A stretch of 64,000 nucleotides of DNA from Verrucomicrobiota bacterium (GCA_042565725.1 JBHORK010000001.1:4995-68994); one strand, 5' to 3'. Numbered from the stretch's first letter, positions 1 to 64,000 are shown. The notes: generated from the sequence alone by a model not told the origin. Numbers and translations are program-made.

Positions 1-234
1 ATGCATGGCGATTGGTGCGGGAATAGCTTCATGTAAATCTGCCAGACCGCAAATATGGTCAAAATGACCATGAGTCAGCAAGTAAGCTGCAACGGAGAGA
101 TTATGCTTTTTGAGGACCGCAAGAATTTTAACAGCTTCAGCGCCGGGATCTATCACAATGGCCTGTTCGGAATTGCCCCAGACCAGATAGCAGTTAACCT
201 GGAATTCTCCAACTATAATTGTTTCAATATTCAT
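1..234 (-). CDS. MBL-fold metallo-hydrolase (glyoxalase II-like), N-terminal part; gene continues past window start
   Basis: Reverse-strand translation from ATG at 234 gives MNIETIIVGEFQVNCYLVWGNSEQAIVIDPG...AYLLTHGHFDHICGLADL with the HxHxDH metal-binding motif of metallo-beta-lactamase-fold enzymes; no stop before the window edge, so it is absent from the ORF track. Confidence 0.55.
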   Translation of the reverse strand, partial: MNIETIIVGEFQVNCYLVWGNSEQAIVIDPGAEAVKILAVLKKHNLSVAAYLLTHGHFDHICGLADLHEAIPAPIAMH

Positions 235-363
235 AACACACCGTTAAAATTAAAGGGCGAAGGAGCTTAGTTCAATAAAATAGTCGACTAATCGGCATTT
301 TTCTTCATTATTGTCACAGTGAGTTGTGTTGGCTGCGGCAACATGGCCTCACACGGAATATTC

Positions 364-422
364 CTTGTCCCGCCAAAGCGGGATAAATTGGATACTTGTC
401 CCGCAGGGCGGGATTGGATATT
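364..422. repeat. Two tandem ~30-bp direct repeats, each containing a GC hairpin (TTGTCCCGC-N3/4-GCGGGAT...TTGGATA), 24 bp upstream of coaB
   Basis: cttgtcccgccaaagcgggataaattggata then cttgtcccgcagggcgggattggatatt; each unit has a 6-bp stem tcccgc/gcggga. Confidence 0.6.
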
Positions 423-445
423 CAATCTGATATATTCATCTAACA

Positions 446-1075
446 ATGAAAATACTCATTACAGCAGGCCCTACCAGGGAGCCGATTGATCCGGTGCGAT
501 TTATCAGTAATCGTTCTTCAGGCAAAATGGGGTATGCCGTGGCAAATGCCGCGATTGAGAGTGGTCATGAAGTTGTTCTTGTTTCAGGGCCGGTGTCTTT
601 GCCGGTACCTGCCGGAGCCGTGTTTATCAAGGTGACAACCGCGGAGGAGATGTATCAGGCTGTGCAGGATCAAATTGACTGGTATGACGTGCTGATTATG
701 ACTGCGGCCGTTGCTGATCGGCGTCCGGCGAAGGCCTCGAAGAATAAAATTAAAAAAGACCGGATGGAGTCTTTTATTGAATTAACACCTACTGCTGATA
801 TTCTTTACGCCGTACGCGATCAGAAAAAAGACCGTTTGCACATTGGGTTTGCGGCTGAAACAGACAACATTATCGAGGAAGCTCGCCGGAAGCTCGTGAA
901 AAAAAGACTTGATCTGATAGTTGCGAATGATGTAACTAGGCCAGATTCGGGATTTGAGACCGATACAAACAAAGTTACGTTCATAACACGCTCGGGTCTG
1001 CCCTTGGAACTTCCTGTTATGAGTAAACACGAAGTGGCTGTTAATATCCTTGAATGGATAGAAGAAAACGCATAG
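446..1075 (+). CDS. coaB: Phosphopantothenate-cysteine ligase, standalone CoaB domain (no fused CoaC)
   Basis: N-terminus [29 protein letters not shown] matches the start of the CoaB half of bifunctional Dfp/CoaBC; 209 aa is the CoaB domain only. Confidence 0.8.
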
Positions 1076-1090
1076 GTTCGTATTTCTAAA

Positions 1091-2614
1091 ATGAAAGAAC
1101 GCGAACACTGGAAAAATAGATCGATTTTTATTATGGCCGCTGTTGGGTCGGCGATCGGTCTGGGTAATCTCTGGCGGTTTCCATATATTGCCGCTCAAAA
1201 CGGGGGAGGGGCTTTTCTGGTTCCATACTTCCTGGCCCTGCTCACTGCCGGCATTCCTATCATGATTATTGAATATGGGCTTGGTGTCCGCTCTCAGGCT
1301 TCCGCAAACATTGCGCTTGGCGCAGTTGACCGTAGATTCAGGTTTGTCGGTTGGTTGGCTATCATGGGGGCCTTTGCGATCAATATATATTATTGTGTCG
1401 TGATGAGCTGGACCTGGTGCTCTCTTTTTGACGTGGGAACAATTACGCAATGGGCCGATAGTATTTCAACATCAGGGCAGCATTTTAAGACTCAGTTATT
1501 GCAGCGGTCAAGCGGTGTTTGGCAGTTTGAGGGAATACGCTGGCCGATTCTTGCAGGTCTTGTTGTTACCTGGATCACAATTTGGCTGATAATAAAGAGC
1601 GGTCTTGGGAAAATAGGGAAAGTACTCCTTTTTACTGTTCCAGTGCCGGTTGTTCTTATTTTGGTTCTTGTCGTGCGCGGATTAACCCTGGAGGGGGCGC
1701 AAACCGGACTTAACTACTTTCTTTCTCCGGATTGGTCAAAGCTGGCCGATCCGAATGTATGGCTTGAAGCTTATGGGCAGGTTTTCTTTTCGCTTTCCGT
1801 TGGCTTCGGAACAATGATCGCGTATTCGTCGTTTATGCCGCGCAATACGGAAATACCTAATTCTGCGGCTATCACTTCTTTTGCAAACTGCTCTTTCAGT
1901 TTTTTGGCAGGTTTTGCTGTTTTCAGTGTTTTAGGCTATTTTGCCGTGGCCACAAATACTCCGATTGAAAATGTTGTAAGTGTTGAGAACGTGGGGCCGG
2001 GCCTCGCTTTTGTTATTTATCCTGCTGCTCTTGCAACGCTTCCCGTTTGGGTTAAAGGTTTTGCTTTTCTCTTTTTTCTTACGCTGCTTCTTCTGGGTAT
2101 TGACTCCGCTTTCAGTTTGCTTGAAACTGTCAGCGCAGCCTTGACGGATAAGTTTGATTTTTCACGTACAAAGTCGACGACAATAGTTGCTGTTATAAGT
2201 TTAGTGCTGGGACTTCCATTTGTAACCGGTGCAGGTCTTTACTGGCTGGACATTGTTGATCACTTTCTTATGAAATATGTAATTACCTTTGTTGCAATCA
2301 TGGAATGCATTATTGTCGGCTATTTTCTGGGCATTAAGAAATTTGCCTCCGAGATAAATCGAACAGCAGAAATCAAGCTGGGTCTTGTTTTTGCGATCAT
2401 GGTTAAATTTGTTACTCCTGTAATACTTGCTGTTACCATGGTGTTGTCATTTTACACAGAAGTAAAGGAGCCGTATGGAGGATATCCTCAATCGGCCATA
2501 TGGATAATAGGTGTGGGTACTCTGTTGTTGCTAATCGTTGTTTCTCTGATCTTGTCAACTGTTCGTACCGATACGGACAGGGAACGTGAGCGGGGCGTGC
2601 GGGAAATAAATTGA
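1091..2614 (+). CDS. Neurotransmitter:sodium symporter (NSS/SNF) family transporter
   Basis: Hallmark GNLWRFPY motif near N-terminus; about 12 predicted TM segments; 507 aa. Confidence 0.85.
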   Translation: MKEREHWKNRSIFIMAAVGSAIGLGNLWRFPYIAAQNGGGAFLVPYFLALLTAGIPIMIIEYGLGVRSQASANIALGAVDRRFRFVGWLAIMGAFAINIYYCVVMSWTWCSLFDVGTITQWADSISTSGQHFKTQLLQRSSGVWQFEGIRWPILAGLVVTWITIWLIIKSGLGKIGKVLLFTVPVPVVLILVLVVRGLTLEGAQTGLNYFLSPDWSKLADPNVWLEAYGQVFFSLSVGFGTMIAYSSFMPRNTEIPNSAAITSFANCSFSFLAGFAVFSVLGYFAVATNTPIENVVSVENVGPGLAFVIYPAALATLPVWVKGFAFLFFLTLLLLGIDSAFSLLETVSAALTDKFDFSRTKSTTIVAVISLVLGLPFVTGAGLYWLDIVDHFLMKYVITFVAIMECIIVGYFLGIKKFASEINRTAEIKLGLVFAIMVKFVTPVILAVTMVLSFYTEVKEPYGGYPQSAIWIIGVGTLLLLIVVSLILSTVRTDTDRERERGVREIN

Positions 2615-2625
2615 GGTAGGCTGAT

Positions 2626-2754
2626 ATGGAAGCTAAAGCAATTATAATGGCGCTGGCAGGAATTTTTCTTCTCTACGGCGGCTTAATATTCTGTATTGCT
2701 ATCGCGTGGTATCATGGTCGTAATCCTGAGAAAAATAATAACGACAAAAAATGA
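2626..2754 (+). CDS. Unannotated 42-aa single-TM small membrane protein immediately downstream of the NSS transporter (possible transporter accessory subunit)
   Basis: ATG at 2626 preceded by aggtagg; MEAKAIIMALAGIFLLYGGLIFCIAIAWYHGRNPEKNNNDKK; hydrophobic helix plus charged tail; 12 bp after the transporter stop, same strand. Confidence 0.4.
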   Translation: MEAKAIIMALAGIFLLYGGLIFCIAIAWYHGRNPEKNNNDKK

Positions 2755-2786
2755 TTCAATCCCGGCGGCTAATAGCCGAAGTACAC

Positions 2787-3437
2787 TCACATTGTAAGCC
2801 AGTCGTAAAGAGTTGAAAGCATTCCGATAAAGGTCTTCGTAATCACAATAAGACTGTGTGGTCCTATTGCAACAAGAATTGCGCCGAAAAGGGCCCGCAG
2901 GTAGCAGTTGCCTTCTATGACAAAGAAATAAAAGAACGAATAAAATGGAACCATCAAACACAATAGTCCATTGAACCAGGAATCCTTGAAACCAAGTATT
3001 ACTATGAAAACATGAAACCCCGCAACTATGACCGGGCCAATATAATTGATGAGTTCGGTCGTCTCATCGGAAAAACCGCCTTTGTATTTCATGGATGCCA
3101 TGATTGAAGCGAGTACTGCAAACAGGATCACGCTTGTTATAATATGGAAATTGTTGAGTTGAATCGTTTTCTTCTTTATTACGATGTTGTGAAAACGCCA
3201 TAACTTTTTACGAGGCTTTGTCTTTTTCTTGGCCTGGGGCTGACTGACTTCTGTCTTTAGTCGAGGTTTTGAATTTAGGGAGTTCGGTTCAACAGGCCTG
3301 GATGGCTCAGCCGCTTCCTCGGCTTCAATGTCAATTTTATCGCCGCAAAACTGGCACTTAAGTAAATTAGTATCTACGTATTCCGACACTATATTTGTTT
3401 GAGCGCAATTAGGACATCCAAATTCAACATCTGCCAT
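2787..3437 (-). CDS. Zinc-ribbon (CPxC...CxxC) plus C-terminal 4-TM domain protein, paralogue B; unknown function
   Basis: Start MADVEFGCPNCAQTNIVSEYVDTNLLKCQFCGDKI (ATG at 3437, not the extended ORF start at 3515); P/E/K-rich linker; C-terminal hydrophobic domain with ...LCLMVPFYSFFYFFVIEG... Confidence 0.6.
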   Translation of the reverse strand: MADVEFGCPNCAQTNIVSEYVDTNLLKCQFCGDKIDIEAEEAAEPSRPVEPNSLNSKPRLKTEVSQPQAKKKTKPRKKLWRFHNIVIKKKTIQLNNFHIITSVILFAVLASIMASMKYKGGFSDETTELINYIGPVIVAGFHVFIVILGFKDSWFNGLLCLMVPFYSFFYFFVIEGNCYLRALFGAILVAIGPHSLIVITKTFIGMLSTLYDWLTM

Positions 3438-3447
3438 CTTGTTCCCT

Positions 3448-4128
3448 TTATTCGCTCCACACATCGCCGCCGCCGGAAGCGATCCATGCTGTAATCTTGC
3501 TGAAGATGACAGCAATCCAGCCTGCCAGCACTATAGAGCTGTCTTGACCGATTCCTATCAATATTCCTCCGAAAACAGCCCGCATATAAAAATCGTCTGA
3601 TATGGAGAATAGGTAGTACAGGGAATAGAATGGAACCAGCAGACATAATGCACCCTGAAACATGGAATCCTTAAAGGCTTTAAGCACGATAAGAATGTGG
3701 CCCGCTATTACGAGGATTGGTCCATATAAACCGAAATACAGAATGCAGTCAGAAGTGAATGCCGATTGATATCTCAAATAAGCCATAAGGCCTCCCAATA
3801 GGATGAAGGTAATCCATGAGCCGCCATGGCGGGTAATTACAAACTTACGCTTTGGCTGTAGTTCATTGGCAGCTCTTTGGGAAATCCACCATTGCCTTTC
3901 CTCCGGTTCAGTCTCGGCTGATTCTGCTGTTTCAGCTGACTCTGCTGTATCGGGCTGTTCTATGGGTTTGGGAGTCTTACGAAGAGAAGGTTTTGATTTA
4001 GCAGAACTGACTTTGGGCTTAGCCAGCTTTTCACCGCATGATTGGCAAGCAATTGAATCGGAATCAATAAATTCTGATACCGTGGTTACTTTCGAACACT
4101 TTGGGCATTTGATGCTGACATCGGCCAT
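3448..4128 (-). CDS. Zinc-ribbon plus C-terminal 4-TM domain protein, paralogue A; unknown function
   Basis: Start MADVSIKCPKCSKVTTVSEFIDSDSIACQSCGEKL (ATG at 4128 after GGAG); linker with SAETAESAET repeats; C-terminal domain alignable to paralogue B (ALCLLVPFYSLYYLFSISDDFYMRAVFGGIL vs LLCLMVPFYSFFYFFVIEGNCYLRALFGAIL). Confidence 0.6.
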   Translation of the reverse strand: MADVSIKCPKCSKVTTVSEFIDSDSIACQSCGEKLAKPKVSSAKSKPSLRKTPKPIEQPDTAESAETAESAETEPEERQWWISQRAANELQPKRKFVITRHGGSWITFILLGGLMAYLRYQSAFTSDCILYFGLYGPILVIAGHILIVLKAFKDSMFQGALCLLVPFYSLYYLFSISDDFYMRAVFGGILIGIGQDSSIVLAGWIAVIFSKITAWIASGGGDVWSE

Positions 4129-4156
4129 AGATAACTCCCGGGTTGAAGTAGTTTGG

Positions 4157-4393
4157 CTATTCGCCCAGAATCTCCTCAAGGTTTTTTTGGTGTTCGGCGC
4201 TTACTTTCTCCAGGGTCTCCCGTGCTTTTTTACCAGCTCTAACTGCAGTTCGTCCGGTGACGCCGTCTATGAAAGTTTCTGTTGATGATTTTTGGTCCGG
4301 CGATATTTCCCCGCTTTCTTTCTTTTCCTGCTCATTGGGTTTTCTGCAGCCGGTAAGTCCGTATAGAATTAATATTATTAAGAACAGTTTCAT
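4157..4393 (-). CDS. Small lipoprotein (78 aa)
   Basis: MKLFLIILILYGLTGC lipobox; hydrophilic K/E-rich remainder; start overlaps the HK stop by 4 bp (operon). Confidence 0.5.
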   Translation of the reverse strand: MKLFLIILILYGLTGCRKPNEQEKKESGEISPDQKSSTETFIDGVTGRTAVRAGKKARETLEKVSAEHQKNLEEILGE

Positions 4394-5928
4394 CTTATGG
4401 TTGTTCTTTGTGTGGCCGTGCTCTTCTGTGAAAGAACACGACGGATTGTTTCGAGAAAATGTTCAGAACGGAATGGCTTCTGGATGAATTCCCATGATCC
4501 GCGTCCCAGGTAGCCTCTTACATAGTCTCTTGAGAATCCTGATGTCAGGATGATAAGAGCTGTTGGGTCTATCGCGAATATTTCCTCTACGATCTTCTTG
4601 CTGTCTTTTCCCGGCATTATAACGTCAATAATTGAAAGTTTGATATCACCTGCGTGATCTTTGTAAAATGGAACGACTTTTTCAGGGTCTTTTAACGTAT
4701 GAACATGATAACCAGATTTTTGAAGAACGTCTCTAGCTTTGTCTAAGACTTCTTTTTTATCATCCGCCATAAGGATAGTTTCACCCCCTGCGTGTGCAAC
4801 GCGTTTTGCTTCTTTTTCTGCTTGAACTTTGGCTTTCGGAATGAACAGCCTGAAACTTGATCCGTGGCCGGGTTGACTTCTGACTTTTACATAACCTCCC
4901 CAGCGCTGGATGGAGCTTTTGAGCGCAGTTAAGCCGAGTCCGGTTGCAGAGCCTTGCTCTTTTGTTGAAAAGAAAGGCTCAAAGATACGATTTAAAATGT
5001 CTTTGGGTATTCCGCAGCCGGTATCGCGTATGCGTAGAACCACATATTTTTTCTTGCCGGCTACTTTTAGCGAAGTATCGATTAATATGTCGCCTCCGGA
5101 GGGCATTGCATCAGCGGCGTTAAAGAATAAATCAAGTATGCTGTCAAGAAGCTGGCTTTCATCAGCCATAACATAGGGTGTTTTTGTAAGATTCGGAGCT
5201 TTTAAAATTATTTTACGTTCATCGAAAGTAGCTTTAACCATGTTAATGGCGTTTTTAATTACTCTGCCTAATGGAATTGGTTTGATTTCCATTTCGCCGT
5301 TAATGTTGCTTGCTCGAGCAATGCTTAGCAGACGTTTCGGGATTTGTCCGGCATGTTCGGATGCCTGGAGAATGCTGAGCGCTTCCTCATATGCCTTGGT
5401 GTTCGGGATAAGGGTGTCGGCTATCGCTGACGCGTGAGACGATATAATCCCAAGCCAGTTAGTGAATTTAAGCGCTATGCTTTGTACAACATTTCCTATT
5501 GCTTCTATTTGCTGCTTGTTCCGGGTTTCCCTGTTTTTCAGCATTTTTTTGGTTGTATCGCTGAAAACAAACACACAACCTTCAATGCTGCTCCTGTACC
5601 CCATTATTGGAGAGAGTGTTCCTCTAATAATTATTTCTCGTTTATCAAGAGTAACCATTATTGTGTCTGGGAAGTTTCTGGGTTCGGAACTTTTATGGAA
5701 TGATAACGCTGTTGGAATCCTTACGGATGTACGCTTATTGTGATCGAAAAGCTGGAATAATTCCTTCTGGGGCTTACCAAGGAACGATTTCAGCTTTTGA
5801 CCGGTAAGCAACTCAGCATGGTAGTTCATAAATGTTATGAGCCCACCTTTGTCGGTGGCAATTACGGCCTCGCTCATGTATCTCAAAATCGAGCTTAACC
5901 ACTTGGCATCTTTGTATTTAGGGTCCAT
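4390..5928 (-). CDS. Hybrid sensor histidine kinase (PAS - HisKA - HATPase_c - C-terminal receiver)
   Basis: True start MDPKYKDAKWL at 5928 (the ORF-track N-terminal extension to 6150 looks non-coding); HATPase motifs DTGCGIP...GLGLTAL; C-terminal REC-like segment ILMADDKKEVLDKARDVLQKSGYHV...SIIDVIMPG. Confidence 0.8.
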   Translation of the reverse strand: MDPKYKDAKWLSSILRYMSEAVIATDKGGLITFMNYHAELLTGQKLKSFLGKPQKELFQLFDHNKRTSVRIPTALSFHKSSEPRNFPDTIMVTLDKREIIIRGTLSPIMGYRSSIEGCVFVFSDTTKKMLKNRETRNKQQIEAIGNVVQSIALKFTNWLGIISSHASAIADTLIPNTKAYEEALSILQASEHAGQIPKRLLSIARASNINGEMEIKPIPLGRVIKNAINMVKATFDERKIILKAPNLTKTPYVMADESQLLDSILDLFFNAADAMPSGGDILIDTSLKVAGKKKYVVLRIRDTGCGIPKDILNRIFEPFFSTKEQGSATGLGLTALKSSIQRWGGYVKVRSQPGHGSSFRLFIPKAKVQAEKEAKRVAHAGGETILMADDKKEVLDKARDVLQKSGYHVHTLKDPEKVVPFYKDHAGDIKLSIIDVIMPGKDSKKIVEEIFAIDPTALIILTSGFSRDYVRGYLGRGSWEFIQKPFRSEHFLETIRRVLSQKSTATQRTTIR

Positions 5929-6092
5929 GTTTGTTGATTTCCTCTTCTGTTGTAATTTACAACGCAGTATTTGTCTGGTCAAGACAAACGAGCCCTGAGG
6001 AATTTGCAATGTAACCCGTCCTGAGGCGGGCAAGCGCAAATGCGAAGGGGAATAGGGGCGGAAACGAGAAGGTCTGAGAATTAGGTCCCGAC

Positions 6093-6118
6093 ACGAAATA
6101 CGCTTCACGAGATACGAG
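6093..6118. repeat. Copy of dispersed motif GTATCTCGTGAAGCGTATTTCGT (reverse orientation), about 165 bp upstream of the HK operon start
   Basis: acgaaatacgcttcacgagatacgag; the same 17-26-nt motif recurs at 11031-11075 (degenerate tandem), 37672-37707, 37978-38002 and 38899-38937. Confidence 0.7.
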
Positions 6119-6298
6119 TTAGAATTCGCGGGATTTAAACCTATTTCCAAGCCAGAGCGGAATAAGAGTGGTTAACGCAGTGATAACAAACAGCCATACT
6201 CCCGCCCAGATCAAACCCGAGTACAGTTGCGAAAGACTGATTTTGTTGGTGAAGTGCAAATGGGATACAAATCCGAAAGGCAATATTACTGCCAGCAT
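6119..6298 (-). CDS. Small hydrophobic membrane protein (59 aa), hypothetical
   Basis: MLAVILPFGFVSHLHFTNKISLSQLYSGLIWAGVWLFVITALTTLIPLWLG...; the longer ORF-track version runs into the repeat element and is unlikely. Confidence 0.3.
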   Translation of the reverse strand: MLAVILPFGFVSHLHFTNKISLSQLYSGLIWAGVWLFVITALTTLIPLWLGNRFKSREF

Positions 6299-6313
6299 GA
6301 AGCATAAACTAGT

Positions 6314-6568
6314 CTGAACATTGCACGAACAAAACAGAATGTTTAATAAAAAGGGAATAACCACAGGGCGATATAAAGATTTTTTGAAGAAACAACAAAA
6401 CACAAATTGTAATCTTAGTTTTTGAGAGAATATTCTGTTTTGTTCGCCCGAAGGGTGAGTTCACAGCACGTAATCGCCTTTGTTCTCAAGGGTAAAGCGG
6501 TATGCTATACAGCGTTACCCTTGACGCCGCGGCGCTTCCGCACTGTGAACTCATGCAATGATCAGGCT
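6314..6568. repeat. ~255-bp dispersed structured repeat, copy 1 (MITE or sRNA-like); second copy at 25087-25346
   Basis: About 90% identical to 25087-25346 by eye; internal inverted repeats cgaacaaaacagaat / attctgttttgttcg about 100 bp apart, and hairpin caagggtaa(a/c)gcggtatg(c/t)tatacagc(g/a)ttacccttg. Confidence 0.75.
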
Positions 6569-6587
6569 AGGATAATGAATATACGTT

Positions 6588-7475
6588 TCACGGCCTTTGG
6601 GTGACTTCCAGAAGCTCAGATTGGATTTTTGAAAGTTCTGATTTGAGAGATGCAAACTTTGGGTTGTCAGTTAATTTTTTCGCGTTCCAGTCACTGTACT
6701 TTTTCTTCGCAGATTTAAAATCATCCACAAGTTTGATGTTTTTTCCTTTCATGCGACGCAGTTCGTCTGCTATCTCAATGCGTTCGGCACCTGTTGACGA
6801 GTCTCTTTTCTTTTGGAGGATTTCTGTTTTCTTCCAGAATTCATTATAAGTTTTTTTTGAAGTTTCATACTCTTCGGCGTATGGATTGTTGGATTTTATA
6901 AAAGCCTGTTGCTCTTTCAGCAGTGTTCTTAATTGCGCCGCGACTTTGGATTGGTCTGATCTCAGCTTTTTCTCCTCGGGATTTGCTGTATCCAGTGAGC
7001 CCGAACGTAGATCAAGATTTTCCGCTCGAATATATATGTTTGGCACAAGTCGGTTGTTATGATGGACGCTACACAGTGCCAGATTTTCTTTGCTTACTGT
7101 TTTTGTTTCGGACACTTCGACAAGTGTTCCGGGGGCGATTTTCCGTAAGAACTTGTAGGATTCATTGTATGCATTAGCGCCGGAGCTTTTTACCACACCC
7201 CATTTCAAGTGAGTATTAACGGCTGGTTTTTTTCCTGAGGTTTCGGAGGGAATGTCAATTTTCTCCAGGTCTGGCTTCTCCCAGAGGATCTGTTCAAGGT
7301 CTTCCTCGATTTTTGCAATTGTTTTGGTTGTTTGTCGGGGCCGGGGTTGAGTGGAACGCGTTTGATATACGCGTTCCTGGTTACGCAAACATCCAACGCT
7401 AAAGTAAATGGCTGTAGTGCCAGCAACGGCGACGATCAGGTATTGAATAATAAATTTTTTCCATGCATTTGTCAT
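6588..7475 (-). CDS. Hypothetical lipoprotein with coiled-coil, K/E-rich C-terminal half
   Basis: Signal peptide plus lipobox FSVGC; no recognisable catalytic motifs; possible SH3-like middle segment (low certainty). Confidence 0.5.
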   Translation of the reverse strand: MTNAWKKFIIQYLIVAVAGTTAIYFSVGCLRNQERVYQTRSTQPRPRQTTKTIAKIEEDLEQILWEKPDLEKIDIPSETSGKKPAVNTHLKWGVVKSSGANAYNESYKFLRKIAPGTLVEVSETKTVSKENLALCSVHHNNRLVPNIYIRAENLDLRSGSLDTANPEEKKLRSDQSKVAAQLRTLLKEQQAFIKSNNPYAEEYETSKKTYNEFWKKTEILQKKRDSSTGAERIEIADELRRMKGKNIKLVDDFKSAKKKYSDWNAKKLTDNPKFASLKSELSKIQSELLEVTQRP

Positions 7476-7498
7476 ATGTTGTCAGTTGTATGTAAAAA

Positions 7499-7771
7499 TT
7501 AATTTTCGGCTGACGATGATCGCAAGAGCCCTATTGCCGTAAGAATTCCAACTATACAGCCGAATAACAAATAAGCGAGAAGGAAACTCTGATTCTGTCC
7601 GATAAAAAGTGTCCATCCCCATTTGTATGCAAACAGATAAGCGGCAATAAGACCAACACGATTATACCTGCAGACCAGACATAACGCGAGAATCATAAGA
7701 AGAATAGAAATTTCCAGTGCTGGCAGTGTTAGATTGGCTTGGAGAAGAATCTTGAAAAAATCTTTGGTCAC
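7499..7771 (-). CDS. Small 3-TM membrane protein (90 aa)
   Basis: Three hydrophobic segments; sits between the lipoprotein and the protease pair on the same strand. Confidence 0.4.
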   Translation of the reverse strand: MTKDFFKILLQANLTLPALEISILLMILALCLVCRYNRVGLIAAYLFAYKWGWTLFIGQNQSFLLAYLLFGCIVGILTAIGLLRSSSAEN

Positions 7772-7899
7772 ACAGTTTCCTTTTTATGGGATGGATTACA
7801 AAATCAGTTTATTATGAATTAGCGGTTAATTGCAAGAATATTAAGGAATTTGCGCATGCGCAAATTCAAAAGGGGTAGTAGTAGGGAAGCCCGATCCCG

Positions 7900-9369
7900 T
7901 TATTTTTGGCTAACGTTCTGATAACGAAGTTTGGGTACTCGGTAGCGTTCTGATAATCTTGCGTTGGCCTCAGCAAGTGTTTCTGTGTCTAGAACCAGAT
8001 CTACGCCGATCGACTTGAGTGTAAGCCGCTCAATGCTTCCATCACGGTCAACAATTCCGAAAACGTCCGACATGTTTTGTATCTTTTTGCCGTTGATATG
8101 TGTGATTATTGAGCTGTAAAAATACTGATAACCAATATTTATCGGGTCAGAGAGAACAGACGAAAGTATTACAATGCGATCTCCTGCAGCATTAAGGGAT
8201 TTTTTCCGCGTTAAATATAAATGCACAAGTTCAGAATCAGCTTTGCTGCGCCAGTTCTCTCCAAAAGACTTGAGGTATTTTCCTGTCAGCTCTCTTATTA
8301 CGAGTCCGCCTTCCACAAGATATTCCGGCTGTTTACCCTCGGTGTTGTCAGGGATAAAAGAGTCGGAATCTAGCAAATGGTCCAATTGTATTTTGATGTT
8401 CTGAATCTTTTTATTGCGCATAAGTTGAACGGATACCGTGTCGCCGGGTTTATGTCTGCCGTTAATAAGATATGTAAACATCAGCCTGCCGAACTTTTCG
8501 TCTTTGTAATAGCCAAGATTGTCAATTGCATGGCCATCCAGGCTGAGTATTACGTCAAGAGGTTTCAGCGACTCGCGTGCCCCGGTTTCGGGCAGACATG
8601 ACAGAACGAGTATGCCGACTTCGTCCTTTCCGACTCCAAAATACGACCGCTTAACGGGATCAATAAGAGTGGACCATGTGAAGCCTGCGGACGCAATTCC
8701 TTCATATGGTTTTTTTTCAGCGTCTTTTATAAAACGATTTAGAACACAGTAGGGCAGTACATCTCCCGTGCGTGTGCTTCGGTTATATCTGATTACAAGG
8801 CCTGCAAGCTTACTGTCATATATCACTGCCGCTCCCATGCCGTTGACGTTCAGGTCGGTAAGCACGCTGAATGTAAGAGAAACGTGTGGTGCTTTAGGCA
8901 GATATTTCATTGCAATCTGGAACATCTTTGCTTTTCCCTGCTGAATTTTGAAAGTCTCACCAAATTGTATTATTTCAACTTCACTCTCAGCTGGTACGTC
9001 TTGCGCCAGACTCAGCGGAGTAATCCATGGGGCTTCGTTTGTGTCGGTGATAGTAAGCAAAGCTAAATTAGACTGGTAGTCGCATAATTCCACCTTCGCG
9101 TTGATCTTTTTTCCCGAGCCGGACCTTCGAAGTTCCACAAGGGTGTGGTTGCGAATTATACTCTCTGTCGTAATAACCTGTGATTTGCTGATCGCTACAC
9201 CATAGCCGTATCTAACACACGGCTTCCATTTTTGCCATGGTTTAAAAGGATTAAATTCCTGATATGTGGCAACTACCTGTACAACACTCTTTTCAAAATC
9301 ATCTGTGTATGCGAACTGCGCTGAAATAAAAATTAACAATATCAGGATTTTTGAGGATGAAAGCTTCAT
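7900..9369 (-). CDS. Trypsin-like peptidase paralogue lacking the catalytic serine motif (likely pseudoprotease), secreted
   Basis: Signal peptide; same architecture as the upstream gene, but the GNSGGP position reads NGMGAAV (no Ser); the two ORFs overlap by 4 bp. Confidence 0.6.
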   Translation of the reverse strand: MKLSSSKILILLIFISAQFAYTDDFEKSVVQVVATYQEFNPFKPWQKWKPCVRYGYGVAISKSQVITTESIIRNHTLVELRRSGSGKKINAKVELCDYQSNLALLTITDTNEAPWITPLSLAQDVPAESEVEIIQFGETFKIQQGKAKMFQIAMKYLPKAPHVSLTFSVLTDLNVNGMGAAVIYDSKLAGLVIRYNRSTRTGDVLPYCVLNRFIKDAEKKPYEGIASAGFTWSTLIDPVKRSYFGVGKDEVGILVLSCLPETGARESLKPLDVILSLDGHAIDNLGYYKDEKFGRLMFTYLINGRHKPGDTVSVQLMRNKKIQNIKIQLDHLLDSDSFIPDNTEGKQPEYLVEGGLVIRELTGKYLKSFGENWRSKADSELVHLYLTRKKSLNAAGDRIVILSSVLSDPINIGYQYFYSSIITHINGKKIQNMSDVFGIVDRDGSIERLTLKSIGVDLVLDTETLAEANARLSERYRVPKLRYQNVSQK

Positions 9370-10889
9370 TGTTTGTCCTTTACGGGATGCTTAGGAAACA
9401 TGTCGTTAAAATATTCAGGAGCCGACAATCCGTAACTGGACATTATTTCACTTTCAACTTTTTTTGATGCCGTTGCGTCGAGAACAAGAACATCATCCAT
9501 TCCAGCGAAACGCATCACATGAAATCCGTTTTGCGGACTGTTGATTGCTTTTTTTATGTCCGCAATGTTACAGATATGAATGCCGTTAATCTCTGTTACA
9601 ATGCCATTAAAGAAATAATTGGCATATGTGTTTACTTTGTGAGGAAGACGTCGGATCAGCACTACGAATTCGTCTCGATCTTCGTAAAGCTTATGCGTTT
9701 TGGCATACTGTGAATAGTAGAGCAGCTGTTGGCTGTTGTTGCCGGGATTTCCTCTCAAAGTGTTTAGATATGCCCTGTTGAAAGGCGAGAATATAAGTCC
9801 GCCAACCATGAAATATTCTGGAAGTTCGTCGTATACACGCCTGAAAGCATATGGGTCTTTGGGATTGGTCAGCGGGACGGTGACTTCAATCTCCTTTTTG
9901 TTGCGCCATACCTTGAAAATCACTGATTCGCCCCATTGTTTTTGTTCAAGAAGCTCCTCGAAGCGGACATTATTTCCATTGAAATCAACTGTGCCGTCGT
10001 TTTCTATTATGTGCTGGTCAACGGAGAGTAAAACGTCTTTTACTTCCAGAAGGTTAACCGCGCTTCCGAAAGGATCAAGATAATATACGGCAACACCGGT
10101 CTTTGATGCCGGCAATCCAAGGCTTTTGTGGAGAGCAATGTTGTGTAATTCAATCCATGAAGCACCAAGCTCCGGGTAGCCGTTGTAATCACCATCTTTA
10201 ATATCCTCCAGGAAATGATTGATTACAGGGATTGGTATGGCGTATCCAATATTATCTGATTCAGCTAAACCCTGGAAGGCCAGGCCGACCACTTTGTCTT
10301 TGAAAATAATCGGACCTCCGCTGTTACCTGGATTGATGGCTGCGTCAACCTGTAGAACCAGGTGCTGGTCAATCCCGCTGTGTGAGTAAGTGCTGTAATC
10401 TATGCGTGACACGATACCCCTCGTTATTGAAAGACGGATACCTCCTCTGGGGTAGCCTAAGACCGTGACTTCATCATTCAAGCGCGGGAGTTGCTTCGCG
10501 AAAGTAACAGGACTGGTTCCTTTGAAGAACGATGGGTCGTCAACCGAAAGTATCGCCAGATCACAATCATGCCCGCTGAAACTGACTCGTGCTCTGTATT
10601 TTTTTGCGTCACCGTTTTTCTGGACCTGTAGAAATTTTACGTCGGACACAATATGTGCATTGGTTAAAATGCGGCGTTTATCAATGATGAAACCCGTGCC
10701 GTTTCCTTTTATCTGAAAGCCGCTTTGCCATGGCATGGAATAATCCGCCCGCTGGATCGTGGCGTATATTTTAACAACAGAATTACGCAGTGATTTTCGT
10801 CCGAATGCGGCATAAGCGTTTCCGGTGAATTCGGCTAAAACCGATAACAGCAAGAGAGATATCAGCCATTTTGCAGTTGATTTGTTCAT
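9366..10889 (-). CDS. Secreted trypsin-like serine protease (S1C/DegP-like catalytic domain plus C-terminal beta-rich/PDZ-like region)
   Basis: Signal peptide; catalytic His in ILTNAHIV, Asp in DCDLAIL, Ser in NPGNSGGPI. Confidence 0.8.
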   Translation of the reverse strand: MNKSTAKWLISLLLLSVLAEFTGNAYAAFGRKSLRNSVVKIYATIQRADYSMPWQSGFQIKGNGTGFIIDKRRILTNAHIVSDVKFLQVQKNGDAKKYRARVSFSGHDCDLAILSVDDPSFFKGTSPVTFAKQLPRLNDEVTVLGYPRGGIRLSITRGIVSRIDYSTYSHSGIDQHLVLQVDAAINPGNSGGPIIFKDKVVGLAFQGLAESDNIGYAIPIPVINHFLEDIKDGDYNGYPELGASWIELHNIALHKSLGLPASKTGVAVYYLDPFGSAVNLLEVKDVLLSVDQHIIENDGTVDFNGNNVRFEELLEQKQWGESVIFKVWRNKKEIEVTVPLTNPKDPYAFRRVYDELPEYFMVGGLIFSPFNRAYLNTLRGNPGNNSQQLLYYSQYAKTHKLYEDRDEFVVLIRRLPHKVNTYANYFFNGIVTEINGIHICNIADIKKAINSPQNGFHVMRFAGMDDVLVLDATASKKVESEIMSSYGLSAPEYFNDMFPKHPVKDKQ

Positions 10890-11231
10890 GCTTAGCTGGG
10901 CATACTACTTTTAATTGTGTGAAAAAGCACGATAAAAATCAGGAGCCAGGATTCAGGAATCAACAGCCTTCAGCCTAAACAACCTGATGATGCCGCACAA
11001 CCGTTAGACGAACAGTGCAGGATATTTGAATATCGAACGAAATACGAAATACGCTTAACGAAATACGCACTTATTATGAGTATTCAGGATAGAGATTATA
11101 TGAAGCCAGAGTATCGTCCGCGTTCTTGTAAAAAAGACTCTGTATCTTTAAAAAACCGGTTTCTTTTTCTTCTGTGGAGAATTAAACGATGGTTGCTTTC
11201 GGGCTTCAGTAGAGGGAAGTAACGAACGCTA

Positions 11232-11789
11232 TTAAAACGAGCGTTTTACCCAGATTCCATATTCCAGATCATCTAAGTCAAATTTGTCTATATCACCCCA
11301 GTCTTCAAATACGTAATAGACCTGAAAATCCATCTGGAGTCCGAAAAGGGGCATCTGAAGTCCGGTAATTAATTGCCAGTATAAATCCGTCCAGTCGCTG
11401 CCTTCATTCTCGTCATCAATATAACTTTGAAGAACACCAATGCCGCCTTGCCACATCCTGTCCTTGAAGATCAGATCTGCATGAGGAGTTATAACCGAAT
11501 CTACTGTGTTTGTTCCTGTGACATCGTTAGCGTAGTTTGCGCCGAACTGCCAGTAGGCGGACTCGTTATGGTACTCATAGGCGAGTCCGTATGAAATATC
11601 TCCTTTGTCGAACGGCAGAGTTACAAACTCAGAATGTTCGGCATGAGTTCTGCCGCCTATAGCGAGCGTATGTGTGCCCGCCTTTGCAGGAGCGATGTTT
11701 GAAAACAAGAATATTGACGCTGACAAAAGTAGAAGTTTGTTTTTTATTTTCACATTTATAATGCTACCTGCAGTATAAATGGATTGCAA
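11232..11789 (-). CDS. Small outer-membrane beta-barrel protein (185 aa)
   Basis: Signal peptide (SASIFLFSNIAPAKA); alternating hydrophobic pattern; aromatic-rich; C-terminal Phe (…WVKRSF) typical of OMP beta-signal. Confidence 0.6.
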   Translation of the reverse strand: MQSIYTAGSIINVKIKNKLLLLSASIFLFSNIAPAKAGTHTLAIGGRTHAEHSEFVTLPFDKGDISYGLAYEYHNESAYWQFGANYANDVTGTNTVDSVITPHADLIFKDRMWQGGIGVLQSYIDDENEGSDWTDLYWQLITGLQMPLFGLQMDFQVYYVFEDWGDIDKFDLDDLEYGIWVKRSF

Positions 11790-11801
11790 GATAATTGTCA
11801 G

Positions 11802-11823
11802 GAATTCGCGTTAACGCGAATTC
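11802..11823. promoter_or_regulatory. 22-bp perfect palindrome gaattcgcgttaacgcgaattc, about 95 bp upstream of the sigma-54 promoter of the gspE operon (candidate enhancer/UAS)
   Basis: Exact dyad symmetry read directly; lies in the divergent intergenic region between the OMP gene and gspE1. Confidence 0.5.
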
Positions 11824-11918
11824 TGCATTTCGAATTGGCATAATACAACAAAGTATGCAATAATAATTCATTGAAAATCATAGTGTATGTCTGAAGATAT
11901 TTGTTTTGTAACGCCGTT

Positions 11919-11934
11919 TGGCACATAATCTGCT
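11919..11934 (+). promoter_or_regulatory. Sigma-54 (-24/-12) promoter TGGCAC-N5-CTGCT upstream of gspE1
   Basis: tggcacataatctgct: GG and GC separated by 10 nt, consensus TGGCAC-N5-TTGCW; about 48 bp upstream of the ATG at 11983. Confidence 0.65.
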
Positions 11935-11982
11935 TTTTTTTTAATGGTAAGCTGAGCGGTGTTTTTTTAGAGAGCATTAATA

Positions 11983-13710
11983 ATGACGAAAAAACCTTAC
12001 TCTGAGAAGATTTCCGGTATTCTGATCAAACGCAAGGCAATAGAATTGCCAGCACTCCAGGATGCGGAACAGGAAGCTCATTCATCAGGTGAACGGCTTG
12101 AGAAGTATCTCGTTGATAAACAACTCGTCTCACATGCAGATATGGCTCTGGCAATATCGGAATATCTCGGTATGCCGCCAATTGCGTTGTCTCACTTTAC
12201 TCCTGATCCTCAACTTTCAGCTCTCATTCCTCGCGAGGTGCTGGTAAGGCACAAGGCTATTCCTGTTTCCAAGCTGGGACGAAGCCTTACGGTAGCTGTT
12301 GCAGACCCTTTTGATATTATCGCGCTAGATGAACTCCAGACCCTGACGGGTCTGGAAATAACCCCGCTTGTTGCATCGCGCAGGGAAATAGTGGAAACCA
12401 TGGAACGAATTTTCCCTAATGAGTCCGGAAATATAGATATTGAAGATGTTCTGAAAGAGGCCGATGCCGACCTTGAAGTCACCCATGAAAAAGTGGATGA
12501 AGATCAGGGTGAAAGTATTGATTCTATACTCGAAAGGGCTGAAGGTGCTCCGGTAGTTCGTATGGTCAGCATGATATTGCTCGAAGCGCTTAGACAAGGT
12601 GCCAGTGATATCCATCTGGAACCCCAAGAGAAGACCCTCCGTCTTCGATATAGAATAGACGGAACACTGATAAACAATCCGAGCCCTCCTAAACATCTGC
12701 AAGGCGCGGTTATCTCAAGAATGAAAATAATGTCCGGTATGGATATCGCAGAGAATCGTATACCGCAGGATGGACGTATAAAGATTCATGCTTTAGGAAA
12801 GGAAGTGGACCTTCGCGTAAATACTTTACCGACCATTTTCGGCGAAAAGATTGTCATGCGCTTGCTGGATAAAAGCGCGCTGTTTCCTAATCTTGCGGCG
12901 TTGGGATTGGACGAAGAAGCCTTTCGAGCCATGAGACATGCTATTGCTCAGCCAAATGGGGTTATCCTTGTAACCGGTCCCACGGGCAGCGGTAAAACCA
13001 CCACTCTTTATTCCTGTCTTATGGAATTAAATCAGCCTGAGGTTAACATCATTACTTGCGAAGATCCTGTTGAGTATCAGCTTCCGGGAATTAACCAAGT
13101 ACAGATTAATGCTTTTATTGGGTTTACATTCTCCTCAGCTCTCCGTTCAGTACTCAGGCAAAGCCCTGACATCATTCTTGTCGGAGAAATTCGTGATTCG
13201 GAAACAGCGGAAATAGCTATCAAAGCTGCGCTTACCGGTCACCTTGTATTGAGCACGCTTCACACCAATGACTCGGCAGGTGCAATTACACGATTAACTG
13301 ATATGGGTGTTGAACCATCACTTCTCGCTTCTTCTCTGATTCTGGCGCAGGCTCAACGTTTGATTCGTAAACTTTGTCCGGCATGCAAGAAGAAATCCGG
13401 GAAACTACCTCTCGATTTACTGAAATCGTATGATATAGCCCCTTCCTTTTTTGAAGGGGAGAAAATCTATGAGGCAAAAGGCTGCATAAAGTGCCGTAAT
13501 ACAGGATACAAAGGACGAATGGCTGTTATGGAAGTGTTGCCCGTTGATAAAGAGCTCAGGAAGGATATACTTCAAGGCTTGAGTGCTAAAGAACTTCTTA
13601 TTAAGGCTCAGGAAAAGGGTATGATATCTCTAAAAGATATAGGCATGCAACAGGTGAAAAAGGGCCAGACCAGTATTGAGGCGGCTTTACGTGTTACCGG
13701 TGGTGAATGA
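11983..13710 (+). CDS. GspE/PilB-family secretion ATPase with N-terminal GspE_N (MshEN-like) domain, copy 1
   Basis: Walker A GPTGSGKTTT; tetracysteine CPACKK...CIKCRNTGYKGR; N-terminal domain ISGILIKRKAIELPALQDAEQEA. Confidence 0.9.
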   Translation: MTKKPYSEKISGILIKRKAIELPALQDAEQEAHSSGERLEKYLVDKQLVSHADMALAISEYLGMPPIALSHFTPDPQLSALIPREVLVRHKAIPVSKLGRSLTVAVADPFDIIALDELQTLTGLEITPLVASRREIVETMERIFPNESGNIDIEDVLKEADADLEVTHEKVDEDQGESIDSILERAEGAPVVRMVSMILLEALRQGASDIHLEPQEKTLRLRYRIDGTLINNPSPPKHLQGAVISRMKIMSGMDIAENRIPQDGRIKIHALGKEVDLRVNTLPTIFGEKIVMRLLDKSALFPNLAALGLDEEAFRAMRHAIAQPNGVILVTGPTGSGKTTTLYSCLMELNQPEVNIITCEDPVEYQLPGINQVQINAFIGFTFSSALRSVLRQSPDIILVGEIRDSETAEIAIKAALTGHLVLSTLHTNDSAGAITRLTDMGVEPSLLASSLILAQAQRLIRKLCPACKKKSGKLPLDLLKSYDIAPSFFEGEKIYEAKGCIKCRNTGYKGRMAVMEVLPVDKELRKDILQGLSAKELLIKAQEKGMISLKDIGMQQVKKGQTSIEAALRVTGGE

Positions 13711-13717
13711 GGTAATT

Positions 13718-15439
13718 ATGAGCGAAAAGAAATCAAGCGATAGTCTTGCGAATATTCTTATCAGGCGTAACGTGGTTCCCGATGATGTCCTTGAGACCGC
13801 CCGGGAAGAAGCAAAATCTTCCGGGTTGACACTGGAGAGGTATCTGGTGGAAAACGATCTCGTTCGCGGTGATCAAATGACTTTAGCAATATCGGAGTAT
13901 CTCGGAATGCAGCCGATTTCACTTGCCCATTTCATTCCCGACCTTCAGCTCATTGAAACATTGCCGCGTCAGACTTTAAGTAAACACCAGATCATCCCCA
14001 TCACTCAGACCGGTAAAAATCTGACTGTCGCACTTGGTGACCCATTCAATATTATGGCTATTGACGAACTTCATATTCAGACGGGGCTGGACATAACTTC
14101 TTTGGTGGCTTCGGAACAGGAAGTTAGCAAAGTGCTGGAGCAGACCAAAGTACAGGAAGCAGGCGCGCTGGATATGGAGGACATCATGAATGAGGAGGAA
14201 GACGGGGGGATGTCTGTTGGATCACAGGAAGAACTCGAACAGCAAAGCCTTGAAGAAATGATGGAAAGCGCCGAGGACCGACCGGTTATTCGCATGGTTA
14301 ATATGATATTGATTGAAGCAATAAAACTGGGAGCAAGTGATATCCATATCGAACCGCAGGAGGACAAAGTAAGGCTTCGATACAGGGTTGATGGAGTGCT
14401 GATAGAACATCCCAGTATCCCCAAAAGTCTTCAGTCCGCAATTATTTCAAGAGTTAAGATTATGGCGGATATGGATATCGGCGAACAGCGGCTTCCGCAG
14501 GATGGACGATTCAGGATAACAGCTCTCGGCAAGGCTATAGATGTTCGTGTCAGCATTCTTCCCTCCATCTTTGGCGGTAGAGTAGTATTGAGAACCCTGG
14601 ACAAAAGTGCTTTGTTTCCCAACCTTGCGGCCTTGGATCTTGACAAGCGCGCTTATGATTCATTGAGTTATGCTATCGCGCAGCCCCACGGCATAATCCT
14701 TGTAACCGGTCCTACGGGAAGCGGTAAGACCACCACACTGTATTCCTGTCTGCAGGAACTCAACAAACCCGATATAAATCTGACTACATGCGAGGATCCT
14801 GTTGAATATCAGGTCCCGGGAATAATTCAGGTGAAAATAAATACTGATGTCGGATGTACTTTCGGTGCCGCACTCAGGGCAATATTGAGACAGGACCCCG
14901 ACATTGTTCTGATCGGAGAGATTCGTGATTCGGAAACATGTGAAATCGCCATAAAAGCTGCGCTTACCGGACATTTGGTTTTGAGCACGCTTCACGCAAA
15001 TGATGCTTCAGGTACTATAACGCGCTTGCTGGATATGGGAATGGAGCCGTTCCTGTTGGCTTCATCCCTGATTCTTGCACAAGCCCAGCGTCTGTTTCGT
15101 AAGCTCTGCCCAAACTGCAGAAAAGAAGCAAAGCCGTCCCAAAAACTTCTAAAAGAGCATCATGTGCCCCTGGATTTTTTCAATGGAACAAAAATCTACG
15201 AGGCAAAAGGCTGTCACCAGTGTCACAACATGGGCTATCGTGGCCGAAATGCGATTATGGAAGTTCTAACAATTGATGAAGATGTTCGGCTTGGTATTAT
15301 GCGTAAAGCCATGGCTGATGAAATAGAGGATATTGCAACCGGGAAAGGAATGGTGACTCTTCGCCAGGCGGCCCTTGAAAAGGTAAAAGAAGGATCGACA
15401 AGTATTGAAGAAGCGCTTAAAATTACGGTAAGCAGATAA
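13718..15439 (+). CDS. GspE/PilB-family secretion ATPase, copy 2 (tandem paralogue)
   Basis: ATG at 13718 after gaggtaa; Walker A GPTGSGKTTT; CPNCRK...CHQCHNMGYRGR; collinear with copy 1 throughout. Confidence 0.9.
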   Translation: MSEKKSSDSLANILIRRNVVPDDVLETAREEAKSSGLTLERYLVENDLVRGDQMTLAISEYLGMQPISLAHFIPDLQLIETLPRQTLSKHQIIPITQTGKNLTVALGDPFNIMAIDELHIQTGLDITSLVASEQEVSKVLEQTKVQEAGALDMEDIMNEEEDGGMSVGSQEELEQQSLEEMMESAEDRPVIRMVNMILIEAIKLGASDIHIEPQEDKVRLRYRVDGVLIEHPSIPKSLQSAIISRVKIMADMDIGEQRLPQDGRFRITALGKAIDVRVSILPSIFGGRVVLRTLDKSALFPNLAALDLDKRAYDSLSYAIAQPHGIILVTGPTGSGKTTTLYSCLQELNKPDINLTTCEDPVEYQVPGIIQVKINTDVGCTFGAALRAILRQDPDIVLIGEIRDSETCEIAIKAALTGHLVLSTLHANDASGTITRLLDMGMEPFLLASSLILAQAQRLFRKLCPNCRKEAKPSQKLLKEHHVPLDFFNGTKIYEAKGCHQCHNMGYRGRNAIMEVLTIDEDVRLGIMRKAMADEIEDIATGKGMVTLRQAALEKVKEGSTSIEEALKITVSR

Positions 15440-15461
15440 ATAAGGAATAAGGTAAAGGTTT

Positions 15462-16631
15462 ATGAGCCCTGTTTTACGTTCAACGAGCACTACAACGGCT
15501 GGTACGCGTTCACAAGCGCCGCGCCGCCGCGCTTCCGCTAAGAGTACTTCCAAGGCACGTGCAGCTAAAGGCCGCAGCAACGTTGCGGGTTCAAGAAAAA
15601 TAGTTAACGACCTGCTTCCTGGTTTTTCCCGTCAGCTTGCCGCAATGCTTTCGGCAGGTATGCCTATTGTGGCGTCGCTTGAAGCGCTTCAGGAGCAGAG
15701 CGATAATCCCGCGTTCAAACGGATTATTGCCCAGATCAAAATGAACATAGAAAATGGATCAGCTTTCTCCGAGTCTCTGCGCCAATTTCCTTCCGTATTC
15801 GACGATCTGTATGCCAACATGATTAAAGGAGGCGAGACAGGAGGGCAGTTACCGGAAACTATAGCGCGATTGGCCAGTTTCCTTGAGTCAAGCTCTAAGC
15901 TCCGACGTAAAGTCAAGTCGTCTATGATGTATCCCGTTATTGTTCTATGCCTGGCTCTTGCAATTGCCACAGGAATGATAATATTTATTGTTCCGGTGTT
16001 CGGGGATATGTTTAAAGATTTTGGCGCGAATCTTCCGGCCCCTACCCAGTTTCTGCTCGATTTGAGTGGTTATTTAAAGAAGTATGGTCTGCTTGTTCTC
16101 GCAGGGCTGGTTGGTCTTGTTATTGTCTTTAAAAAATGGAAAAAGACAGAATCAGGTGCGTACAAGTTCGATAAATTTGTTCTTAAAACACCGGTATTTG
16201 GAGAATTGGGCAAAAAACTTGCTTCAGCACGTTTTGCGAGAACGTTTGGACAGCTTATCCGGAGCGGTGTGCCAATTCTCAGCGCTCTTGAGATTGCATC
16301 AGGATCCACAGGCAACAAAGTTGCCTGTAAAGTCATCATGGATGCCCGTGGTGGAGTCGAAAAAGGGGAGCCGCTTTCCTCGTCCATGCTTGAGCAGACA
16401 GTCTTTCCTACAATGCTGGTTAGAATGCTGCAGGCGGGCGAAAAGACCGGGAAAATCGACGAAATGATGGATAGTATAGCGGATTTTTATGATGACGAAG
16501 TAAATACCATGCTTGCAGGTCTAACTTCCCTGCTGGAGCCCCTCTTGATGATCTTTCTCGGCGTCATTATCGGCGGAATTGTAATATGCATGTTCCTGCC
16601 AATCTTCAAAATGGGTGAAATCGTTGCGTAA
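15462..16631 (+). CDS. GspF/PilC-family inner-membrane platform protein
   Basis: Two GspF-type repeats; N-terminal Ala/Arg/Ser-rich low-complexity extension; 3 TM segments. Confidence 0.85.
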   Translation: MSPVLRSTSTTTAGTRSQAPRRRASAKSTSKARAAKGRSNVAGSRKIVNDLLPGFSRQLAAMLSAGMPIVASLEALQEQSDNPAFKRIIAQIKMNIENGSAFSESLRQFPSVFDDLYANMIKGGETGGQLPETIARLASFLESSSKLRRKVKSSMMYPVIVLCLALAIATGMIIFIVPVFGDMFKDFGANLPAPTQFLLDLSGYLKKYGLLVLAGLVGLVIVFKKWKKTESGAYKFDKFVLKTPVFGELGKKLASARFARTFGQLIRSGVPILSALEIASGSTGNKVACKVIMDARGGVEKGEPLSSSMLEQTVFPTMLVRMLQAGEKTGKIDEMMDSIADFYDDEVNTMLAGLTSLLEPLLMIFLGVIIGGIVICMFLPIFKMGEIVA

Positions 16632-16821
16632 ATTCACCCTGTCATCCGATTCTTGAATTCTGACTCCTTATTATTAACAGATTTGCCAATCCTAAAAAAT
16701 GAGAAAATTCATCTTTACACTACTCTGAAGCCGTTGTAATCTCCTTTTCTAACTCCCTATATAGTATATAGCAACTGAGGATTGTTCCTGCGATATTAGG
16801 GCTAAATCAGGGAATTGATTT

Positions 16822-18192
16822 ATGTCGAGCATATTACTTGTAGATGATGAATTAAGCATTTTGAGTGTGCTAAACACCTTGCTGAAAGCAGAAGGCTATG
16901 AAGTTGTTACTGCGCAAGGAGGGGATAAGGCCAAGGAAGTTCTTGAGAAACAAGAGTTTGATCTGATGCTTTCCGATATACGTATGGCTCCTGTGGATGG
17001 TATTCAGCTGCTCAAGTTTGTTCATGCCGAACATCCTGACATGGCCGTGATCATGCTGACGGCCTTCGGATCGGTCGAAACAGCAATTGAAGCTTTGAAA
17101 CTCGGTGCGTTTGATTACATCACCAAGCCTTTTAAGGTGGATGAACTTCTTATCACTGTGCAGAGAGCATTGGAATATAAGACTGCTCTCACCGAAAATG
17201 TTAGCCTCAAGAGTCAGCTTGGGGCGCGTTATGAGCTTGAGAAGATTGTCGCCGAAAGTCCGGCAATGCAGAATGTCTGCGAAATGATTAAGCGTGTGGC
17301 ACCTACTGACACAACGGTGCTGATTTACGGTGAAAGCGGTACAGGCAAAGAACTTATTGCCCAAGCTATTCATTCCAACAGCCGCAGGGCTGAAAAGAAT
17401 TTCCTGGCAGTTAACTGCGCGGCACTTCCGGAGGCATTGCTGGAATCTGAGATGTTTGGCCATGTTAAAGGCGCTTTTACGGGTGCAGCATCAAACAAAG
17501 AAGGATTGTTTGAGGCAGTAAAAGGCGGCACTATTCTTCTCGACGAAATAGGATCCATGCCCATGAGTATACAGGGTAAACTCCTGCGAGTCCTGCAGGA
17601 AAAGGAAATACGGCGTGTTGGAGGCAATGAACATATTTCTATAGACGCCCGCGTACTGGCGGCAACTAATTTCAATCTGGAAACACTCATGAAAGAGAAA
17701 AAATTCAGAGAAGACCTGTTTTACCGACTCAGTGTTATTCCTATTGAGGTTAAACCTCTCAGAGAAAGAAAGGAAGATATTCTGCCCCTTGTTTATCATG
17801 TCCTCCATGCGGAAACGCCGGAAGGACAACAGCCTCTTACGCTGGATCCTGAAGTGTGTTCAATCCTCGAGTCATATTCCTGGCCCGGCAATGTTCGTGA
17901 ACTGGAAAATGCAGTAAAACACGCCATGACTTTTGTTGAGGACAACAAAATCACAAAAGAAGTTCTGCCGCCCAAGATAGCTGCTACACCTGTCGCTGCG
18001 ACATCCTCTCCATCGCAAACCGATGTGCAAAGCGGACGGTGCAAATCTCTGAGAGCTTTCCTTCGTTCCAGGGAAAGAGAATATCTGGAGCAGGTTCTTT
18101 CTCATACTTCCGGTGATAAGGAAAAAGCCGCCGAAAAACTTAAAATAAGCTTATCCACTCTTTACCGTAAACTGCCCGAATCACAGGAATAA
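16822..18192 (+). CDS. Sigma-54-dependent response regulator (REC - AAA+ sigma54 activator - Fis-type HTH), PilR/NtrC-like
   Basis: REC domain with phospho-acceptor (LMLSDIRMAP); GESGTGKE Walker A; GAFTGA motif (HVKGAFTGA); C-terminal HTH. Confidence 0.9.
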   Translation: MSSILLVDDELSILSVLNTLLKAEGYEVVTAQGGDKAKEVLEKQEFDLMLSDIRMAPVDGIQLLKFVHAEHPDMAVIMLTAFGSVETAIEALKLGAFDYITKPFKVDELLITVQRALEYKTALTENVSLKSQLGARYELEKIVAESPAMQNVCEMIKRVAPTDTTVLIYGESGTGKELIAQAIHSNSRRAEKNFLAVNCAALPEALLESEMFGHVKGAFTGAASNKEGLFEAVKGGTILLDEIGSMPMSIQGKLLRVLQEKEIRRVGGNEHISIDARVLAATNFNLETLMKEKKFREDLFYRLSVIPIEVKPLRERKEDILPLVYHVLHAETPEGQQPLTLDPEVCSILESYSWPGNVRELENAVKHAMTFVEDNKITKEVLPPKIAATPVAATSSPSQTDVQSGRCKSLRAFLRSREREYLEQVLSHTSGDKEKAAEKLKISLSTLYRKLPESQE

Positions 18193-18403
18193 TCGTATCC
18201 CTAAAGAGATTTGTGCTCTAATTCTGACCCATGACATCCTTGTCATAATTGAATCTAATGTTATCATCTTTGCATATTTGAGAGGAGATTGAGGGTGTTT
18301 CCTATATATTTGCCTCATAAAGATAAGAAATTATTATAAAGTATCCTAGAAATTCGTTAATATAACTATAACAATTTTGAAATATTGAGAATTATTGAGA
18401 ATA

Positions 18404-18420
18404 TGGCACGGGTACTGCTA
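18404..18420 (+). promoter_or_regulatory. Sigma-54 promoter TGGCAC-N5-CTGCT upstream of the pilin gene
   Basis: tggcacgggtactgcta; GG(18405-6)-N10-GC(18417-8); about 85 bp upstream of the ATG at 18505; the same -12 variant CTGCT as the gspE promoter. Confidence 0.7.
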
Positions 18421-18504
18421 TATATTGATACAACAATTGTTGTGTAATAGGTACACAGCAGAGGGGGCAAGGTCGCAGCCCTGAACTAACTAAGGAGGAA
18501 TGCG

Positions 18505-18864
18505 ATGAAAAAGAAGAAATTAGGTTTCACTCTTGTTGAAATCATGATCGTTGTAGCGATTATCGGCCTTTTGGCTGCTATTGCTATTCCTTCATTTGTG
18601 AAGGCACGTAATACGTCTGTCCAGAATGCTTGTATAAACAACCTTCGTCAGGTTGATTCAGGAAAAGAACAGGCAGCTATGACATATAGATGGCCTGATG
18701 ATCAGTCGACCGACGCTGGTACGTACAGATCCAATGTGAACAGTTACATTAAGGGTGGTGAGCATAATTGCCCTGGTGATAATAGCACATACACCTATGG
18801 CAACATAGGCGTCAACCCTGTATGTTCGTTCAGCGGAACGTCTACATCGCACGTGCTTCAATAA
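18505..18864 (+). CDS. Prepilin-type N-terminal cleavage/methylation domain protein (type IV pilin/pseudopilin)
   Basis: KKLGFTLVEIMIVVAIIGLLAAIAIP class-III signal with G-F cleavage site and Glu at +5; RBS aaggagg. Confidence 0.9.
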   Translation: MKKKKLGFTLVEIMIVVAIIGLLAAIAIPSFVKARNTSVQNACINNLRQVDSGKEQAAMTYRWPDDQSTDAGTYRSNVNSYIKGGEHNCPGDNSTYTYGNIGVNPVCSFSGTSTSHVLQ

Positions 18865-18880
18865 TAGTCAACATTGAACA

Positions 18881-18917
18881 AAAAAAACAACCCCGCCGCA
18901 AGCGGGGTTGTTTTTTT
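18881..18917. terminator. Bidirectional rho-independent terminator between convergent pilin and TMTC-like genes
   Basis: A7-c-aaccccgc-cgcaa-gcggggtt-gT7: GC-rich 8-bp stem flanked by an A-tract and a T-tract. Confidence 0.85.
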
Positions 18918-18945
18918 ATTACATATATTTCTATTTCAGTGTCGA

Positions 18946-20991
18946 CTATCTAATCGATGCAGATAATCGAAATGCCTTACCGGTGCGATAAAGATTAAGC
19001 CTCTTCTCAATCTCTATCCTCAATTCAATATCCTGTTCCGTTGCAAGGCGTAAAGCCTTTTCCCCTATTATAATGGCTCGCTCATATTCGCCAACCTCCG
19101 CCAGTACTGCTGCCTTAACATCCAGTATTCTCGCATTCTCTTCTACAGGGATTACATTTTCAATCTTGCCAATCAATTCAACTGCACGTCTGCCGTTTCT
19201 GTGCTCATCCATTGGGCATGTTGCCAATAACCAGGCAAGCTGTATTTTTGCGTCTATCGAAACGGGCCGAAACATTAATGCTTTCTCGTAATGCCCGATT
19301 GCCCTGGAATAATTCCCTTTAGACGCATTTAAAGCCGCTATACAGTAATGAGTTGTACCATGACGAGTTGTGCCGTCGCCCTGGTGCTCTTTAAGAGCTT
19401 CCGACCATTCTATTAAAGCTTCGTCCGGCCTACCCGTGTCTCGTAAAACTATTCCAAGATTGTTTTTGGCCTCAACATAGTTTGGCGCAATTCTTACTGC
19501 TTCACGGAACTCTTTCTCTGCATCGGTATATGCATTTTCCGTCACCCTTATTATGCCAATGGCATTTCTGGTCTTTGCGTATAAAGTGTGATGTACTCCC
19601 CGGCTTTCTTGATCAATGTTGTCAGGCAAAAGCACAAGAAGCCTGTTGAACAGATCTTCAGCTTCCTGGACAGAACCTTTCTTAGCCAATTCCAATCCCA
19701 GGGCAAAATACGGCCTGGGGTTTTGTGGTCGTACTCTTATTGTCTGCCGCCACAACGTTTCGGGTGTTTGGTAATCCATGTTTCTCTTTACTGTCAGGGT
19801 TATCATGACGAAACAAACTGCCAGAGGTAAAACGCTCCTGAATACAATACGTTTACTTGTGTCTTTCGCTACTAAACCGCCAAACAGTTTTTCTTGAATA
19901 TGATGCGTTGTTATGGTTATCAAAACTATTATTGCCGCCAGTGGAAGATACATTCTGTGCTCAAACGCCGCATCTCTGATCGGGACAAAACTTGAAGTCG
20001 GGGCCAGAATTATAAAAAACCACATGCCGGGAAAACCTGAAGGCAGACGTTTTATTGCCGCTATAACAGCAGTAATAAACAGTATGCTTATAAATACGAC
20101 GGCGGGCAGAACATCGCTTATACCTTCTGCAATCTCCCATCCGTAATCAATGCAAAGAGGGTTTGGGGATACCGATAACTTTAAATAATGAGCTATCACT
20201 TCAAACTGTGTGAAGAAATAATTCATGCTCAATGCATGTGAAGCAGTTTGCGTTCTTAAAGCAACCCCGGCATGACCTATGAACAGCCAAACAGATGCAG
20301 CAGCCACGATTGCTATACCTGTCAACAGCCACCATTTTCTGTATAATTGTTTGCGAAGCGAACCTGCCAGGAAAATGTGATCATATAGAAAAATAATAAC
20401 CGGGGCTGTCATCATAACTTCTTTTGTGCTTATACCGGCAATAAAGGCCAGGAAGGCAGTGGAATACCACAATGTTTTACGAGAAGATTCATGGGCTCTG
20501 ATTATCGAATAAAGCACAAAGAGATAAAACATCCCCATCATTGATTCACTGCGTTGGCATATATATGTTACGCTTTCTGTCTGCAGAGGATGTATAACCC
20601 AGATCACTGCTGACATGAAAGCCAACCAGGAGGCAGAAGCACGGTATTTAGATTGAAAATACGACAGGCACAATGTACGCCGTACCGTGCCATAAAGCAG
20701 TAATCCTGCAATCAAATGAATGATAATATTAACTAAGCGGTACCCAAGTATATTAAATCCACTAAGCGCAAAATTCAGTTTAAAACTTAATTCAGCAAGA
20801 AACCTTGGATGCCAGGTTAATGGCATTAAACGATCAATGTATCTATTCTCGGTTATGATTACACTGTCATCAAAAACAAAGGATTTATCGAAACTGTTGG
20901 CATATGCCAGAATTCCGACGACAGCAATGACAAATGGCAGATATTTTTCAAGCCTTTTCATGTTTACATGCTTCCATAACATATTTATCAT
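18946..20991 (-). CDS. TMTC/PMT_2-like GT-C family glycosyltransferase, multi-TM N-terminal domain with C-terminal TPR repeats
   Basis: N-terminal 400 aa with about 9 TM segments and an NSFDKSFVFDD loop motif typical of PMT/ArnT-like GT-C enzymes; C-terminal roughly 250 aa of TPR-like repeats. Confidence 0.6.
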   Translation of the reverse strand: MINMLWKHVNMKRLEKYLPFVIAVVGILAYANSFDKSFVFDDSVIITENRYIDRLMPLTWHPRFLAELSFKLNFALSGFNILGYRLVNIIIHLIAGLLLYGTVRRTLCLSYFQSKYRASASWLAFMSAVIWVIHPLQTESVTYICQRSESMMGMFYLFVLYSIIRAHESSRKTLWYSTAFLAFIAGISTKEVMMTAPVIIFLYDHIFLAGSLRKQLYRKWWLLTGIAIVAAASVWLFIGHAGVALRTQTASHALSMNYFFTQFEVIAHYLKLSVSPNPLCIDYGWEIAEGISDVLPAVVFISILFITAVIAAIKRLPSGFPGMWFFIILAPTSSFVPIRDAAFEHRMYLPLAAIIVLITITTHHIQEKLFGGLVAKDTSKRIVFRSVLPLAVCFVMITLTVKRNMDYQTPETLWRQTIRVRPQNPRPYFALGLELAKKGSVQEAEDLFNRLLVLLPDNIDQESRGVHHTLYAKTRNAIGIIRVTENAYTDAEKEFREAVRIAPNYVEAKNNLGIVLRDTGRPDEALIEWSEALKEHQGDGTTRHGTTHYCIAALNASKGNYSRAIGHYEKALMFRPVSIDAKIQLAWLLATCPMDEHRNGRRAVELIGKIENVIPVEENARILDVKAAVLAEVGEYERAIIIGEKALRLATEQDIELRIEIEKRLNLYRTGKAFRLSASIR

Positions 20992-21091
20992 ACTACTTGG
21001 AAACAGATTTGTTATCGAGAGCTTTTTATGATGTAAGCCCTTTTTTGGGGGGGATGTTAAAAACTAAAAAGATGCAATTTGTTGTATTTCT

Positions 21092-21171
21092 TGGAGTACT
21101 GGAGTGCTGGAGTAATGATTAAATTAACAAAAGCTTTTTTTCCAATACTCCAATACTCCAGTACTCCATTA
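21092..21171. promoter_or_regulatory. Inverted arrays of the heptamer TGGAGTA / TACTCCA (3 copies each arm) in the divergent promoter region
   Basis: Left arm tggagtactggagtgctggagtaatg, right arm ccaatactccaatactccagtactccattac, separated by about 23 bp. Confidence 0.5.
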
Positions 21172-21301
21172 CTTCATGGGGTTAACAGATTTCTAGGCGT
21201 TTGATTTACATTGCTGTCATTAGTTAATTCAATAAGACAAATAGCTCTATAATTGTCCGAATATAATGCAAAAACAGTTCTACTAGTATATACTTCGTGT
21301 T

Positions 21302-22081
21302 ATGAATGAATCACCCCAAAAAAGAATTCTTGTGCTGATGCCTTGTTTGAATGAGGCAGAAAGCGTAAAGAATGTCATTCAATCAGTAAAAAAGCATCTT
21401 CCCTCCGCTGACATCATAGTTGTGGATGATGGTTCATCAGATGCGACTGGCTCTGTGGCACAATCTGCTGGCGCGAAAATATTGCGTCATGTCAGTGCGC
21501 ATGGGGTAGGGGCTGCACTTGAGACAGGATACCTTTATGCTCTCAGAAACAATTATGACGTTGTTCTGCAGTTGGATGGTGACGGTCAGCACCCGGCTGA
21601 CAAACTTCCCGATTTGCTTGAGCATCTCCTGAATGATTCCGCGGACATTGTGATCGGATCGAGATATCTGGACAAGGCAGATCGTTCCGAGACCGCAATA
21701 ATAAGGAAAGTCGGGCATAAATTATTTTCAGGCCTAATTTTTCTTGTAACAGGTCTGAAATTCACCGATCCAACCTCCGGATTTCGCGGTCTCAGTAAGC
21801 GGGCTCTAACTTTTTTTGCTGGCGGTGTTTTTCCGTGTGACTACCCGGACTCCGATGTTATTCTTATGGCGTATTTCTCGGGTCTTCGTATACGTGAGGT
21901 CTCCGTGATAATGTATCCGCGTTCAAAAGGTGCGTCTCAACATTCCGGAGTTATTAGGCCGATTTATTACGGAATGAAGATGATGCTGGCAATGCTGATG
22001 GTTCTGCTCAATTTGAATCTTTGGAAAAGATGGCGTAGAGAACATGCTTTGGAAAAATTAAACCCGGCAGAAAGGAATTGA
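21302..22081 (+). CDS. GT2 polyprenol-phosphate glycosyltransferase (Dpm1/GtrB/ArnC-like)
   Basis: LVLMPCLNEAES...VVDDGSSDAT...LQLDGDGQHP (DxD region); C-terminal TM helix; 259 aa. Confidence 0.8.
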   Translation: MNESPQKRILVLMPCLNEAESVKNVIQSVKKHLPSADIIVVDDGSSDATGSVAQSAGAKILRHVSAHGVGAALETGYLYALRNNYDVVLQLDGDGQHPADKLPDLLEHLLNDSADIVIGSRYLDKADRSETAIIRKVGHKLFSGLIFLVTGLKFTDPTSGFRGLSKRALTFFAGGVFPCDYPDSDVILMAYFSGLRIREVSVIMYPRSKGASQHSGVIRPIYYGMKMMLAMLMVLLNLNLWKRWRREHALEKLNPAERN

Positions 22082-22085
22082 AGTT

Positions 22086-22460
22086 ATGGCTACAGCACTA
22101 TATCCCCGACAGTTTGTCGCATCAATTACATTGAGCATTATTCTCTTGGTGGTGATAATCAGACTTGTTCAGAAAGGAAGACTGGATATAGCATACTGCT
22201 GGTTGTGGTTAGGTATTGGGGTAGGGATACAATTAATAGTTTTGCGTTACGAGTGGCTTGTGCGCCTCTCGCGGCTTATAGGTGCAGTTGAAAACACAAC
22301 TACTCTTTTCCTGCTGGGATATTTTATTCTCCTTCTTATGTGTTTACAGTTTTCTATCGTAATATCGCTTCACCGCCGGCAGATCAAGCAGTTGTCTCAG
22401 CAATTGGCGATGCTTCGTGCTGAGACAGAGAAATCCAGTCCTAATAAGCAGGCCAACTAA
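22086..22460 (+). CDS. Small 3-4-TM membrane protein, DUF2304-like partner of GT2 enzymes
   Basis: 124 aa; hydrophobic N-terminal two thirds, charged C-terminal tail; starts 5 bp after the GT2 stop. Confidence 0.45.
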   Translation: MATALYPRQFVASITLSIILLVVIIRLVQKGRLDIAYCWLWLGIGVGIQLIVLRYEWLVRLSRLIGAVENTTTLFLLGYFILLLMCLQFSIVISLHRRQIKQLSQQLAMLRAETEKSSPNKQAN

Positions 22461-22466
22461 CTATTC

Positions 22467-23531
22467 ATGAAAAACACTGGTCAAACGAAAGAGCCGGAAA
22501 ATGGCCCTCTGGTTTCCATAATAGTCCTTACTGTTAACGCAACCGGTTATCTGGAAAAGTGTCTTCACAGTCTGAGCGAACAGACGTATTCAAATATTGA
22601 GATTATTGTGGTAGATAACGGCTCAACCGAAGATATTGCCGGATTTTTAGAAAAAGAATTCCCCGCAGTGCATTGCGTTCGTATTGAAAAAAATATCGGA
22701 TTTGCTGGAGGAAACAATAAGGGCGTCAAAGTTGCAAAAGGAGAATATATTGCTCTGATCAATAACGATGCCGTTGCTGATGCCAACTGGATTATGGCAA
22801 TGGTTAAAACCGCAGAGACAGACAGCATGATTGGTGCGATAGCCTCGGCCGTTGTTGATGGGAAAAATCCTTCACTGCTTGATTCGTTTGGTATGGGTAT
22901 TGCGATTGACGGCATGTCGCGCCAGGCACGGCACGGATCACCGGTTTCCGATCTCTCTGCCCCCGAACGGGTTCTCGCAGTAAGCGGATGTGCGTGCCTG
23001 CTTCGCTCAAAAACCTTGAAAGAGACAGGACTGTTTGATGAACGTTTTTTTGCCTACTGCGAAGACACTGATTTGTCACTGCGCCTGTGTTGGGCAGGCT
23101 GGAAGATTATCGCGGAACCGCGTGCAAGGGTTGCCCATTACCATTCTCATACTGTCGGCAGATTTTCTGTTAAAAAGGTATTCTGGGTAGAAAGAAATCA
23201 CTATTGGGTAGCGCTTAAGAATTTTCCTTTCTTTTTGGTTTTCCTTATACCTTTAGTCACTTTATGGCGTTTGGTTATCCAGTTATATGTGTTGATAGCC
23301 GGGGAAAGGGCATTGACGGCTTTCGTCAAAACGGGAGGATTCTGTAAGGTTGGTCTGTCTGTTGTTGGAGCAAATCTGGTCGCGCTTTCAGGTGCCCCAT
23401 CCATGATAATGGCCGGGCTTTTTTCTGATTGCCCCAAACGCATCAGCACAGGAGAGATGATCAGGCTGTTGCTGAAATACAGGCTATCGGTCTATGAAAT
23501 CATTACAGGCAAAACAGCGAAGCGGGAATAA
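22467..23531 (+). CDS. GT2 family glycosyltransferase with C-terminal membrane segments
   Basis: VSIIVLTVNATGYLEKCLHSLSEQTY...IIVVDNGSTED, DxD-type motif; 354 aa. Confidence 0.8.
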   Translation: MKNTGQTKEPENGPLVSIIVLTVNATGYLEKCLHSLSEQTYSNIEIIVVDNGSTEDIAGFLEKEFPAVHCVRIEKNIGFAGGNNKGVKVAKGEYIALINNDAVADANWIMAMVKTAETDSMIGAIASAVVDGKNPSLLDSFGMGIAIDGMSRQARHGSPVSDLSAPERVLAVSGCACLLRSKTLKETGLFDERFFAYCEDTDLSLRLCWAGWKIIAEPRARVAHYHSHTVGRFSVKKVFWVERNHYWVALKNFPFFLVFLIPLVTLWRLVIQLYVLIAGERALTAFVKTGGFCKVGLSVVGANLVALSGAPSMIMAGLFSDCPKRISTGEMIRLLLKYRLSVYEIITGKTAKRE

Positions 23532-23879
23532 GAGGAAATTTGAAATTGGAAATTTGGCAAAGAGCCAGAGGGCTATGTGATAGGGGTAGGTAGTTATTTA
23601 AATTAGCCTTTGTATGGTTGGGCTGGCTTCCGCCGGGCGGCGGATGTAAACCGCAGGACGCATTTCGTTTTCTGATCCGCCGCAGGTCGAGAAGGATTCG
23701 AAAATTGGATCAGCAGATTGCCGCAGGACCAAGGCGTCGAAGGTTGAGCTGGATACGTATCCGCGAGATCTTCGAGAACGATGGGCATGAGGTGATATGC
23801 GGGTCCGATTTTCGAACGAAATGCGTACTGCATATTAAGAAAAAGCACTTAAAATGGAATTTTTTAGAACCGAGAAACC

Positions 23880-25046
23880 ATGGACGACAACAAAAAAATA
23901 ATCATTTGCGCGCCGCACGTGTGGAACACACCCTATAAGGTCGGCTGCCACCACTATACCAGGTGTTTCTCAGATAAAGGATGGGACGTTGCCTACTTGT
24001 CTGCGCCGATCAGCCCTTTCCATATTCTGTATTATTTATTTTCTTCCAGGCGAACCGGGATGCATATGCCGCAAAGATGTAATTCGTGGCGGAAGGGTGG
24101 GGAATATGCAGGCAAAGCATGGACTTATGTTCCTTTCGGTTTTATTCCCGTTGCTAACTGTTTCCCTTTTAACACGTCATGGGCAATCAGAAACGCGGGT
24201 AAAGCTCTTGTTCCCTCGTTAAAGAAAAAACTTAAACAAAAAGGTTTTGATCGAGCCGATGTCATATGGATTGACAGCCCGTTGTTCGGATATCTCCTTG
24301 ATATGATTCCTCATAAAAGAAGCGTTCTACGAGTGGCGGATAACCTTTCCGGCTTTCCGGAACTGGGCCGCAATGTCATTGAAGCCGAAAATAAACTGGC
24401 AGGACAAGTGGATGTTGTTGCTGTGACTTCGGCATTGCTTGAAAAACAGGTCGCGGAAGCTGGAGCCCGGGAAATTGTTAGACTCCCTAATGGTGTTGAT
24501 TTTGGTTGTTTCGCAAACGATACGCATCCGGAACCTGTGGATATAACCTCAATTCCCCGCCCCAGGGCAGTTTATGTCGGTTCCATTGAGCGGTGGTTTG
24601 ATGATAGTTTGCTTACATACGCCGCTCAGCACCGAAGTAATATCTCGTTTGTTATAATAGGACCCCATAAAAAGGACTCTTTCCCCGAACTGGAACGTCT
24701 CCCAAACGTTTATTTTCTGGGAAAACGGGAGCATAAGCAAATACCCGCATACCTCAAACATTCAGATGTAGGATTAATCCCTTTTAAGAAGTTGCCCCGC
24801 ATCGATTACGCAAACCCGATTAAACTCTACGAATATATGGCTGGCAGCCTGCCGGTCGTCTCTACAATACATACAACCCTCAAAGAACTTGGCTCGCCGG
24901 CATTATTCGCTGAGACTGAAGAGAGCTTCGTGAATAAGCTGGATGAAGCTTTACGGAACGCTTCATCCCTGAAAGAAGAAAGCCTCAAATTCGCGAAAGA
25001 AAACACATGGGCAAAACGGGTTGAAATAATTAATCAATATCTATGA
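23880..25046 (+). CDS. GT4-family (GT-B) glycosyltransferase
   Basis: C-terminal EYMAGSLPVVST motif (E-x7-E region of GT4 retaining enzymes). Confidence 0.7.
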   Translation: MDDNKKIIICAPHVWNTPYKVGCHHYTRCFSDKGWDVAYLSAPISPFHILYYLFSSRRTGMHMPQRCNSWRKGGEYAGKAWTYVPFGFIPVANCFPFNTSWAIRNAGKALVPSLKKKLKQKGFDRADVIWIDSPLFGYLLDMIPHKRSVLRVADNLSGFPELGRNVIEAENKLAGQVDVVAVTSALLEKQVAEAGAREIVRLPNGVDFGCFANDTHPEPVDITSIPRPRAVYVGSIERWFDDSLLTYAAQHRSNISFVIIGPHKKDSFPELERLPNVYFLGKREHKQIPAYLKHSDVGLIPFKKLPRIDYANPIKLYEYMAGSLPVVSTIHTTLKELGSPALFAETEESFVNKLDEALRNASSLKEESLKFAKENTWAKRVEIINQYL

Positions 25047-25086
25047 CCCGACCGTTGCTACATTAGCTTTCTTCTGCTACGATTAG

Positions 25087-25346
25087 CCTGAATATTGCAC
25101 GAACAAAACAGAATGTTTAATAAAAATGGAATAAATACAGGGTGGCATAAAAATTCTCTAAAGAAATAACAAAATACAAATTGTAATCTTTAGTTTTTGG
25201 AGGGAATATTCTGTTTTGTTCGCCTGTTGGGTGAGCCCACAGCACAGAATCACCTTTGTTCTCAAGGGTAACGCGGTATGTTATACAGCATTACCCTTGA
25301 CGCCGCGGCGATTCCGCACTGTGAACTCATGCAATGATCAGGTTAG
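25087..25346. repeat. ~260-bp dispersed structured repeat, copy 2, ending 4 bp before the GT2 start codon
   Basis: Collinear with 6314-6568; same internal inverted repeats and hairpin. Confidence 0.75.
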
Positions 25347-25350
25347 TCAT

Positions 25351-26226
25351 ATGAAATTGCTTAGTATAATTATTCCGATCCACAATGCTGAAAATTCTAT
25401 CGGGCGTACCTTGCAGTCTTTGGACAGGATGGCTGTAAGGTCAAAAAACAGTTGTGAGCTTATTATTGTTGACGACGGTTCAACGGACAATAGCACGCAG
25501 GTCGTTGATGAAAAACAATCCGAACTGGACGATTTTGATATCAAACTGTTTGCGCAGGAGAATAAAGGGAGCGGGAGCGCGCGAAATGCGGCTTTAAATA
25601 AATGCGAGGGAACATGGATACTCTTTCTTGATGCCGACGATGAACTGTTTTCCGACCCCGTTCCTGTTCTTGAGCAATATCCCGATTCCTCCTGTATTGG
25701 GTTTTCCGTTAACTTATATAAAGATCCGCGGCACAGAACAGTGGTTCTTCCGACTCGTGTTACACAGCGGAACTATCTCCGCGTTTTTACGTCCAGGAAC
25801 CCTTTCGCAATCTCAAGTCTCATTTTTAAAAAGGACCGAATTACAACAATGTTCGATGAGAATTTCATGTATCTGGAGGATTGGCTGTTCTGGGTTATGA
25901 ACCCTGATATTTTCAAGGAAATGGAAATGTGTTCCGCCCGCATGATTGCGAACATTCATTGGCATCCTGACAACAAAACATCCAACGAGCTTTTACATGG
26001 CAAATACAGGCAAAAAGCCGCTGAAACAATGATGGATTATTTCGGTGATAAGCTTGATCCCAAACAGAAAAATAATCTGCGGATCCAGGCTGATATAGGA
26101 AGGATTCAGCAGGGCGGAAGAACTCTTGGGGCTTTGCTCCCGAAAATCCCCTGTAACATGACTTTATACGCAAAGTTAATTATGTACTATTTAAAACTGG
26201 CTCGACCATTCCAGCCATTTAAATAG
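25351..26226 (+). CDS. GT2 family glycosyltransferase
   Basis: MKLLSIIIPIHNAENSIGRTLQSL...IIVDDGSTDNS; start at ATG 25351 (the ORF-track start at 25216 lies inside the repeat). Confidence 0.8.
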   Translation: MKLLSIIIPIHNAENSIGRTLQSLDRMAVRSKNSCELIIVDDGSTDNSTQVVDEKQSELDDFDIKLFAQENKGSGSARNAALNKCEGTWILFLDADDELFSDPVPVLEQYPDSSCIGFSVNLYKDPRHRTVVLPTRVTQRNYLRVFTSRNPFAISSLIFKKDRITTMFDENFMYLEDWLFWVMNPDIFKEMEMCSARMIANIHWHPDNKTSNELLHGKYRQKAAETMMDYFGDKLDPKQKNNLRIQADIGRIQQGGRTLGALLPKIPCNMTLYAKLIMYYLKLARPFQPFK

Positions 26227-26240
26227 AAAGCGAAAAAAAG

Positions 26241-27227
26241 ATGTATTTACTGATTGGTCCATATCCGCCGCCGCTTGGCGGTATAAGCGTCTTTATTAAA
26301 AGATACCAAAGAGCCCTTGCAGTAAAGGATATCCCGGTCGAGATAGTCAACTTTACCGCGATGACAAGTATCCGGAAACTCGGGTTCATGTTCAAAATTG
26401 TTTTCTCACCGTATCCTTATACCTTCCATCTTAACGCATTTTATTTCCTCGTCATGACCGCGCTCCTGCTGCGCCCATGGCGCGGAAGAATAATCTTTCA
26501 CAATCATTCGACAAGGACTTTGGATGATTTTGACGCTAAACGGAGAATGGTTTTCAAATGGTTTATTCGCAAAACTGATGAAATTATTTTTGTCGGTTCG
26601 CACCTGGTTGACGATTACAAACGTCATGGTTTCTGTCTCCCGGACAATATAACGATCAAAAATTCATTTCTGCCGCCACCGTCGGAAGATGAGCCGGGCA
26701 TACGTCAAAAACATTCAAATGATACCGTTGATTTTGTAAAGAATCACAAGCCGCTTATAATAGCCAACGCGTCACGTTTGACCTTCTATAAAGGTGTGGA
26801 CTTGTACGGACTGGATATGTGCGTAGAGTTGGTCGCTAAATTGAAACCGCAGTTTCCGGGGATAGGCCTGCTTTTCGCGCTTGTTGAAGTTCAGGATGAA
26901 GATTATTTTGAAAGAATCAAAAAACGAATAAATGAACTCAAGATTTCGAACAATTTTTACTTCATGACGGGAGACTATGAGCTCTGGCCGTTATTCAAGG
27001 ATGCCGACTTAATGATAAGGCCAACTTCAAGCGATGGCTACGGTATAAGCGTAGACGAAGCCCTGAGTCAGGGTTGTCCTTCAATAGCAAGTGATGTGTG
27101 TGGACGGGCAGAAGGCGCGATTACGTTCAGGTCCCTGGACCTTGCCGATCTGCACCAGAAATGTACGAATGTTTTGGCCGATACCGCTCTGGAGGATCAC
27201 CATAGATCGCAACAAGCAGGGGAATAA
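26241..27227 (+). CDS. GT4-like glycosyltransferase
   Basis: MYLLIGPYPPPLGGISVFIKRY N-terminus and ISVDEALSQGCPSIASD C-terminal motif; 3' end overlaps the convergent GT2 by about 100 bp, so one terminus may be shorter. Confidence 0.65.
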   Translation: MYLLIGPYPPPLGGISVFIKRYQRALAVKDIPVEIVNFTAMTSIRKLGFMFKIVFSPYPYTFHLNAFYFLVMTALLLRPWRGRIIFHNHSTRTLDDFDAKRRMVFKWFIRKTDEIIFVGSHLVDDYKRHGFCLPDNITIKNSFLPPPSEDEPGIRQKHSNDTVDFVKNHKPLIIANASRLTFYKGVDLYGLDMCVELVAKLKPQFPGIGLLFALVEVQDEDYFERIKKRINELKISNNFYFMTGDYELWPLFKDADLMIRPTSSDGYGISVDEALSQGCPSIASDVCGRAEGAITFRSLDLADLHQKCTNVLADTALEDHHRSQQAGE

Positions 27228-28149
27228 TTATCCGCCGCGTCAATAGCGCGCCAAGTCCATGCGGTAAAGATGCGGCAAATGCAATAAACAGTCTTTTAGC
27301 AAACGGCAAATGCTTTGCGCAGTGTTTTGTCTTGATTCTCCAGCCGGACTCGATTTCTTCGTCGAAATTAAGCACAATGTAATGTCCAATAAAGCTATAG
27401 AGTTTTCTGCGTACATTTTTCAAAATCGCCGGGCTGATTTTTTCGTCATAGCCCAGCGCCCGATCAATGACTATCATGGCGCATGCCGACTGTATACGCG
27501 AAATGCTCAGGCTGTCCTCGCGTAATCGTAACTTTGTGCATGTTTTTTTTATGCAGGCAAGCGGTCGTTTTCTTGACACTTTCATCCACAAATCCCAATC
27601 AGCTGAACTTCGTAAAGACACATCGTACCCGCCGGCTTCTTCAAAACATTTTCGCCGAATCATAGAGGCAGGATCAGCCATGAAGTTTTTGTTTAGCAAT
27701 TTCTCGAAAGCATTTTCGAAGATCACCCAATCCTTTTCGTCGAACCGAATACCGCGCTCCTGAAAATAATCAATAGATTCCCTCCCTTCAATTAACATGT
27801 TTCCGCTCACTGCAGCAACTTCTGGATGATTTTTCATGAATTCTGTTTGAGCCCCAAGACGGCCTGGAAGCATAATATCGTCCGAGTCATGAAAGGCAAT
27901 CAAGTCACTTTGAGCAATCTCCATACCGCGCGTTCTTGCCGCACTGAAACCAGCGTTCGTCTGATATTCTGAAACGATACGACCTTTATAGCGTTGCAAA
28001 ACCTTCTGCGTATCGTCGGTTGAACCGTCATCCACTACAATTACCTCGAAACCATCAAAATCCTGCGCCAGAACAGAATCAATGGATTCAGCTGTTAACC
28101 CGGCTCGATTATACGTTGGAATAACTACACTGACTTTTGGCTCTAACAT
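27127..28149 (-). CDS. GT2 family glycosyltransferase
   Basis: VSVVIPTYNRAGLTAESIDSVLAQDFDGFEVIVVDDGSTDDT. Confidence 0.8.
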   Translation of the reverse strand: MLEPKVSVVIPTYNRAGLTAESIDSVLAQDFDGFEVIVVDDGSTDDTQKVLQRYKGRIVSEYQTNAGFSAARTRGMEIAQSDLIAFHDSDDIMLPGRLGAQTEFMKNHPEVAAVSGNMLIEGRESIDYFQERGIRFDEKDWVIFENAFEKLLNKNFMADPASMIRRKCFEEAGGYDVSLRSSADWDLWMKVSRKRPLACIKKTCTKLRLREDSLSISRIQSACAMIVIDRALGYDEKISPAILKNVRRKLYSFIGHYIVLNFDEEIESGWRIKTKHCAKHLPFAKRLFIAFAASLPHGLGALLTRRIIIPLLVAIYGDPPERYRPKHSYISGADRQGPGT

Positions 28150-28177
28150 TCTTTAATTACTCCATTACTCCCATACG

Positions 28178-28906
28178 TCACTTCTTATAAGCATGCACAT
28201 GATATCCAAAGCACAAAAGTTCTGATGAGCCATTATCTTTTTTGCTGAAGCGTAAGAGCATTCGCTGCATAATCAAAACACTCAGCAATTCGAAGAACCT
28301 TGGCTTACTTTTTGAATAACGACTTGAAACAGAGGATATTCTGCAATTCTCCTGCGCGATATATTCAAAAAAATTACCGTTTGGGGTTATCTCGGTGATT
28401 TCTAAACCATTCTCAGTCAGGTGTTTTTCATACCAATACTTATTGAAACCTGTGCAGAAATGATACGGAGAGAAATGTGTCAACGAGCAGAATGGAGCAG
28501 TAATAATCAAGTGCCCTCCAGGTTTGAGTAAGCGTGAAAACTCTTTTATTGCTGGAACCGGATTGGGCAAATGCTCCAGAACTTCTATGCACATTACAGC
28601 ATCAAAAGATGAGTTGGGTTGAGGAATTGAAATAATATCACTGACTATATCCAGTTTTCCGTAATCAAACTCACTTAATTGCAGAGCCGAGGAGTCACCC
28701 TGCCCATCATACCTTCCGAAGTCTTGCGAAACATAATCCAAATGCTTGCAGAATTTGCGATAGCGCTGTGTTCCTGCTCCCGCATCCAATATTCTGCTGT
28801 TTTCAGGAATGGAACGAATTGTTTCTTCCAGCCACCGTTCACGCGTACCTTCATTGTTCACTCCAACGCTGGGTAAGAAAGATTTGAAAAAATTCATAAT
28901 TTTCAT
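28178..28906 (-). CDS. Class I SAM-dependent methyltransferase
   Basis: Motif I ILDAGAGTQRY; post-II/III region FDAVMCIEVLEHLPNP...LLKPGGHLIITAP. Confidence 0.8.
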   Translation of the reverse strand: MKIMNFFKSFLPSVGVNNEGTRERWLEETIRSIPENSRILDAGAGTQRYRKFCKHLDYVSQDFGRYDGQGDSSALQLSEFDYGKLDIVSDIISIPQPNSSFDAVMCIEVLEHLPNPVPAIKEFSRLLKPGGHLIITAPFCSLTHFSPYHFCTGFNKYWYEKHLTENGLEITEITPNGNFFEYIAQENCRISSVSSRYSKSKPRFFELLSVLIMQRMLLRFSKKDNGSSELLCFGYHVHAYKK

Positions 28907-28916
28907 ATTTTAGCCT

Positions 28917-29798
28917 TTACCTCTTCTGCCATCCTTCCGGCAAAAGATCATCCATGTTTCTTGACGCCTGTATTTTTTCGCTGAACCACTGCTTGGGAGC
29001 AAACACCTTCTTGTCTTTCCGCGGGTTCAGCCATGTGCCCCACCATGAAAACGTGCTGTTGGCAATTATGTGATGTTTACATTGACTTATGAGTCGCAGG
29101 TCCTCGTGCGCTTTATCAGGACCATTATGATCACAAACTATTGTATCATAGGATAACTTCAGGTTATTCCGTGCCCATTCAGGATCATCACCAAAAACAA
29201 AGAAATGCGGATCCTTCACACTCTCTGCTGTCTGTTCCACACACTGCAAATAGTAATCAGGACCGCACGTTACAAAAAACTTCGCGAATTTTGGATTGGT
29301 TAAATAATCGCCGCGACGGATGTGAATACTTACTGAGTCTGTCGATACAATTTTTTCTGATATCTCTCTGTTTTTACTTGTTTGAGGAGTTTTTACTGTA
29401 AACTCCTGACGAATGATTTTCTCAATATCAACAAAATATTTTTCGCTTACCCAATGGCCATTCAGATAAACACCGTCTGTCAGACTGAGTATGGAGGGAT
29501 TGAAATGAAAGTGTCTTTCGCTGATCCATGCAGAAGACATGACAGGCTTTTGCAAAAGACAGGAGATCAGTCGGCCGGCCCGCCCGCGTTTTTTATCCAG
29601 CAATTCTTTAATCTCCGCTTGGCTGGCAAATTTTTCATGAATATTGAAATTTCCAAGCCAGTACTCGCGGTCCTTGTAATCTTTGAACCCGGAAATATCG
29701 AGTTTTAGATCAACCCCCAGCTTATAGGCTAACCGTCGGGCCGCAGCATATTGAAACATCTGGTTGCCTAAACCGCCTATAAGTCTAACAATAATCAT
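28917..29798 (-). CDS. GT11 alpha-1,2-fucosyltransferase
   Basis: N-terminus MIIVRLIGGLGNQMFQYAAARRLA matches the GT11 signature (GGLGNQMFQYA). Confidence 0.85.
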   Translation of the reverse strand: MIIVRLIGGLGNQMFQYAAARRLAYKLGVDLKLDISGFKDYKDREYWLGNFNIHEKFASQAEIKELLDKKRGRAGRLISCLLQKPVMSSAWISERHFHFNPSILSLTDGVYLNGHWVSEKYFVDIEKIIRQEFTVKTPQTSKNREISEKIVSTDSVSIHIRRGDYLTNPKFAKFFVTCGPDYYLQCVEQTAESVKDPHFFVFGDDPEWARNNLKLSYDTIVCDHNGPDKAHEDLRLISQCKHHIIANSTFSWWGTWLNPRKDKKVFAPKQWFSEKIQASRNMDDLLPEGWQKR

Positions 29799-29810
29799 TG
29801 CTTAATCATC

Positions 29811-30605
29811 TCATATAGCCGTAAATATAAATAGTCCGCATGCATATTTTGCATCGCGGTAGTCATCCATCTCACAATTCTCTATCAAACGGCCCTTATC
29901 GTCTATGACGGAAAATTCCACCAGTTTCATTCCTTGGCAAAGAGAAACAACTTCGGGAGGATCAATAACCCTATGCGCATTAAAGCATACCCGCGGCTTC
30001 CCTATAGGCAGCGAAAGATATAGCATTCCGCCGGACGCTGTCACACGAGCCAATTCCCTGCATGCTTTGACTGTACCTTCTGTATCAAGTGGATCGCCAT
30101 AGCGGCCAAGCCCAACATGCTCCACAACATGCAGACAGGAAATTGACTCAACACTGTTATCCTCAAGCGGCAGATCCAGAACACTTCCAGACCGGCATTC
30201 AAGATTTTTAACCTCAACAGGCAATGGACGAAGATCAATAGAAACAACTGGAACGAAAGTTGTAAGCCATCCGACCCAGCTGTTATCAGAACCTATATCA
30301 ACATGTTTTTTCGGTCGCCGCTCAAAAACCCGACGCATGGCCCAATACCCTTGATAAAAATACTGCGGGTCAACGTCAGTTGTGCTGGTTTTGTCATATA
30401 AACACGGATAACTGTTCAGAAGTGACAGCCGTTCACGTTTTCTTCGGAGAAGACCGCTGAACTTAATCCAATCCGACCAATACCGTGCCATCCGTACCGG
30501 CCAAGTCAGTATGCTTGCAGGCCTGAATAGTGTGGCATGCCACCTGCGGGAAACCGATCGAGCACTACTAGCCAAACTGTCCTTTTTATCTGTCATATAT
30601 TTCAT
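29811..30605 (-). CDS. Putative SAM methyltransferase (DUF268-like)
   Basis: DIGSDNSWVGWL...VLDLPLEDNSVESISCLHVVEHVGLGRYGD Rossmann-like pattern. Confidence 0.5.
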   Translation of the reverse strand: MKYMTDKKDSLASSARSVSRRWHATLFRPASILTWPVRMARYWSDWIKFSGLLRRKRERLSLLNSYPCLYDKTSTTDVDPQYFYQGYWAMRRVFERRPKKHVDIGSDNSWVGWLTTFVPVVSIDLRPLPVEVKNLECRSGSVLDLPLEDNSVESISCLHVVEHVGLGRYGDPLDTEGTVKACRELARVTASGGMLYLSLPIGKPRVCFNAHRVIDPPEVVSLCQGMKLVEFSVIDDKGRLIENCEMDDYRDAKYACGLFIFTAI

Positions 30606-30674
30606 CCGTTTCTTATTCCTTGATTCATATAACTCTTTTTTAGTGCTTTTTGCGGTTAAATAATTTCTCTTCTC

Positions 30675-31580
30675 TTAATCTGTGTATCTGTGGTTTCTCG
30701 CGCCATCCAACCTTCTTATAAATGAATCAAAATAGGTACGCAAAATTTTAAAGTGTCTCGCGAAATTAAATAAATGCAGAATCATAAACTGACGACACAT
30801 CTTACTCGGATCATTAAATGATATTTTTTGTTTTGCACCCGTTCTTTCATCGCTCTCCGGATTGTAGAAAACGCCTTCCCATCTTTTCAGATACGCTTTC
30901 CAGTCAGCCTTCTGCCGTGAAAAATTGGACTGCCGCAACCTAACGTTCGCGTGATGATAGTGTTCAATGAAAGACTGCTTGCAATCAACCACCTCATATC
31001 CTTTATCCCACATCTTCAAGCATAAATCACCATCGGCATGATAAAACTGATATCGCTTTTCATCAATCCAGCTGACCGTTTCAAGCGCCTCCCGTAAATA
31101 CATGCCGTGATTAACAAACATCTTGCCTCCGAGTGTTGAACCAACCCAATACTCATTTCTTCCCGGCCAATCACGCCAGTAAAATGCGACTGCCCCTATT
31201 TTACGTCCATCCCTCAACAGTTTCTCAAACATTTCATAACCATTTTGAATTGAATCCGGAACGACCAGACAGTCGTCACTGATCATACAAACATACTTGC
31301 CGCGTGCCGCCTGAAATCCCTTGTTCATGAAACAGCCCCACGACTGCAGTTTATCCGGATCGGTTGGTCTCTCTTTATTGCCGTATTGGTTAATTACATG
31401 AATATCTTTTCTTGTTTTCAGATACTTCAGAGTTCCATCAGTTGAGCCGCCGTCAACCGCGATAATCTCATATGGCACATTGATGTTGTTGTCGCTGACG
31501 CTCTTAAGTGTTTTCTTTAGAAACCTTTTTCTATTATAAGTACCCAGAACAATAGAGACTGATATTTTATCTTTTTTCAT
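30675..31580 (-). CDS. GT2 family glycosyltransferase
   Basis: ISVSIVLGTYNRKRFLKKTLKSV...IIAVDGGSTDGT; DxD-like ISDDC. Confidence 0.8.
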   Translation of the reverse strand: MKKDKISVSIVLGTYNRKRFLKKTLKSVSDNNINVPYEIIAVDGGSTDGTLKYLKTRKDIHVINQYGNKERPTDPDKLQSWGCFMNKGFQAARGKYVCMISDDCLVVPDSIQNGYEMFEKLLRDGRKIGAVAFYWRDWPGRNEYWVGSTLGGKMFVNHGMYLREALETVSWIDEKRYQFYHADGDLCLKMWDKGYEVVDCKQSFIEHYHHANVRLRQSNFSRQKADWKAYLKRWEGVFYNPESDERTGAKQKISFNDPSKMCRQFMILHLFNFARHFKILRTYFDSFIRRLDGARNHRYTD

Positions 31581-32638
31581 ATTATCTCACTGCGCAGCAT
31601 GAAATCGGCCAGACCCGATATAGTTCCTTGCCATTGTTTGAACCCTGTGTAATGCGCCTTAAGCGCAGTATTGCCTATTCCCTTTAAATCAAGACAAGCT
31701 ATTTTATCCCAGTCCTGTTTTATGGATAAAGGAAAATAATGATACTTCCCCGGACCGGAGAACAAATGTGACGCGTAAGAACCAAAGATTCTTTTTATCC
31801 TGAATGACAAGTCTTTTTCATGTGGGGCCGGAAACAAATAGCCGGATTCACAATGTTTTATGTATTCGTTCATTGTAGGTTTGTCAAAAGCAAAAACCGC
31901 GCAGCCCCTTGCCATTGCTTCAAGAAAAGTTAAACCAACGCCTTCCCTTAGTCGAGGTGCTAAAAGGATATTAGCCTCCCGCATTCCAGCCAGATATTCA
32001 TCGCGCGAAAGATTGGCAGGCAGTTCTTTTACAATTGTTTTGCCTAATCGTGACGGTAACGGATAAGAAACGCTGCTGTTCAACGACGGATCAGTCTGCG
32101 CGCGGAATATCAACCTGTCTATATTGAGGACTGAACAAAACTTTTCCAGGAAGCGAGGGTTCGTTATCCCGCGACGGTTCCAATAAGCCAGGACCCGTTT
32201 GTCGCTCCATTGTGCGGCATGATATTGTGAAGGATCACAATAATAACAAGCTCTAAAAACGTGCAAGCCGGCCCTTTCAGCCTTTTGGGCAACTGCATCG
32301 GAGAAAGCTATTATACGTACATTTATCGATAGCGTATCCCACCATGATTGATTGTAGTTGTAAGCCTGGTCCCACATGGGTACCCATACAATCTTGACGT
32401 CTTTTTTGCTTGAGAGATCAGGAGGCGGAGGGAACATGCAGAAAATAAAAGGTTTAGCGCCGGGTGCATGGTCCGACGGATCAAATTTCTTGCCGTCCCA
32501 GGCCGTAAGTTTTAAATCGATATGTTCACGCAGTGGATTTACCAGTATATCGCTGAACGCGGAACTTACATTAACGTGCCATTCAGGACAATATGCGCAA
32601 ACAGTCTGAGCCATTAGTATTTCCTCGGTTTTGCTCAA
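31577..32638 (-). CDS. GT4-like (GT-B) glycosyltransferase
   Basis: C-terminal REGVGLTFLEAMARGCAVFAFD motif; 4-bp overlap with the downstream GT2. Confidence 0.65.
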   Translation of the reverse strand: MSKTEEILMAQTVCAYCPEWHVNVSSAFSDILVNPLREHIDLKLTAWDGKKFDPSDHAPGAKPFIFCMFPPPPDLSSKKDVKIVWVPMWDQAYNYNQSWWDTLSINVRIIAFSDAVAQKAERAGLHVFRACYYCDPSQYHAAQWSDKRVLAYWNRRGITNPRFLEKFCSVLNIDRLIFRAQTDPSLNSSVSYPLPSRLGKTIVKELPANLSRDEYLAGMREANILLAPRLREGVGLTFLEAMARGCAVFAFDKPTMNEYIKHCESGYLFPAPHEKDLSFRIKRIFGSYASHLFSGPGKYHYFPLSIKQDWDKIACLDLKGIGNTALKAHYTGFKQWQGTISGLADFMLRSEII

Positions 32639-32662
32639 CCTCTGAACCGGTAATATTTGCAG

Positions 32663-33430
32663 TTACGATTCGGCCGAAATAACGGGAACGAGAGAAAAAG
32701 TATTTTCGGTCGGCGTATCTGTAACAGTAAATGGTCCTTCAAAGGGACCATTTAAGCAATTCCATTCGTATTTAAACCCAAGACCAACAAGGATCGCATC
32801 CAATTCTGACATTGTCCATTCACGCAGATGCCAGTAATTCCTGGGTTGCCCGTTTGGAAGCGTGTTTTGGGGCTGACGATTCGGAGTGGTAATAAAAATC
32901 GATCGCCGAGCCACCCTTGCCATTTCTAACAACATACCTTTGTAATTCTCTGTATGCTCAATGACTTCCACGCATGTTACGACATCAAAAGTCTTGTCTT
33001 CGAAAGGAAGGCGTTTGCCATCATATAACATAACTTTTCTGATATGCGGATGTTCTTCAAATATCCGACAGCCACGCTTTACAGCTAAGGGGTCTACATC
33101 GATTCCGACAAGATTATTCACCTTGGCAGCCATAATCTGCAAGCCGTATCCCAGCCCAAACCCCAGGTCAAGTATGGTGTCTGTTGGTTTCAGATATTTG
33201 TCCCGGCAAAGAAGATAAGCTTCGACCTGGGCCGGAACCTCCAATGGATTATCAAGGGTGGAATACTCAGAAGGATGCAGCAGAGAGGAAGGTTGCGCGC
33301 AACACTTCAAAAAACGGTTCCACACTGCCCGAATGCCGGCAGTGATTATTGGGGGGATAATGCTGACGGCGATCTTTTGCGCATACTCCTTCAAATGTCT
33401 CATGAAATCACTTGCCTTTCTAATGTTCAC
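32663..33430 (-). CDS. Class I SAM-dependent methyltransferase
   Basis: ILDLGFGLGYGLQIMA motif I; FDVVTCVEVIEHTENY. Confidence 0.8.
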   Translation of the reverse strand: MNIRKASDFMRHLKEYAQKIAVSIIPPIITAGIRAVWNRFLKCCAQPSSLLHPSEYSTLDNPLEVPAQVEAYLLCRDKYLKPTDTILDLGFGLGYGLQIMAAKVNNLVGIDVDPLAVKRGCRIFEEHPHIRKVMLYDGKRLPFEDKTFDVVTCVEVIEHTENYKGMLLEMARVARRSIFITTPNRQPQNTLPNGQPRNYWHLREWTMSELDAILVGLGFKYEWNCLNGPFEGPFTVTDTPTENTFSLVPVISAES

Positions 33431-35439
33431 TTTACGTTTTTTTGCCCGATAAAGTAAATAGAGTTAAACATATAAACATCGGTAGGAATAATTACATGTT
33501 TTCTGAACAGCTCGTTATAATTTTTGGACAGAAATTCTAATATTACATCTTCCGCTACACGGAGCGGATGGCCCGCGTCGTAAATCTTGCCGGTAAGAAC
33601 GTTAATTGCTTCGTTTTTAATGAGTTTATCATGAAATATCAGAATCCCGCCCGGCGCCGTAAGTGAAATAATATGTTCAAAAACTTTGGGTGCAAGAAAA
33701 CAATGTTCAAGCACATTGATCATAACAACCAGGTCAAATCTCTTATCGCTGGTAAAATTCTCAATCGGTTTAGCAATCGCATGGACTTTCCTGCCAAACC
33801 ATCCACCAAGCCGCTTGTGTTTATACGCGCAGTGCTGATGAGACAGATAGCTGTTGATAAGCGGATCGAGCAGTGTCACTTCGCCGCATTTGATATGCTT
33901 CAGAATACGGGCCATGTTGGTAAATGGGCCGCAGCCTATCTCAATGGCTTTGTCAAAATACATGCCCTGAATAGTTTTATAGTTGTCAAAATGTTTCTCA
34001 TGCTCACTGTTTCGATCTTCTCGGGCTTTACATCCGGCTTCCATCCATGTTCTTTGTTCGTAACGCTGTGCTTCTTTCCAGCGCCCCATATCTACCTGGG
34101 TAATGCCCTGTCGCTCTTGAAGAAATCGTTTGTCGTTCCTTGACGCAAGATTAGTTGTCGCGTCGTTACCAACAGAGATATTAAGATGTTCGTCAACGAA
34201 AAACGACTCCATTCTGGTTTCTCGCTTGTCCGTTTTGCGATCAATAACATGGCGTATAGCATTCTTCATATTTAGCGAGAAAACATCAGCAGAAAATTTC
34301 GCAATTGCCGCTTTTCGTGTTCGTTGAGCCATTTCTTCGCACCATTCCGGCGGGCGTTGTGACAGGTCTTTAACGGCTTCTACAATTCCTTCTATAGAAC
34401 AGGTGTTCAGGGTAATGCCATAGTCATTTGTGTCTATATTTGTTTCCTGGCTTACCACAGGGATTAAACCCTGATGCATACACTCCACCGCAGATCCCGG
34501 TTGGCCTTCGGCACAAAATGGCTGAATTACAAAAGCGCACTTGTCCGCTAATTCGTAGAACTGTGAACTTCTTGCTGGAACCAGCCCGACCAGATGAATG
34601 TTTGGATAATCGTTAAGTTCGCGCCTGTAAAGTTTGTAAAATCCAGGACTCATCCCCTGGCAAATATATAGATGTGTATCCATCTGGACAAACGCTTCAA
34701 GCAGGATGTCCAGGCCTTTATGAATATTCCCGCTGCCCGAGAAGAACAGGAAATTGCTTCGTGCAGCAGAAAAATTCTTTTTAATCTGATCATAATGATC
34801 ATCTGGATACGCAGCGTTATTTAAATTAAGAACAGAGGGAAATTGTGAGTATGATTCTCTGGCATGTTTGTTGCCTAAGCAAATGATCGCGTCTGCGGAG
34901 CGATTAGCATGTTCTTCACTGTGATTGATCCAGCGATCGTGGGGCAGGCGAACCCCGCGCCGTTCTTCAAGCTGGCGAAAACGTTCAGCTTCTTTCCTGT
35001 TAAAATCCTTCCAGTAAATACCTGTCGAAAAATATATTTTAATTGTGTCCACGGACAGGTTTCGCGCGATACCTTCAAAGTTATACCCACCATTGCCAAT
35101 GAAGAGGTCATAGCCCTTGCGGGGTACAAATTTAGTATCTGTGTATTGTATGACATCTACCGAGTAACCTAGTTCATTAAGAACATTCACAATACTGCGC
35201 GCGATTCCAGTATTACTGAATTGAACGTTGATAGGATCATCTGGAGATAATCTGAACGGGTCGGTTATATATGATAGTAAGGCCCGTTTCGATTGGTTGC
35301 TGTTGTTTGATGACGCGCCTGCATCATAAACGGGGGCGGGATGCTTCTGCCATCTTGCGCAAAGCCAATTCTTGACAGTTTTTGTGACTCCGCGCCGAAT
35401 GCCGGCTGAAATTAGATTTAAAATCTCCATATGTTTCAC
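33427..35439 (-). CDS. Fusion protein: N-terminal GT4 glycosyltransferase plus C-terminal class I SAM methyltransferase (670 aa)
   Basis: GT4 region ...FFSGSGNIHKGLDILLEAF...AEGQPGSAVECMHQGLIPVVSQ; MT region IEIGCGPFTNMARIL...FDLVVMINVLEHCF...APGGILIFHD. Confidence 0.7.
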   Translation of the reverse strand: MKHMEILNLISAGIRRGVTKTVKNWLCARWQKHPAPVYDAGASSNNSNQSKRALLSYITDPFRLSPDDPINVQFSNTGIARSIVNVLNELGYSVDVIQYTDTKFVPRKGYDLFIGNGGYNFEGIARNLSVDTIKIYFSTGIYWKDFNRKEAERFRQLEERRGVRLPHDRWINHSEEHANRSADAIICLGNKHARESYSQFPSVLNLNNAAYPDDHYDQIKKNFSAARSNFLFFSGSGNIHKGLDILLEAFVQMDTHLYICQGMSPGFYKLYRRELNDYPNIHLVGLVPARSSQFYELADKCAFVIQPFCAEGQPGSAVECMHQGLIPVVSQETNIDTNDYGITLNTCSIEGIVEAVKDLSQRPPEWCEEMAQRTRKAAIAKFSADVFSLNMKNAIRHVIDRKTDKRETRMESFFVDEHLNISVGNDATTNLASRNDKRFLQERQGITQVDMGRWKEAQRYEQRTWMEAGCKAREDRNSEHEKHFDNYKTIQGMYFDKAIEIGCGPFTNMARILKHIKCGEVTLLDPLINSYLSHQHCAYKHKRLGGWFGRKVHAIAKPIENFTSDKRFDLVVMINVLEHCFLAPKVFEHIISLTAPGGILIFHDKLIKNEAINVLTGKIYDAGHPLRVAEDVILEFLSKNYNELFRKHVIIPTDVYMFNSIYFIGQKNVK

Positions 35440-35529
35440 ATCTCAATATAATACGTTTGTAAAACCCAGAAACAGCCGGCTTATTGTACTGATGATAACA
35501 TGTCTCAATCGGCAACTTATTGAACAGGG

Positions 35530-36303
35530 TTACAGACCACTTCCTTTTTTAGCTTTGTCATTCCGCAAGATAATCAGATGATTCTTGCCACGAGGATCAG
35601 TGACTTTTTCCTTTTCAAGCGTAAAACCAGGAAGAAAGATTAGGTATTGTGTGGAAGTTTGTTTGATATTCACATGCATCCTGCTGTACCTAGATCTGTT
35701 GGAACTAATAGGGGTATCAATATATAGATGCCCCCCTGGTTTAAGTAGCCGAGCGACGTTGTTAAAGACAATCTTTAGCTCCCAGTCGAACAAATGTTCC
35801 GCAATATCTATCATCAAGATTCCATCAAACGGTTCTGTCTCGAATCTGGGAAGAAATTCCACAATATCTGCTTGAATGACTTCTGCTTTCCCAAGAATTT
35901 TACGGGAGATTTCAATAGCGGCAGTGCTGTAATCGACACTGACAACTCGTTTAGCTTTTTTCTTTAGATGAAGCGAGAGTTCCCCCCTTCCACAACCTAG
36001 ATTCAGGAATACGCCTCCATCTATATTTTGAATCTCGGCAAATACGGATGCTGATCTGCCTGACAGTTTCTCGCCTTGGCTTATCAAAAATTCTCGGCTT
36101 CCCTCACAGCCGTCAGGATCAAGATAATACTCTCTCGTATGGATATCCATGGGCACCTTCAGTTTCCGAAAGCCAGAGTATAATTGCAACACCCCTAACA
36201 TTGAGAGCAGTTCTAATAAATCACCGTTGCTTATACGCCTAATTGCCCTCCTGAAGGCAGTCAGAAAAGGTATTCGTCGTAATATGTTTTTTAATTGTTC
36301 CAC
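35530..36303 (-). CDS. Class I SAM-dependent methyltransferase
   Basis: FLNLGCGRGELSLHL motif I; FDGILMIDIAEHLFD...LLKPGGHLYIDTP. Confidence 0.8.
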   Translation of the reverse strand: MEQLKNILRRIPFLTAFRRAIRRISNGDLLELLSMLGVLQLYSGFRKLKVPMDIHTREYYLDPDGCEGSREFLISQGEKLSGRSASVFAEIQNIDGGVFLNLGCGRGELSLHLKKKAKRVVSVDYSTAAIEISRKILGKAEVIQADIVEFLPRFETEPFDGILMIDIAEHLFDWELKIVFNNVARLLKPGGHLYIDTPISSNRSRYSRMHVNIKQTSTQYLIFLPGFTLEKEKVTDPRGKNHLIILRNDKAKKGSGL

Positions 36304-36362
36304 ATTTCCATCAAATTAAAGATAAGATGAACCATTATGTAGTCTATTACACAAATGGTATA

Positions 36363-37667
36363 TTATTTAGTCTGTTCAGTTTTCCAATCTAAAACAGGTG
36401 CGATTACACCCTGCCTTCCCTGAGAGATCTTAGATTCTACGCTTCCGGTATCTATAACCTCAAACATAAGAACACGAGGCAGCTCATCCAGGATACGAAC
36501 GTTGGGGATGCTGGAAGCCACGTCAATATAGTAACGGCCAGGGCGAAGGTATTCAGGCGGAATATGACATTGGGCAATATACCGTCCCGGTTCGCGCTTT
36601 GTTGTTATGGATGAAGGATTGTTGTCCACATCCGTGCTGGTGAAAACACAGTGCCCACTGCTATTCCAAAGTATAAATCCAATATTGGCACTTCGAAAAG
36701 GGTGCAGTATTTCATATTCAATTTCTAGATTGCATCCTTCAATCAGGTCAACTTGGGCTGTAATCTCACCCATTGGTTTGCGAACGCGGACACAACTGAA
36801 ACGGAAATCATCACTCAATTTATGCCGCCTTTGTGGGGCTGTTGCCTCTCCGCTTAAGGTGATATCTGCGTTAAGATAATGATCTACCACGCTTTTAATT
36901 TTGCCTGTCTTAACTATATTACCATTATCTAATAGAATTCCCCTTGAACATAAATTCAGAACCGTTGCCATGTTATGGCTTACGAATAATACTGTGCGGC
37001 CTTCTTTGGCAACATCATTCATCCTGCCCAGGCATTTCTTCTGAAACGCTGTATCGCCAACGGCCAGCACTTCGTCGACAAGAAGAATATCCGGCTCCAG
37101 ATGAGCGGCCACGGAAAAGGCCAGACGCACATACATCCCGCTTGAGTAACGTTTGACAGGTGTATCTATGAACTTCTCAATCTCTGCAAAGCTTACGATT
37201 TCATCAAACTTCTTTTCTATTTCCGCCTTGCGCATCCCCAGTATCGCGCCATTAAGAAAGATGTTTTCGCGGCCCGTCAGTTCCGGATGAAAACCCGTGC
37301 CCACTTCGAGAAGGGAACCGATACGCCCACGGATATCCGCCTCTCCCTCAGTTGGCGCGGTAATACGTGACAGAATCTTTAATAACGTAGATTTCCCTGC
37401 TCCGTTGCGGCCAATTATACCCAGCACTTCTCCTTCCTTTATATCCAGATTAATATCCCGCAGGGCCCATATATAACCAGAAGCAGTATTTGTCGGACTG
37501 TCATCCGTGCCGCCGCTTATCAGTGTGTGTGCGGCACGTTTCGCTTTTCGGCTGTAATGACGCCCCATGGCCATCAGGACTTCACGAAACGTACGGGAAA
37601 AATCAACTGTCTCGCCCAGTCGATATCGCTTTCCCAAACCTCTTATACTTATTGCAGTCTCACTCAT
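36363..37667 (-). CDS. wzt: Polysaccharide ABC exporter ATP-binding protein with C-terminal carbohydrate-binding extension (Wzt plus Wzt_C-like)
   Basis: Walker A GIIGRNGAGKSTLLKIL, ABC signature YSSGMYVRLAF, Walker B LLVDEVLAVGD; about 170-aa C-terminal beta-rich extension like Wzt_C of O-antigen exporters. Confidence 0.8.
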   Translation of the reverse strand: MSETAISIRGLGKRYRLGETVDFSRTFREVLMAMGRHYSRKAKRAAHTLISGGTDDSPTNTASGYIWALRDINLDIKEGEVLGIIGRNGAGKSTLLKILSRITAPTEGEADIRGRIGSLLEVGTGFHPELTGRENIFLNGAILGMRKAEIEKKFDEIVSFAEIEKFIDTPVKRYSSGMYVRLAFSVAAHLEPDILLVDEVLAVGDTAFQKKCLGRMNDVAKEGRTVLFVSHNMATVLNLCSRGILLDNGNIVKTGKIKSVVDHYLNADITLSGEATAPQRRHKLSDDFRFSCVRVRKPMGEITAQVDLIEGCNLEIEYEILHPFRSANIGFILWNSSGHCVFTSTDVDNNPSSITTKREPGRYIAQCHIPPEYLRPGRYYIDVASSIPNVRILDELPRVLMFEVIDTGSVESKISQGRQGVIAPVLDWKTEQTK

Positions 37668-37671
37668 AAAG

Positions 37672-37995
37672 TGTATCTCGTATTGCGTGAAGCGTATTTC
37701 GTATCTTGTTTTCCGCTTATTATAATTTCTTTATTAAATTTCTTGTCATTCGCGGTCGAAATCGGGATTGGGATCGCTATCGAGAAACAATATGGGACTT
37801 GGGTACGGGAAATGGGATGTTTGTCGTTTGAGAATAAGTGAAAGAACAATCTTCTTGTTATAAAACAGGGAAAATCGATTTCGATAGCGATAGCGATTTC
37901 GACGAGGTGTAACCATATGCCCAAATCCCTGAAGTTTCTTGTCTTAGTTTCTCCGCTTTTCATGTTTCCTTTTCACTCTTCACGAAATACGCTTC
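37672..37995. mobile_element. MITE-like ~325-bp structured element with perfect 17-bp terminal inverted repeats, inserted between wzt and wzm
   Basis: Left end cgtgaagcgtatttcgt, right end acgaaatacgcttcacg (exact reverse complement); nested internal inverted repeats gtcgaaatcg...atcgctatcga / tcgatagcgat...cgatttcgac; no ORF. Confidence 0.6.
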
Positions 37996-38000
37996 ACGTT

Positions 38001-38855
38001 TCAAACAATATCTGCAAAATACCGTTCTGTCTTTCTGAAATAATATAAGCCGAATCCCAGAAGACACATTGCGACAACAAATCCGGTGCCCATAAGAATC
38101 CATGGCGGCCCGACCGCGTGTTCCGCCGTCATCCTGTTGTGCATTAAACACCACCTGAATCCTTCAACAACTCCACCCATAGGGTTTAAACCATACAGGT
38201 ATTTCCATGCCCCCCAGGCTTTGGGTATCTTGCTGAAGGGAATTATTACCGAGCAGAACATCCAGATCTGAATCACAAATGGAATTACATACCTGATGTC
38301 ACGGTATTTTACGTTAAGCGCGGAAAATACAAACCCGGCACCAGCCGCAGTCGCAAAAGCAGTGATGATCAACAATGGCGCGAGAAAAACAGTCATTGCC
38401 GGCAGTGTCTTCAGGAACAACATGAAAAAGATTAGAACGCAAAATGAGAGCGCAAAATCAACAAGTGCGGCTATACATGCGCTTAGCGGCATGAAAAGGC
38501 GGGGCATATAGATTTTTGTGATCAGATTGGCTGAACCCACCAGCGAACTGCTTGCCATGCTTAGAGAAGTCGAGAAATACTGCCAGATTACCAGCCCCGA
38601 GAGATAAAAAAGAAAAGGATGCAGTCCGTCCGACGGCAGTTTCGCGACTCGCCCGAAAAGAAAGTAGAAGATAATAGCGGTTATTGATGGTACCAGTATA
38701 GACCAGGCGATACCAAGCAAGGTTTGTTTGTATTTTACCTTAATGTCACGCAATGTCAGGAAATACAGCAGATCCCTGTATCGCAGCATTTCATTGAAAT
38801 CCAGTGAGATCCAGCCTTTGGGCGGACGTATGCGCGTTATGGGCTTGGCTGTCAT
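38001..38855 (-). CDS. wzm: ABC-2 type polysaccharide exporter permease
   Basis: 284 aa, 6 TM segments, ABC-2 family pattern; adjacent to wzt. Confidence 0.8.
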   Translation of the reverse strand: MTAKPITRIRPPKGWISLDFNEMLRYRDLLYFLTLRDIKVKYKQTLLGIAWSILVPSITAIIFYFLFGRVAKLPSDGLHPFLFYLSGLVIWQYFSTSLSMASSSLVGSANLITKIYMPRLFMPLSACIAALVDFALSFCVLIFFMLFLKTLPAMTVFLAPLLIITAFATAAGAGFVFSALNVKYRDIRYVIPFVIQIWMFCSVIIPFSKIPKAWGAWKYLYGLNPMGGVVEGFRWCLMHNRMTAEHAVGPPWILMGTGFVVAMCLLGFGLYYFRKTERYFADIV

Positions 38856-38898
38856 AAGACAAGAATATGCAAGGTAATTAACAAAGTCAAAGCCAATA

Positions 38899-38937
38899 CG
38901 CGTATCTCGTGAAGCGTATTTTGTATCTCGTATATCG
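38899..38937. repeat. Copy of GTATCTCGTGAAGCGTATTT(T/C)GTATCTCG motif, about 45 bp upstream of the wzm start
   Basis: cgcgtatctcgtgaagcgtattttgtatctcgtatatcg. Confidence 0.65.
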
Positions 38938-38987
38938 CCGGCCTTTCCCCTTGTCAGGCACCTTTATATAAATTAAGGTTTAATAAC

Positions 38988-39572
38988 GTGAAAAAGAATA
39001 TATTACACAAATGTTTTTCGGGGCGAAGAACCCTTCTTCTTGTGATCGTGCTGGTTTGTTTTGCGCGGTCTTCTGTTTCTCAGGACACAAATAATCTTCA
39101 AGAAAACAAAGAGAACATAGCTGAGGACCTTAAGGTTAAGGATAAGCCGGACGAGAAAGAATCACAGAAGTCAAAACCCCAGGTTCAGGCAAGTGAGAGG
39201 TTATTTCAGATTGCTTTGGCATTGGAGAAAAAAGAAAACGAACTGACTGAAGCAAAAGCCGAGATTGAGAGGCTGAAAGAAATAATAATAAGAACACGTG
39301 AAACAAGTAGGCGTGAGCGGCTGCGTTTGTGTTACAACCTTGCTTATGTGTATCGGGCGGCAAAAGAATACAAAAAAGCCGAGGCCGAATACAGAAAAGC
39401 ACTGGCAATAAATCCGGATGATTCAGCGGTCCATTTCAATCTTGCCGTTCTTTATGACGACGATCTTAATGACGAAAAACAAGCTGTGAAACATTACAGG
39501 CGATTTCTTGATCTGGCCCCGGAAGACAAAGATGCCCCGCGCGTACGCGAATGGCTTATGGCAATTGAGTAA
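38988..39572 (+). CDS. Secreted TPR-repeat protein with coiled-coil segment
   Basis: Signal peptide; LCYNLAYVYRAAKEYKKAEAEYRKALAINPDD and HFNLAVLY TPR-like repeats. Confidence 0.6.
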   Translation: MKKNILHKCFSGRRTLLLVIVLVCFARSSVSQDTNNLQENKENIAEDLKVKDKPDEKESQKSKPQVQASERLFQIALALEKKENELTEAKAEIERLKEIIIRTRETSRRERLRLCYNLAYVYRAAKEYKKAEAEYRKALAINPDDSAVHFNLAVLYDDDLNDEKQAVKHYRRFLDLAPEDKDAPRVREWLMAIE

Positions 39573-39641
39573 CGCTAAATGTAACGGCAATATTCTTTTT
39601 GTATATTGTTGATGGTTTTGTAAAACACTGGGAGGGCTAAA

Positions 39642-40715
39642 ATGAAGCTAAGTCAATGGATTGCAGTAGGGCTATTTACAACACTTCCCTTTGCGGCGAA
39701 ATCCGATAACGCCACGATTACGATCCCATTGGAGCCGGGTGTTGCGGGTCAGCGGGGCGGGGGATCCCAGCGGTTAATCTTTAAAGATAAGAACGAAGCG
39801 AGTATTCCATTTGCGACAAGTTCAGGCAAACTGTTGTTCAAGCTTAATGGCAAAAAAATTACTGTTGACAGCAATTGCGATGGTAAAATTGATAGTGCGG
39901 ACGGTGCAGCCATCGCCGCGGGTGGAAAAACAACGGTTTGCATAAAGACGCATGGCAAAAAACTCGACTATGAGATTCGGGTCAGATATATCCATCAAAA
40001 AATGGCCGCTATCAACGGGGTAACAATTCTCAAGGGGAAATATAACGGTAAAGACATTTCTGTTTTTGATTCCAATGTGAACGGTAAGTTTAATGATCAG
40101 GGTAAGCATGGAAGTGATATAATCTCGCTGGGAGATATAACAAAACGAGACATAACAAAACAACTCCCGATAAGTCCTATTTTCAATCTTGATGGGGAAA
40201 TGCATAATCTTACGTTTGCAGACGGCAAAGCCGAACTGGTATTTACACCCTATACTGGTGATATAGCTGAACTCACCCTGAAAAGCGGCAAAGAGGGTTG
40301 GTTTGGGCAGATGATGCTTACGAAACAGGATGGGACATTTTCAGCAGTGGCTGACTCAACCCGGAAAGCTCAACTTGTTCCCGGTAAATACATTGTTGCC
40401 GGGGGTGTAATATATTCCAAGGGCTCTGTTGGCTATGAGAAAAGCCAGGGATGTCTTTTCGGAGGAGGCGAGGAAGTCACTATTAAAAAGGGTGGCAATG
40501 AATTTAAAATGGGGGCACCGTTCAGGCTGGATTTTCTGGCATATAAATCCAAGCGGGACGCAAATCAGCTGAAAATTAAAAAGGTAGAGATTATAGATGC
40601 CGGGGGAATGAAATACTCTGCGCAATTATACAAAAGCCAGCAAAAAAGTACCTTAAAAAGCTATATAAAGGCTGGCAATAAAAAGAAACTTCTTACAACT
40701 CTGGCGTATGGCTGA
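39642..40715 (+). CDS. Secreted Lys/Gly-rich beta-rich hypothetical protein
   Basis: Signal peptide (TLPFAAKS); repetitive GK-rich segments; no catalytic motifs seen. Confidence 0.45.
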   Translation: MKLSQWIAVGLFTTLPFAAKSDNATITIPLEPGVAGQRGGGSQRLIFKDKNEASIPFATSSGKLLFKLNGKKITVDSNCDGKIDSADGAAIAAGGKTTVCIKTHGKKLDYEIRVRYIHQKMAAINGVTILKGKYNGKDISVFDSNVNGKFNDQGKHGSDIISLGDITKRDITKQLPISPIFNLDGEMHNLTFADGKAELVFTPYTGDIAELTLKSGKEGWFGQMMLTKQDGTFSAVADSTRKAQLVPGKYIVAGGVIYSKGSVGYEKSQGCLFGGGEEVTIKKGGNEFKMGAPFRLDFLAYKSKRDANQLKIKKVEIIDAGGMKYSAQLYKSQQKSTLKSYIKAGNKKKLLTTLAYG

Positions 40716-40933
40716 GGAGGTCTCAGCGGGAGCACCGTGAGTGTTCCTGAAGACTTTAAAAACCTCAGAAATCTTGAATTAGTAATCGAATTCGAAAGCG
40801 CAGAATTAGGCGATTTTTCTGTCAGTAAGAAAATTGCGGACTTGGCTGTCCCTTCGGCAAGGTGAGCCCGACTGTTCGAAAAGCTGAATTGCGATTATGC
40901 TGTATCACCGGGATTGCTTGGGGTGGGGAACGT

Positions 40934-41953
40934 TTATTTTAGTGATTCTTTTAATGTGACTGGAATCTTCTGTGATTCCTCGGTTTTCTTAGATTTGCCG
41001 TAGCCCGACACCACCATGGTTCCGGCAAGTAAAATACCAATCGTAAGATGTGTAATAATTGTCAGTGCGTTGGCTGGCGCCAGTTCCTTGGGATGATCGT
41101 AGTTTTTAGCTGCCGTAAGCATTGCCTTAGAGGCAAGAATTATTGGCGCGAGTGCTATCAGACAGAGTAAAGGTCCCATACCTTTTAGAACGGCAATAAT
41201 AATGGGAACCATCCATATGCTCATAAGCATAAAGAATACTTTTACCGCGTTACGACGACCCAGACGGACTACCCAGTGCCGTTTCCCTACCGCTTTATCC
41301 GCTTCGTAATCCTGAAATTGATTAATAAACAGAACAGCGGAAATAAGAAATGCAATAGGCAAAGAGAAGAGAACAATATCCCATCGGAATTGTCCTGTTT
41401 GTATAAAGTACGCGCCTACCACCGGTAGAATACCGAAATTGATGCCGATAACAAGTTCTCCTATCCCTCTTGATACAAGGAAAAATGGCGGTGCCGTGTA
41501 GAAGAACCCGCCCAGGACGCCGATAATGCCCAATACAAGAATGAAGACCCCCGCCTGCGATACAAGGTAGAGACCTATTGCGCTCCCGACAGCGAAACAG
41601 ACAAGAGAAAGACCTAGAACCTCGCGGGGAGTAAGAAGTTTGTTTTGAATCATGCGGCTTCCGCCGGTGAAAGGTCTGACAAAATCCACGTTTTTTTCAT
41701 CATTGCCGTTAATGTGGTCGAAGTAGTCATTGGCAACATTCGCGCCGGCATGAATAAGAGTCATTGCGGCCAGTGTTAGCAAGAATAGGGGCCAATGCCA
41801 GTTTCCGGTATGATAAAAGGCCAGTGAAGTGCCCAGCAATATTGGCACTATTGATCCGGTGAAAAAAGGAGCCCTTAATTCCATCAGGAATAATAGCGCT
41901 TTGGGTGGTCGTGGTTTCTTGTTTGAAGATTCGTTGTTTTCTTTCATTGTCAC
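40934..41953 (-). CDS. menA: UbiA-family prenyltransferase, MenA-like (1,4-dihydroxy-2-naphthoate polyprenyltransferase)
   Basis: NDYFDHINGNDEKN (NDxxDxxxD) motif; 8-9 TM segments. Confidence 0.65.
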   Translation of the reverse strand: MTMKENNESSNKKPRPPKALLFLMELRAPFFTGSIVPILLGTSLAFYHTGNWHWPLFLLTLAAMTLIHAGANVANDYFDHINGNDEKNVDFVRPFTGGSRMIQNKLLTPREVLGLSLVCFAVGSAIGLYLVSQAGVFILVLGIIGVLGGFFYTAPPFFLVSRGIGELVIGINFGILPVVGAYFIQTGQFRWDIVLFSLPIAFLISAVLFINQFQDYEADKAVGKRHWVVRLGRRNAVKVFFMLMSIWMVPIIIAVLKGMGPLLCLIALAPIILASKAMLTAAKNYDHPKELAPANALTIITHLTIGILLAGTMVVSGYGKSKKTEESQKIPVTLKESLK

Positions 41954-42068
41954 AGAGAAAGATAGTCCAATTTCGTTAAAGCTGACAAGAGCTTTTTGTC
42001 GTAAAATGTTTGATGTACTAATGCTTAGTTGTTAGGCTCCCCGCAGGTTTTGAAATTAAAAGAAAAAA

Positions 42069-43043
42069 ATGATACTCGAAGAAATATACAAGAACATAGA
42101 GAGTGACTTGAAGTTAGTGGAAAAGCGTCTTCCCGAAATGTCACAGTCAAAGAATTCTGTTATTTCGCAGGCCGTTATGCAGATTTTTAATGGTGGCGGC
42201 AAACGTTTGCGTCCCGCATTACTGTTGATGGCGGCCAGAGCGTGCGGCTATACAGGGGAAGGGGGCGTTGACCTGGCAGTAGCGGTTGAGCTTATGCATA
42301 CCGCCAGTCTTGTCCATGATGATGTAATAGATAATGCCGACAAACGAAGGTCAACTTCTACAATCAATTTTAGATGGGGCAACAAAACCGCAATACTTGT
42401 GGGCGACCATCTTTATTCTAAAGTAATTTGTATTCTGGCCGAAAACGGGAATATTGATATGATGCAATGTGTTGCGTCCGCTGCCTGTTCCATGACAGAG
42501 AGTGAGATGACTCAGAGCCTCTGGCGTAATGATATAAACGTGACGGAAGATAAATATCTTTCAATCGTAAAAGGTAAAACATCTGCCTTGATGTCTTGTT
42601 CGTGTCGTGTCGGTGCAATGCTGGCTGAGAATTGTAACGGAGAGATGGATATTCTAGGTGATTATGGCTTAAATCTTGGCATGGCTTTTCAGATAACGGA
42701 TGACCTTCTCGATATTATCGGTGAAGAAAGGAAAGTAGGTAAGCCGTTGTTGAAAGATATTCGGGAGGGTAATTTAACGTTACCGTTCATTTATGCCGCA
42801 GGTAAAGCCGTGGAGAAAGATAGAGAATGGATGATGGAGAAGTTTAGAACAGGGCAGATAGATGAGAACAGTCTGGCAAGGATAAACGATATTGTCCGGG
42901 ATTATGGCGGGATAAAGTATAGCCTTGGTAAGGCTTTGGAATATGGCAGGATTTGTAAGGAAAAGCTTGAGAAACTCCCGGAATCTGATAGCAGGACATC
43001 ACTGTATAAACTGGTTGATTATGTGATCGAAAGAGTTTCGTAG
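42069..43043 (+). CDS. trans-Polyprenyl diphosphate synthase (IspB-like, long-chain)
   Basis: First and second aspartate-rich motifs LVHDDVIDNADKRR and FQITDDLLD. Confidence 0.85.
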   Translation: MILEEIYKNIESDLKLVEKRLPEMSQSKNSVISQAVMQIFNGGGKRLRPALLLMAARACGYTGEGGVDLAVAVELMHTASLVHDDVIDNADKRRSTSTINFRWGNKTAILVGDHLYSKVICILAENGNIDMMQCVASAACSMTESEMTQSLWRNDINVTEDKYLSIVKGKTSALMSCSCRVGAMLAENCNGEMDILGDYGLNLGMAFQITDDLLDIIGEERKVGKPLLKDIREGNLTLPFIYAAGKAVEKDREWMMEKFRTGQIDENSLARINDIVRDYGGIKYSLGKALEYGRICKEKLEKLPESDSRTSLYKLVDYVIERVS

Positions 43044-43112
43044 TTGTCTTTTTTAGGCCGATTTTATTTAAAACATTTTCCTTCTATTCTTTTACATGCT
43101 ACAATTAAAAAT

Positions 43113-43289
43113 ATGTATGATTTCCTGATTACTTTACTTTTAGCTGCAATATTGTTTCTTCTCAGTTTTGCCGCAATGGCAATAGGTCTTCTTGTCCGCG
43201 GCAGAAAACTGAGAGGCGGATGCGGCACCAAACCGAATGATTCCAGGGAACTGGACAAAAAATGCTGTAGTTGTAAATCGACTAATTAG
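43113..43289 (+). CDS. Small single-TM cysteine-motif protein, NqrM-like (Na+-NQR maturation factor candidate)
   Basis: MYDFLITLLLAAILFLLSFAAMAIGLLVRGRKLRGGCGTKPNDSRELDKKCCSCKSTN: N-terminal TM helix then four Cys (C...CCxC); convergent with nqrF, stop 8 bp from the nqrF stop. Confidence 0.4.
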   Translation: MYDFLITLLLAAILFLLSFAAMAIGLLVRGRKLRGGCGTKPNDSRELDKKCCSCKSTN

Positions 43290-43296
43290 CAAATTT

Positions 43297-44523
43297 CTAG
43301 AATTCATCGTATGCAATCATCTCAGGCTCAACACCCAAGTCATAAAGCATCTTGTTGACGGCACTTAGCATCAATGGTGGTCCGCACAGATAATATTCTA
43401 CCTCTGTCGGGTCCTCATGCTTATCGAGATAATTATCAAGCAGAACTTGATGAATAAAACCTGTATACCCGTCCCAATTATCTTCCGGTTGAGGGTCGCT
43501 AAGCGCTATGTTGAAATTGAAATTGTCAAAGTTTTTTTCAATTTCACGGAAATCTTCTTCGTAAAAAATTTCGCGTTTTGATCGGGCGCCATACCAGAAG
43601 CTGACCTTCCGGTTTGTTTTCTTTGTGTGGAATAAATCAAAGATATGACTTCTCATAGGCGCCATGCCTGCACCGCCGCCTATAAAGACAATTTCACGAT
43701 CCGTATCTTTAAGGAAGAATTCACCGTATGGCCCACTGATCATGACCTTGTCGCCTGGTTTCATGTTAAATATGTAGGATGACGCTATTCCGGGAGGCAC
43801 ATCCATTCCTTTGGGAGGTGTGGCTATTCGTATATTCAATATAACACAGTTTCCTTCGGCAGGATGATTTGCCATTGAGTAAGCCCTGAAGCATCCTTCC
43901 TCATTTTGCGTTTTCAAGTCAAAGAATTTAAAATGTTCCCAGTCATTTCTGTACTGATTCTCAATATCGTAATCGGAAAAAGAAAGTTTGTATTTAGGTA
44001 TGTCAATTTGGATATAGCCGCCCGCCTTGAAGTTAAGGTCTTCGCCCTTGGGTAGATCAACGATGAACTCTTTTATAAAGGTTGCTACATTGTTATTTGA
44101 TCTGACAGTGCATTCCCATTTCTTTACATCAAGAATTTCTTCGGGAACCTCTATTTTTAAATCCTCTCTGACTTTGACCTGACAGGCAAGTCGCATGCCG
44201 CGTCTGCGGTCGGTTTTTTTTATGAAACCTGTCTCAGTGGGCAGGATCTGGCCGCCGCCCTCCAGGATCAGGCATTTGCACATTCCGCATGTGCCGCCGC
44301 CGCCACAGGCTGAGGGAATAAAAACTTCTTTCTCTACCAATGCCGATAAGAGTGTTTGTCCCGGACTTACGCTTACTGTTTTCTTTCCGTCATTTATATG
44401 GATATTGGCCGAACCGCCGGGTGATAAACGGCTGGATATAAAAGATAAAACAATAACCAGAAGAACTATAACTCCGGTAAAAACAATTGTACTGGTAATT
44501 ACAAATATAGGATCAATAGACAT
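43297..44523 (-). CDS. nqrF: Na+-translocating NADH:quinone oxidoreductase subunit F
   Basis: N-terminal TM helix; 2Fe-2S ferredoxin motif [12 protein letters not shown]; FAD site RAYSMAN; NAD-binding GGGAGMAP. Confidence 0.9.
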
Positions 44524-44670
44524 GTTCTTAGTTCTTAGTTACTTTCTGTTCAAATCCTTCTTCTTGTATATCCTGCCTCATCTGTTTTATCTAGTCCGGC
44601 TTTGCCGGACGGGCGGTTAGCTTTCTTTTTTCTTTCGCCGTGTCTCCGTTTCCCCGCTTCACTCTCATCT

Positions 44671-45291
44671 TCATCCCCCCAGATTTATTCCGGAAAAACA
44701 CAGGAAGCCAATAGCCATTAATCCTGTAACTATAAAAGCTATCCCAAGACCACGCAGTCCTTCAGGAACGTTGGAGTATCGTATTTTCTTGCGAATAGCT
44801 GCCAACAGCAGGATTGCCAGCGCCCATCCAACACCGGAAGATGAGCCAAATACAATTGATTCGGAAAACGTGTAATTACGCTGATCCATGAAAAGGGACG
44901 CACCGAGAATTGCGCAGTTAACGGTGATCAGCGGCAGAAAGATTCCCAGAGTGTTGTAGAGTGCCGGAAAAAAGCGATCGATGACCATTTCTACAATCTG
45001 TACCAGTGACGCAATAACAGCGATAAAACAAATAAAAGTAAGAAATGATAAATCCAGATTGGCCAGAGCATCTGCGCCAGTCCAGCTCAGAGCGCCTTTT
45101 GCAAGCAGGAATTCTTTGATTGCCCAGTTCAGGGGCGCAGAAATTGTCAGTACAAAAATAACGGCAAGGCCTAATCCTGTGGCCGATTCTATCTTCTTTG
45201 ACTGCGCCAGGTATGAACACATGCCCAGGAAATAGGCAAGGAGAATGTTTTTAATTAAAATTGATTCAATTGCTAAATTCAACAAATGCAT
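44671..45291 (-). CDS. nqrE: Na+-NQR subunit E
   Basis: 206-aa 6-TM protein, NqrE/RnfA family, position in operon. Confidence 0.85.
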
Positions 45292-45376
45292 TTCTTTTCC
45301 TTGTTCTTTCTCTCTTCGCGGCTATTTACTCTTCTCCGCACCCTCTGCGTGCTCTGCGAGATATCCTCTCCACTTA

Positions 45377-45988
45377 TTATTCTTCTTCTCTCAATTGCTT
45401 TGAAATAAATGTGCGCTGGAACCATATTAACAGCCCTATAACAATAAAAGCGCCCGGCGGAAGCAGCATCAATACATTGCTTGGATAATATTTAGTGCTC
45501 AAAATCTGGAACCCCAGCAATGTTCCCGCACCAAGGAGTTCTCTGAATGACGCCACCAGAACAAGGATCAGGCTGTATCCCAATCCATTGCCAAGCCCAT
45601 CCATAATCGATTCCAGCGGGGGGTTTTGAAGAGCAAACGCTTCCGCTCTGCCCATAACTATACAGTTGGTGATGATCAAGCCGACAAAGACGCTGAGCTG
45701 TTTACTTACATCATACATTTTAGCTTTGAGTATCTGGTCGGCAATAATAACTAACGTTGCGATCACACAAAGTTCGACGATCATACGGATTTTGGAAGGA
45801 ATATATTTTCGAAGCAGTGAAATGACCAGATTGGACAAAACCAGAACAAACGTAAGGGCAGCACTCATCACAAGAGCTGTCTTGACCTGTGTTGTAACGG
45901 CCAGGGCCGAACAGACACCCAGAACCTGCCATGTGATAGGATTGTTATCCGCAAGCGGATCTTTTACGATCTTCTTGAGTTTACCCAT
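45377..45988 (-). CDS. nqrD: Na+-NQR subunit D
   Basis: 203-aa 6-TM protein, NqrD/RnfE family. Confidence 0.85.
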
Positions 45989-46717
45989 TTATTTTAACTT
46001 TCTCGATTTTTCAAAATATTTGTTGTAAACAGCAAAATCACTGTTCAGGAAATTAGCAACACCTTTGCAGGTCATTGTGGCAGCAGTGATGCCGTCAACA
46101 CAATGGTCGTCGCCTTTTGTGCCGGGCTTGATGACTCTAAATTCTTTTACTACACCATTTTCGATGAAGGTTTTGCCTTTAAAACCGTTCTGAAAGAAAT
46201 CTTTTTCAATCTCACCGCCTAATCCAGGCGTTTCCTGGTGCTCGTAAAAAGCTATGCCGGCAATTGTGAAGAGATCATCTTCCATGGCAAGATAGCCTTT
46301 AATTAAAGACCACAGTCCTTTTCCGCTTACATGAATTCCGTAAAGTTTCCTGCCGGAATTAAGGTCTGTATAAGTATAAAGGGGATAATATTGCTTAAGG
46401 CCGTCTTCATCACGGGTATTTATTTGTTCTTCCGTCAGACTGCCGACGGACAGATCTACAAGGTTGCCATTATTGTCAAGCACTTCGCCTTTGACTTGAG
46501 CATCAAAAATCTCTTCTATTTCTTTAGACGTTTTAGTGATTCTCCCTTTATCGTCTGAAATATCAACACCGAATGCTGTAAGCACTTTTACCTTCATATC
46601 AACGACTTTGTTGCGATCCTGCTCGCTTTTCAGGCCCGAATATACCGCGGCAAGGAGCAGACTGCATACCAGACAAATGATTGCAGCGAAACCGATCGTT
46701 TTAAGTTCTTTACCCAT
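45989..46717 (-). CDS. nqrC: Na+-NQR subunit C (FMN-binding)
   Basis: Start MGKELKTIGF (ATG 46717); N-terminal TM; FMN-attachment motif DGITAATMT. Confidence 0.85.
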   Translation of the reverse strand: MGKELKTIGFAAIICLVCSLLLAAVYSGLKSEQDRNKVVDMKVKVLTAFGVDISDDKGRITKTSKEIEEIFDAQVKGEVLDNNGNLVDLSVGSLTEEQINTRDEDGLKQYYPLYTYTDLNSGRKLYGIHVSGKGLWSLIKGYLAMEDDLFTIAGIAFYEHQETPGLGGEIEKDFFQNGFKGKTFIENGVVKEFRVIKPGTKGDDHCVDGITAATMTCKGVANFLNSDFAVYNKYFEKSRKLK

Positions 46718-47873
46718 GTATTGTTCTCCTCCTGATATGGGCGGCAACAACATAATGGTCAATAAGCGGCGCCACAATATTCATAAACAGTATGGAAAGC
46801 ATAACGCCTTCTGGGAATGCAGGATTTGCTACACGGATAATAACAATAAGCATGCCGATCATAAAACCATAGATCCATTTGCCTATATTAGTTGCCGCAG
46901 CAGAAACAGGATCTGTAGCCATGAAAAACGCGCCGAAAGCAAAGCCGCCCATTACCAGATGATAATGCGGAGGGATGGTGCTGTTGCCCGTCAAATTGAA
47001 AAGAAGACCTGTACCCAGAAGTCCGATAACACACGAAAGCATAATCCGCCAGGAGCCAACACCGGTGATCAGAAGTATTACGGCGCCTATCAGGCAGGCA
47101 ATCGCAGATGTTTCGCCTATACTGCCCGGCATGTTGCCTATCAACATGGATTTGAATGTGTAACCGGCATTACTCAGCATATTAACTGCCGTTGCGTCCT
47201 TGGGCATATCGAGGAGGATACCCAGCGGAGTAGCAGTTGTTACTCCGTCGACCAACTCGCCTCCACTTTTCAGAGCAATCCAGACATCTCCTACCATATA
47301 TTGCGAGTACGCGAAAAAGAGAAACGCCCGCGACATCAGGGCAGGATTCACGATATTCATGCCCGTGCCTCCGAATATTTCTTTGCCTATAACTACACCG
47401 AAAGAAATGCCTACAGCAACCTGCCAGAGAGGAATTGTTGGCGGAAGAATTAAAGGGAACAACAGTCCTGTGACCAGTAGCCCTTCGTTGATTTCATGTT
47501 TTTTTATGCATGCGAACATCACTTCCCAAAAACCGCCTACGCCGTATGAGACAATTACAATAGGCATAACGATGAAAAGGCCGCGTAATATGTCTGCAAT
47601 AAAACCTGTTGAAGCTCCAATATTCGCAAGGTTGTACTGATGTCCCGCATTCCATACACCAAAAAAGAAACAAGGCAGAACGGCATAGATAACTGTCACC
47701 ATAATACGTTTCATGTCTGCCGCATCACGCACATGGGTGCCCTTATCGGTAACAGCAGGGGAGGTAAACGTAAATGCGTCACCAGCCTCAAACAGCGGTT
47801 CTAACTTCTCAAGCTTGCCGCCCTTTGCAAATAAAGGTTTAATCTTATCGTTGATTTTCAATAAAAACTTCAT
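46710..47873 (-). CDS. nqrB: Na+-NQR subunit B
   Basis: 387-aa polytopic membrane protein, NqrB/RnfD family; overlaps nqrC start by 8 bp. Confidence 0.85.
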   Translation of the reverse strand: MKFLLKINDKIKPLFAKGGKLEKLEPLFEAGDAFTFTSPAVTDKGTHVRDAADMKRIMVTVIYAVLPCFFFGVWNAGHQYNLANIGASTGFIADILRGLFIVMPIVIVSYGVGGFWEVMFACIKKHEINEGLLVTGLLFPLILPPTIPLWQVAVGISFGVVIGKEIFGGTGMNIVNPALMSRAFLFFAYSQYMVGDVWIALKSGGELVDGVTTATPLGILLDMPKDATAVNMLSNAGYTFKSMLIGNMPGSIGETSAIACLIGAVILLITGVGSWRIMLSCVIGLLGTGLLFNLTGNSTIPPHYHLVMGGFAFGAFFMATDPVSAAATNIGKWIYGFMIGMLIVIIRVANPAFPEGVMLSILFMNIVAPLIDHYVVAAHIRRRTIHG

Positions 47874-47988
47874 CTGGCTTTCGTTCTTCGTTTTCTTTTT
47901 CTTAATCCTGTTAGATCCTGTTGATCCTGTCTGAAAGTCTTCCCTTTTAGTAAATAACTGTTAACAATTAACTGCGCGCCCCGCGCTC

Positions 47989-49350
47989 CTATATTCCTTC
48001 TTCTTCAATATCCGCAAGGCCTTTCCTTATAATATCCTGTAACTCCATTTTTGAAGGACATATAAACTCGCAAAGCGCAAAATCTTCAGGATCGGTTTCC
48101 AGGATACCAAGGCTTATAGCCTCGTCTGTATCCTTGGCCAGTACAGCGCGAACAAGAAAATCAACCATAATGTTAAGCGGCATTATTTTGTCGTAATGAC
48201 CTGTCAATACCATGGCTCTTACACTGCCGTTCATATTGCTGTTAAGAGTCCAACTTTTCTTGCCGCCAAGCCAGGATGACGCAACGGTGCGGGTGAAACT
48301 CAATAAATTAAAGCCGGGCATTGTCCAGCCTAGAAAACGCCTCTCGCGTCCTTCAGGAATAACAGTAATGGATGACTGATGGAGTCGAAGTCCGCCATTC
48401 TGTTCAATTTTTGTACCTGATAAGATGTCTCCGTTTATCACGCGCTGTTCGCCTTCTTGAATATGCCTCGAGAAAAGAGGTTCAAGTTCTCCACCTATAT
48501 TCATACGGTAATGTTTTCGGCCTTCTTCTTTTATTCCCGGTCCGCCAATCGATATGATTCGTGATGCAGGAAGAACTCCATCAAGAAAGAGCCTGCCGAT
48601 AAGTAGCAGATCAACAGCTTTAACTGTCCAGACGATATCCGTAGGCTTTATTGGATCAATGCGGCTGATATGGACGCTGGTATTACCGGACGGATGAGGC
48701 CCGGAAAATGTATGGACCTGGACATTTTCAACTGACTTAATTGTGTTTCTTGAATTCGTAGAAACGCATAAATGAACGGCACCGTCAGTTAATTGTGTAA
48801 GCAGATTCAGTCCAGCCTGAAACCCTTCGGTATCATCTTCAACCACAACATCGGCGTTTGCCTGAAACGGTGCAGTATTCATGCCGTTGACAAAAATAGA
48901 CTTAGGTTTGGCTTTTATATCCGCTATTTGGGAGAATGGTCGTTGTTTGATCAAGGAAAGATAGCCCGTTCTCAGAAGCTGATCGATAATGTCTTCCCGC
49001 GTGACGCTGTTGGTTTCATTAAGTTGATAGTTCTTGAATTGAACAGGTGCTTTTTCTGTATCGACTTCGATTATTATTTCTTCAACAAAGCGACGTGCTC
49101 CTCGAATGATTGATTTAATATTTCCGCCGGCTGGAGCGCATATTTTGAATCTTTCATTGCGTTTATCCTCAAGTAATTCTGCCCCGCGTGCGATCACATC
49201 ACCTTCCTTAACCTTCAGCCGCTGCTTGACACCTGTAAATTCGAGTGGGTAAAGAGTCGAAATCCCGGAATTGGGCCAATCAACAACATCTAGAGACGGT
49301 TTGCCGGCCAGCTTTATGTCAAAACCCTTTTTTATTTTAAAATTACTCAT
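47989..49350 (-). CDS. nqrA: Na+-NQR subunit A
   Basis: 453 aa, soluble; N-terminus MSNFKIKKGFDIKLAGKPS like NqrA (MITIKKGLDLPIAG...); lacks the 4Fe-4S CxxCxxC motifs expected of RnfC. Confidence 0.85.
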   Translation of the reverse strand: MSNFKIKKGFDIKLAGKPSLDVVDWPNSGISTLYPLEFTGVKQRLKVKEGDVIARGAELLEDKRNERFKICAPAGGNIKSIIRGARRFVEEIIIEVDTEKAPVQFKNYQLNETNSVTREDIIDQLLRTGYLSLIKQRPFSQIADIKAKPKSIFVNGMNTAPFQANADVVVEDDTEGFQAGLNLLTQLTDGAVHLCVSTNSRNTIKSVENVQVHTFSGPHPSGNTSVHISRIDPIKPTDIVWTVKAVDLLLIGRLFLDGVLPASRIISIGGPGIKEEGRKHYRMNIGGELEPLFSRHIQEGEQRVINGDILSGTKIEQNGGLRLHQSSITVIPEGRERRFLGWTMPGFNLLSFTRTVASSWLGGKKSWTLNSNMNGSVRAMVLTGHYDKIMPLNIMVDFLVRAVLAKDTDEAISLGILETDPEDFALCEFICPSKMELQDIIRKGLADIEEEGI

Positions 49351-49521
49351 ATCTTTAAAATACTATTTTCAGCTAAACTTTTTGCGGAAAGCCTCTCAAT
49401 ATTACTGTTTTGCTAAGGCTGGTCGAGCATTTTTTTCACGCCTTATAATAACGGACAAATGTCTGTATTCCGTTCAGGCACCTTTTGGGATTTCTTGCAC
49501 AGGCCTTACCCTGGATGTTGT

Positions 49522-49550
49522 TTGACTCGTAAATTAACGGGTGTTATTAT
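49522..49550 (+). promoter_or_regulatory. Sigma-70-like promoter TTGACT-17-TATTAT for ccsBA
   Basis: ttgact cgtaaattaacgggtgt tattat; -10 ends 8 nt before ATG 49559, implying a leaderless or near-leaderless mRNA if 49559 is the start. Confidence 0.45.
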
Positions 49551-49558
49551 TTGAAAAC

Positions 49559-50635
49559 ATGAAAAACAACAACAAGAATTCTCCTTCGTGCGATGGTCAA
49601 AACGACCAAACAAACGCACTAAGCCGGATTCTGAAGGGATTGGGATCCATGCAGTTTGCGCTGTTTGTGGTAGTTCTTATAACCATTTCATGCATCGCGG
49701 GGACACTTCATCCGCAGGGGGCTCGTTTGTATTCTTCTCCGTTGTTTGTCGGCTTGCTTTGTGTGTTTTCCCTTACTCTCATGAATTGCATTATCAGGCG
49801 ATTTATTACAGCTATACGCTTGAAAAGAGGGATGAGTGCAAGAACCATAGGTTCCCTTTTGACGCATATCAGTATTATTTTAATTTTAGCAGGTGCCGTT
49901 ATCCGTATCGTTTGGGGTGAGCGAGGGTATATTGAATTCAGGGAAGGTGAATCTGCCACGTTTTTTCATAATGATGCGGGCCGGATAGACTTGCCGTTCA
50001 GGGTTACACTTGTAGATTTCGAGCTAGAAACGTTCAGCGTCCAGGAAATTGTTGTTCATTGGAAAGGACAGGATCGCACCTTGTCTTTTCCTGTGAAACT
50101 TGGTGCTGAACAAGTGCTTAAGTCGGGAGATGGATCAGATGATTCATACAGTATTAAGATTTTACGCTATGTTCCTGATTTTATTATTGATATAGAGACA
50201 AAAGCCGTAAAAAGCCGTTCACAAGAGCCCTTGAACCCTGCGATTGAAGTGGAAATTACCGGCGGCGCTCATTCAGGAATTACTCGCTGGTTGTTTGCGA
50301 AATATCCTGAATCCACCATGCATGGTCGTGAAGGACTTCCTTTTGATATGCGTTATCTGGGCCCCATTCCGAATCAGCCGCAACAGGGCATTAAAGATTT
50401 TAAGAGTACACTCCAGATATTTGAGGGAGAGACTGTCGTGAAGGAGAAGACAATAGAGGTGAATTCGCCTCTATCCTGGAAGGGATATACTTTGTATCAG
50501 GCTAATTTTCGTCCGAGTGATCTGTCTTGGACGGCTCTTCAAGTTGTGTATGATCCTGGTGTTCCTGTCGTCTATTCCGGGTTTATATTCATGATAGTGG
50601 GGTTGATTATGGTTTTCTATGTTAGTCGCCCTTGA
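49559..50635 (+). CDS. ccsB: Cytochrome c biogenesis protein CcsB/ResB (System II), short form
   Basis: N-terminal TM ...MQFALFVVVLITISCIAG; large periplasmic middle; C-terminal TM; start at ATG 49559 (ORF-track GTG at 49541) or possibly Met 49649. Confidence 0.7.
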   Translation: MKNNNKNSPSCDGQNDQTNALSRILKGLGSMQFALFVVVLITISCIAGTLHPQGARLYSSPLFVGLLCVFSLTLMNCIIRRFITAIRLKRGMSARTIGSLLTHISIILILAGAVIRIVWGERGYIEFREGESATFFHNDAGRIDLPFRVTLVDFELETFSVQEIVVHWKGQDRTLSFPVKLGAEQVLKSGDGSDDSYSIKILRYVPDFIIDIETKAVKSRSQEPLNPAIEVEITGGAHSGITRWLFAKYPESTMHGREGLPFDMRYLGPIPNQPQQGIKDFKSTLQIFEGETVVKEKTIEVNSPLSWKGYTLYQANFRPSDLSWTALQVVYDPGVPVVYSGFIFMIVGLIMVFYVSRP

Positions 50636-50664
50636 AATTTTTAGATTGAAGGAGAATTCTATAA

Positions 50665-51459
50665 ATGACAATGCTGTTTAATATCTGCCTGGGCGTTTGT
50701 TTCGGATCACTTTTGGTTTCGGCTATAGCGCTTTGTTCGAGCAGGCGCATGTTTGAACGGTTGGCTATGGCGCTCTTGGTCGTTGGGGTTCTTGCGCAAA
50801 CGGCCTATATGATTTTACGCTGGATTCATGCAGGGCGTGCACCTTTCAGTAATATGTTTGAGTCCTTGGTTCTTTTCTCCTGGAGCATCGGGATTGTTTA
50901 CCTCGCGTTTAGCATTCGCACTCGACTTAAGGTACTTGCGGCGGCCGTATCCTTGTTTATGGTTTTAGCCCTGGCCTTTGCCAGTACATTTGGCTCTGAT
51001 ATAAAACCTCTGATGCCGGCCTTGCAGAGTAATTGGCTTACCTTTCATGTGAGCAGTTGTTTTCTGGGCTATGCCGGGTTTGCTATCTCTTTTATTGCGG
51101 CTATAGGATACCTGGTGGCGATCTGTCCCGGCAGGAAAGTAAAGCCAGAAACTATTGATGCTTTGGAACTGATTACAGATAAAACAATTTCTTTTGGGTT
51201 TTTGTTTCTTACCATTGGCATTATAACAGGATCTGTCTGGGCTAATTCTGCATGGGGCTCATATTGGTCGTGGGATCCGAAGGAGACATGGTCTTTGATA
51301 ACGTGGTTTGTTTATGCAGTTTTTCTGCATTGCCGTTTTATAAGAGGATGGCACGGAAAGAAAACTGCGTGCATTTCCATTGCTGGATTTCTTTCTGTGC
51401 TGTTTACTTACTTCGGGGTTAATTTTCTGATTGCAAGCATGCATAGCTATGCGCAATGA
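50665..51459 (+). CDS. ccsA: Cytochrome c biogenesis heme exporter/synthetase CcsA (System II)
   Basis: Trp-rich WWD motif WANSAWGSYWSWDPKETWSLITW; conserved His residues in flanking TM helices. Confidence 0.85.
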   Translation: MTMLFNICLGVCFGSLLVSAIALCSSRRMFERLAMALLVVGVLAQTAYMILRWIHAGRAPFSNMFESLVLFSWSIGIVYLAFSIRTRLKVLAAAVSLFMVLALAFASTFGSDIKPLMPALQSNWLTFHVSSCFLGYAGFAISFIAAIGYLVAICPGRKVKPETIDALELITDKTISFGFLFLTIGIITGSVWANSAWGSYWSWDPKETWSLITWFVYAVFLHCRFIRGWHGKKTACISIAGFLSVLFTYFGVNFLIASMHSYAQ

Positions 51460-51610
51460 CACGGTCTTGAATTGCGTCTGTCATTATCTTAAGCATAAGT
51501 GTTTTTGCTGTCTGTATAACAAAGAGTTGTTTAGCAGATCTCATCTCAAACTCTTAGAAATGGGATTAAAAAAGACGGGATTGGAAATAAGAAGAAAGAA
51601 GGATAATGAT

Positions 51611-52900
51611 ATGAAACAAATGATAACAGTAGTGCTTTTGAGCGTTCTGTTGTGTGCGACAGTTTACGCAGAGGATGCGCAATCTATCGCCGACGTGTTT
51701 ACTATGGGGAAACACAAAGCAGACGTAGGTCTTAATTTCCGCTCTACGTGGGAAGACAGGGACGATGGTAAGGATGATGAAGGTCATCTGGGTTGGCTGT
51801 ACGCCGAGTTTGGTTTTGAGACGGCCCCTCTTTCGGGCGTAAAGGTCGGAGCCAGCTGCCTGAGTGTAGCCGAGACATGGGGTTCGGATATATATGATAA
51901 TGAATTTGGCGAGGATAGTGACACCTTTAAGGGTCATTGGTTTACCGATGGGGATGTGAAGCATTTGATTGAGTTGAAAAACCTGTATTTGAACTACTCT
52001 ATACCGAATACCAAGAGCGAATTGTTGATCGGTCGCAAAAAATTCAAGAAGGTTGCGCTGATGGACGGCGATGTTCAAGAAGGTGTTCAGTTGAAAGTGG
52101 GCGACATCCCTCAAACGAAGCTGTATGTGGGCATGATCACAGGATGGGAAGATGACATATCTCAGTCGTGGGACCTGGACGGAGTTGAAGACTTCACGCG
52201 GGATGCGGATGATACTGTGGATAGTGCCACCAATTCTGCTGGCGATGCCATCTATACGTGTATAGCTGATGTTGATGTTGTCGAGAAGCGTCTGAAAGTG
52301 ACACCTTTCGTGGTGCATCATCCAGACTTTCTCACGACTTATGGCGCTTTGGCAAAAGCGAGTATGCCCGTGAATGACGACGTCACGCTGGGCATTGATG
52401 GCGGTTGGGCGGAGTTCTCCGAACAGACCGACGTTACCACTGATGAAGATGCGCAGACATGGAAGATCCATGCCTCAGCAAAGGTTGATAAGTGCTATGT
52501 CGGTGTTGGCTATTTTCGAGTCAGCGATGACCCGGATGCTTTGACGCAGAGCGCAGGTGCGAAGAAGACCGTTGGAAACTATCACTGGGAGCCTATTAAA
52601 GTTGGGAAAGTAGGCTTGTACGCCGGTGGAAAAGGTGGCGATCCTGATGATAGTACAATCTGGGTGGATGCCGGCTTTGATGTTGGTAAATTCAGCCTCG
52701 ACGTGATCTTCGGTTCTTCAAGCTTTTACAACGTCAAAAAGAAGGTTGATCAGGACTCGATAGAAATTGATGCGATTGCGAGCTACAAGTTCACAAGTTC
52801 TTTTTCCGGCTCACTGGGATGGCTTCATCAGGAATTCGACGACAATGATGCCGAAAAAGATCGGGATTTTATCATGGGAGGAGCGAAATACTCTCTCTAA
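51611..52900 (+). CDS. Outer-membrane beta-barrel protein, porin-like (acidic)
   Basis: Start MKQMITVVLLSVLLCATVYA at 51611 (signal peptide); D/E-rich; alternating beta-strand pattern. Confidence 0.55.
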   Translation: MKQMITVVLLSVLLCATVYAEDAQSIADVFTMGKHKADVGLNFRSTWEDRDDGKDDEGHLGWLYAEFGFETAPLSGVKVGASCLSVAETWGSDIYDNEFGEDSDTFKGHWFTDGDVKHLIELKNLYLNYSIPNTKSELLIGRKKFKKVALMDGDVQEGVQLKVGDIPQTKLYVGMITGWEDDISQSWDLDGVEDFTRDADDTVDSATNSAGDAIYTCIADVDVVEKRLKVTPFVVHHPDFLTTYGALAKASMPVNDDVTLGIDGGWAEFSEQTDVTTDEDAQTWKIHASAKVDKCYVGVGYFRVSDDPDALTQSAGAKKTVGNYHWEPIKVGKVGLYAGGKGGDPDDSTIWVDAGFDVGKFSLDVIFGSSSFYNVKKKVDQDSIEIDAIASYKFTSSFSGSLGWLHQEFDDNDAEKDRDFIMGGAKYSL

Positions 52901-53073
52901 GTTTGTAAGGTAAATTCCGAAAGCGATATGAAGAAATCTGCGGACCCGCCTGCAACGATGTAAGCGGCCAGGAACTTGACATTTCTTATGAAGACTATAG
53001 TCTTTCGGCCAAGCATCAGGATTGTTTGACGGTCTTTTAAAGATATAACTTTTGCAGGAGGGGACGGTAAAAA

Positions 53074-54315
53074 ATGTATATTCGAACCTTTATTAAAACT
53101 ATTTATTTCTGCGCTTTTTTCGGGATGATAACAATATGTTGTGGGGAAACAGGCGAAAAAACTCTTTCGAAGAAACTGCTCGAACTGGAAAGCAAAATAC
53201 AGCAGCAGCAAAAACAAATAGAAGAGTTACAGAAGGCAGAATCTGCAAAAGTACCGGTGTCGTTTTTATCACTTAGCCCATATGTCGAAGGTCTGAAAAT
53301 CAAGGGAGATCTTAGTTTCCGTGCTGATCAACGAATTCAAAGAGGGACACTGAAAAATGATGAGCGTCAGCGTTTGCGTCAGCGCCTGCGACTGGGGCTT
53401 GTTTGGGGGGATCAGGCTGGAAACTGGACGGTTTCTGCCGGTCTTGCCACAGGCGGCATCAAGCCTGACAGCACGTATGATACTTTTGGTGAAGACGATA
53501 TTTTCGAGACAGGTGATATCCGCTTGGATTATGCTTATGTCAAGTATGTCTTGGGAAGTCTAACAACCAGTTTTGGCCAGCAGCATAACCCTTTTGTTCG
53601 TACCGATATGGTATGGGATAACAATGTGCGCCCATCTGGATTAACTTTTCAATATAAGTTTTCGGACAAATGGAGTCTTGTCGGCGGAGGATATGACGTA
53701 GCCCATTTTGGTGTTGCCCAGGCGAATGCCATTCTTTCGGCAATTCAGGTTGTGTGTTCAGAAAAGAAAAAAGATTCAGGTTATACCATAGCCGCGACCT
53801 GTTATTATTACAATGACGCCACTGCTCAGAACACCAATGCTTTCTCCAGGAGTAGTGATAAATTAGTCAAATCGGAGGAGTATGCTTATAATTTTGCAGA
53901 TATTTACGGTTCTTTTGATTGTCCTTTAACAGCGGATCTTATCCTTAAAGCTTATGGTGAGATGTCGTATAATTTTGGTGCCGAAGGAGATCCAGGCGAG
54001 GGTCTTTTGGGCGGTACTCTAGATCCGTCCGAGAACCGCTTTGCTTATGTAGTAGGAACGCGCCTTTCCCGTGGAAAGATATCATTAGGATACGAATGGT
54101 CTGAGATCGAATCCGATTCTGTCTTTGCTCCAATAAAGAATCCAATTTTTGGCACAGCGAGCGGCGTAACGGATGTCCGAGGACATTCAATGGCGCTAGG
54201 GTATAAATTCACCAAGAATATGTCATTCAAAGGAAAAATAAACTTTGTTGAGAGATGGAAAGATGCCGACGATGAATTGGTTCTTTATCAGTTGAACTTG
54301 GGCTGGAAATTTTAA
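53074..54315 (+). CDS. Outer-membrane beta-barrel porin-like protein with N-terminal coiled-coil
   Basis: Signal peptide; coiled-coil LELESKIQQQQKQIEELQKAE; C-terminal ...LNLGWKF with terminal Phe. Confidence 0.55.
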   Translation: MYIRTFIKTIYFCAFFGMITICCGETGEKTLSKKLLELESKIQQQQKQIEELQKAESAKVPVSFLSLSPYVEGLKIKGDLSFRADQRIQRGTLKNDERQRLRQRLRLGLVWGDQAGNWTVSAGLATGGIKPDSTYDTFGEDDIFETGDIRLDYAYVKYVLGSLTTSFGQQHNPFVRTDMVWDNNVRPSGLTFQYKFSDKWSLVGGGYDVAHFGVAQANAILSAIQVVCSEKKKDSGYTIAATCYYYNDATAQNTNAFSRSSDKLVKSEEYAYNFADIYGSFDCPLTADLILKAYGEMSYNFGAEGDPGEGLLGGTLDPSENRFAYVVGTRLSRGKISLGYEWSEIESDSVFAPIKNPIFGTASGVTDVRGHSMALGYKFTKNMSFKGKINFVERWKDADDELVLYQLNLGWKF

Positions 54316-54341
54316 CAAAGCCTATTTAAGGAGAAAGACAA

Positions 54342-55409
54342 ATGAAAAAAGTAGTTATAAGTATTGTTTCAATTGCCGCAATTCTATTCGTTTCAGGTTG
54401 TTCAAAAGCACCAAATGAGCCGGCAACCCTTAAATCAATAAAAACAACTCAGAAGATCCTTGTGGATGCTGTTGCAGGCAAAGCCTGGGCTGCGGCTCCG
54501 GCCATGCAGGTTAAGTTGAGCAAACTCCCATACAAACCAAGCAATGGTTATACCGGTATTAAGGGAACGGTCGTTATACTGAAATCTCTTTATGATGATA
54601 ATAACGTTTATTTCTTAATGCAGTATGATGACCCGACAAAGAGTTTTGCTCGTTTTCCCTGGGTAAAGCAGAAGGATGGCAGCTGGAAGCAAAGCATGGC
54701 AAAAGACAGTACCGGTCACGACAATACGTATTACGAAGATAAAATGGCGTTCCTGTGGAATATTAACAGTACAGGCTTTGAGAAGAAAGGCTGTGCAGCA
54801 TCATGCCACATGTCTGTAGATGGTTTGGTTGATGGTATTGAGGATAGTTCCGCAGGTCGTAAGTTTACCCTGCCTGGTGAGACTATTGATATATGGCATT
54901 GGAAAAGTGTTCGGACAGGTCCGGTCAATCAGATTGATGATCAATTCATGAATTCAGATCGCGCTGAGCAAAGCAAGACATGGGGCCGACATGGCGACAC
55001 CAAAACCGGCGGCGGTTATGTAAACAATATAAATGAAGCAGGTAATGCGCCTGCCTTTATGAATCCTCAGATGACTGAGGAAAATAAATATTTTGTGTTG
55101 AAAGACAGCAAAGTTCCATTTGTTGATACGTTTAAAGCGGGTCAGATTATTCCCGGCATCATTGTCTCCGCTTTCGAAGGGCCCAGGGCTGATATTTCCG
55201 CAAAAGGCAAATGGGCTGATGGTAAGTGGACAATTGAATGGAAGCGTGCACGCGTCACAACAGGTGAAAATTCCAGAACTCAAGACGTGCAATTCGATGA
55301 CCTGGCAAAGGTTTATTTCTTTGGTGTGGCCGTCTTCGACAATAGTCAGATTAATCATCTTTACCACGAGAAACCATTACGCATGGTTTTTAAGAAGGCC
55401 GCTCAATAG
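54342..55409 (+). CDS. Periplasmic lipoprotein with a heme-c-like CX3CH motif, EB_dh/DOMON-like fold candidate
   Basis: Lipobox FVSGCS; single C-A-A-S-C-H motif (KKGCAASCHM); overall beta-rich; family assignment tentative. Confidence 0.35.
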   Translation: MKKVVISIVSIAAILFVSGCSKAPNEPATLKSIKTTQKILVDAVAGKAWAAAPAMQVKLSKLPYKPSNGYTGIKGTVVILKSLYDDNNVYFLMQYDDPTKSFARFPWVKQKDGSWKQSMAKDSTGHDNTYYEDKMAFLWNINSTGFEKKGCAASCHMSVDGLVDGIEDSSAGRKFTLPGETIDIWHWKSVRTGPVNQIDDQFMNSDRAEQSKTWGRHGDTKTGGGYVNNINEAGNAPAFMNPQMTEENKYFVLKDSKVPFVDTFKAGQIIPGIIVSAFEGPRADISAKGKWADGKWTIEWKRARVTTGENSRTQDVQFDDLAKVYFFGVAVFDNSQINHLYHEKPLRMVFKKAAQ

Positions 55410-55524
55410 CGATCTTTATTGTAAAGGCTGAGACTCGCAGTTGGAATATTACTCTTGTGCCATGCTGACTATATAAGGCAGGATGTAAGGGTGATAAAGT
55501 CTTTACGCAAAGGTATATGAGTAA

Positions 55525-56424
55525 ATGAGTAAGATAGCACGCGCGTTCCTTTCATCGAGAATCCATCTGATTATCCTTTTTATATCCTATGTCGCCATCA
55601 ATCTTCTTTTGGTCATTCAGGCATTTGCTCACTCTGATAATGATACGGTAAATGTCTATCTGAAGATTGGCCGTGCATGCGGCTCCTGCATAAAATTTCA
55701 CGCTGTCCTGATTTTATTGCCTGTGTTGCGCAGTACTCTGAGCTGGCTGCGCAGACGGTTCAGAAAGCAAGGTGTTTTTGTTAAAAATCCATTAGGGCTT
55801 CATAGATTTATAGGGATAGCCATGTATGTGCTTGTCGTTTTACATATCTGTGGATACCTCGCTTATTACGCAACGCTCTCTTACCCCTTCCATAGTCTTG
55901 TGCTAGGATCTCAGCCTGATTTGGTGTGCTCTATGAAGACTAGTATGTACGAACATGTAACGGATGATCGCTCAATTCAAGCAGTAGAGGATTGGATAAC
56001 CCGCGGCACATCTCAGGAGGAATACGGAACAACCATTCGGCAAATTCTTTCAAGAGACTGCACCTCTTGCCATAATCGATCATCAACAATGACGGATGCT
56101 TGCACTTACTTGCCACTGACGACCTATGCTGATGCCTTGTCGCTTGCCGGTAAGGGATATGGGTTCAAAACAATGTCTCGTAAGGCATGGGTGCATCTTA
56201 CAGGATTATTGCTTTTTCTGATTTTTACAGTGCTAGTGTTTTTTGCATCCGAGTTTGTCCGTCGTAAACACTACAGCATCTTTCGTTTGACACATTTTCT
56301 TTTTGCGCCCTGGATTTTTGTTGCACTTATTCATGCGCCGGGCATAAAGATATGGATTGCTGTGCCTCTACTTCTTTATATCATCGAGAAAGTTTTTTCT
56401 GTGATCAAGCGAAAGAAAGCTTGA
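55525..56424 (+). CDS. Ferric-reductase-like (FRD/MsrQ-type) diheme-b transmembrane protein with a loop carrying a CXXCH motif
   Basis: TM His pairs H-x13-H (HRFIGIAMYVLVVLH) and H-x12-H (HFLFAPWIFVALIH); about 100-aa loop contains DCTSCHN. Confidence 0.5.
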   Translation: MSKIARAFLSSRIHLIILFISYVAINLLLVIQAFAHSDNDTVNVYLKIGRACGSCIKFHAVLILLPVLRSTLSWLRRRFRKQGVFVKNPLGLHRFIGIAMYVLVVLHICGYLAYYATLSYPFHSLVLGSQPDLVCSMKTSMYEHVTDDRSIQAVEDWITRGTSQEEYGTTIRQILSRDCTSCHNRSSTMTDACTYLPLTTYADALSLAGKGYGFKTMSRKAWVHLTGLLLFLIFTVLVFFASEFVRRKHYSIFRLTHFLFAPWIFVALIHAPGIKIWIAVPLLLYIIEKVFSVIKRKKA

Positions 56425-56560
56425 GCGCTTGAGACAATTGCACAAAATGATATTTCATATGGAACGGTTCTGGAGGTATTCATGATTGATCTGCCGCATA
56501 TATACTACATTTCAATCGATCATTGCTCTAGGCCAAAGAAAACAATTAACACAACCGCTG

Positions 56561-57640
56561 TTAAAGAAGGAATTGAATTCCCATTAAAGTCTGGTCGTTG
56601 CTGTCTCCCCATCGGTATTCCACTCCGCCCCTGACATTATTACCTTTTAAAAAATAGTGGAGGCCTGCTGTGTAGTCTTCAGTGGAATCGCATGACTCTG
56701 GATCCTGCAAACTGTATTTTCCTGTAAGCATTACTTTGTCAACTATTAGACCGGCTTCGGCGAAAACCGTACTGCCGTCAAACCCGGCATTATCCCAGTC
56801 ATAATATGCTCCATTAAGCATTAACTCGGCACAGCCCATATCTAGCCCGGCCTGTATGTCTGCAACCCATGCCTTGGAATCATCCACGACTGAGGTTTCC
56901 AGTGTCCCTGCAACAGGATCAGCCTCTGTCACTGTTAAAGTCGCATCATTCTGCGTGTCTCCGCCCAGCCCGATTGAAAGATAATTTCCGCCGGCTGTGA
57001 GGCGATTCTGAGAGTAGAACCATCCTGATTGCACGTCACCGATTAAGTTCATCGCAAGATGACCGGTGTAGCGTAATGGCGCATCAGAATTCTTGTTCCC
57101 ATCCGGAGAATCGTAACCATCGAAAACTCCTACATGATAGGCAAGCTTATCACAGAATTTTCCGTGAAGTTCGGCGCCATAGTCGCGCCATACAAAATGG
57201 TTTGCAAACTTGATTGCTTCCGCATTGTAATCAATACCCATCAAACTGGCAGCGGAAGACTTGTTCTCAAAAGAGAAGGGGAGTAGTATAAGACCTGTCG
57301 CCAACCAATGATCTGATTTGCCCAGACGAATATCTACAAAGGCATCCTGAATATCTGTTGATGATGAGGCTTTTCCGTTTCTTCCTGCATTATCATTATC
57401 GGTTTCGACAAAGAATTTAACACCGTCACAAATCTGACCCGATAGAATAAAGCGCCCTCTGCGCAGGTAGAAATCTTCATCGTCTGCGGTATCGTGCGGC
57501 AGTAATAAATGAACTTGCCCTAAAACAGAAAGCTTCATGGATGCATCGTCATTTATTTTCCATTCCGGCCCTGCCAGAGTCTGAATTGCAGCAAAACCAA
57601 GCACGAAACATATTATTAATATTTTAACTGATTTCATCAT
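56561..57640 (-). CDS. Outer-membrane porin-like beta-barrel protein
   Basis: Signal peptide MMKSVKILIICFVLGFAAIQTLA; acidic, G/D-rich strands. Confidence 0.5.
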   Translation of the reverse strand: MMKSVKILIICFVLGFAAIQTLAGPEWKINDDASMKLSVLGQVHLLLPHDTADDEDFYLRRGRFILSGQICDGVKFFVETDNDNAGRNGKASSSTDIQDAFVDIRLGKSDHWLATGLILLPFSFENKSSAASLMGIDYNAEAIKFANHFVWRDYGAELHGKFCDKLAYHVGVFDGYDSPDGNKNSDAPLRYTGHLAMNLIGDVQSGWFYSQNRLTAGGNYLSIGLGGDTQNDATLTVTEADPVAGTLETSVVDDSKAWVADIQAGLDMGCAELMLNGAYYDWDNAGFDGSTVFAEAGLIVDKVMLTGKYSLQDPESCDSTEDYTAGLHYFLKGNNVRGGVEYRWGDSNDQTLMGIQFLL

Positions 57641-58088
57641 TTTTCCTTTCTTTGCGGAGTATTAGAGTTTTGTAGGCTTTATAACCTCTTCATGTTAAAT
57701 AAGCTTTGCCTACAATTATGTTGGAACTGTCTCTCCTGATATGTGAAAAATTTAACAATAGGGATTCTGGCAATCCTGGGGTTATTTGTCAATAAGCTAA
57801 CGATGAAATATTTGTGGCAAGCATGTTGTTCACCACTTCGTTGAGGATCTCTTGAGTTTTTAATTCTTTGTCAGGCATAGTATTATAGTAATAGGTGGTT
57901 AACCGCATTATTGTGGTTTAGGGCAATGAACGATTGAAATGTCGTATAGATGCGTGACCGAGGACGAGGCTGGGCTCTTCAAAAAGCATAGACATAGTAG
58001 GGCTATGTTGTATCCCACGGCAGATCGTTGCTGCAGTATCGTTCATTCCAATGTATATTATTTCCCACTTATTTTTTCTTACATTGTA

Positions 58089-58733
58089 CTAGAGCATTTT
58101 GATGTTTCTTGTCGCTTCTGTCAGCATTTCCTGCATTGCGGTTTTTGCTGATAGAAGGCCTTTGTTTTTCAATCTGTTCTGAATCTTGTCTGAAGCCATC
58201 TTTTTGAGAAGACGCATGCGTTCTTTTTCTGAAAGCCCTGATGATTGAACTTTTGGCCGTATTTTTTTTAGTAGAGAAAGATGTTTTGCGTGAATATCAG
58301 TTATTTCTTTTTCCATTTTTTCGCGAATCCGTCGGGAGAGGGCAGGGCTGCCGCCGCCGGTGGATATGGTTATAAGCAGTTCGCCCCTGCTTACCGTTGA
58401 GGGTACTGTGAAAGTACACAGGTCAGGCTGATCAACGACATTGATCGGGATTCCTTTTTCTTTAGCATGCTCACTTACTTTGCAGTTAACATTCTTTGAG
58501 TCGGTGGCACAGATAACTATAGATGCGTTTTTAAGGTCAGACTTTCTGTATTTCCTGCAAATCCGATTAACCTTTTTCATGCGTGTTAAAGGTGTGCAGA
58601 ATTCCGGGCTGACGATAGTGACTATTGCTCCGCATGCCAGGAGACTTTTGGCTTTTCTGGAAGCCACCTGACCGCCGCCTACAATCAGAACTTTTTTCTC
58701 GGCTATATCCATGTTTATCGGAAAATATTTCAC
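58089..58733 (-). CDS. sirC: Precorrin-2 dehydrogenase / sirohydrochlorin ferrochelatase (SirC/Met8/CysG N-domain-like)
   Basis: NAD-binding VLIVGGGQVASRKAKSLLACGAIVTIVSPEF; 214 aa. Confidence 0.75.
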   Translation of the reverse strand: MKYFPINMDIAEKKVLIVGGGQVASRKAKSLLACGAIVTIVSPEFCTPLTRMKKVNRICRKYRKSDLKNASIVICATDSKNVNCKVSEHAKEKGIPINVVDQPDLCTFTVPSTVSRGELLITISTGGGSPALSRRIREKMEKEITDIHAKHLSLLKKIRPKVQSSGLSEKERMRLLKKMASDKIQNRLKNKGLLSAKTAMQEMLTEATRNIKML

Positions 58734-60019
58734 TACAGGGCCTCCATAACTTCTGCTGCCGCGTTTATAGTCTTTTCAATGTCAGCCTCGCTGTGTGCCA
58801 GAGAAACAAATGCTGCCTCGAATTGTGAGGGAGCCAGATGTATTCCTTTTTCCAGCATCCCGCTGAAAAACTTTCCATATTTGTTTGTGTCCGATTCTTT
58901 TGCAGAAGCATAATCAATGGGGTCTTTTTCCGAGAAGAAAACAGTTTGAAGTGATCCAACACGGTTCATCTGAATAGGAACGCCTGCTTTATTTGCCGCA
59001 TCACGAAAACCATCTTCCAGCATCTTTGACAAAGCCTCCAGCCTTTCGTAGGGCGAATCGTTGATTAGTAATTCAAGAGTGGCCAGACCGGTGGCCATGG
59101 CAACCGGGTTGCCGCTAAGTGTTCCAGCCTGATACACGGGTCCCGATGGAGCAAGCATGCTCATAATTCCTTCACGTCCGCCGTACGCCGCAGCCGGCAT
59201 GCCTCCTCCAATGATCTTTCCCAGCACCGTCAAGTCGGGTGTTACTCCATAAAGACCCTGAGCCCCGGACAATCCGACTCTGAAGCCGGTAATAACTTCA
59301 TCAAAAATAAGAAGAGCATTATTACTGGAGGTAATCTCTCTTAAGAACTGCAGATAACCAGATTCTGGTGGAATAACTCCCATATTTGCTGCTATTGGCT
59401 CTACTATGATGCATGCAATCTCATTGCCAAAATTTTCAAAGACTTCCCTCATGCTTTTCTGATCGTTGTAGGGAACAACAATAGTTTTTTCTGCATAACT
59501 GTCCGGCACGCCTTTAGTGCCTGGTATGCTGAAAGTGGCAACACCTGATCCTGCGGAAACAAGCAGACCGTCGGAATGGCCATGATAACAGCCCTCGCAT
59601 TTTACTATCAAATTTTTGCCTGTAAATCCGCGTGCAAGGCGAATGGCGCTCATTGCAGCTTCGGTCCCTGAACTTACCATACGGATTTTCTCAATTCCTG
59701 GCGCGCATTCGATTATACGTTCGGCGAGCATGTTCTCAGTTTTTGTTGGCATGCCGAAAGTCATTCCTTTTTCGGCAGCTTTTTTTGCGGCCTCAACAAT
59801 CTTTGGGTTTGCGTGACCAAGGATTAAGGCGCCCCAGGACATGACGTAATCAATATAATCGTTGCTGTCTGCATCGCTAATATGGGATCCTGAACCGTAG
59901 TCAGCAAACACAGGATTACCTCCGACTGCCCCGAATGCGCGCACAGGACTGTTTACGCCCCCCGGCATAAGTTTCTGTGCGTGACGCCATAGTTTATGAG
60001 ATGATTTATTTGCTTTCAC
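58733..60019 (-). CDS. hemL: Glutamate-1-semialdehyde 2,1-aminomutase
   Basis: 428 aa class-III aminotransferase; ...GGVNSPVRAF...; PLP region ILGKIIGGGMPAAAYGG. Confidence 0.9.
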   Translation of the reverse strand: MKANKSSHKLWRHAQKLMPGGVNSPVRAFGAVGGNPVFADYGSGSHISDADSNDYIDYVMSWGALILGHANPKIVEAAKKAAEKGMTFGMPTKTENMLAERIIECAPGIEKIRMVSSGTEAAMSAIRLARGFTGKNLIVKCEGCYHGHSDGLLVSAGSGVATFSIPGTKGVPDSYAEKTIVVPYNDQKSMREVFENFGNEIACIIVEPIAANMGVIPPESGYLQFLREITSSNNALLIFDEVITGFRVGLSGAQGLYGVTPDLTVLGKIIGGGMPAAAYGGREGIMSMLAPSGPVYQAGTLSGNPVAMATGLATLELLINDSPYERLEALSKMLEDGFRDAANKAGVPIQMNRVGSLQTVFFSEKDPIDYASAKESDTNKYGKFFSGMLEKGIHLAPSQFEAAFVSLAHSEADIEKTINAAAEVMEAL

Positions 60020-60049
60020 TTTCGTGACTCCTGCTTCGATCTTTGATGT

Positions 60050-61039
60050 CTATTGATTATCCTGAACAAACAGCATACTTGATTTTTTGAATTCTTTTAC
60101 AGAAAAAAGTATTCTGCCGCCGCTTAATCCTGCGCTGTTTTCTATTTCCCTCATCATTTCCTCAGCTTTTTCTTTTGAATCTGCGTGAATCATGGCGAAA
60201 AGGTTGTAGGGGAATATCGATGGTGGGATTCGTTCGTAACAGTGAGTTACTTGCGGGAACGAAGCTATTTTCTTTCCAGCCGCTTCTACCTTTTCGGATT
60301 CAACGTTCCAGGCACACATACCGTTTGCTGTGAAGCCAATCTGTCTGTGCCGCAGGATAATCCCTATTCTGCGAAGTACGGCAATATCCTTCCAGTGTTT
60401 TAATGTATTTATAAGTTCTTCAGATGGAAGTCCTAACTTGTCCGCCAGGTCACGGAATGGCCGTTCAGAGAGAGGGATGTTTCCTTGTAGGTATTTAAGA
60501 ATGTCCTTTTCCTGCTTGGTGAGTTTCTCAATGGAAAGTCCAGTGTCGGACTTCCTTGTTTCGGAAACAAATGGTTGTACGTTTTCTTCATTTCCTGTTG
60601 TGTCAAATACAACCTGAATTTTGAATTTCCTGACGACTGGCAGGCTGAATAATTCGAATGGCTTCAGTTTTTCCGAGAATTCCGTCAGCTCTTTTTCGAA
60701 AAGTTCTGACGGTGCGGTTAATGTAAACCATATGTTTGGTGTTGCTTCCCGCTCATACAGGTGCGTTATACCTGGATGAGGAGAGAGTATTTCAACTACA
60801 CGCGTCATGGCTTCTTCGGGTACGGCGACGGCGCAAAGGGTGCTGAAAAATCCAAACATATTCGAATCGAAAACACCTCCGAACCTCCTCGCTTTCCCGC
60901 TATCGAAAAGATCTTTTATAAAGGCCAGTATATCAGTTCCATTCGAGCCAAGTTCTTTGGCTATTGATTGAAAGGGCATGAGCTCGATAGGGATACCCTT
61001 TTGAAGAGTAAACAATAATTGTTTTTCGTCTATGCTCAT
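60050..61039 (-). CDS. Siroheme decarboxylase, fused AhbA/AhbB (NirD/NirL-like, two Lrp/AsnC-type halves)
   Basis: Two tandem halves, each an HTH (LLFTLQKGIPIELMPFQSIAKELG / ILKYLQGNIPLSERPFRDLADKLG) followed by an AsnC-type ligand domain. Confidence 0.75.
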   Translation of the reverse strand: MSIDEKQLLFTLQKGIPIELMPFQSIAKELGSNGTDILAFIKDLFDSGKARRFGGVFDSNMFGFFSTLCAVAVPEEAMTRVVEILSPHPGITHLYEREATPNIWFTLTAPSELFEKELTEFSEKLKPFELFSLPVVRKFKIQVVFDTTGNEENVQPFVSETRKSDTGLSIEKLTKQEKDILKYLQGNIPLSERPFRDLADKLGLPSEELINTLKHWKDIAVLRRIGIILRHRQIGFTANGMCAWNVESEKVEAAGKKIASFPQVTHCYERIPPSIFPYNLFAMIHADSKEKAEEMMREIENSAGLSGGRILFSVKEFKKSSMLFVQDNQ

Positions 61040-62169
61040 TTGCTTTTTTCTGTATTGATATTAGGTTTGTACGAGCAATCCGGTTCCTCGTCGAGGTAAT
61101 CGCCTGTCTTTGCAAAAGCTCTGGCCCGGCAGCCTTCGCAAACTCTTTTGTATTCGCATGCGCCGCATTTACCTTTCAGCCTGGCCGGATCGCGTAAAGC
61201 TGCGAACACTTCTGAATCCTGCCATATTTCGCCAAGTTTTCTTTCTCTGATATTACCGACACAAACAGGTAGATAGCCGCAGGGCTGCACATCTCCTGTC
61301 CGGGATATAAAGCAAACGGCGGAACCTGCCAGACAGCCGCGGGTCATAGCCCGCATGCCATGAGCGTGGCTTTGGAGCTGTATGCCTTTCTCTTTCGAGA
61401 TCTGACGCATGATTCTGTAATATTGCGGTGCGCATGTTGCTTTTATATGGATTTTATCCTTCAATTCCAGAGACTTATCAAAGAGCCAGCGCAGTGATTT
61501 TTCAAATTCTTCAGATGTAAGACGAACATCTTCACTGATTTTCACGCCGCAGCCTACAGGAACCAGCATGAAAACATGAAACGCGTCGGCTCCTCGATCC
61601 TGTGCCAGGTTCAGCAGATCTTCAAGCTCATTAAGATTATGTTTTGTGATGGTCGCGTTTATCTGAACAGATACCCCGGCCTTTTTGAGCGCATCAAATC
61701 CATTAAGCGCATCATTATAACTTCCAGGCAATCCTCTGAATGCATCGTGCGTTTTCCGTTTTGCGCCATCCAGGCTTATGCTCGCCCTTTGAATTCCGGT
61801 TTTTACAATCTTCTCAGCAATAGGATCATCTACCAGGGTTCCGTTGGTTGCTATTGCTACACGTGTAAATAACTTTGTGCATTCCTCTGCAATGGTAAAG
61901 AAATCTTTACGTGTCAGGGGTTCGCCGCCTGTAAGGATGAGAATAGGATCCGCATCCTCCCTGATTTCACGGGCGGTTTTTATTATCTCCTCTGTAGAGA
62001 GTTCGCCCTCGACGAAATCATCCTGTGCTTCTGCGCGGCAGTGTTGACACTTCAGATTACAGCGCGCCGTCAGTTCCCAGAAAACTAAGCGTAAATTATT
62101 ATTTATCATCAGGATTATTTCTTTTTTGACAGGATTAACAGGATCTACAGGATGAGTTTCTCCTGACAC
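61036..62169 (-). CDS. Radical SAM / SPASM enzyme of the alternative heme pathway (AhbC- or AhbD-type)
   Basis: CNLKCQHC radical-SAM cluster motif; C-terminal SPASM cysteines CGACEYKRVCEGCRARA. Confidence 0.75.
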   Translation of the reverse strand: MSGETHPVDPVNPVKKEIILMINNNLRLVFWELTARCNLKCQHCRAEAQDDFVEGELSTEEIIKTAREIREDADPILILTGGEPLTRKDFFTIAEECTKLFTRVAIATNGTLVDDPIAEKIVKTGIQRASISLDGAKRKTHDAFRGLPGSYNDALNGFDALKKAGVSVQINATITKHNLNELEDLLNLAQDRGADAFHVFMLVPVGCGVKISEDVRLTSEEFEKSLRWLFDKSLELKDKIHIKATCAPQYYRIMRQISKEKGIQLQSHAHGMRAMTRGCLAGSAVCFISRTGDVQPCGYLPVCVGNIRERKLGEIWQDSEVFAALRDPARLKGKCGACEYKRVCEGCRARAFAKTGDYLDEEPDCSYKPNINTEKSK

Positions 62170-62178
62170 CTGAAACCT

Positions 62179-63156
62179 TTAATCTGGTTTCAGCCATTTT
62201 GCTGCATCTTTAGCCCAGTATGTAAGGATCAGGTTAGAGCCGGCCCTTTTTATGGCATAAAGGATTTCCAGCGCCGTAGATTTTTCGTCGAGCCAGCCTT
62301 CCTTTGCCGCGGCCTTTACCATAGAGAACTCGCCGCTGACGCTATACGCTGCTACAGGAACGTTGTATGCGGCCCGGACTTCTTTGATAATATCAAGATA
62401 CGCAAGTGCCGGTTTTACCATGACAATGTCGGCTCCTTCCGAAATATCCAACTCGACCTCTCTGAGCGCTTCACGTGAGTTGCGCATGTCCATCTGGTAA
62501 CCATGTCTATCTCCGAATTGGGGAGGGGATTCTGCTGCATCTCTGAAGGGACCGTAAAAGGAAGAGGCGTATTTAGCGGAATAGGCCATGATGACAGTAT
62601 CCTGAAATCCCTCGGAATCCAAAGCCTTGCGAACTACTCCAATTCGGCCATCCATCATATCGCTCGGCGCCACCACATGAGCTCCCGCGCTGGCGTGCGA
62701 AGAAGCCATACGTGCCAACACTTCGAGTGTTGCGTCATTATCTGTCTCACCGTCTTTTATTATTCCGCAATGTCCATGATCGGTATATTCACACAAACAA
62801 ACATCAGTGCATACGACCAGATCAGAAACATTTTCTCTTAGCTCGCGAACAGCGTTCTGCACCACTCCGTCCTCAGAGTACCCCTCCGAACCGGCGGCGT
62901 CCTTAGAGGAAGGAATACCAAATAGAATAACTGTTTTCACTCCGGCATCAACCAGTTCCCTGCATTCATCTACAAGCACATCTGCCGACATCTGGAAATT
63001 GCCCGGCATTGAGGAGATTTCCTTTTTCACTCCTTTTCCGGGTCTGACGAATAACGGCATTATGAAGTCTTCAGCATTAAGGCTGGTTTCAGAAACAACT
63101 TCGCGAAGTGCAGGGAATTTTCTAAGACGTCTCATTCTTGTTTTTGGAAAACTCAT
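62179..63156 (-). CDS. hemB: Porphobilinogen synthase (delta-aminolevulinate dehydratase)
   Basis: 325 aa; metal-binding Cys cluster CTDVCLCEYTDHGHCG; active-site Lys regions. Confidence 0.9.
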   Translation of the reverse strand: MSFPKTRMRRLRKFPALREVVSETSLNAEDFIMPLFVRPGKGVKKEISSMPGNFQMSADVLVDECRELVDAGVKTVILFGIPSSKDAAGSEGYSEDGVVQNAVRELRENVSDLVVCTDVCLCEYTDHGHCGIIKDGETDNDATLEVLARMASSHASAGAHVVAPSDMMDGRIGVVRKALDSEGFQDTVIMAYSAKYASSFYGPFRDAAESPPQFGDRHGYQMDMRNSREALREVELDISEGADIVMVKPALAYLDIIKEVRAAYNVPVAAYSVSGEFSMVKAAAKEGWLDEKSTALEILYAIKRAGSNLILTYWAKDAAKWLKPD

Positions 63157-64000
63157 AAACCTATCTCCTTATCTGTAAGATAACATGCTGGTTCAGGTGC
63201 CCACACATCGCCTGTAACGGCTTCCGCTCTCACTCGGAAATTACCGTTACATATATCAAGCCATTTGCATTGTGCGCAACGGCCCTTTAGATGTTTCTTG
63301 CGTTCTCTGAGTTTGGGCAGGAGTTTGTCAGTTGGCTCTCCCCATATCTTGCTGAAAGGTGTTTGTTTAACGTTGCCGGCGGAATAATGACGCCAGAACT
63401 GGTCGGGATGAACTGATCCGTCCCAGCTGATGCATCCTATACCCATTCCTGTGCTGTTGCCGCCATTCATCTTCAAGAGTTCCAGAACATCGTTTGCGCG
63501 TTCGTTGTTTTCCTTAAGAAGTCTCATATATAAATAAGGAGCATCACAATGATTGTCTACAGTGAGAACCTCGACAGGGATTTTCTTTCCATGCAGTTCC
63601 ATTGTTCTGTCCATTATCAAGTCTACTATATCCCTTGATTCCTGATGCGATAAATCTTCGGCTACCAGCTTACTGCCGCGTCCGGCATAAACCAGATGAT
63701 AAAAACATACTCTCGGGATACCCTCCTGCTCGATTAGATCAAATATGCCAGAAACATCGTGAACGTTTCTTTTGTTAATTGTAAATCTCAGACCAACCTT
63801 GATGCCTTCAGAAAGGCATGTGCGGATACCTGCAAGCGCCTGACCGAATGCTCCCTTTATGCCGCGAAAACGGTCGTTGGTTTCCTGTAATCCATCAAGG
63901 CTGACTCCAACATATGACAGGCCGCAATCCTTTAACCTGTTGGCAACGTCAGGCGTTATAAGTGTTCCATTTGTTGAAATAACCGCCCTCATATTCTTGT
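63153..64000 (-). CDS. Radical SAM / SPASM enzyme (AhbC/AhbD/NirJ-type), C-terminal part; gene continues past window end
   Basis: SPASM region CAQCKWLDICNGNFRVRAEA...; the N-terminus with the CxxxCxxC motif should lie beyond 64000. Confidence 0.65.
   Translation of the reverse strand, partial: KNMRAVISTNGTLITPDVANRLKDCGLSYVGVSLDGLQETNDRFRGIKGAFGQALAGIRTCLSEGIKVGLRFTINKRNVHDVSGIFDLIEQEGIPRVCFYHLVYAGRGSKLVAEDLSHQESRDIVDLIMDRTMELHGKKIPVEVLTVDNHCDAPYLYMRLLKENNERANDVLELLKMNGGNSTGMGIGCISWDGSVHPDQFWRHYSAGNVKQTPFSKIWGEPTDKLLPKLRERKKHLKGRCAQCKWLDICNGNFRVRAEAVTGDVWAPEPACYLTDKEIGL

What the first reader, a model, noticed from the sequence alone, without database searches (positions are those of the whole stretch)
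37672..37995. MITE-like structured element between wzt and wzm whose terminal repeat motif is scattered across intergenic regions
The wzt-wzm spacer holds a ~325-bp non-coding element bounded by exact 17-bp inverted repeats: cgtgaagcgtatttcgt and acgaaatacgcttcacg. It also carries nested internal inverted repeats (gtcgaaatcg.../...cgatttcgac). The same 20-26-nt motif GTATCTCGTGAAGCGTATTTCGT recurs at 6093-6118 (HK operon promoter), 38899-38937 (45 bp upstream of wzm), as a degenerate tandem at 11031-11075, and degenerately near 23800. An insertion separating the two halves of an ABC exporter, starting 5 nt from the wzt start codon with no obvious SD, could affect wzt translation. Alternatively the motif is a regulator binding site co-opted at several promoters.
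Basis: seen in the sequence. Interest (0 to 1): 0.65.

Follow-up and report, generated by a model that had tools for sequence, protein, structure and literature searches.

The report
Decayed four-helix-bundle gene cassette, heptad-repeat ends
The extra 330 bases between the two halves of this sugar-polymer exporter are the decayed remains of a small insertion cassette, related to the "intervening sequences" of ribosomal RNA genes, whose inverted ends are arrays of 7-base repeats that also occur across several bacterial phyla.

Summary
An exact 17-bp inverted repeat bounds the 333-nt wzm-wzt spacer, and the motif occurs 5 times in the window (0.14 expected).

The motif is a tandem heptad array, (CGT-N4)n.

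The spacer interior is a pseudogene of a PF05635/TIGR02436 "23S rRNA intervening-sequence / four-helix-bundle" protein (IVP). The N-terminus (KTRNFRDLGIW) and C-terminus (RMTRNLIKKL*) survive. The middle is deleted and frameshifted.

Intact cassettes elsewhere have the same layout: host stop, CGT array, SD, IVP gene, ACG array, then the host ATG 0-11 nt later. I picked 78 IVP loci by protein homology alone:
- 61 have a CGT array upstream and 64 an ACG array downstream (tolerant count).
- By a strict count on 76 loci, 49 and 51 have arrays in this orientation, against 3 and 1 in the reverse.

A filled versus empty site pair shows gain or loss without a target-site duplication.

ORF-less array pairs and solo arrays are common in Nitrospirota and Planctomycetota. 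They show no promoter bias.

Verdict: this is not a classical MITE and not shown to be an operator. It is a decayed IVS-like cassette sitting in an mRNA operon, a new variant of a known kind. RNA processing, IVP binding to the arrays and the mobility mechanism are all inferred.

The parts
37672..37998 (-). The whole element: a decayed IVS-like cassette (heptad-array end, psi-IVP, heptad-array end) filling the wzm-wzt junction, co-oriented with the operon
   Evidence: The architecture is identical to intact cassettes in L030, L014 and L139-L218.
37975..37998 (-). 5' terminal array on the gene strand: CGTGAAG CGTATTT CGTGAAG (AGTGAAA). It starts 2 nt after the wzm stop codon (38001-38003).
   Evidence: The 17 nt at 37982-37998 are the exact complement of 37686-37702.
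37672..37706 (-). 3' terminal array on the gene strand: (ACAAGAT) ACGAAAT ACGCTTC ACGCAAT ACGAGAT (ACA). It ends 5 nt before the wzt ATG (37667). No SD is present.
   Evidence: The same array-to-ATG spacing is seen at other host genes.
37720..37963 (-). Pseudogene of a PF05635/TIGR02436 four-helix-bundle (23S rRNA IVS) protein. The ATG is at 37963, preceded by AAAGGAAAC. The N-terminal part, about residues 3-65, spans 37945..37727. The C-terminal RPRMTRNLIKKL* is in another frame at about 37758..37720. About 40 codons are deleted internally.
   Evidence: - tblastn E 0.009
- blastx E 6e-5 for the N-terminal part, plus a colinear C-terminal hit
- the 83-IVP profile gives this segment as the top hit among 1474 six-frame segments of the window, E 0.023
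- blastn matches to the 5' and 3' ends of IVP genes in many loci
- Pfam itself gives no hit
37755..37903 (.). Inner hairpin. Inverted arrays of 6-nt units (TCGAAA TCGGGA TTGGGA TCGCTA TCGA / CGATTT CGATAG CGATAG CGATTT CGAC) lie inside the pseudogene.
   Evidence: Several intact IVP genes carry an 8-11-nt inverted repeat at the same relative positions, about nt 48-58 and 141-151 (GGTATAGAAAT / ATTTCTATACC).
38899..38937 (+). Solo heptad array (CGTATCT CGTGAAG CGTATTT TGTATCT CGTATAT) between the divergent wzm (ATG 38855) and TPR gene (GTG 38988)
   Evidence: It sits between a -35-like TTGACT (38890-38885, wzm side) and a TTGTCA that I read by eye on the TPR side. No IVP remnant is detectable.
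6089..6122 (-). Solo heptad array (CGTATCT CGTGAAG CGTATTT CGTGTCG). It starts 2 nt after the stop of a 94-aa ORF (6119..6403) and lies about 160 nt upstream of the hybrid histidine kinase ATG (~5930).
11033..11073 (-). Solo heptad array (CGTATTT CGTTAAG CGTATTT CGTATTT CGTTCGA), 144 nt upstream of the trypsin/PDZ protease gene 9366..10889(-)

Best explanation
The wzm-wzt spacer is a decayed copy of a small insertion cassette. This cassette type is the same kind of element as the ORF-bearing intervening sequences (IVS) of 23S rRNA genes, but here it sits inside a protein-coding operon.

An intact cassette is about 0.45-0.55 kb and reads, on the host gene strand:
1. the host upstream stop codon, often supplied by the first repeat unit;
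2. a tandem array of about 5 heptads, CGT-N4;
3. an SD and the ATG of a ~120-aa four-helix-bundle protein (PF05635/TIGR02436, a homologue of the DGR protein Avd);
4. the inverted array, ACG-N4;
5. the host start codon 0-11 nt later.

In this window the protein gene has lost its middle and is frameshifted. Both arrays survive. They include a perfect 17-bp complement that is predicted to pair in the transcript, which would bring the wzm stop and the wzt start to the foot of one stem.

Shown:
- the architecture;
- homology of the interior to IVP genes;
- the strong, oriented association of heptad arrays with IVP genes;
- co-orientation with host genes;
- presence/absence polymorphism between near-identical loci;
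- greater complementarity between the two ends of one cassette than between ends of different cassettes.

Inferred by analogy with 23S IVS (PMC4990558):
- the element is co-transcribed with wzm-wzt;
- the terminal stem is an RNase III-type processing site that would separate the two cistrons;
- wzt is translated from an SD-less leader made of the ACG array, as at many other host genes.

The three other motif sites in the window are solo arrays, either cassette ends without cargo or ORF-less derivatives. How the cassette moves is unknown. It encodes no recognisable transposase.
For: (1) Motif significance. The 17-bp repeat is exact and the arrays are far above chance.

(2) Intact cassettes in other phyla.
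- L030 (Pirellulales): a PF05635 gene (E 1.5e-39) sits between convergent arrays, between V-ATPase B and D.
- L014 (Smithellaceae): the same arrangement. The two proteins are 67% identical across phyla.

(3) Homology of the spacer interior to IVP genes.
- N-terminus: TKTRNFRDLGIW against KIRNFRDLDVW.
- Colinear C-terminus: RMTRNLIKKL* against RMLRNLVKKLN*.
- The strand, the position and the SD-ATG distance from the CGT array all match intact cassettes.
- DNA-level matches exist to the 5' and 3' ends of IVP genes in more than 15 loci.

(4) An independent sample of 80 metagenome loci, chosen by IVP protein homology only.
- Strict count, 76 loci with both flanks: 49 have a CGT array within 160 nt upstream and 51 an ACG array downstream. 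In the reverse orientation the counts are 3 and 1.
- Tolerant count: 61/78 upstream and 64/78 downstream, with a modal length of 5 units.

(5) Relation to the downstream host gene.
- 45 of 51 cassettes with an ACG array have a co-oriented host ORF starting within 40 nt; the commonest gap is 5 nt.
- The host genes are diverse: V-ATPase F/D/A/B, DnaJ, response regulators, YbgC, Dcd and others.

(6) Pairing of the two ends.
- Ends of one cassette pair better with each other than with ends of other cassettes: median -36.5 against -27.0 kcal/mol, P about 1e-6.
- The longest exact complementary run has a median of 13 nt against 8 nt.
- The window's stem has base-pair probability of at least 0.96.

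(7) Gain or loss. L151 (filled) and L152/L164 (empty) have about 97-100% identical flanks. The cassette replaces 32 nt that include the host stop and start codons.

(8) Normal spacing. wzm-wzt are 10-58 nt apart in relatives.

(9) The published analogue. The Coxiella IVS is 428-444 nt, has a 28-bp terminal inverted-repeat stem with the S23p ORF in the loop, and is cut by RNase III (PMC4990558).
Against: - Pfam and NCBIfam HMMs do not recognise the remnant. The statistical support for homology is moderate for each single piece (E 0.009-0.023) and becomes strong only when colinearity and context are added.
- None of 20 IVP loci tested lies in an rRNA gene, so the link to classical 23S IVS rests on the protein family and the architecture.
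- The 17-bp stem is shorter than typical RNase III substrates of about 20 bp or more (from general knowledge). There are no transcript data.
- Three of the five arrays in the window are solo, with no detectable IVP remnant. Their origin as cassette ends is assumed.
- There is no close relative of the source genome (next Wzt 62% identical), so no empty site exists for this particular insertion.
Confidence: 0.8

Rival explanations
1. The heptad arrays are operator sites for a DNA-binding regulator that polymerises on tandem 7-bp units, for example a ribbon-helix-helix protein like omega of pSM19035. On this view the spacer merely carries two such sites, and the solo arrays control the kinase, protease, wzm and TPR promoters.
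For: - All solo arrays lie 45-165 nt upstream of gene starts.
- The 38899-38937 array sits between a -35-like box on the wzm side and a TTGTCA that I read by eye on the TPR side.
- Tandem heptads in direct and inverted orientation are the known operator format of omega-type RHH repressors (from memory, not tested).
- The CGT triplet is invariant while the 4-nt spacers vary.
Against: - Across 174 flanking genes the arrays are upstream of a start as often as downstream of a stop, 87:87.
- They occur between convergent genes and between nearly every gene of some operons (L061).
- They flank IVP genes in one fixed orientation.
- No candidate regulator was identified, and there is no sigma-54 promoter next to the arrays.
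Confidence: 0.1
2. It is a classical MITE: a deletion derivative of a transposase-encoding insertion sequence, mobilised in trans, with the heptad arrays serving as transposase-binding terminal inverted repeats.
For: - It has terminal inverted repeats, is small, and lies in an intergenic position.
- Its ends are dispersed.
- Presence/absence polymorphism is seen elsewhere.
- Close IVP homologues sit mostly on very short contigs, as multicopy repeats do.
Against: - The interior derives from a 120-aa four-helix-bundle gene, not a transposase.
- No target-site duplication is seen in the window or in the filled/empty pair, where 32 nt of host sequence are replaced instead.
- The full element is single-copy in the 64-kb window.
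- Insertions are co-oriented with host genes and abut start codons, which is unusual for cut-and-paste MITEs.
Confidence: 0.07
3. The arrays are REP/STRR-like intergenic repeats, imperfect hairpins that act as mRNA stabilisers or terminators. They arise and spread independently of IVP genes, and the IVP pseudogene lying between two of them is incidental.
For: - Most arrays found by the motif scan have no IVP gene within 8 kb. They form short CGT-array / loop / ACG-array hairpins in Nitrospirota, up to 14 arrays in 8 kb.
- Other short-period arrays exist in this window (octads at 21093-21173) and in relatives' wzm-wzt spacers.
- Cyanobacterial STRR heptanucleotide repeats are a precedent (from memory; the term is used in papers listed).
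Against: - The oriented association with IVP genes (49 and 51 of 76, against 3 and 1) is far too strong to be incidental.
- Repeat vocabulary, and even period, change with the IVP clade.
- The window's arrangement matches intact cassettes unit for unit.
- This rival is better seen as describing ORF-less derivatives of the same element family.
Confidence: 0.12

Closest known systems
ORF-bearing intervening sequences (IVS) of 23S rRNA genes (Leptospira, Coxiella burnetii; S23p ORF, PF05635)
   Same: - Size of a few hundred nt.
- Terminal inverted repeats that pair into a stem enclosing the element.
- A PF05635/TIGR02436 four-helix-bundle ORF in the loop.
- Regarded as a selfish, possibly mobile element with no identified mobility function (PMC4990558).
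- The ORF tends to decay.
   Different: - It sits in an mRNA operon junction (wzm-wzt), not in helix 25/45 of 23S rRNA. None of 20 related loci tested is in rRNA.
- The ends are tandem heptad arrays (CGT-N4), not a simple inverted repeat.
- The cassette abuts, and can supply, the host stop and start codons.
- RNase III cleavage is untested here.
MITEs (miniature inverted-repeat transposable elements)
   Same: Short, non-autonomous, with terminal inverted repeats, intergenic, and with dispersed related ends.
   Different: - No target-site duplication.
- The parent encodes no transposase, only a 120-aa Avd-like protein.
- Insertions are co-oriented with host genes.
REP/BIME elements of enterobacteria and cyanobacterial STRR heptanucleotide repeats
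   Same: - ORF-less array pairs are abundant intergenic imperfect palindromes, including inside operons.
- Like STRR, they are tandem 7-nt units.
   Different: - The sequence differs: there is no GTAG head, and the units are not CCCCAGT-type.
- The same unit vocabulary is shared across phyla.
- They are linked to a protein-coding cassette.
- No RAYT was examined.
Ring-protein / repeated-triplet RNA recognition (TRAP with GAG/UAG repeats), and omega-type RHH repressors on heptad DNA repeats
   Same: - An invariant triplet separated by variable spacers, in tandem.
- The modal number of triplets next to IVP genes is 5.
- The two solved PF05635 structures each hold 5 chains, and one is described as an assembly of five four-helix bundles (title cited).
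   Different: This is purely an analogy. No binding of IVP to the arrays has been shown. ORF-less arrays have 3-5 units with no clear mode at 5.

Membership tests
23S rRNA IVS-type element with S23p/PF05635 ORF | Terminal inverted repeats that pair into a stem enclosing the element | tested here: met
   - Exact 17-nt complement 37686-37702 / 37982-37998.
- Duplex energy -29.1 kcal/mol; pair probabilities 0.96-1.0 in the 394-nt transcript model.
23S rRNA IVS-type element with S23p/PF05635 ORF | Interior derived from a PF05635/TIGR02436 four-helix-bundle gene | tested here: met
   - N-terminal (residues ~3-65) and C-terminal (last 12 residues plus stop) remnants are colinear, on the right strand, and at the right distance from the arrays.
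- blastn matches to the 5' and 3' ends of IVP genes in many loci.
23S rRNA IVS-type element with S23p/PF05635 ORF | Intact, recognisable PF05635 ORF | tested here: not met
   - The 99-aa ORF gives no Pfam or NCBIfam hit.
- About 40 codons are missing and the C-terminus is in another frame.
- It is a pseudogene.
23S rRNA IVS-type element with S23p/PF05635 ORF | Located in helix 25 or 45 of a 23S rRNA gene | tested here: not met
   - It lies between wzm and wzt.
- No Rfam family reaches threshold in the window.
- 20 related IVP loci hold no rRNA, only 2 tRNAs.
23S rRNA IVS-type element with S23p/PF05635 ORF | Excised from the transcript by RNase III cutting in the terminal stem | not testable with these tools
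MITE | Terminal inverted repeats | tested here: met
MITE | Target-site duplication flanking the element | tested here: not met
   - The flanks ...TTGTTTGAAA|CGTG and ...ACACTTT|ATGAGT share no repeat.
- In the L151/L152 filled/empty pair the cassette replaces 32 nt, with no duplication.
MITE | Deletion derivative of a transposase-encoding autonomous element | tested here: not met
   Full-length relatives encode only a ~120-aa TIGR02436 / Avd-like protein.
MITE | Many near-identical copies of the whole element in the genome | tested here: inconclusive
   The interior is single-copy within the 64-kb window.
Operator array of a heptad-binding (RHH-type) regulator | Sites concentrated in promoter regions of a regulon | tested here: not met
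   - 87 arrays upstream of starts against 87 downstream of stops.
- Arrays also lie between convergent genes.
Operator array of a heptad-binding (RHH-type) regulator | Cognate DNA-binding regulator | not tested
   No candidate was identified. The NtrC-type regulator in the window (16822..18192) has no sigma-54 promoter next to any array.
REP/BIME | Conserved GTAG-type head, GC-rich imperfect palindrome, associated RAYT transposase | tested here: not met
   The units are CGT-N4 heptads with no GTAG head. RAYT presence was not examined.
Cyanobacterial STRR repeats | Tandem heptanucleotide units in intergenic DNA of heterocystous cyanobacteria (CCCCAGT, TTGGTCA, CAACAGT; from memory) | tested here: not met
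   The period and tandem organisation match, but the unit sequences and the taxa differ.

The most novel reading that the evidence does not exclude
PF05635 'four-helix-bundle' genes together with their inverted short-period repeat arrays form a widespread, previously unrecognised class of operon-invading cassettes, found in Planctomycetota, Verrucomicrobiota, Desulfobacterota and others.

On this reading:
- The pentameric protein recognises the roughly five CGU/ACG triplets of its own ends, in a TRAP-like wrap or an omega-like filament.
- The cassette supplies the stop codon of the upstream host gene and the start context of the downstream one.
- ORF-less derivatives of the cassette account for the abundant REP/STRR-like heptad hairpins of Nitrospirota and other phyla.

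The wzm-wzt element would then be a fossil of such an event, and wzt would now depend on the array as its translation-initiation region.
Probability: 0.3. Interest if true: 0.85.

Novelty: new variant of a known kind. Interest (0 to 1): 0.66.

Why it matters
PF05635/TIGR02436 proteins are very common 'hypothetical' genes. They are known only as the ORF of some 23S rRNA intervening sequences, as relatives of the DGR protein Avd, and as unexplained guests in cas loci (PMC3936711).

Three findings would give this family a concrete genetic identity:
- The genes travel as cassettes bounded by inverted heptad arrays.
- The cassettes insert co-directionally at gene boundaries inside housekeeping operons.
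- They decay into repeat-only relics.

This would also explain a class of cross-phylum intergenic repeats. It suggests a testable protein-repeat recognition (pentamer against about 5 triplets). It raises the question of how downstream genes such as wzt are translated from an SD-less repeat leader.

For annotation, it warns that such spacers are relics and not regulatory RNAs or MITEs.

Tried and rejected
- **Rfam.** There were no hits at gathering thresholds in the window or in array-rich loci. The permissive search of 37600-39000 gave only a chance-level nhaA-I match. No known RNA family is present.
- **Sigma-54 enhancer idea.** An NtrC-type regulator is nearby, but no -24/-12 promoter lies next to any array.
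- **The 99-aa spacer ORF as a real gene.** It has no family hit and no similarity to the 99-aa ORF at the same junction in L117. It is explained as a pseudogene.
- **Strand asymmetry.** I suspected purine-rich spacers on both arms in the mRNA sense. This is rejected: the 3' arm spacers mirror the 5' arm overall.
- **'ACG array followed by a start codon' enrichment (23 against 8 of 135).** The control is unfair for convergent pairs, so I replaced it with the IVP-anchored test.
- **IVP remnants at the three solo arrays and at the octad pair.** None is significant.
- **Literature.** Searches for the repeat sequences gave no paper. 'Heptamer repeat' plus Nitrospira gave none. A 10-mer search returned only U6 primer hits. 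Ralph & McClelland 1993 (PMC47033) is not held.
- **Exact-protein look-up of Wzt.** Not on record. No close relative of the source genome exists in the protein database: the next Wzt is 62% identical.
- **Viral contigs.** 15 of 18 motif hits carry arrays, but none has an IVP gene nearby. This was not pursued.
- **'Five units' rule in ORF-less arrays.** Not clear-cut: they have 3-5 units, with a mode of 4 among arrays not containing the search seed.

Full report
**1. Checking the observation**

On the minus strand, wzt (36363..37667; ABC_tran + Wzt_C) and wzm (38001..38855; ABC2_membrane) are separated by 333 nt.

The exact 17-nt inverted repeat CGTGAAGCGTATTTCGT lies at 37686-37702(+) and 37982-37998(-). 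The nested inner repeat lies at 37755-37783 / 37875-37903.

The 17-mer with at most one mismatch occurs five times in the window: at 6093, 11044, 37686, 37982 and 38908. Shuffles give 0.14. The copy claimed near 23800 is not supported.

Set in register, every copy is a tandem heptad array with an invariant CGT and a variable 4-nt part, for example CGTATCT CGTGAAG CGTATTT. The window has five runs of at least 3 units against 0.22 in shuffles, and all five are intergenic.

**2. The motif outside the window**

I scanned one genome per species for CGTKAAGCGTATTTYGT. By my arithmetic a few hundred chance hits are expected in the whole collection.

Sixty-nine of the 116 loci carry longer or additional arrays:
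- 42 are Nitrospirota.
- 14 are Planctomycetota.
- 13 are from Armatimonadota, Desulfobacterota, Latescibacterota, Omnitrophota, Kiritimatiellia, Anaerolineae, Cyanobacteriota and Gammaproteobacteria.

The 47 loci without extra arrays are mostly from unrelated taxa, with the match apparently in coding sequence.

The unit vocabulary is small: CGTGAAG, CGTATCT, CGTATTT, CGTCGTT, CGTGAAA, CGTCGCT.

In Nitrospirota the usual form is CGT-array, short loop, ACG-array, and the two arrays always converge. The CGT/ACG triplets are in register but the variable parts are only partly complementary. One 8-kb locus holds up to 14 arrays.

These arrays lie in tandem, divergent and convergent intergenic regions. 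Flanking genes split 87 'array upstream of the start' to 87 'array downstream of the stop'. This argues against a promoter or operator element as the general explanation.

No Rfam family matches. No paper in the library contains the repeat sequences.

**3. What the arrays belong to**

In the Pirellulales locus L030, two convergent arrays bracket a 120-aa gene that lies between V-ATPase subunits B and D. Pfam calls this gene 23S_rRNA_IVP (PF05635, E 1.5e-39). NCBIfam calls it a 'four helix bundle protein' (TIGR02436), with a weaker match to the DGR protein Avd.

The Smithellaceae locus L014 has the same arrangement, and its protein is 67% identical.

Searching all held DNA with that protein also hit the window spacer at 37945..37727(-). 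The details:
- The 99-aa spacer ORF begins MKSGETKTRNFRDLGIW, against MNAKIRNFRDLDVW in the intact protein.
- A second frame encodes RPRMTRNLIKKL-stop, against the family's C-terminus ESRMLRNLVKKLN-stop.
- A profile built from 83 IVPs ranks this segment first among 1474 six-frame segments of the window, E 0.023.
- At the DNA level, 37913-37954 matches the 5' ends and 37719-37752 the 3' ends of IVP genes in many loci.

The spacer interior is therefore an IVP pseudogene with an internal deletion of about 40 codons and a frameshift. Pfam does not recognise it.

Several intact IVP genes carry an 8-11-nt inverted repeat at the equivalent positions.

**4. An independent test of the association**

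Eighty metagenome loci were collected by IVP protein homology alone, at 61-84% identity.

| Measure | Upstream CGT array | Downstream ACG array | Source |
|---|---|---|---|
| Strict count, 76 loci with both flanks | 49 | 51 | |
| Same, reverse orientation | 3 | 1 | |
| Both arrays present (strict) | 36 | | |
| Tolerant count, 78 loci | 61 | 64 | |
| Loci with exactly 5 units (the mode) | 29 of 61 | 33 of 64 | |

The two ends of one cassette are more complementary to each other than to ends of other cassettes. Median duplex energy is -36.5 against -27.0 kcal/mol (Mann-Whitney P about 1e-6). The median longest exact complementary run is 13 nt against 8 nt.

The vocabulary follows the IVP clade: GAAG/ATCT in most clades, ATTG/GATG/ATCG in another, ATTC in a third. 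A more distant IVP in L140 is flanked by 8-nt units.

**5. Relation to host genes**

Read on the host strand, a cassette is: upstream host gene, CGT array, SD, IVP, ACG array, host ATG.
- The host stop codon often lies in the first unit, for example the TGA of CGTGAAG.
- Of 51 cassettes with an ACG array, 45 are followed within 40 nt by a co-oriented host ORF. The commonest gap is 5 nt, and there is frequently no SD.
- Host genes are diverse housekeeping genes: V-ATPase F, D, A/B, DnaJ, response regulators, YbgC-type thioesterases, Dcd and others.
- Solo ACG arrays abut true start codons in several Planctomycetota loci.

The window follows this plan exactly: wzm stop, 2 nt, CGT array, AAAGGAAAC-ATG psi-IVP, ACG array, 5 nt, wzt ATG.

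**6. Evidence of gain or loss**

L151 and L152/L164 are V-ATPase loci with about 97-100% identical flanks. L151 carries a cassette of roughly 520 nt between subunits F and A, where L152/L164 have only 32 nt.

The cassette replaces the host stop codon, the 13-nt spacer and the first codons. There is no target-site duplication.

In the nearest Wzt relatives (54-62% identity) wzm and wzt are 10, 50 and 58 nt apart. One relative carries a different insertion, three small genes including a TumE-family gene. No close relative of the source organism exists; it is an NCBI 'Verrucomicrobiota bacterium' MAG. This particular insertion therefore cannot be dated.

**7. How it most likely works**

Shown:
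- what the element is;
- its architecture and orientation;
- that its ends pair. The 17-bp stem has pair probabilities of at least 0.96 in a 394-nt transcript model, and the duplex energy is -29.1 kcal/mol.

Inferred from the closest characterised relatives: the Coxiella 23S rRNA IVS is 428-444 nt, has a 28-bp terminal stem with the S23p ORF in the loop, and is cut in the stem by RNase III (PMC4990558). By analogy:
- The element is co-transcribed with wzm-wzt.
- Its stem may be a processing site that uncouples the two cistrons.
- wzt is translated from the SD-less array leader.

A weak sigma-70-like match inside the element (ATGACA-16-AATTAT, 37749-37722) could also drive wzt. The mobility mechanism is unknown.

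A speculative point: both solved PF05635 structures contain five chains, and one was published as an assembly of five four-helix bundles (title cited). This equals the modal number of triplets next to IVP genes. ORF-less arrays show no such mode.

**8. Comparison with known families**

- **ORF-bearing 23S IVS.** The element shares the terminal stem, the cargo family and the size, but not the rRNA location.
- **MITE.** It fails the tests for a target-site duplication and for a transposase-encoding parent.
- **REP/STRR repeats.** It resembles them only in the behaviour of the ORF-less derivatives.

IVP genes scattered inside cas loci have been reported without explanation (PMC3936711). I found no description of heptad-array-bounded IVP cassettes in operons.

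I rate the finding a new variant of a known kind. The window's copy is a fossil, but it led to a well-supported general pattern.

Noticed in passing
window 21093-21173: There are convergent arrays of 8-nt units (GTACTGGA GTGCTGGA GTAATGA ... and, on the other strand, GTAATGGA GTACTGGA GTATTGGA GTATTGGA) around a 24-nt AT-rich loop. They lie in the divergent region between the 681-aa TPR gene (18946..20991 -) and a glycosyltransferase gene (21302 +). The architecture matches the heptad pairs but the vocabulary and period differ. No IVP remnant was detected.
   Followed up: partly
window 18404-18419 and 18505..18864(+); 11919-11934: A sigma-54-type promoter match (TGGCACGGGTACTGCT) precedes a type IV pilin-like ORF (MKKKKLGFTLVEIMIVVAIIGLL...). 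It lies just downstream of an NtrC-family enhancer-binding response regulator (16822..18192). A second match (TGGCACATAATCTGCT) precedes two tandem PilB-like ATPase genes and pilC. This looks like a PilR-type arrangement.
   Followed up: partly
L117:3170-3985: In the closest Wzt relative (62% identity) the wzm-wzt junction holds three small genes of 40, 99 and 128 aa; the last is PF20126 TumE. They follow a run of ~7-nt periodic units (TTCGGAA TTCGAAA TCCGAAT). The junction seems to be a recurrent landing site.
   Followed up: partly
L118:2943-3000: The 58-nt wzm-wzt spacer of another relative is itself made of heptads with a different vocabulary (GGTGCAC GGTGCAA CGTACAC GGTGCAA).
   Followed up: no
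L151:2228-2745 vs L152/L164:2228-2260: This is a filled/empty pair with near-identical flanks. A cassette of about 520 nt replaces 32 nt that include the host stop and start codons, changing the last three and the second residues of the flanking V-ATPase proteins. There is no target-site duplication.
   Followed up: yes
L140:2240-2690: A second, more distant IVP gene (47% identity) in the same V-ATPase operon is flanked by 8-nt repeat arrays (AGTGAATG... upstream, ACGCATAA... downstream). The repeat period and motif therefore change with the protein clade.
   Followed up: partly
L061 (Nitrospirales NPIRA01), whole 8-kb locus: Fourteen heptad arrays lie between almost every gene of a cluster of pilin-like (N_methyl) genes. 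L103 shows the same between motB, cheZ-like and cheA genes.
   Followed up: partly
L121-L138 (IMG/VR contigs): Fifteen of 18 viral-contig hits to the motif carry genuine arrays, mostly tight convergent pairs. No IVP gene is detectable in the held flanks.
   Followed up: partly
protein clusters P0121-P0240: Most close homologues of the L030 IVP sit on contigs shorter than 2 kb. This is the pattern expected when a multicopy repeat breaks metagenome assemblies.
   Followed up: no
window 38862-38890(-) and 38950-38978(+): A sigma-70-like box for wzm (TTGACT-17-TATTCT) ends only 7 nt before its ATG. On the other strand, TTGTCA-17-TAAGGT (my own reading of the sequence; not reported by the promoter scan) ends about 10 nt before the GTG of the TPR gene. 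Both genes may therefore be leaderless or nearly so.
   Followed up: no
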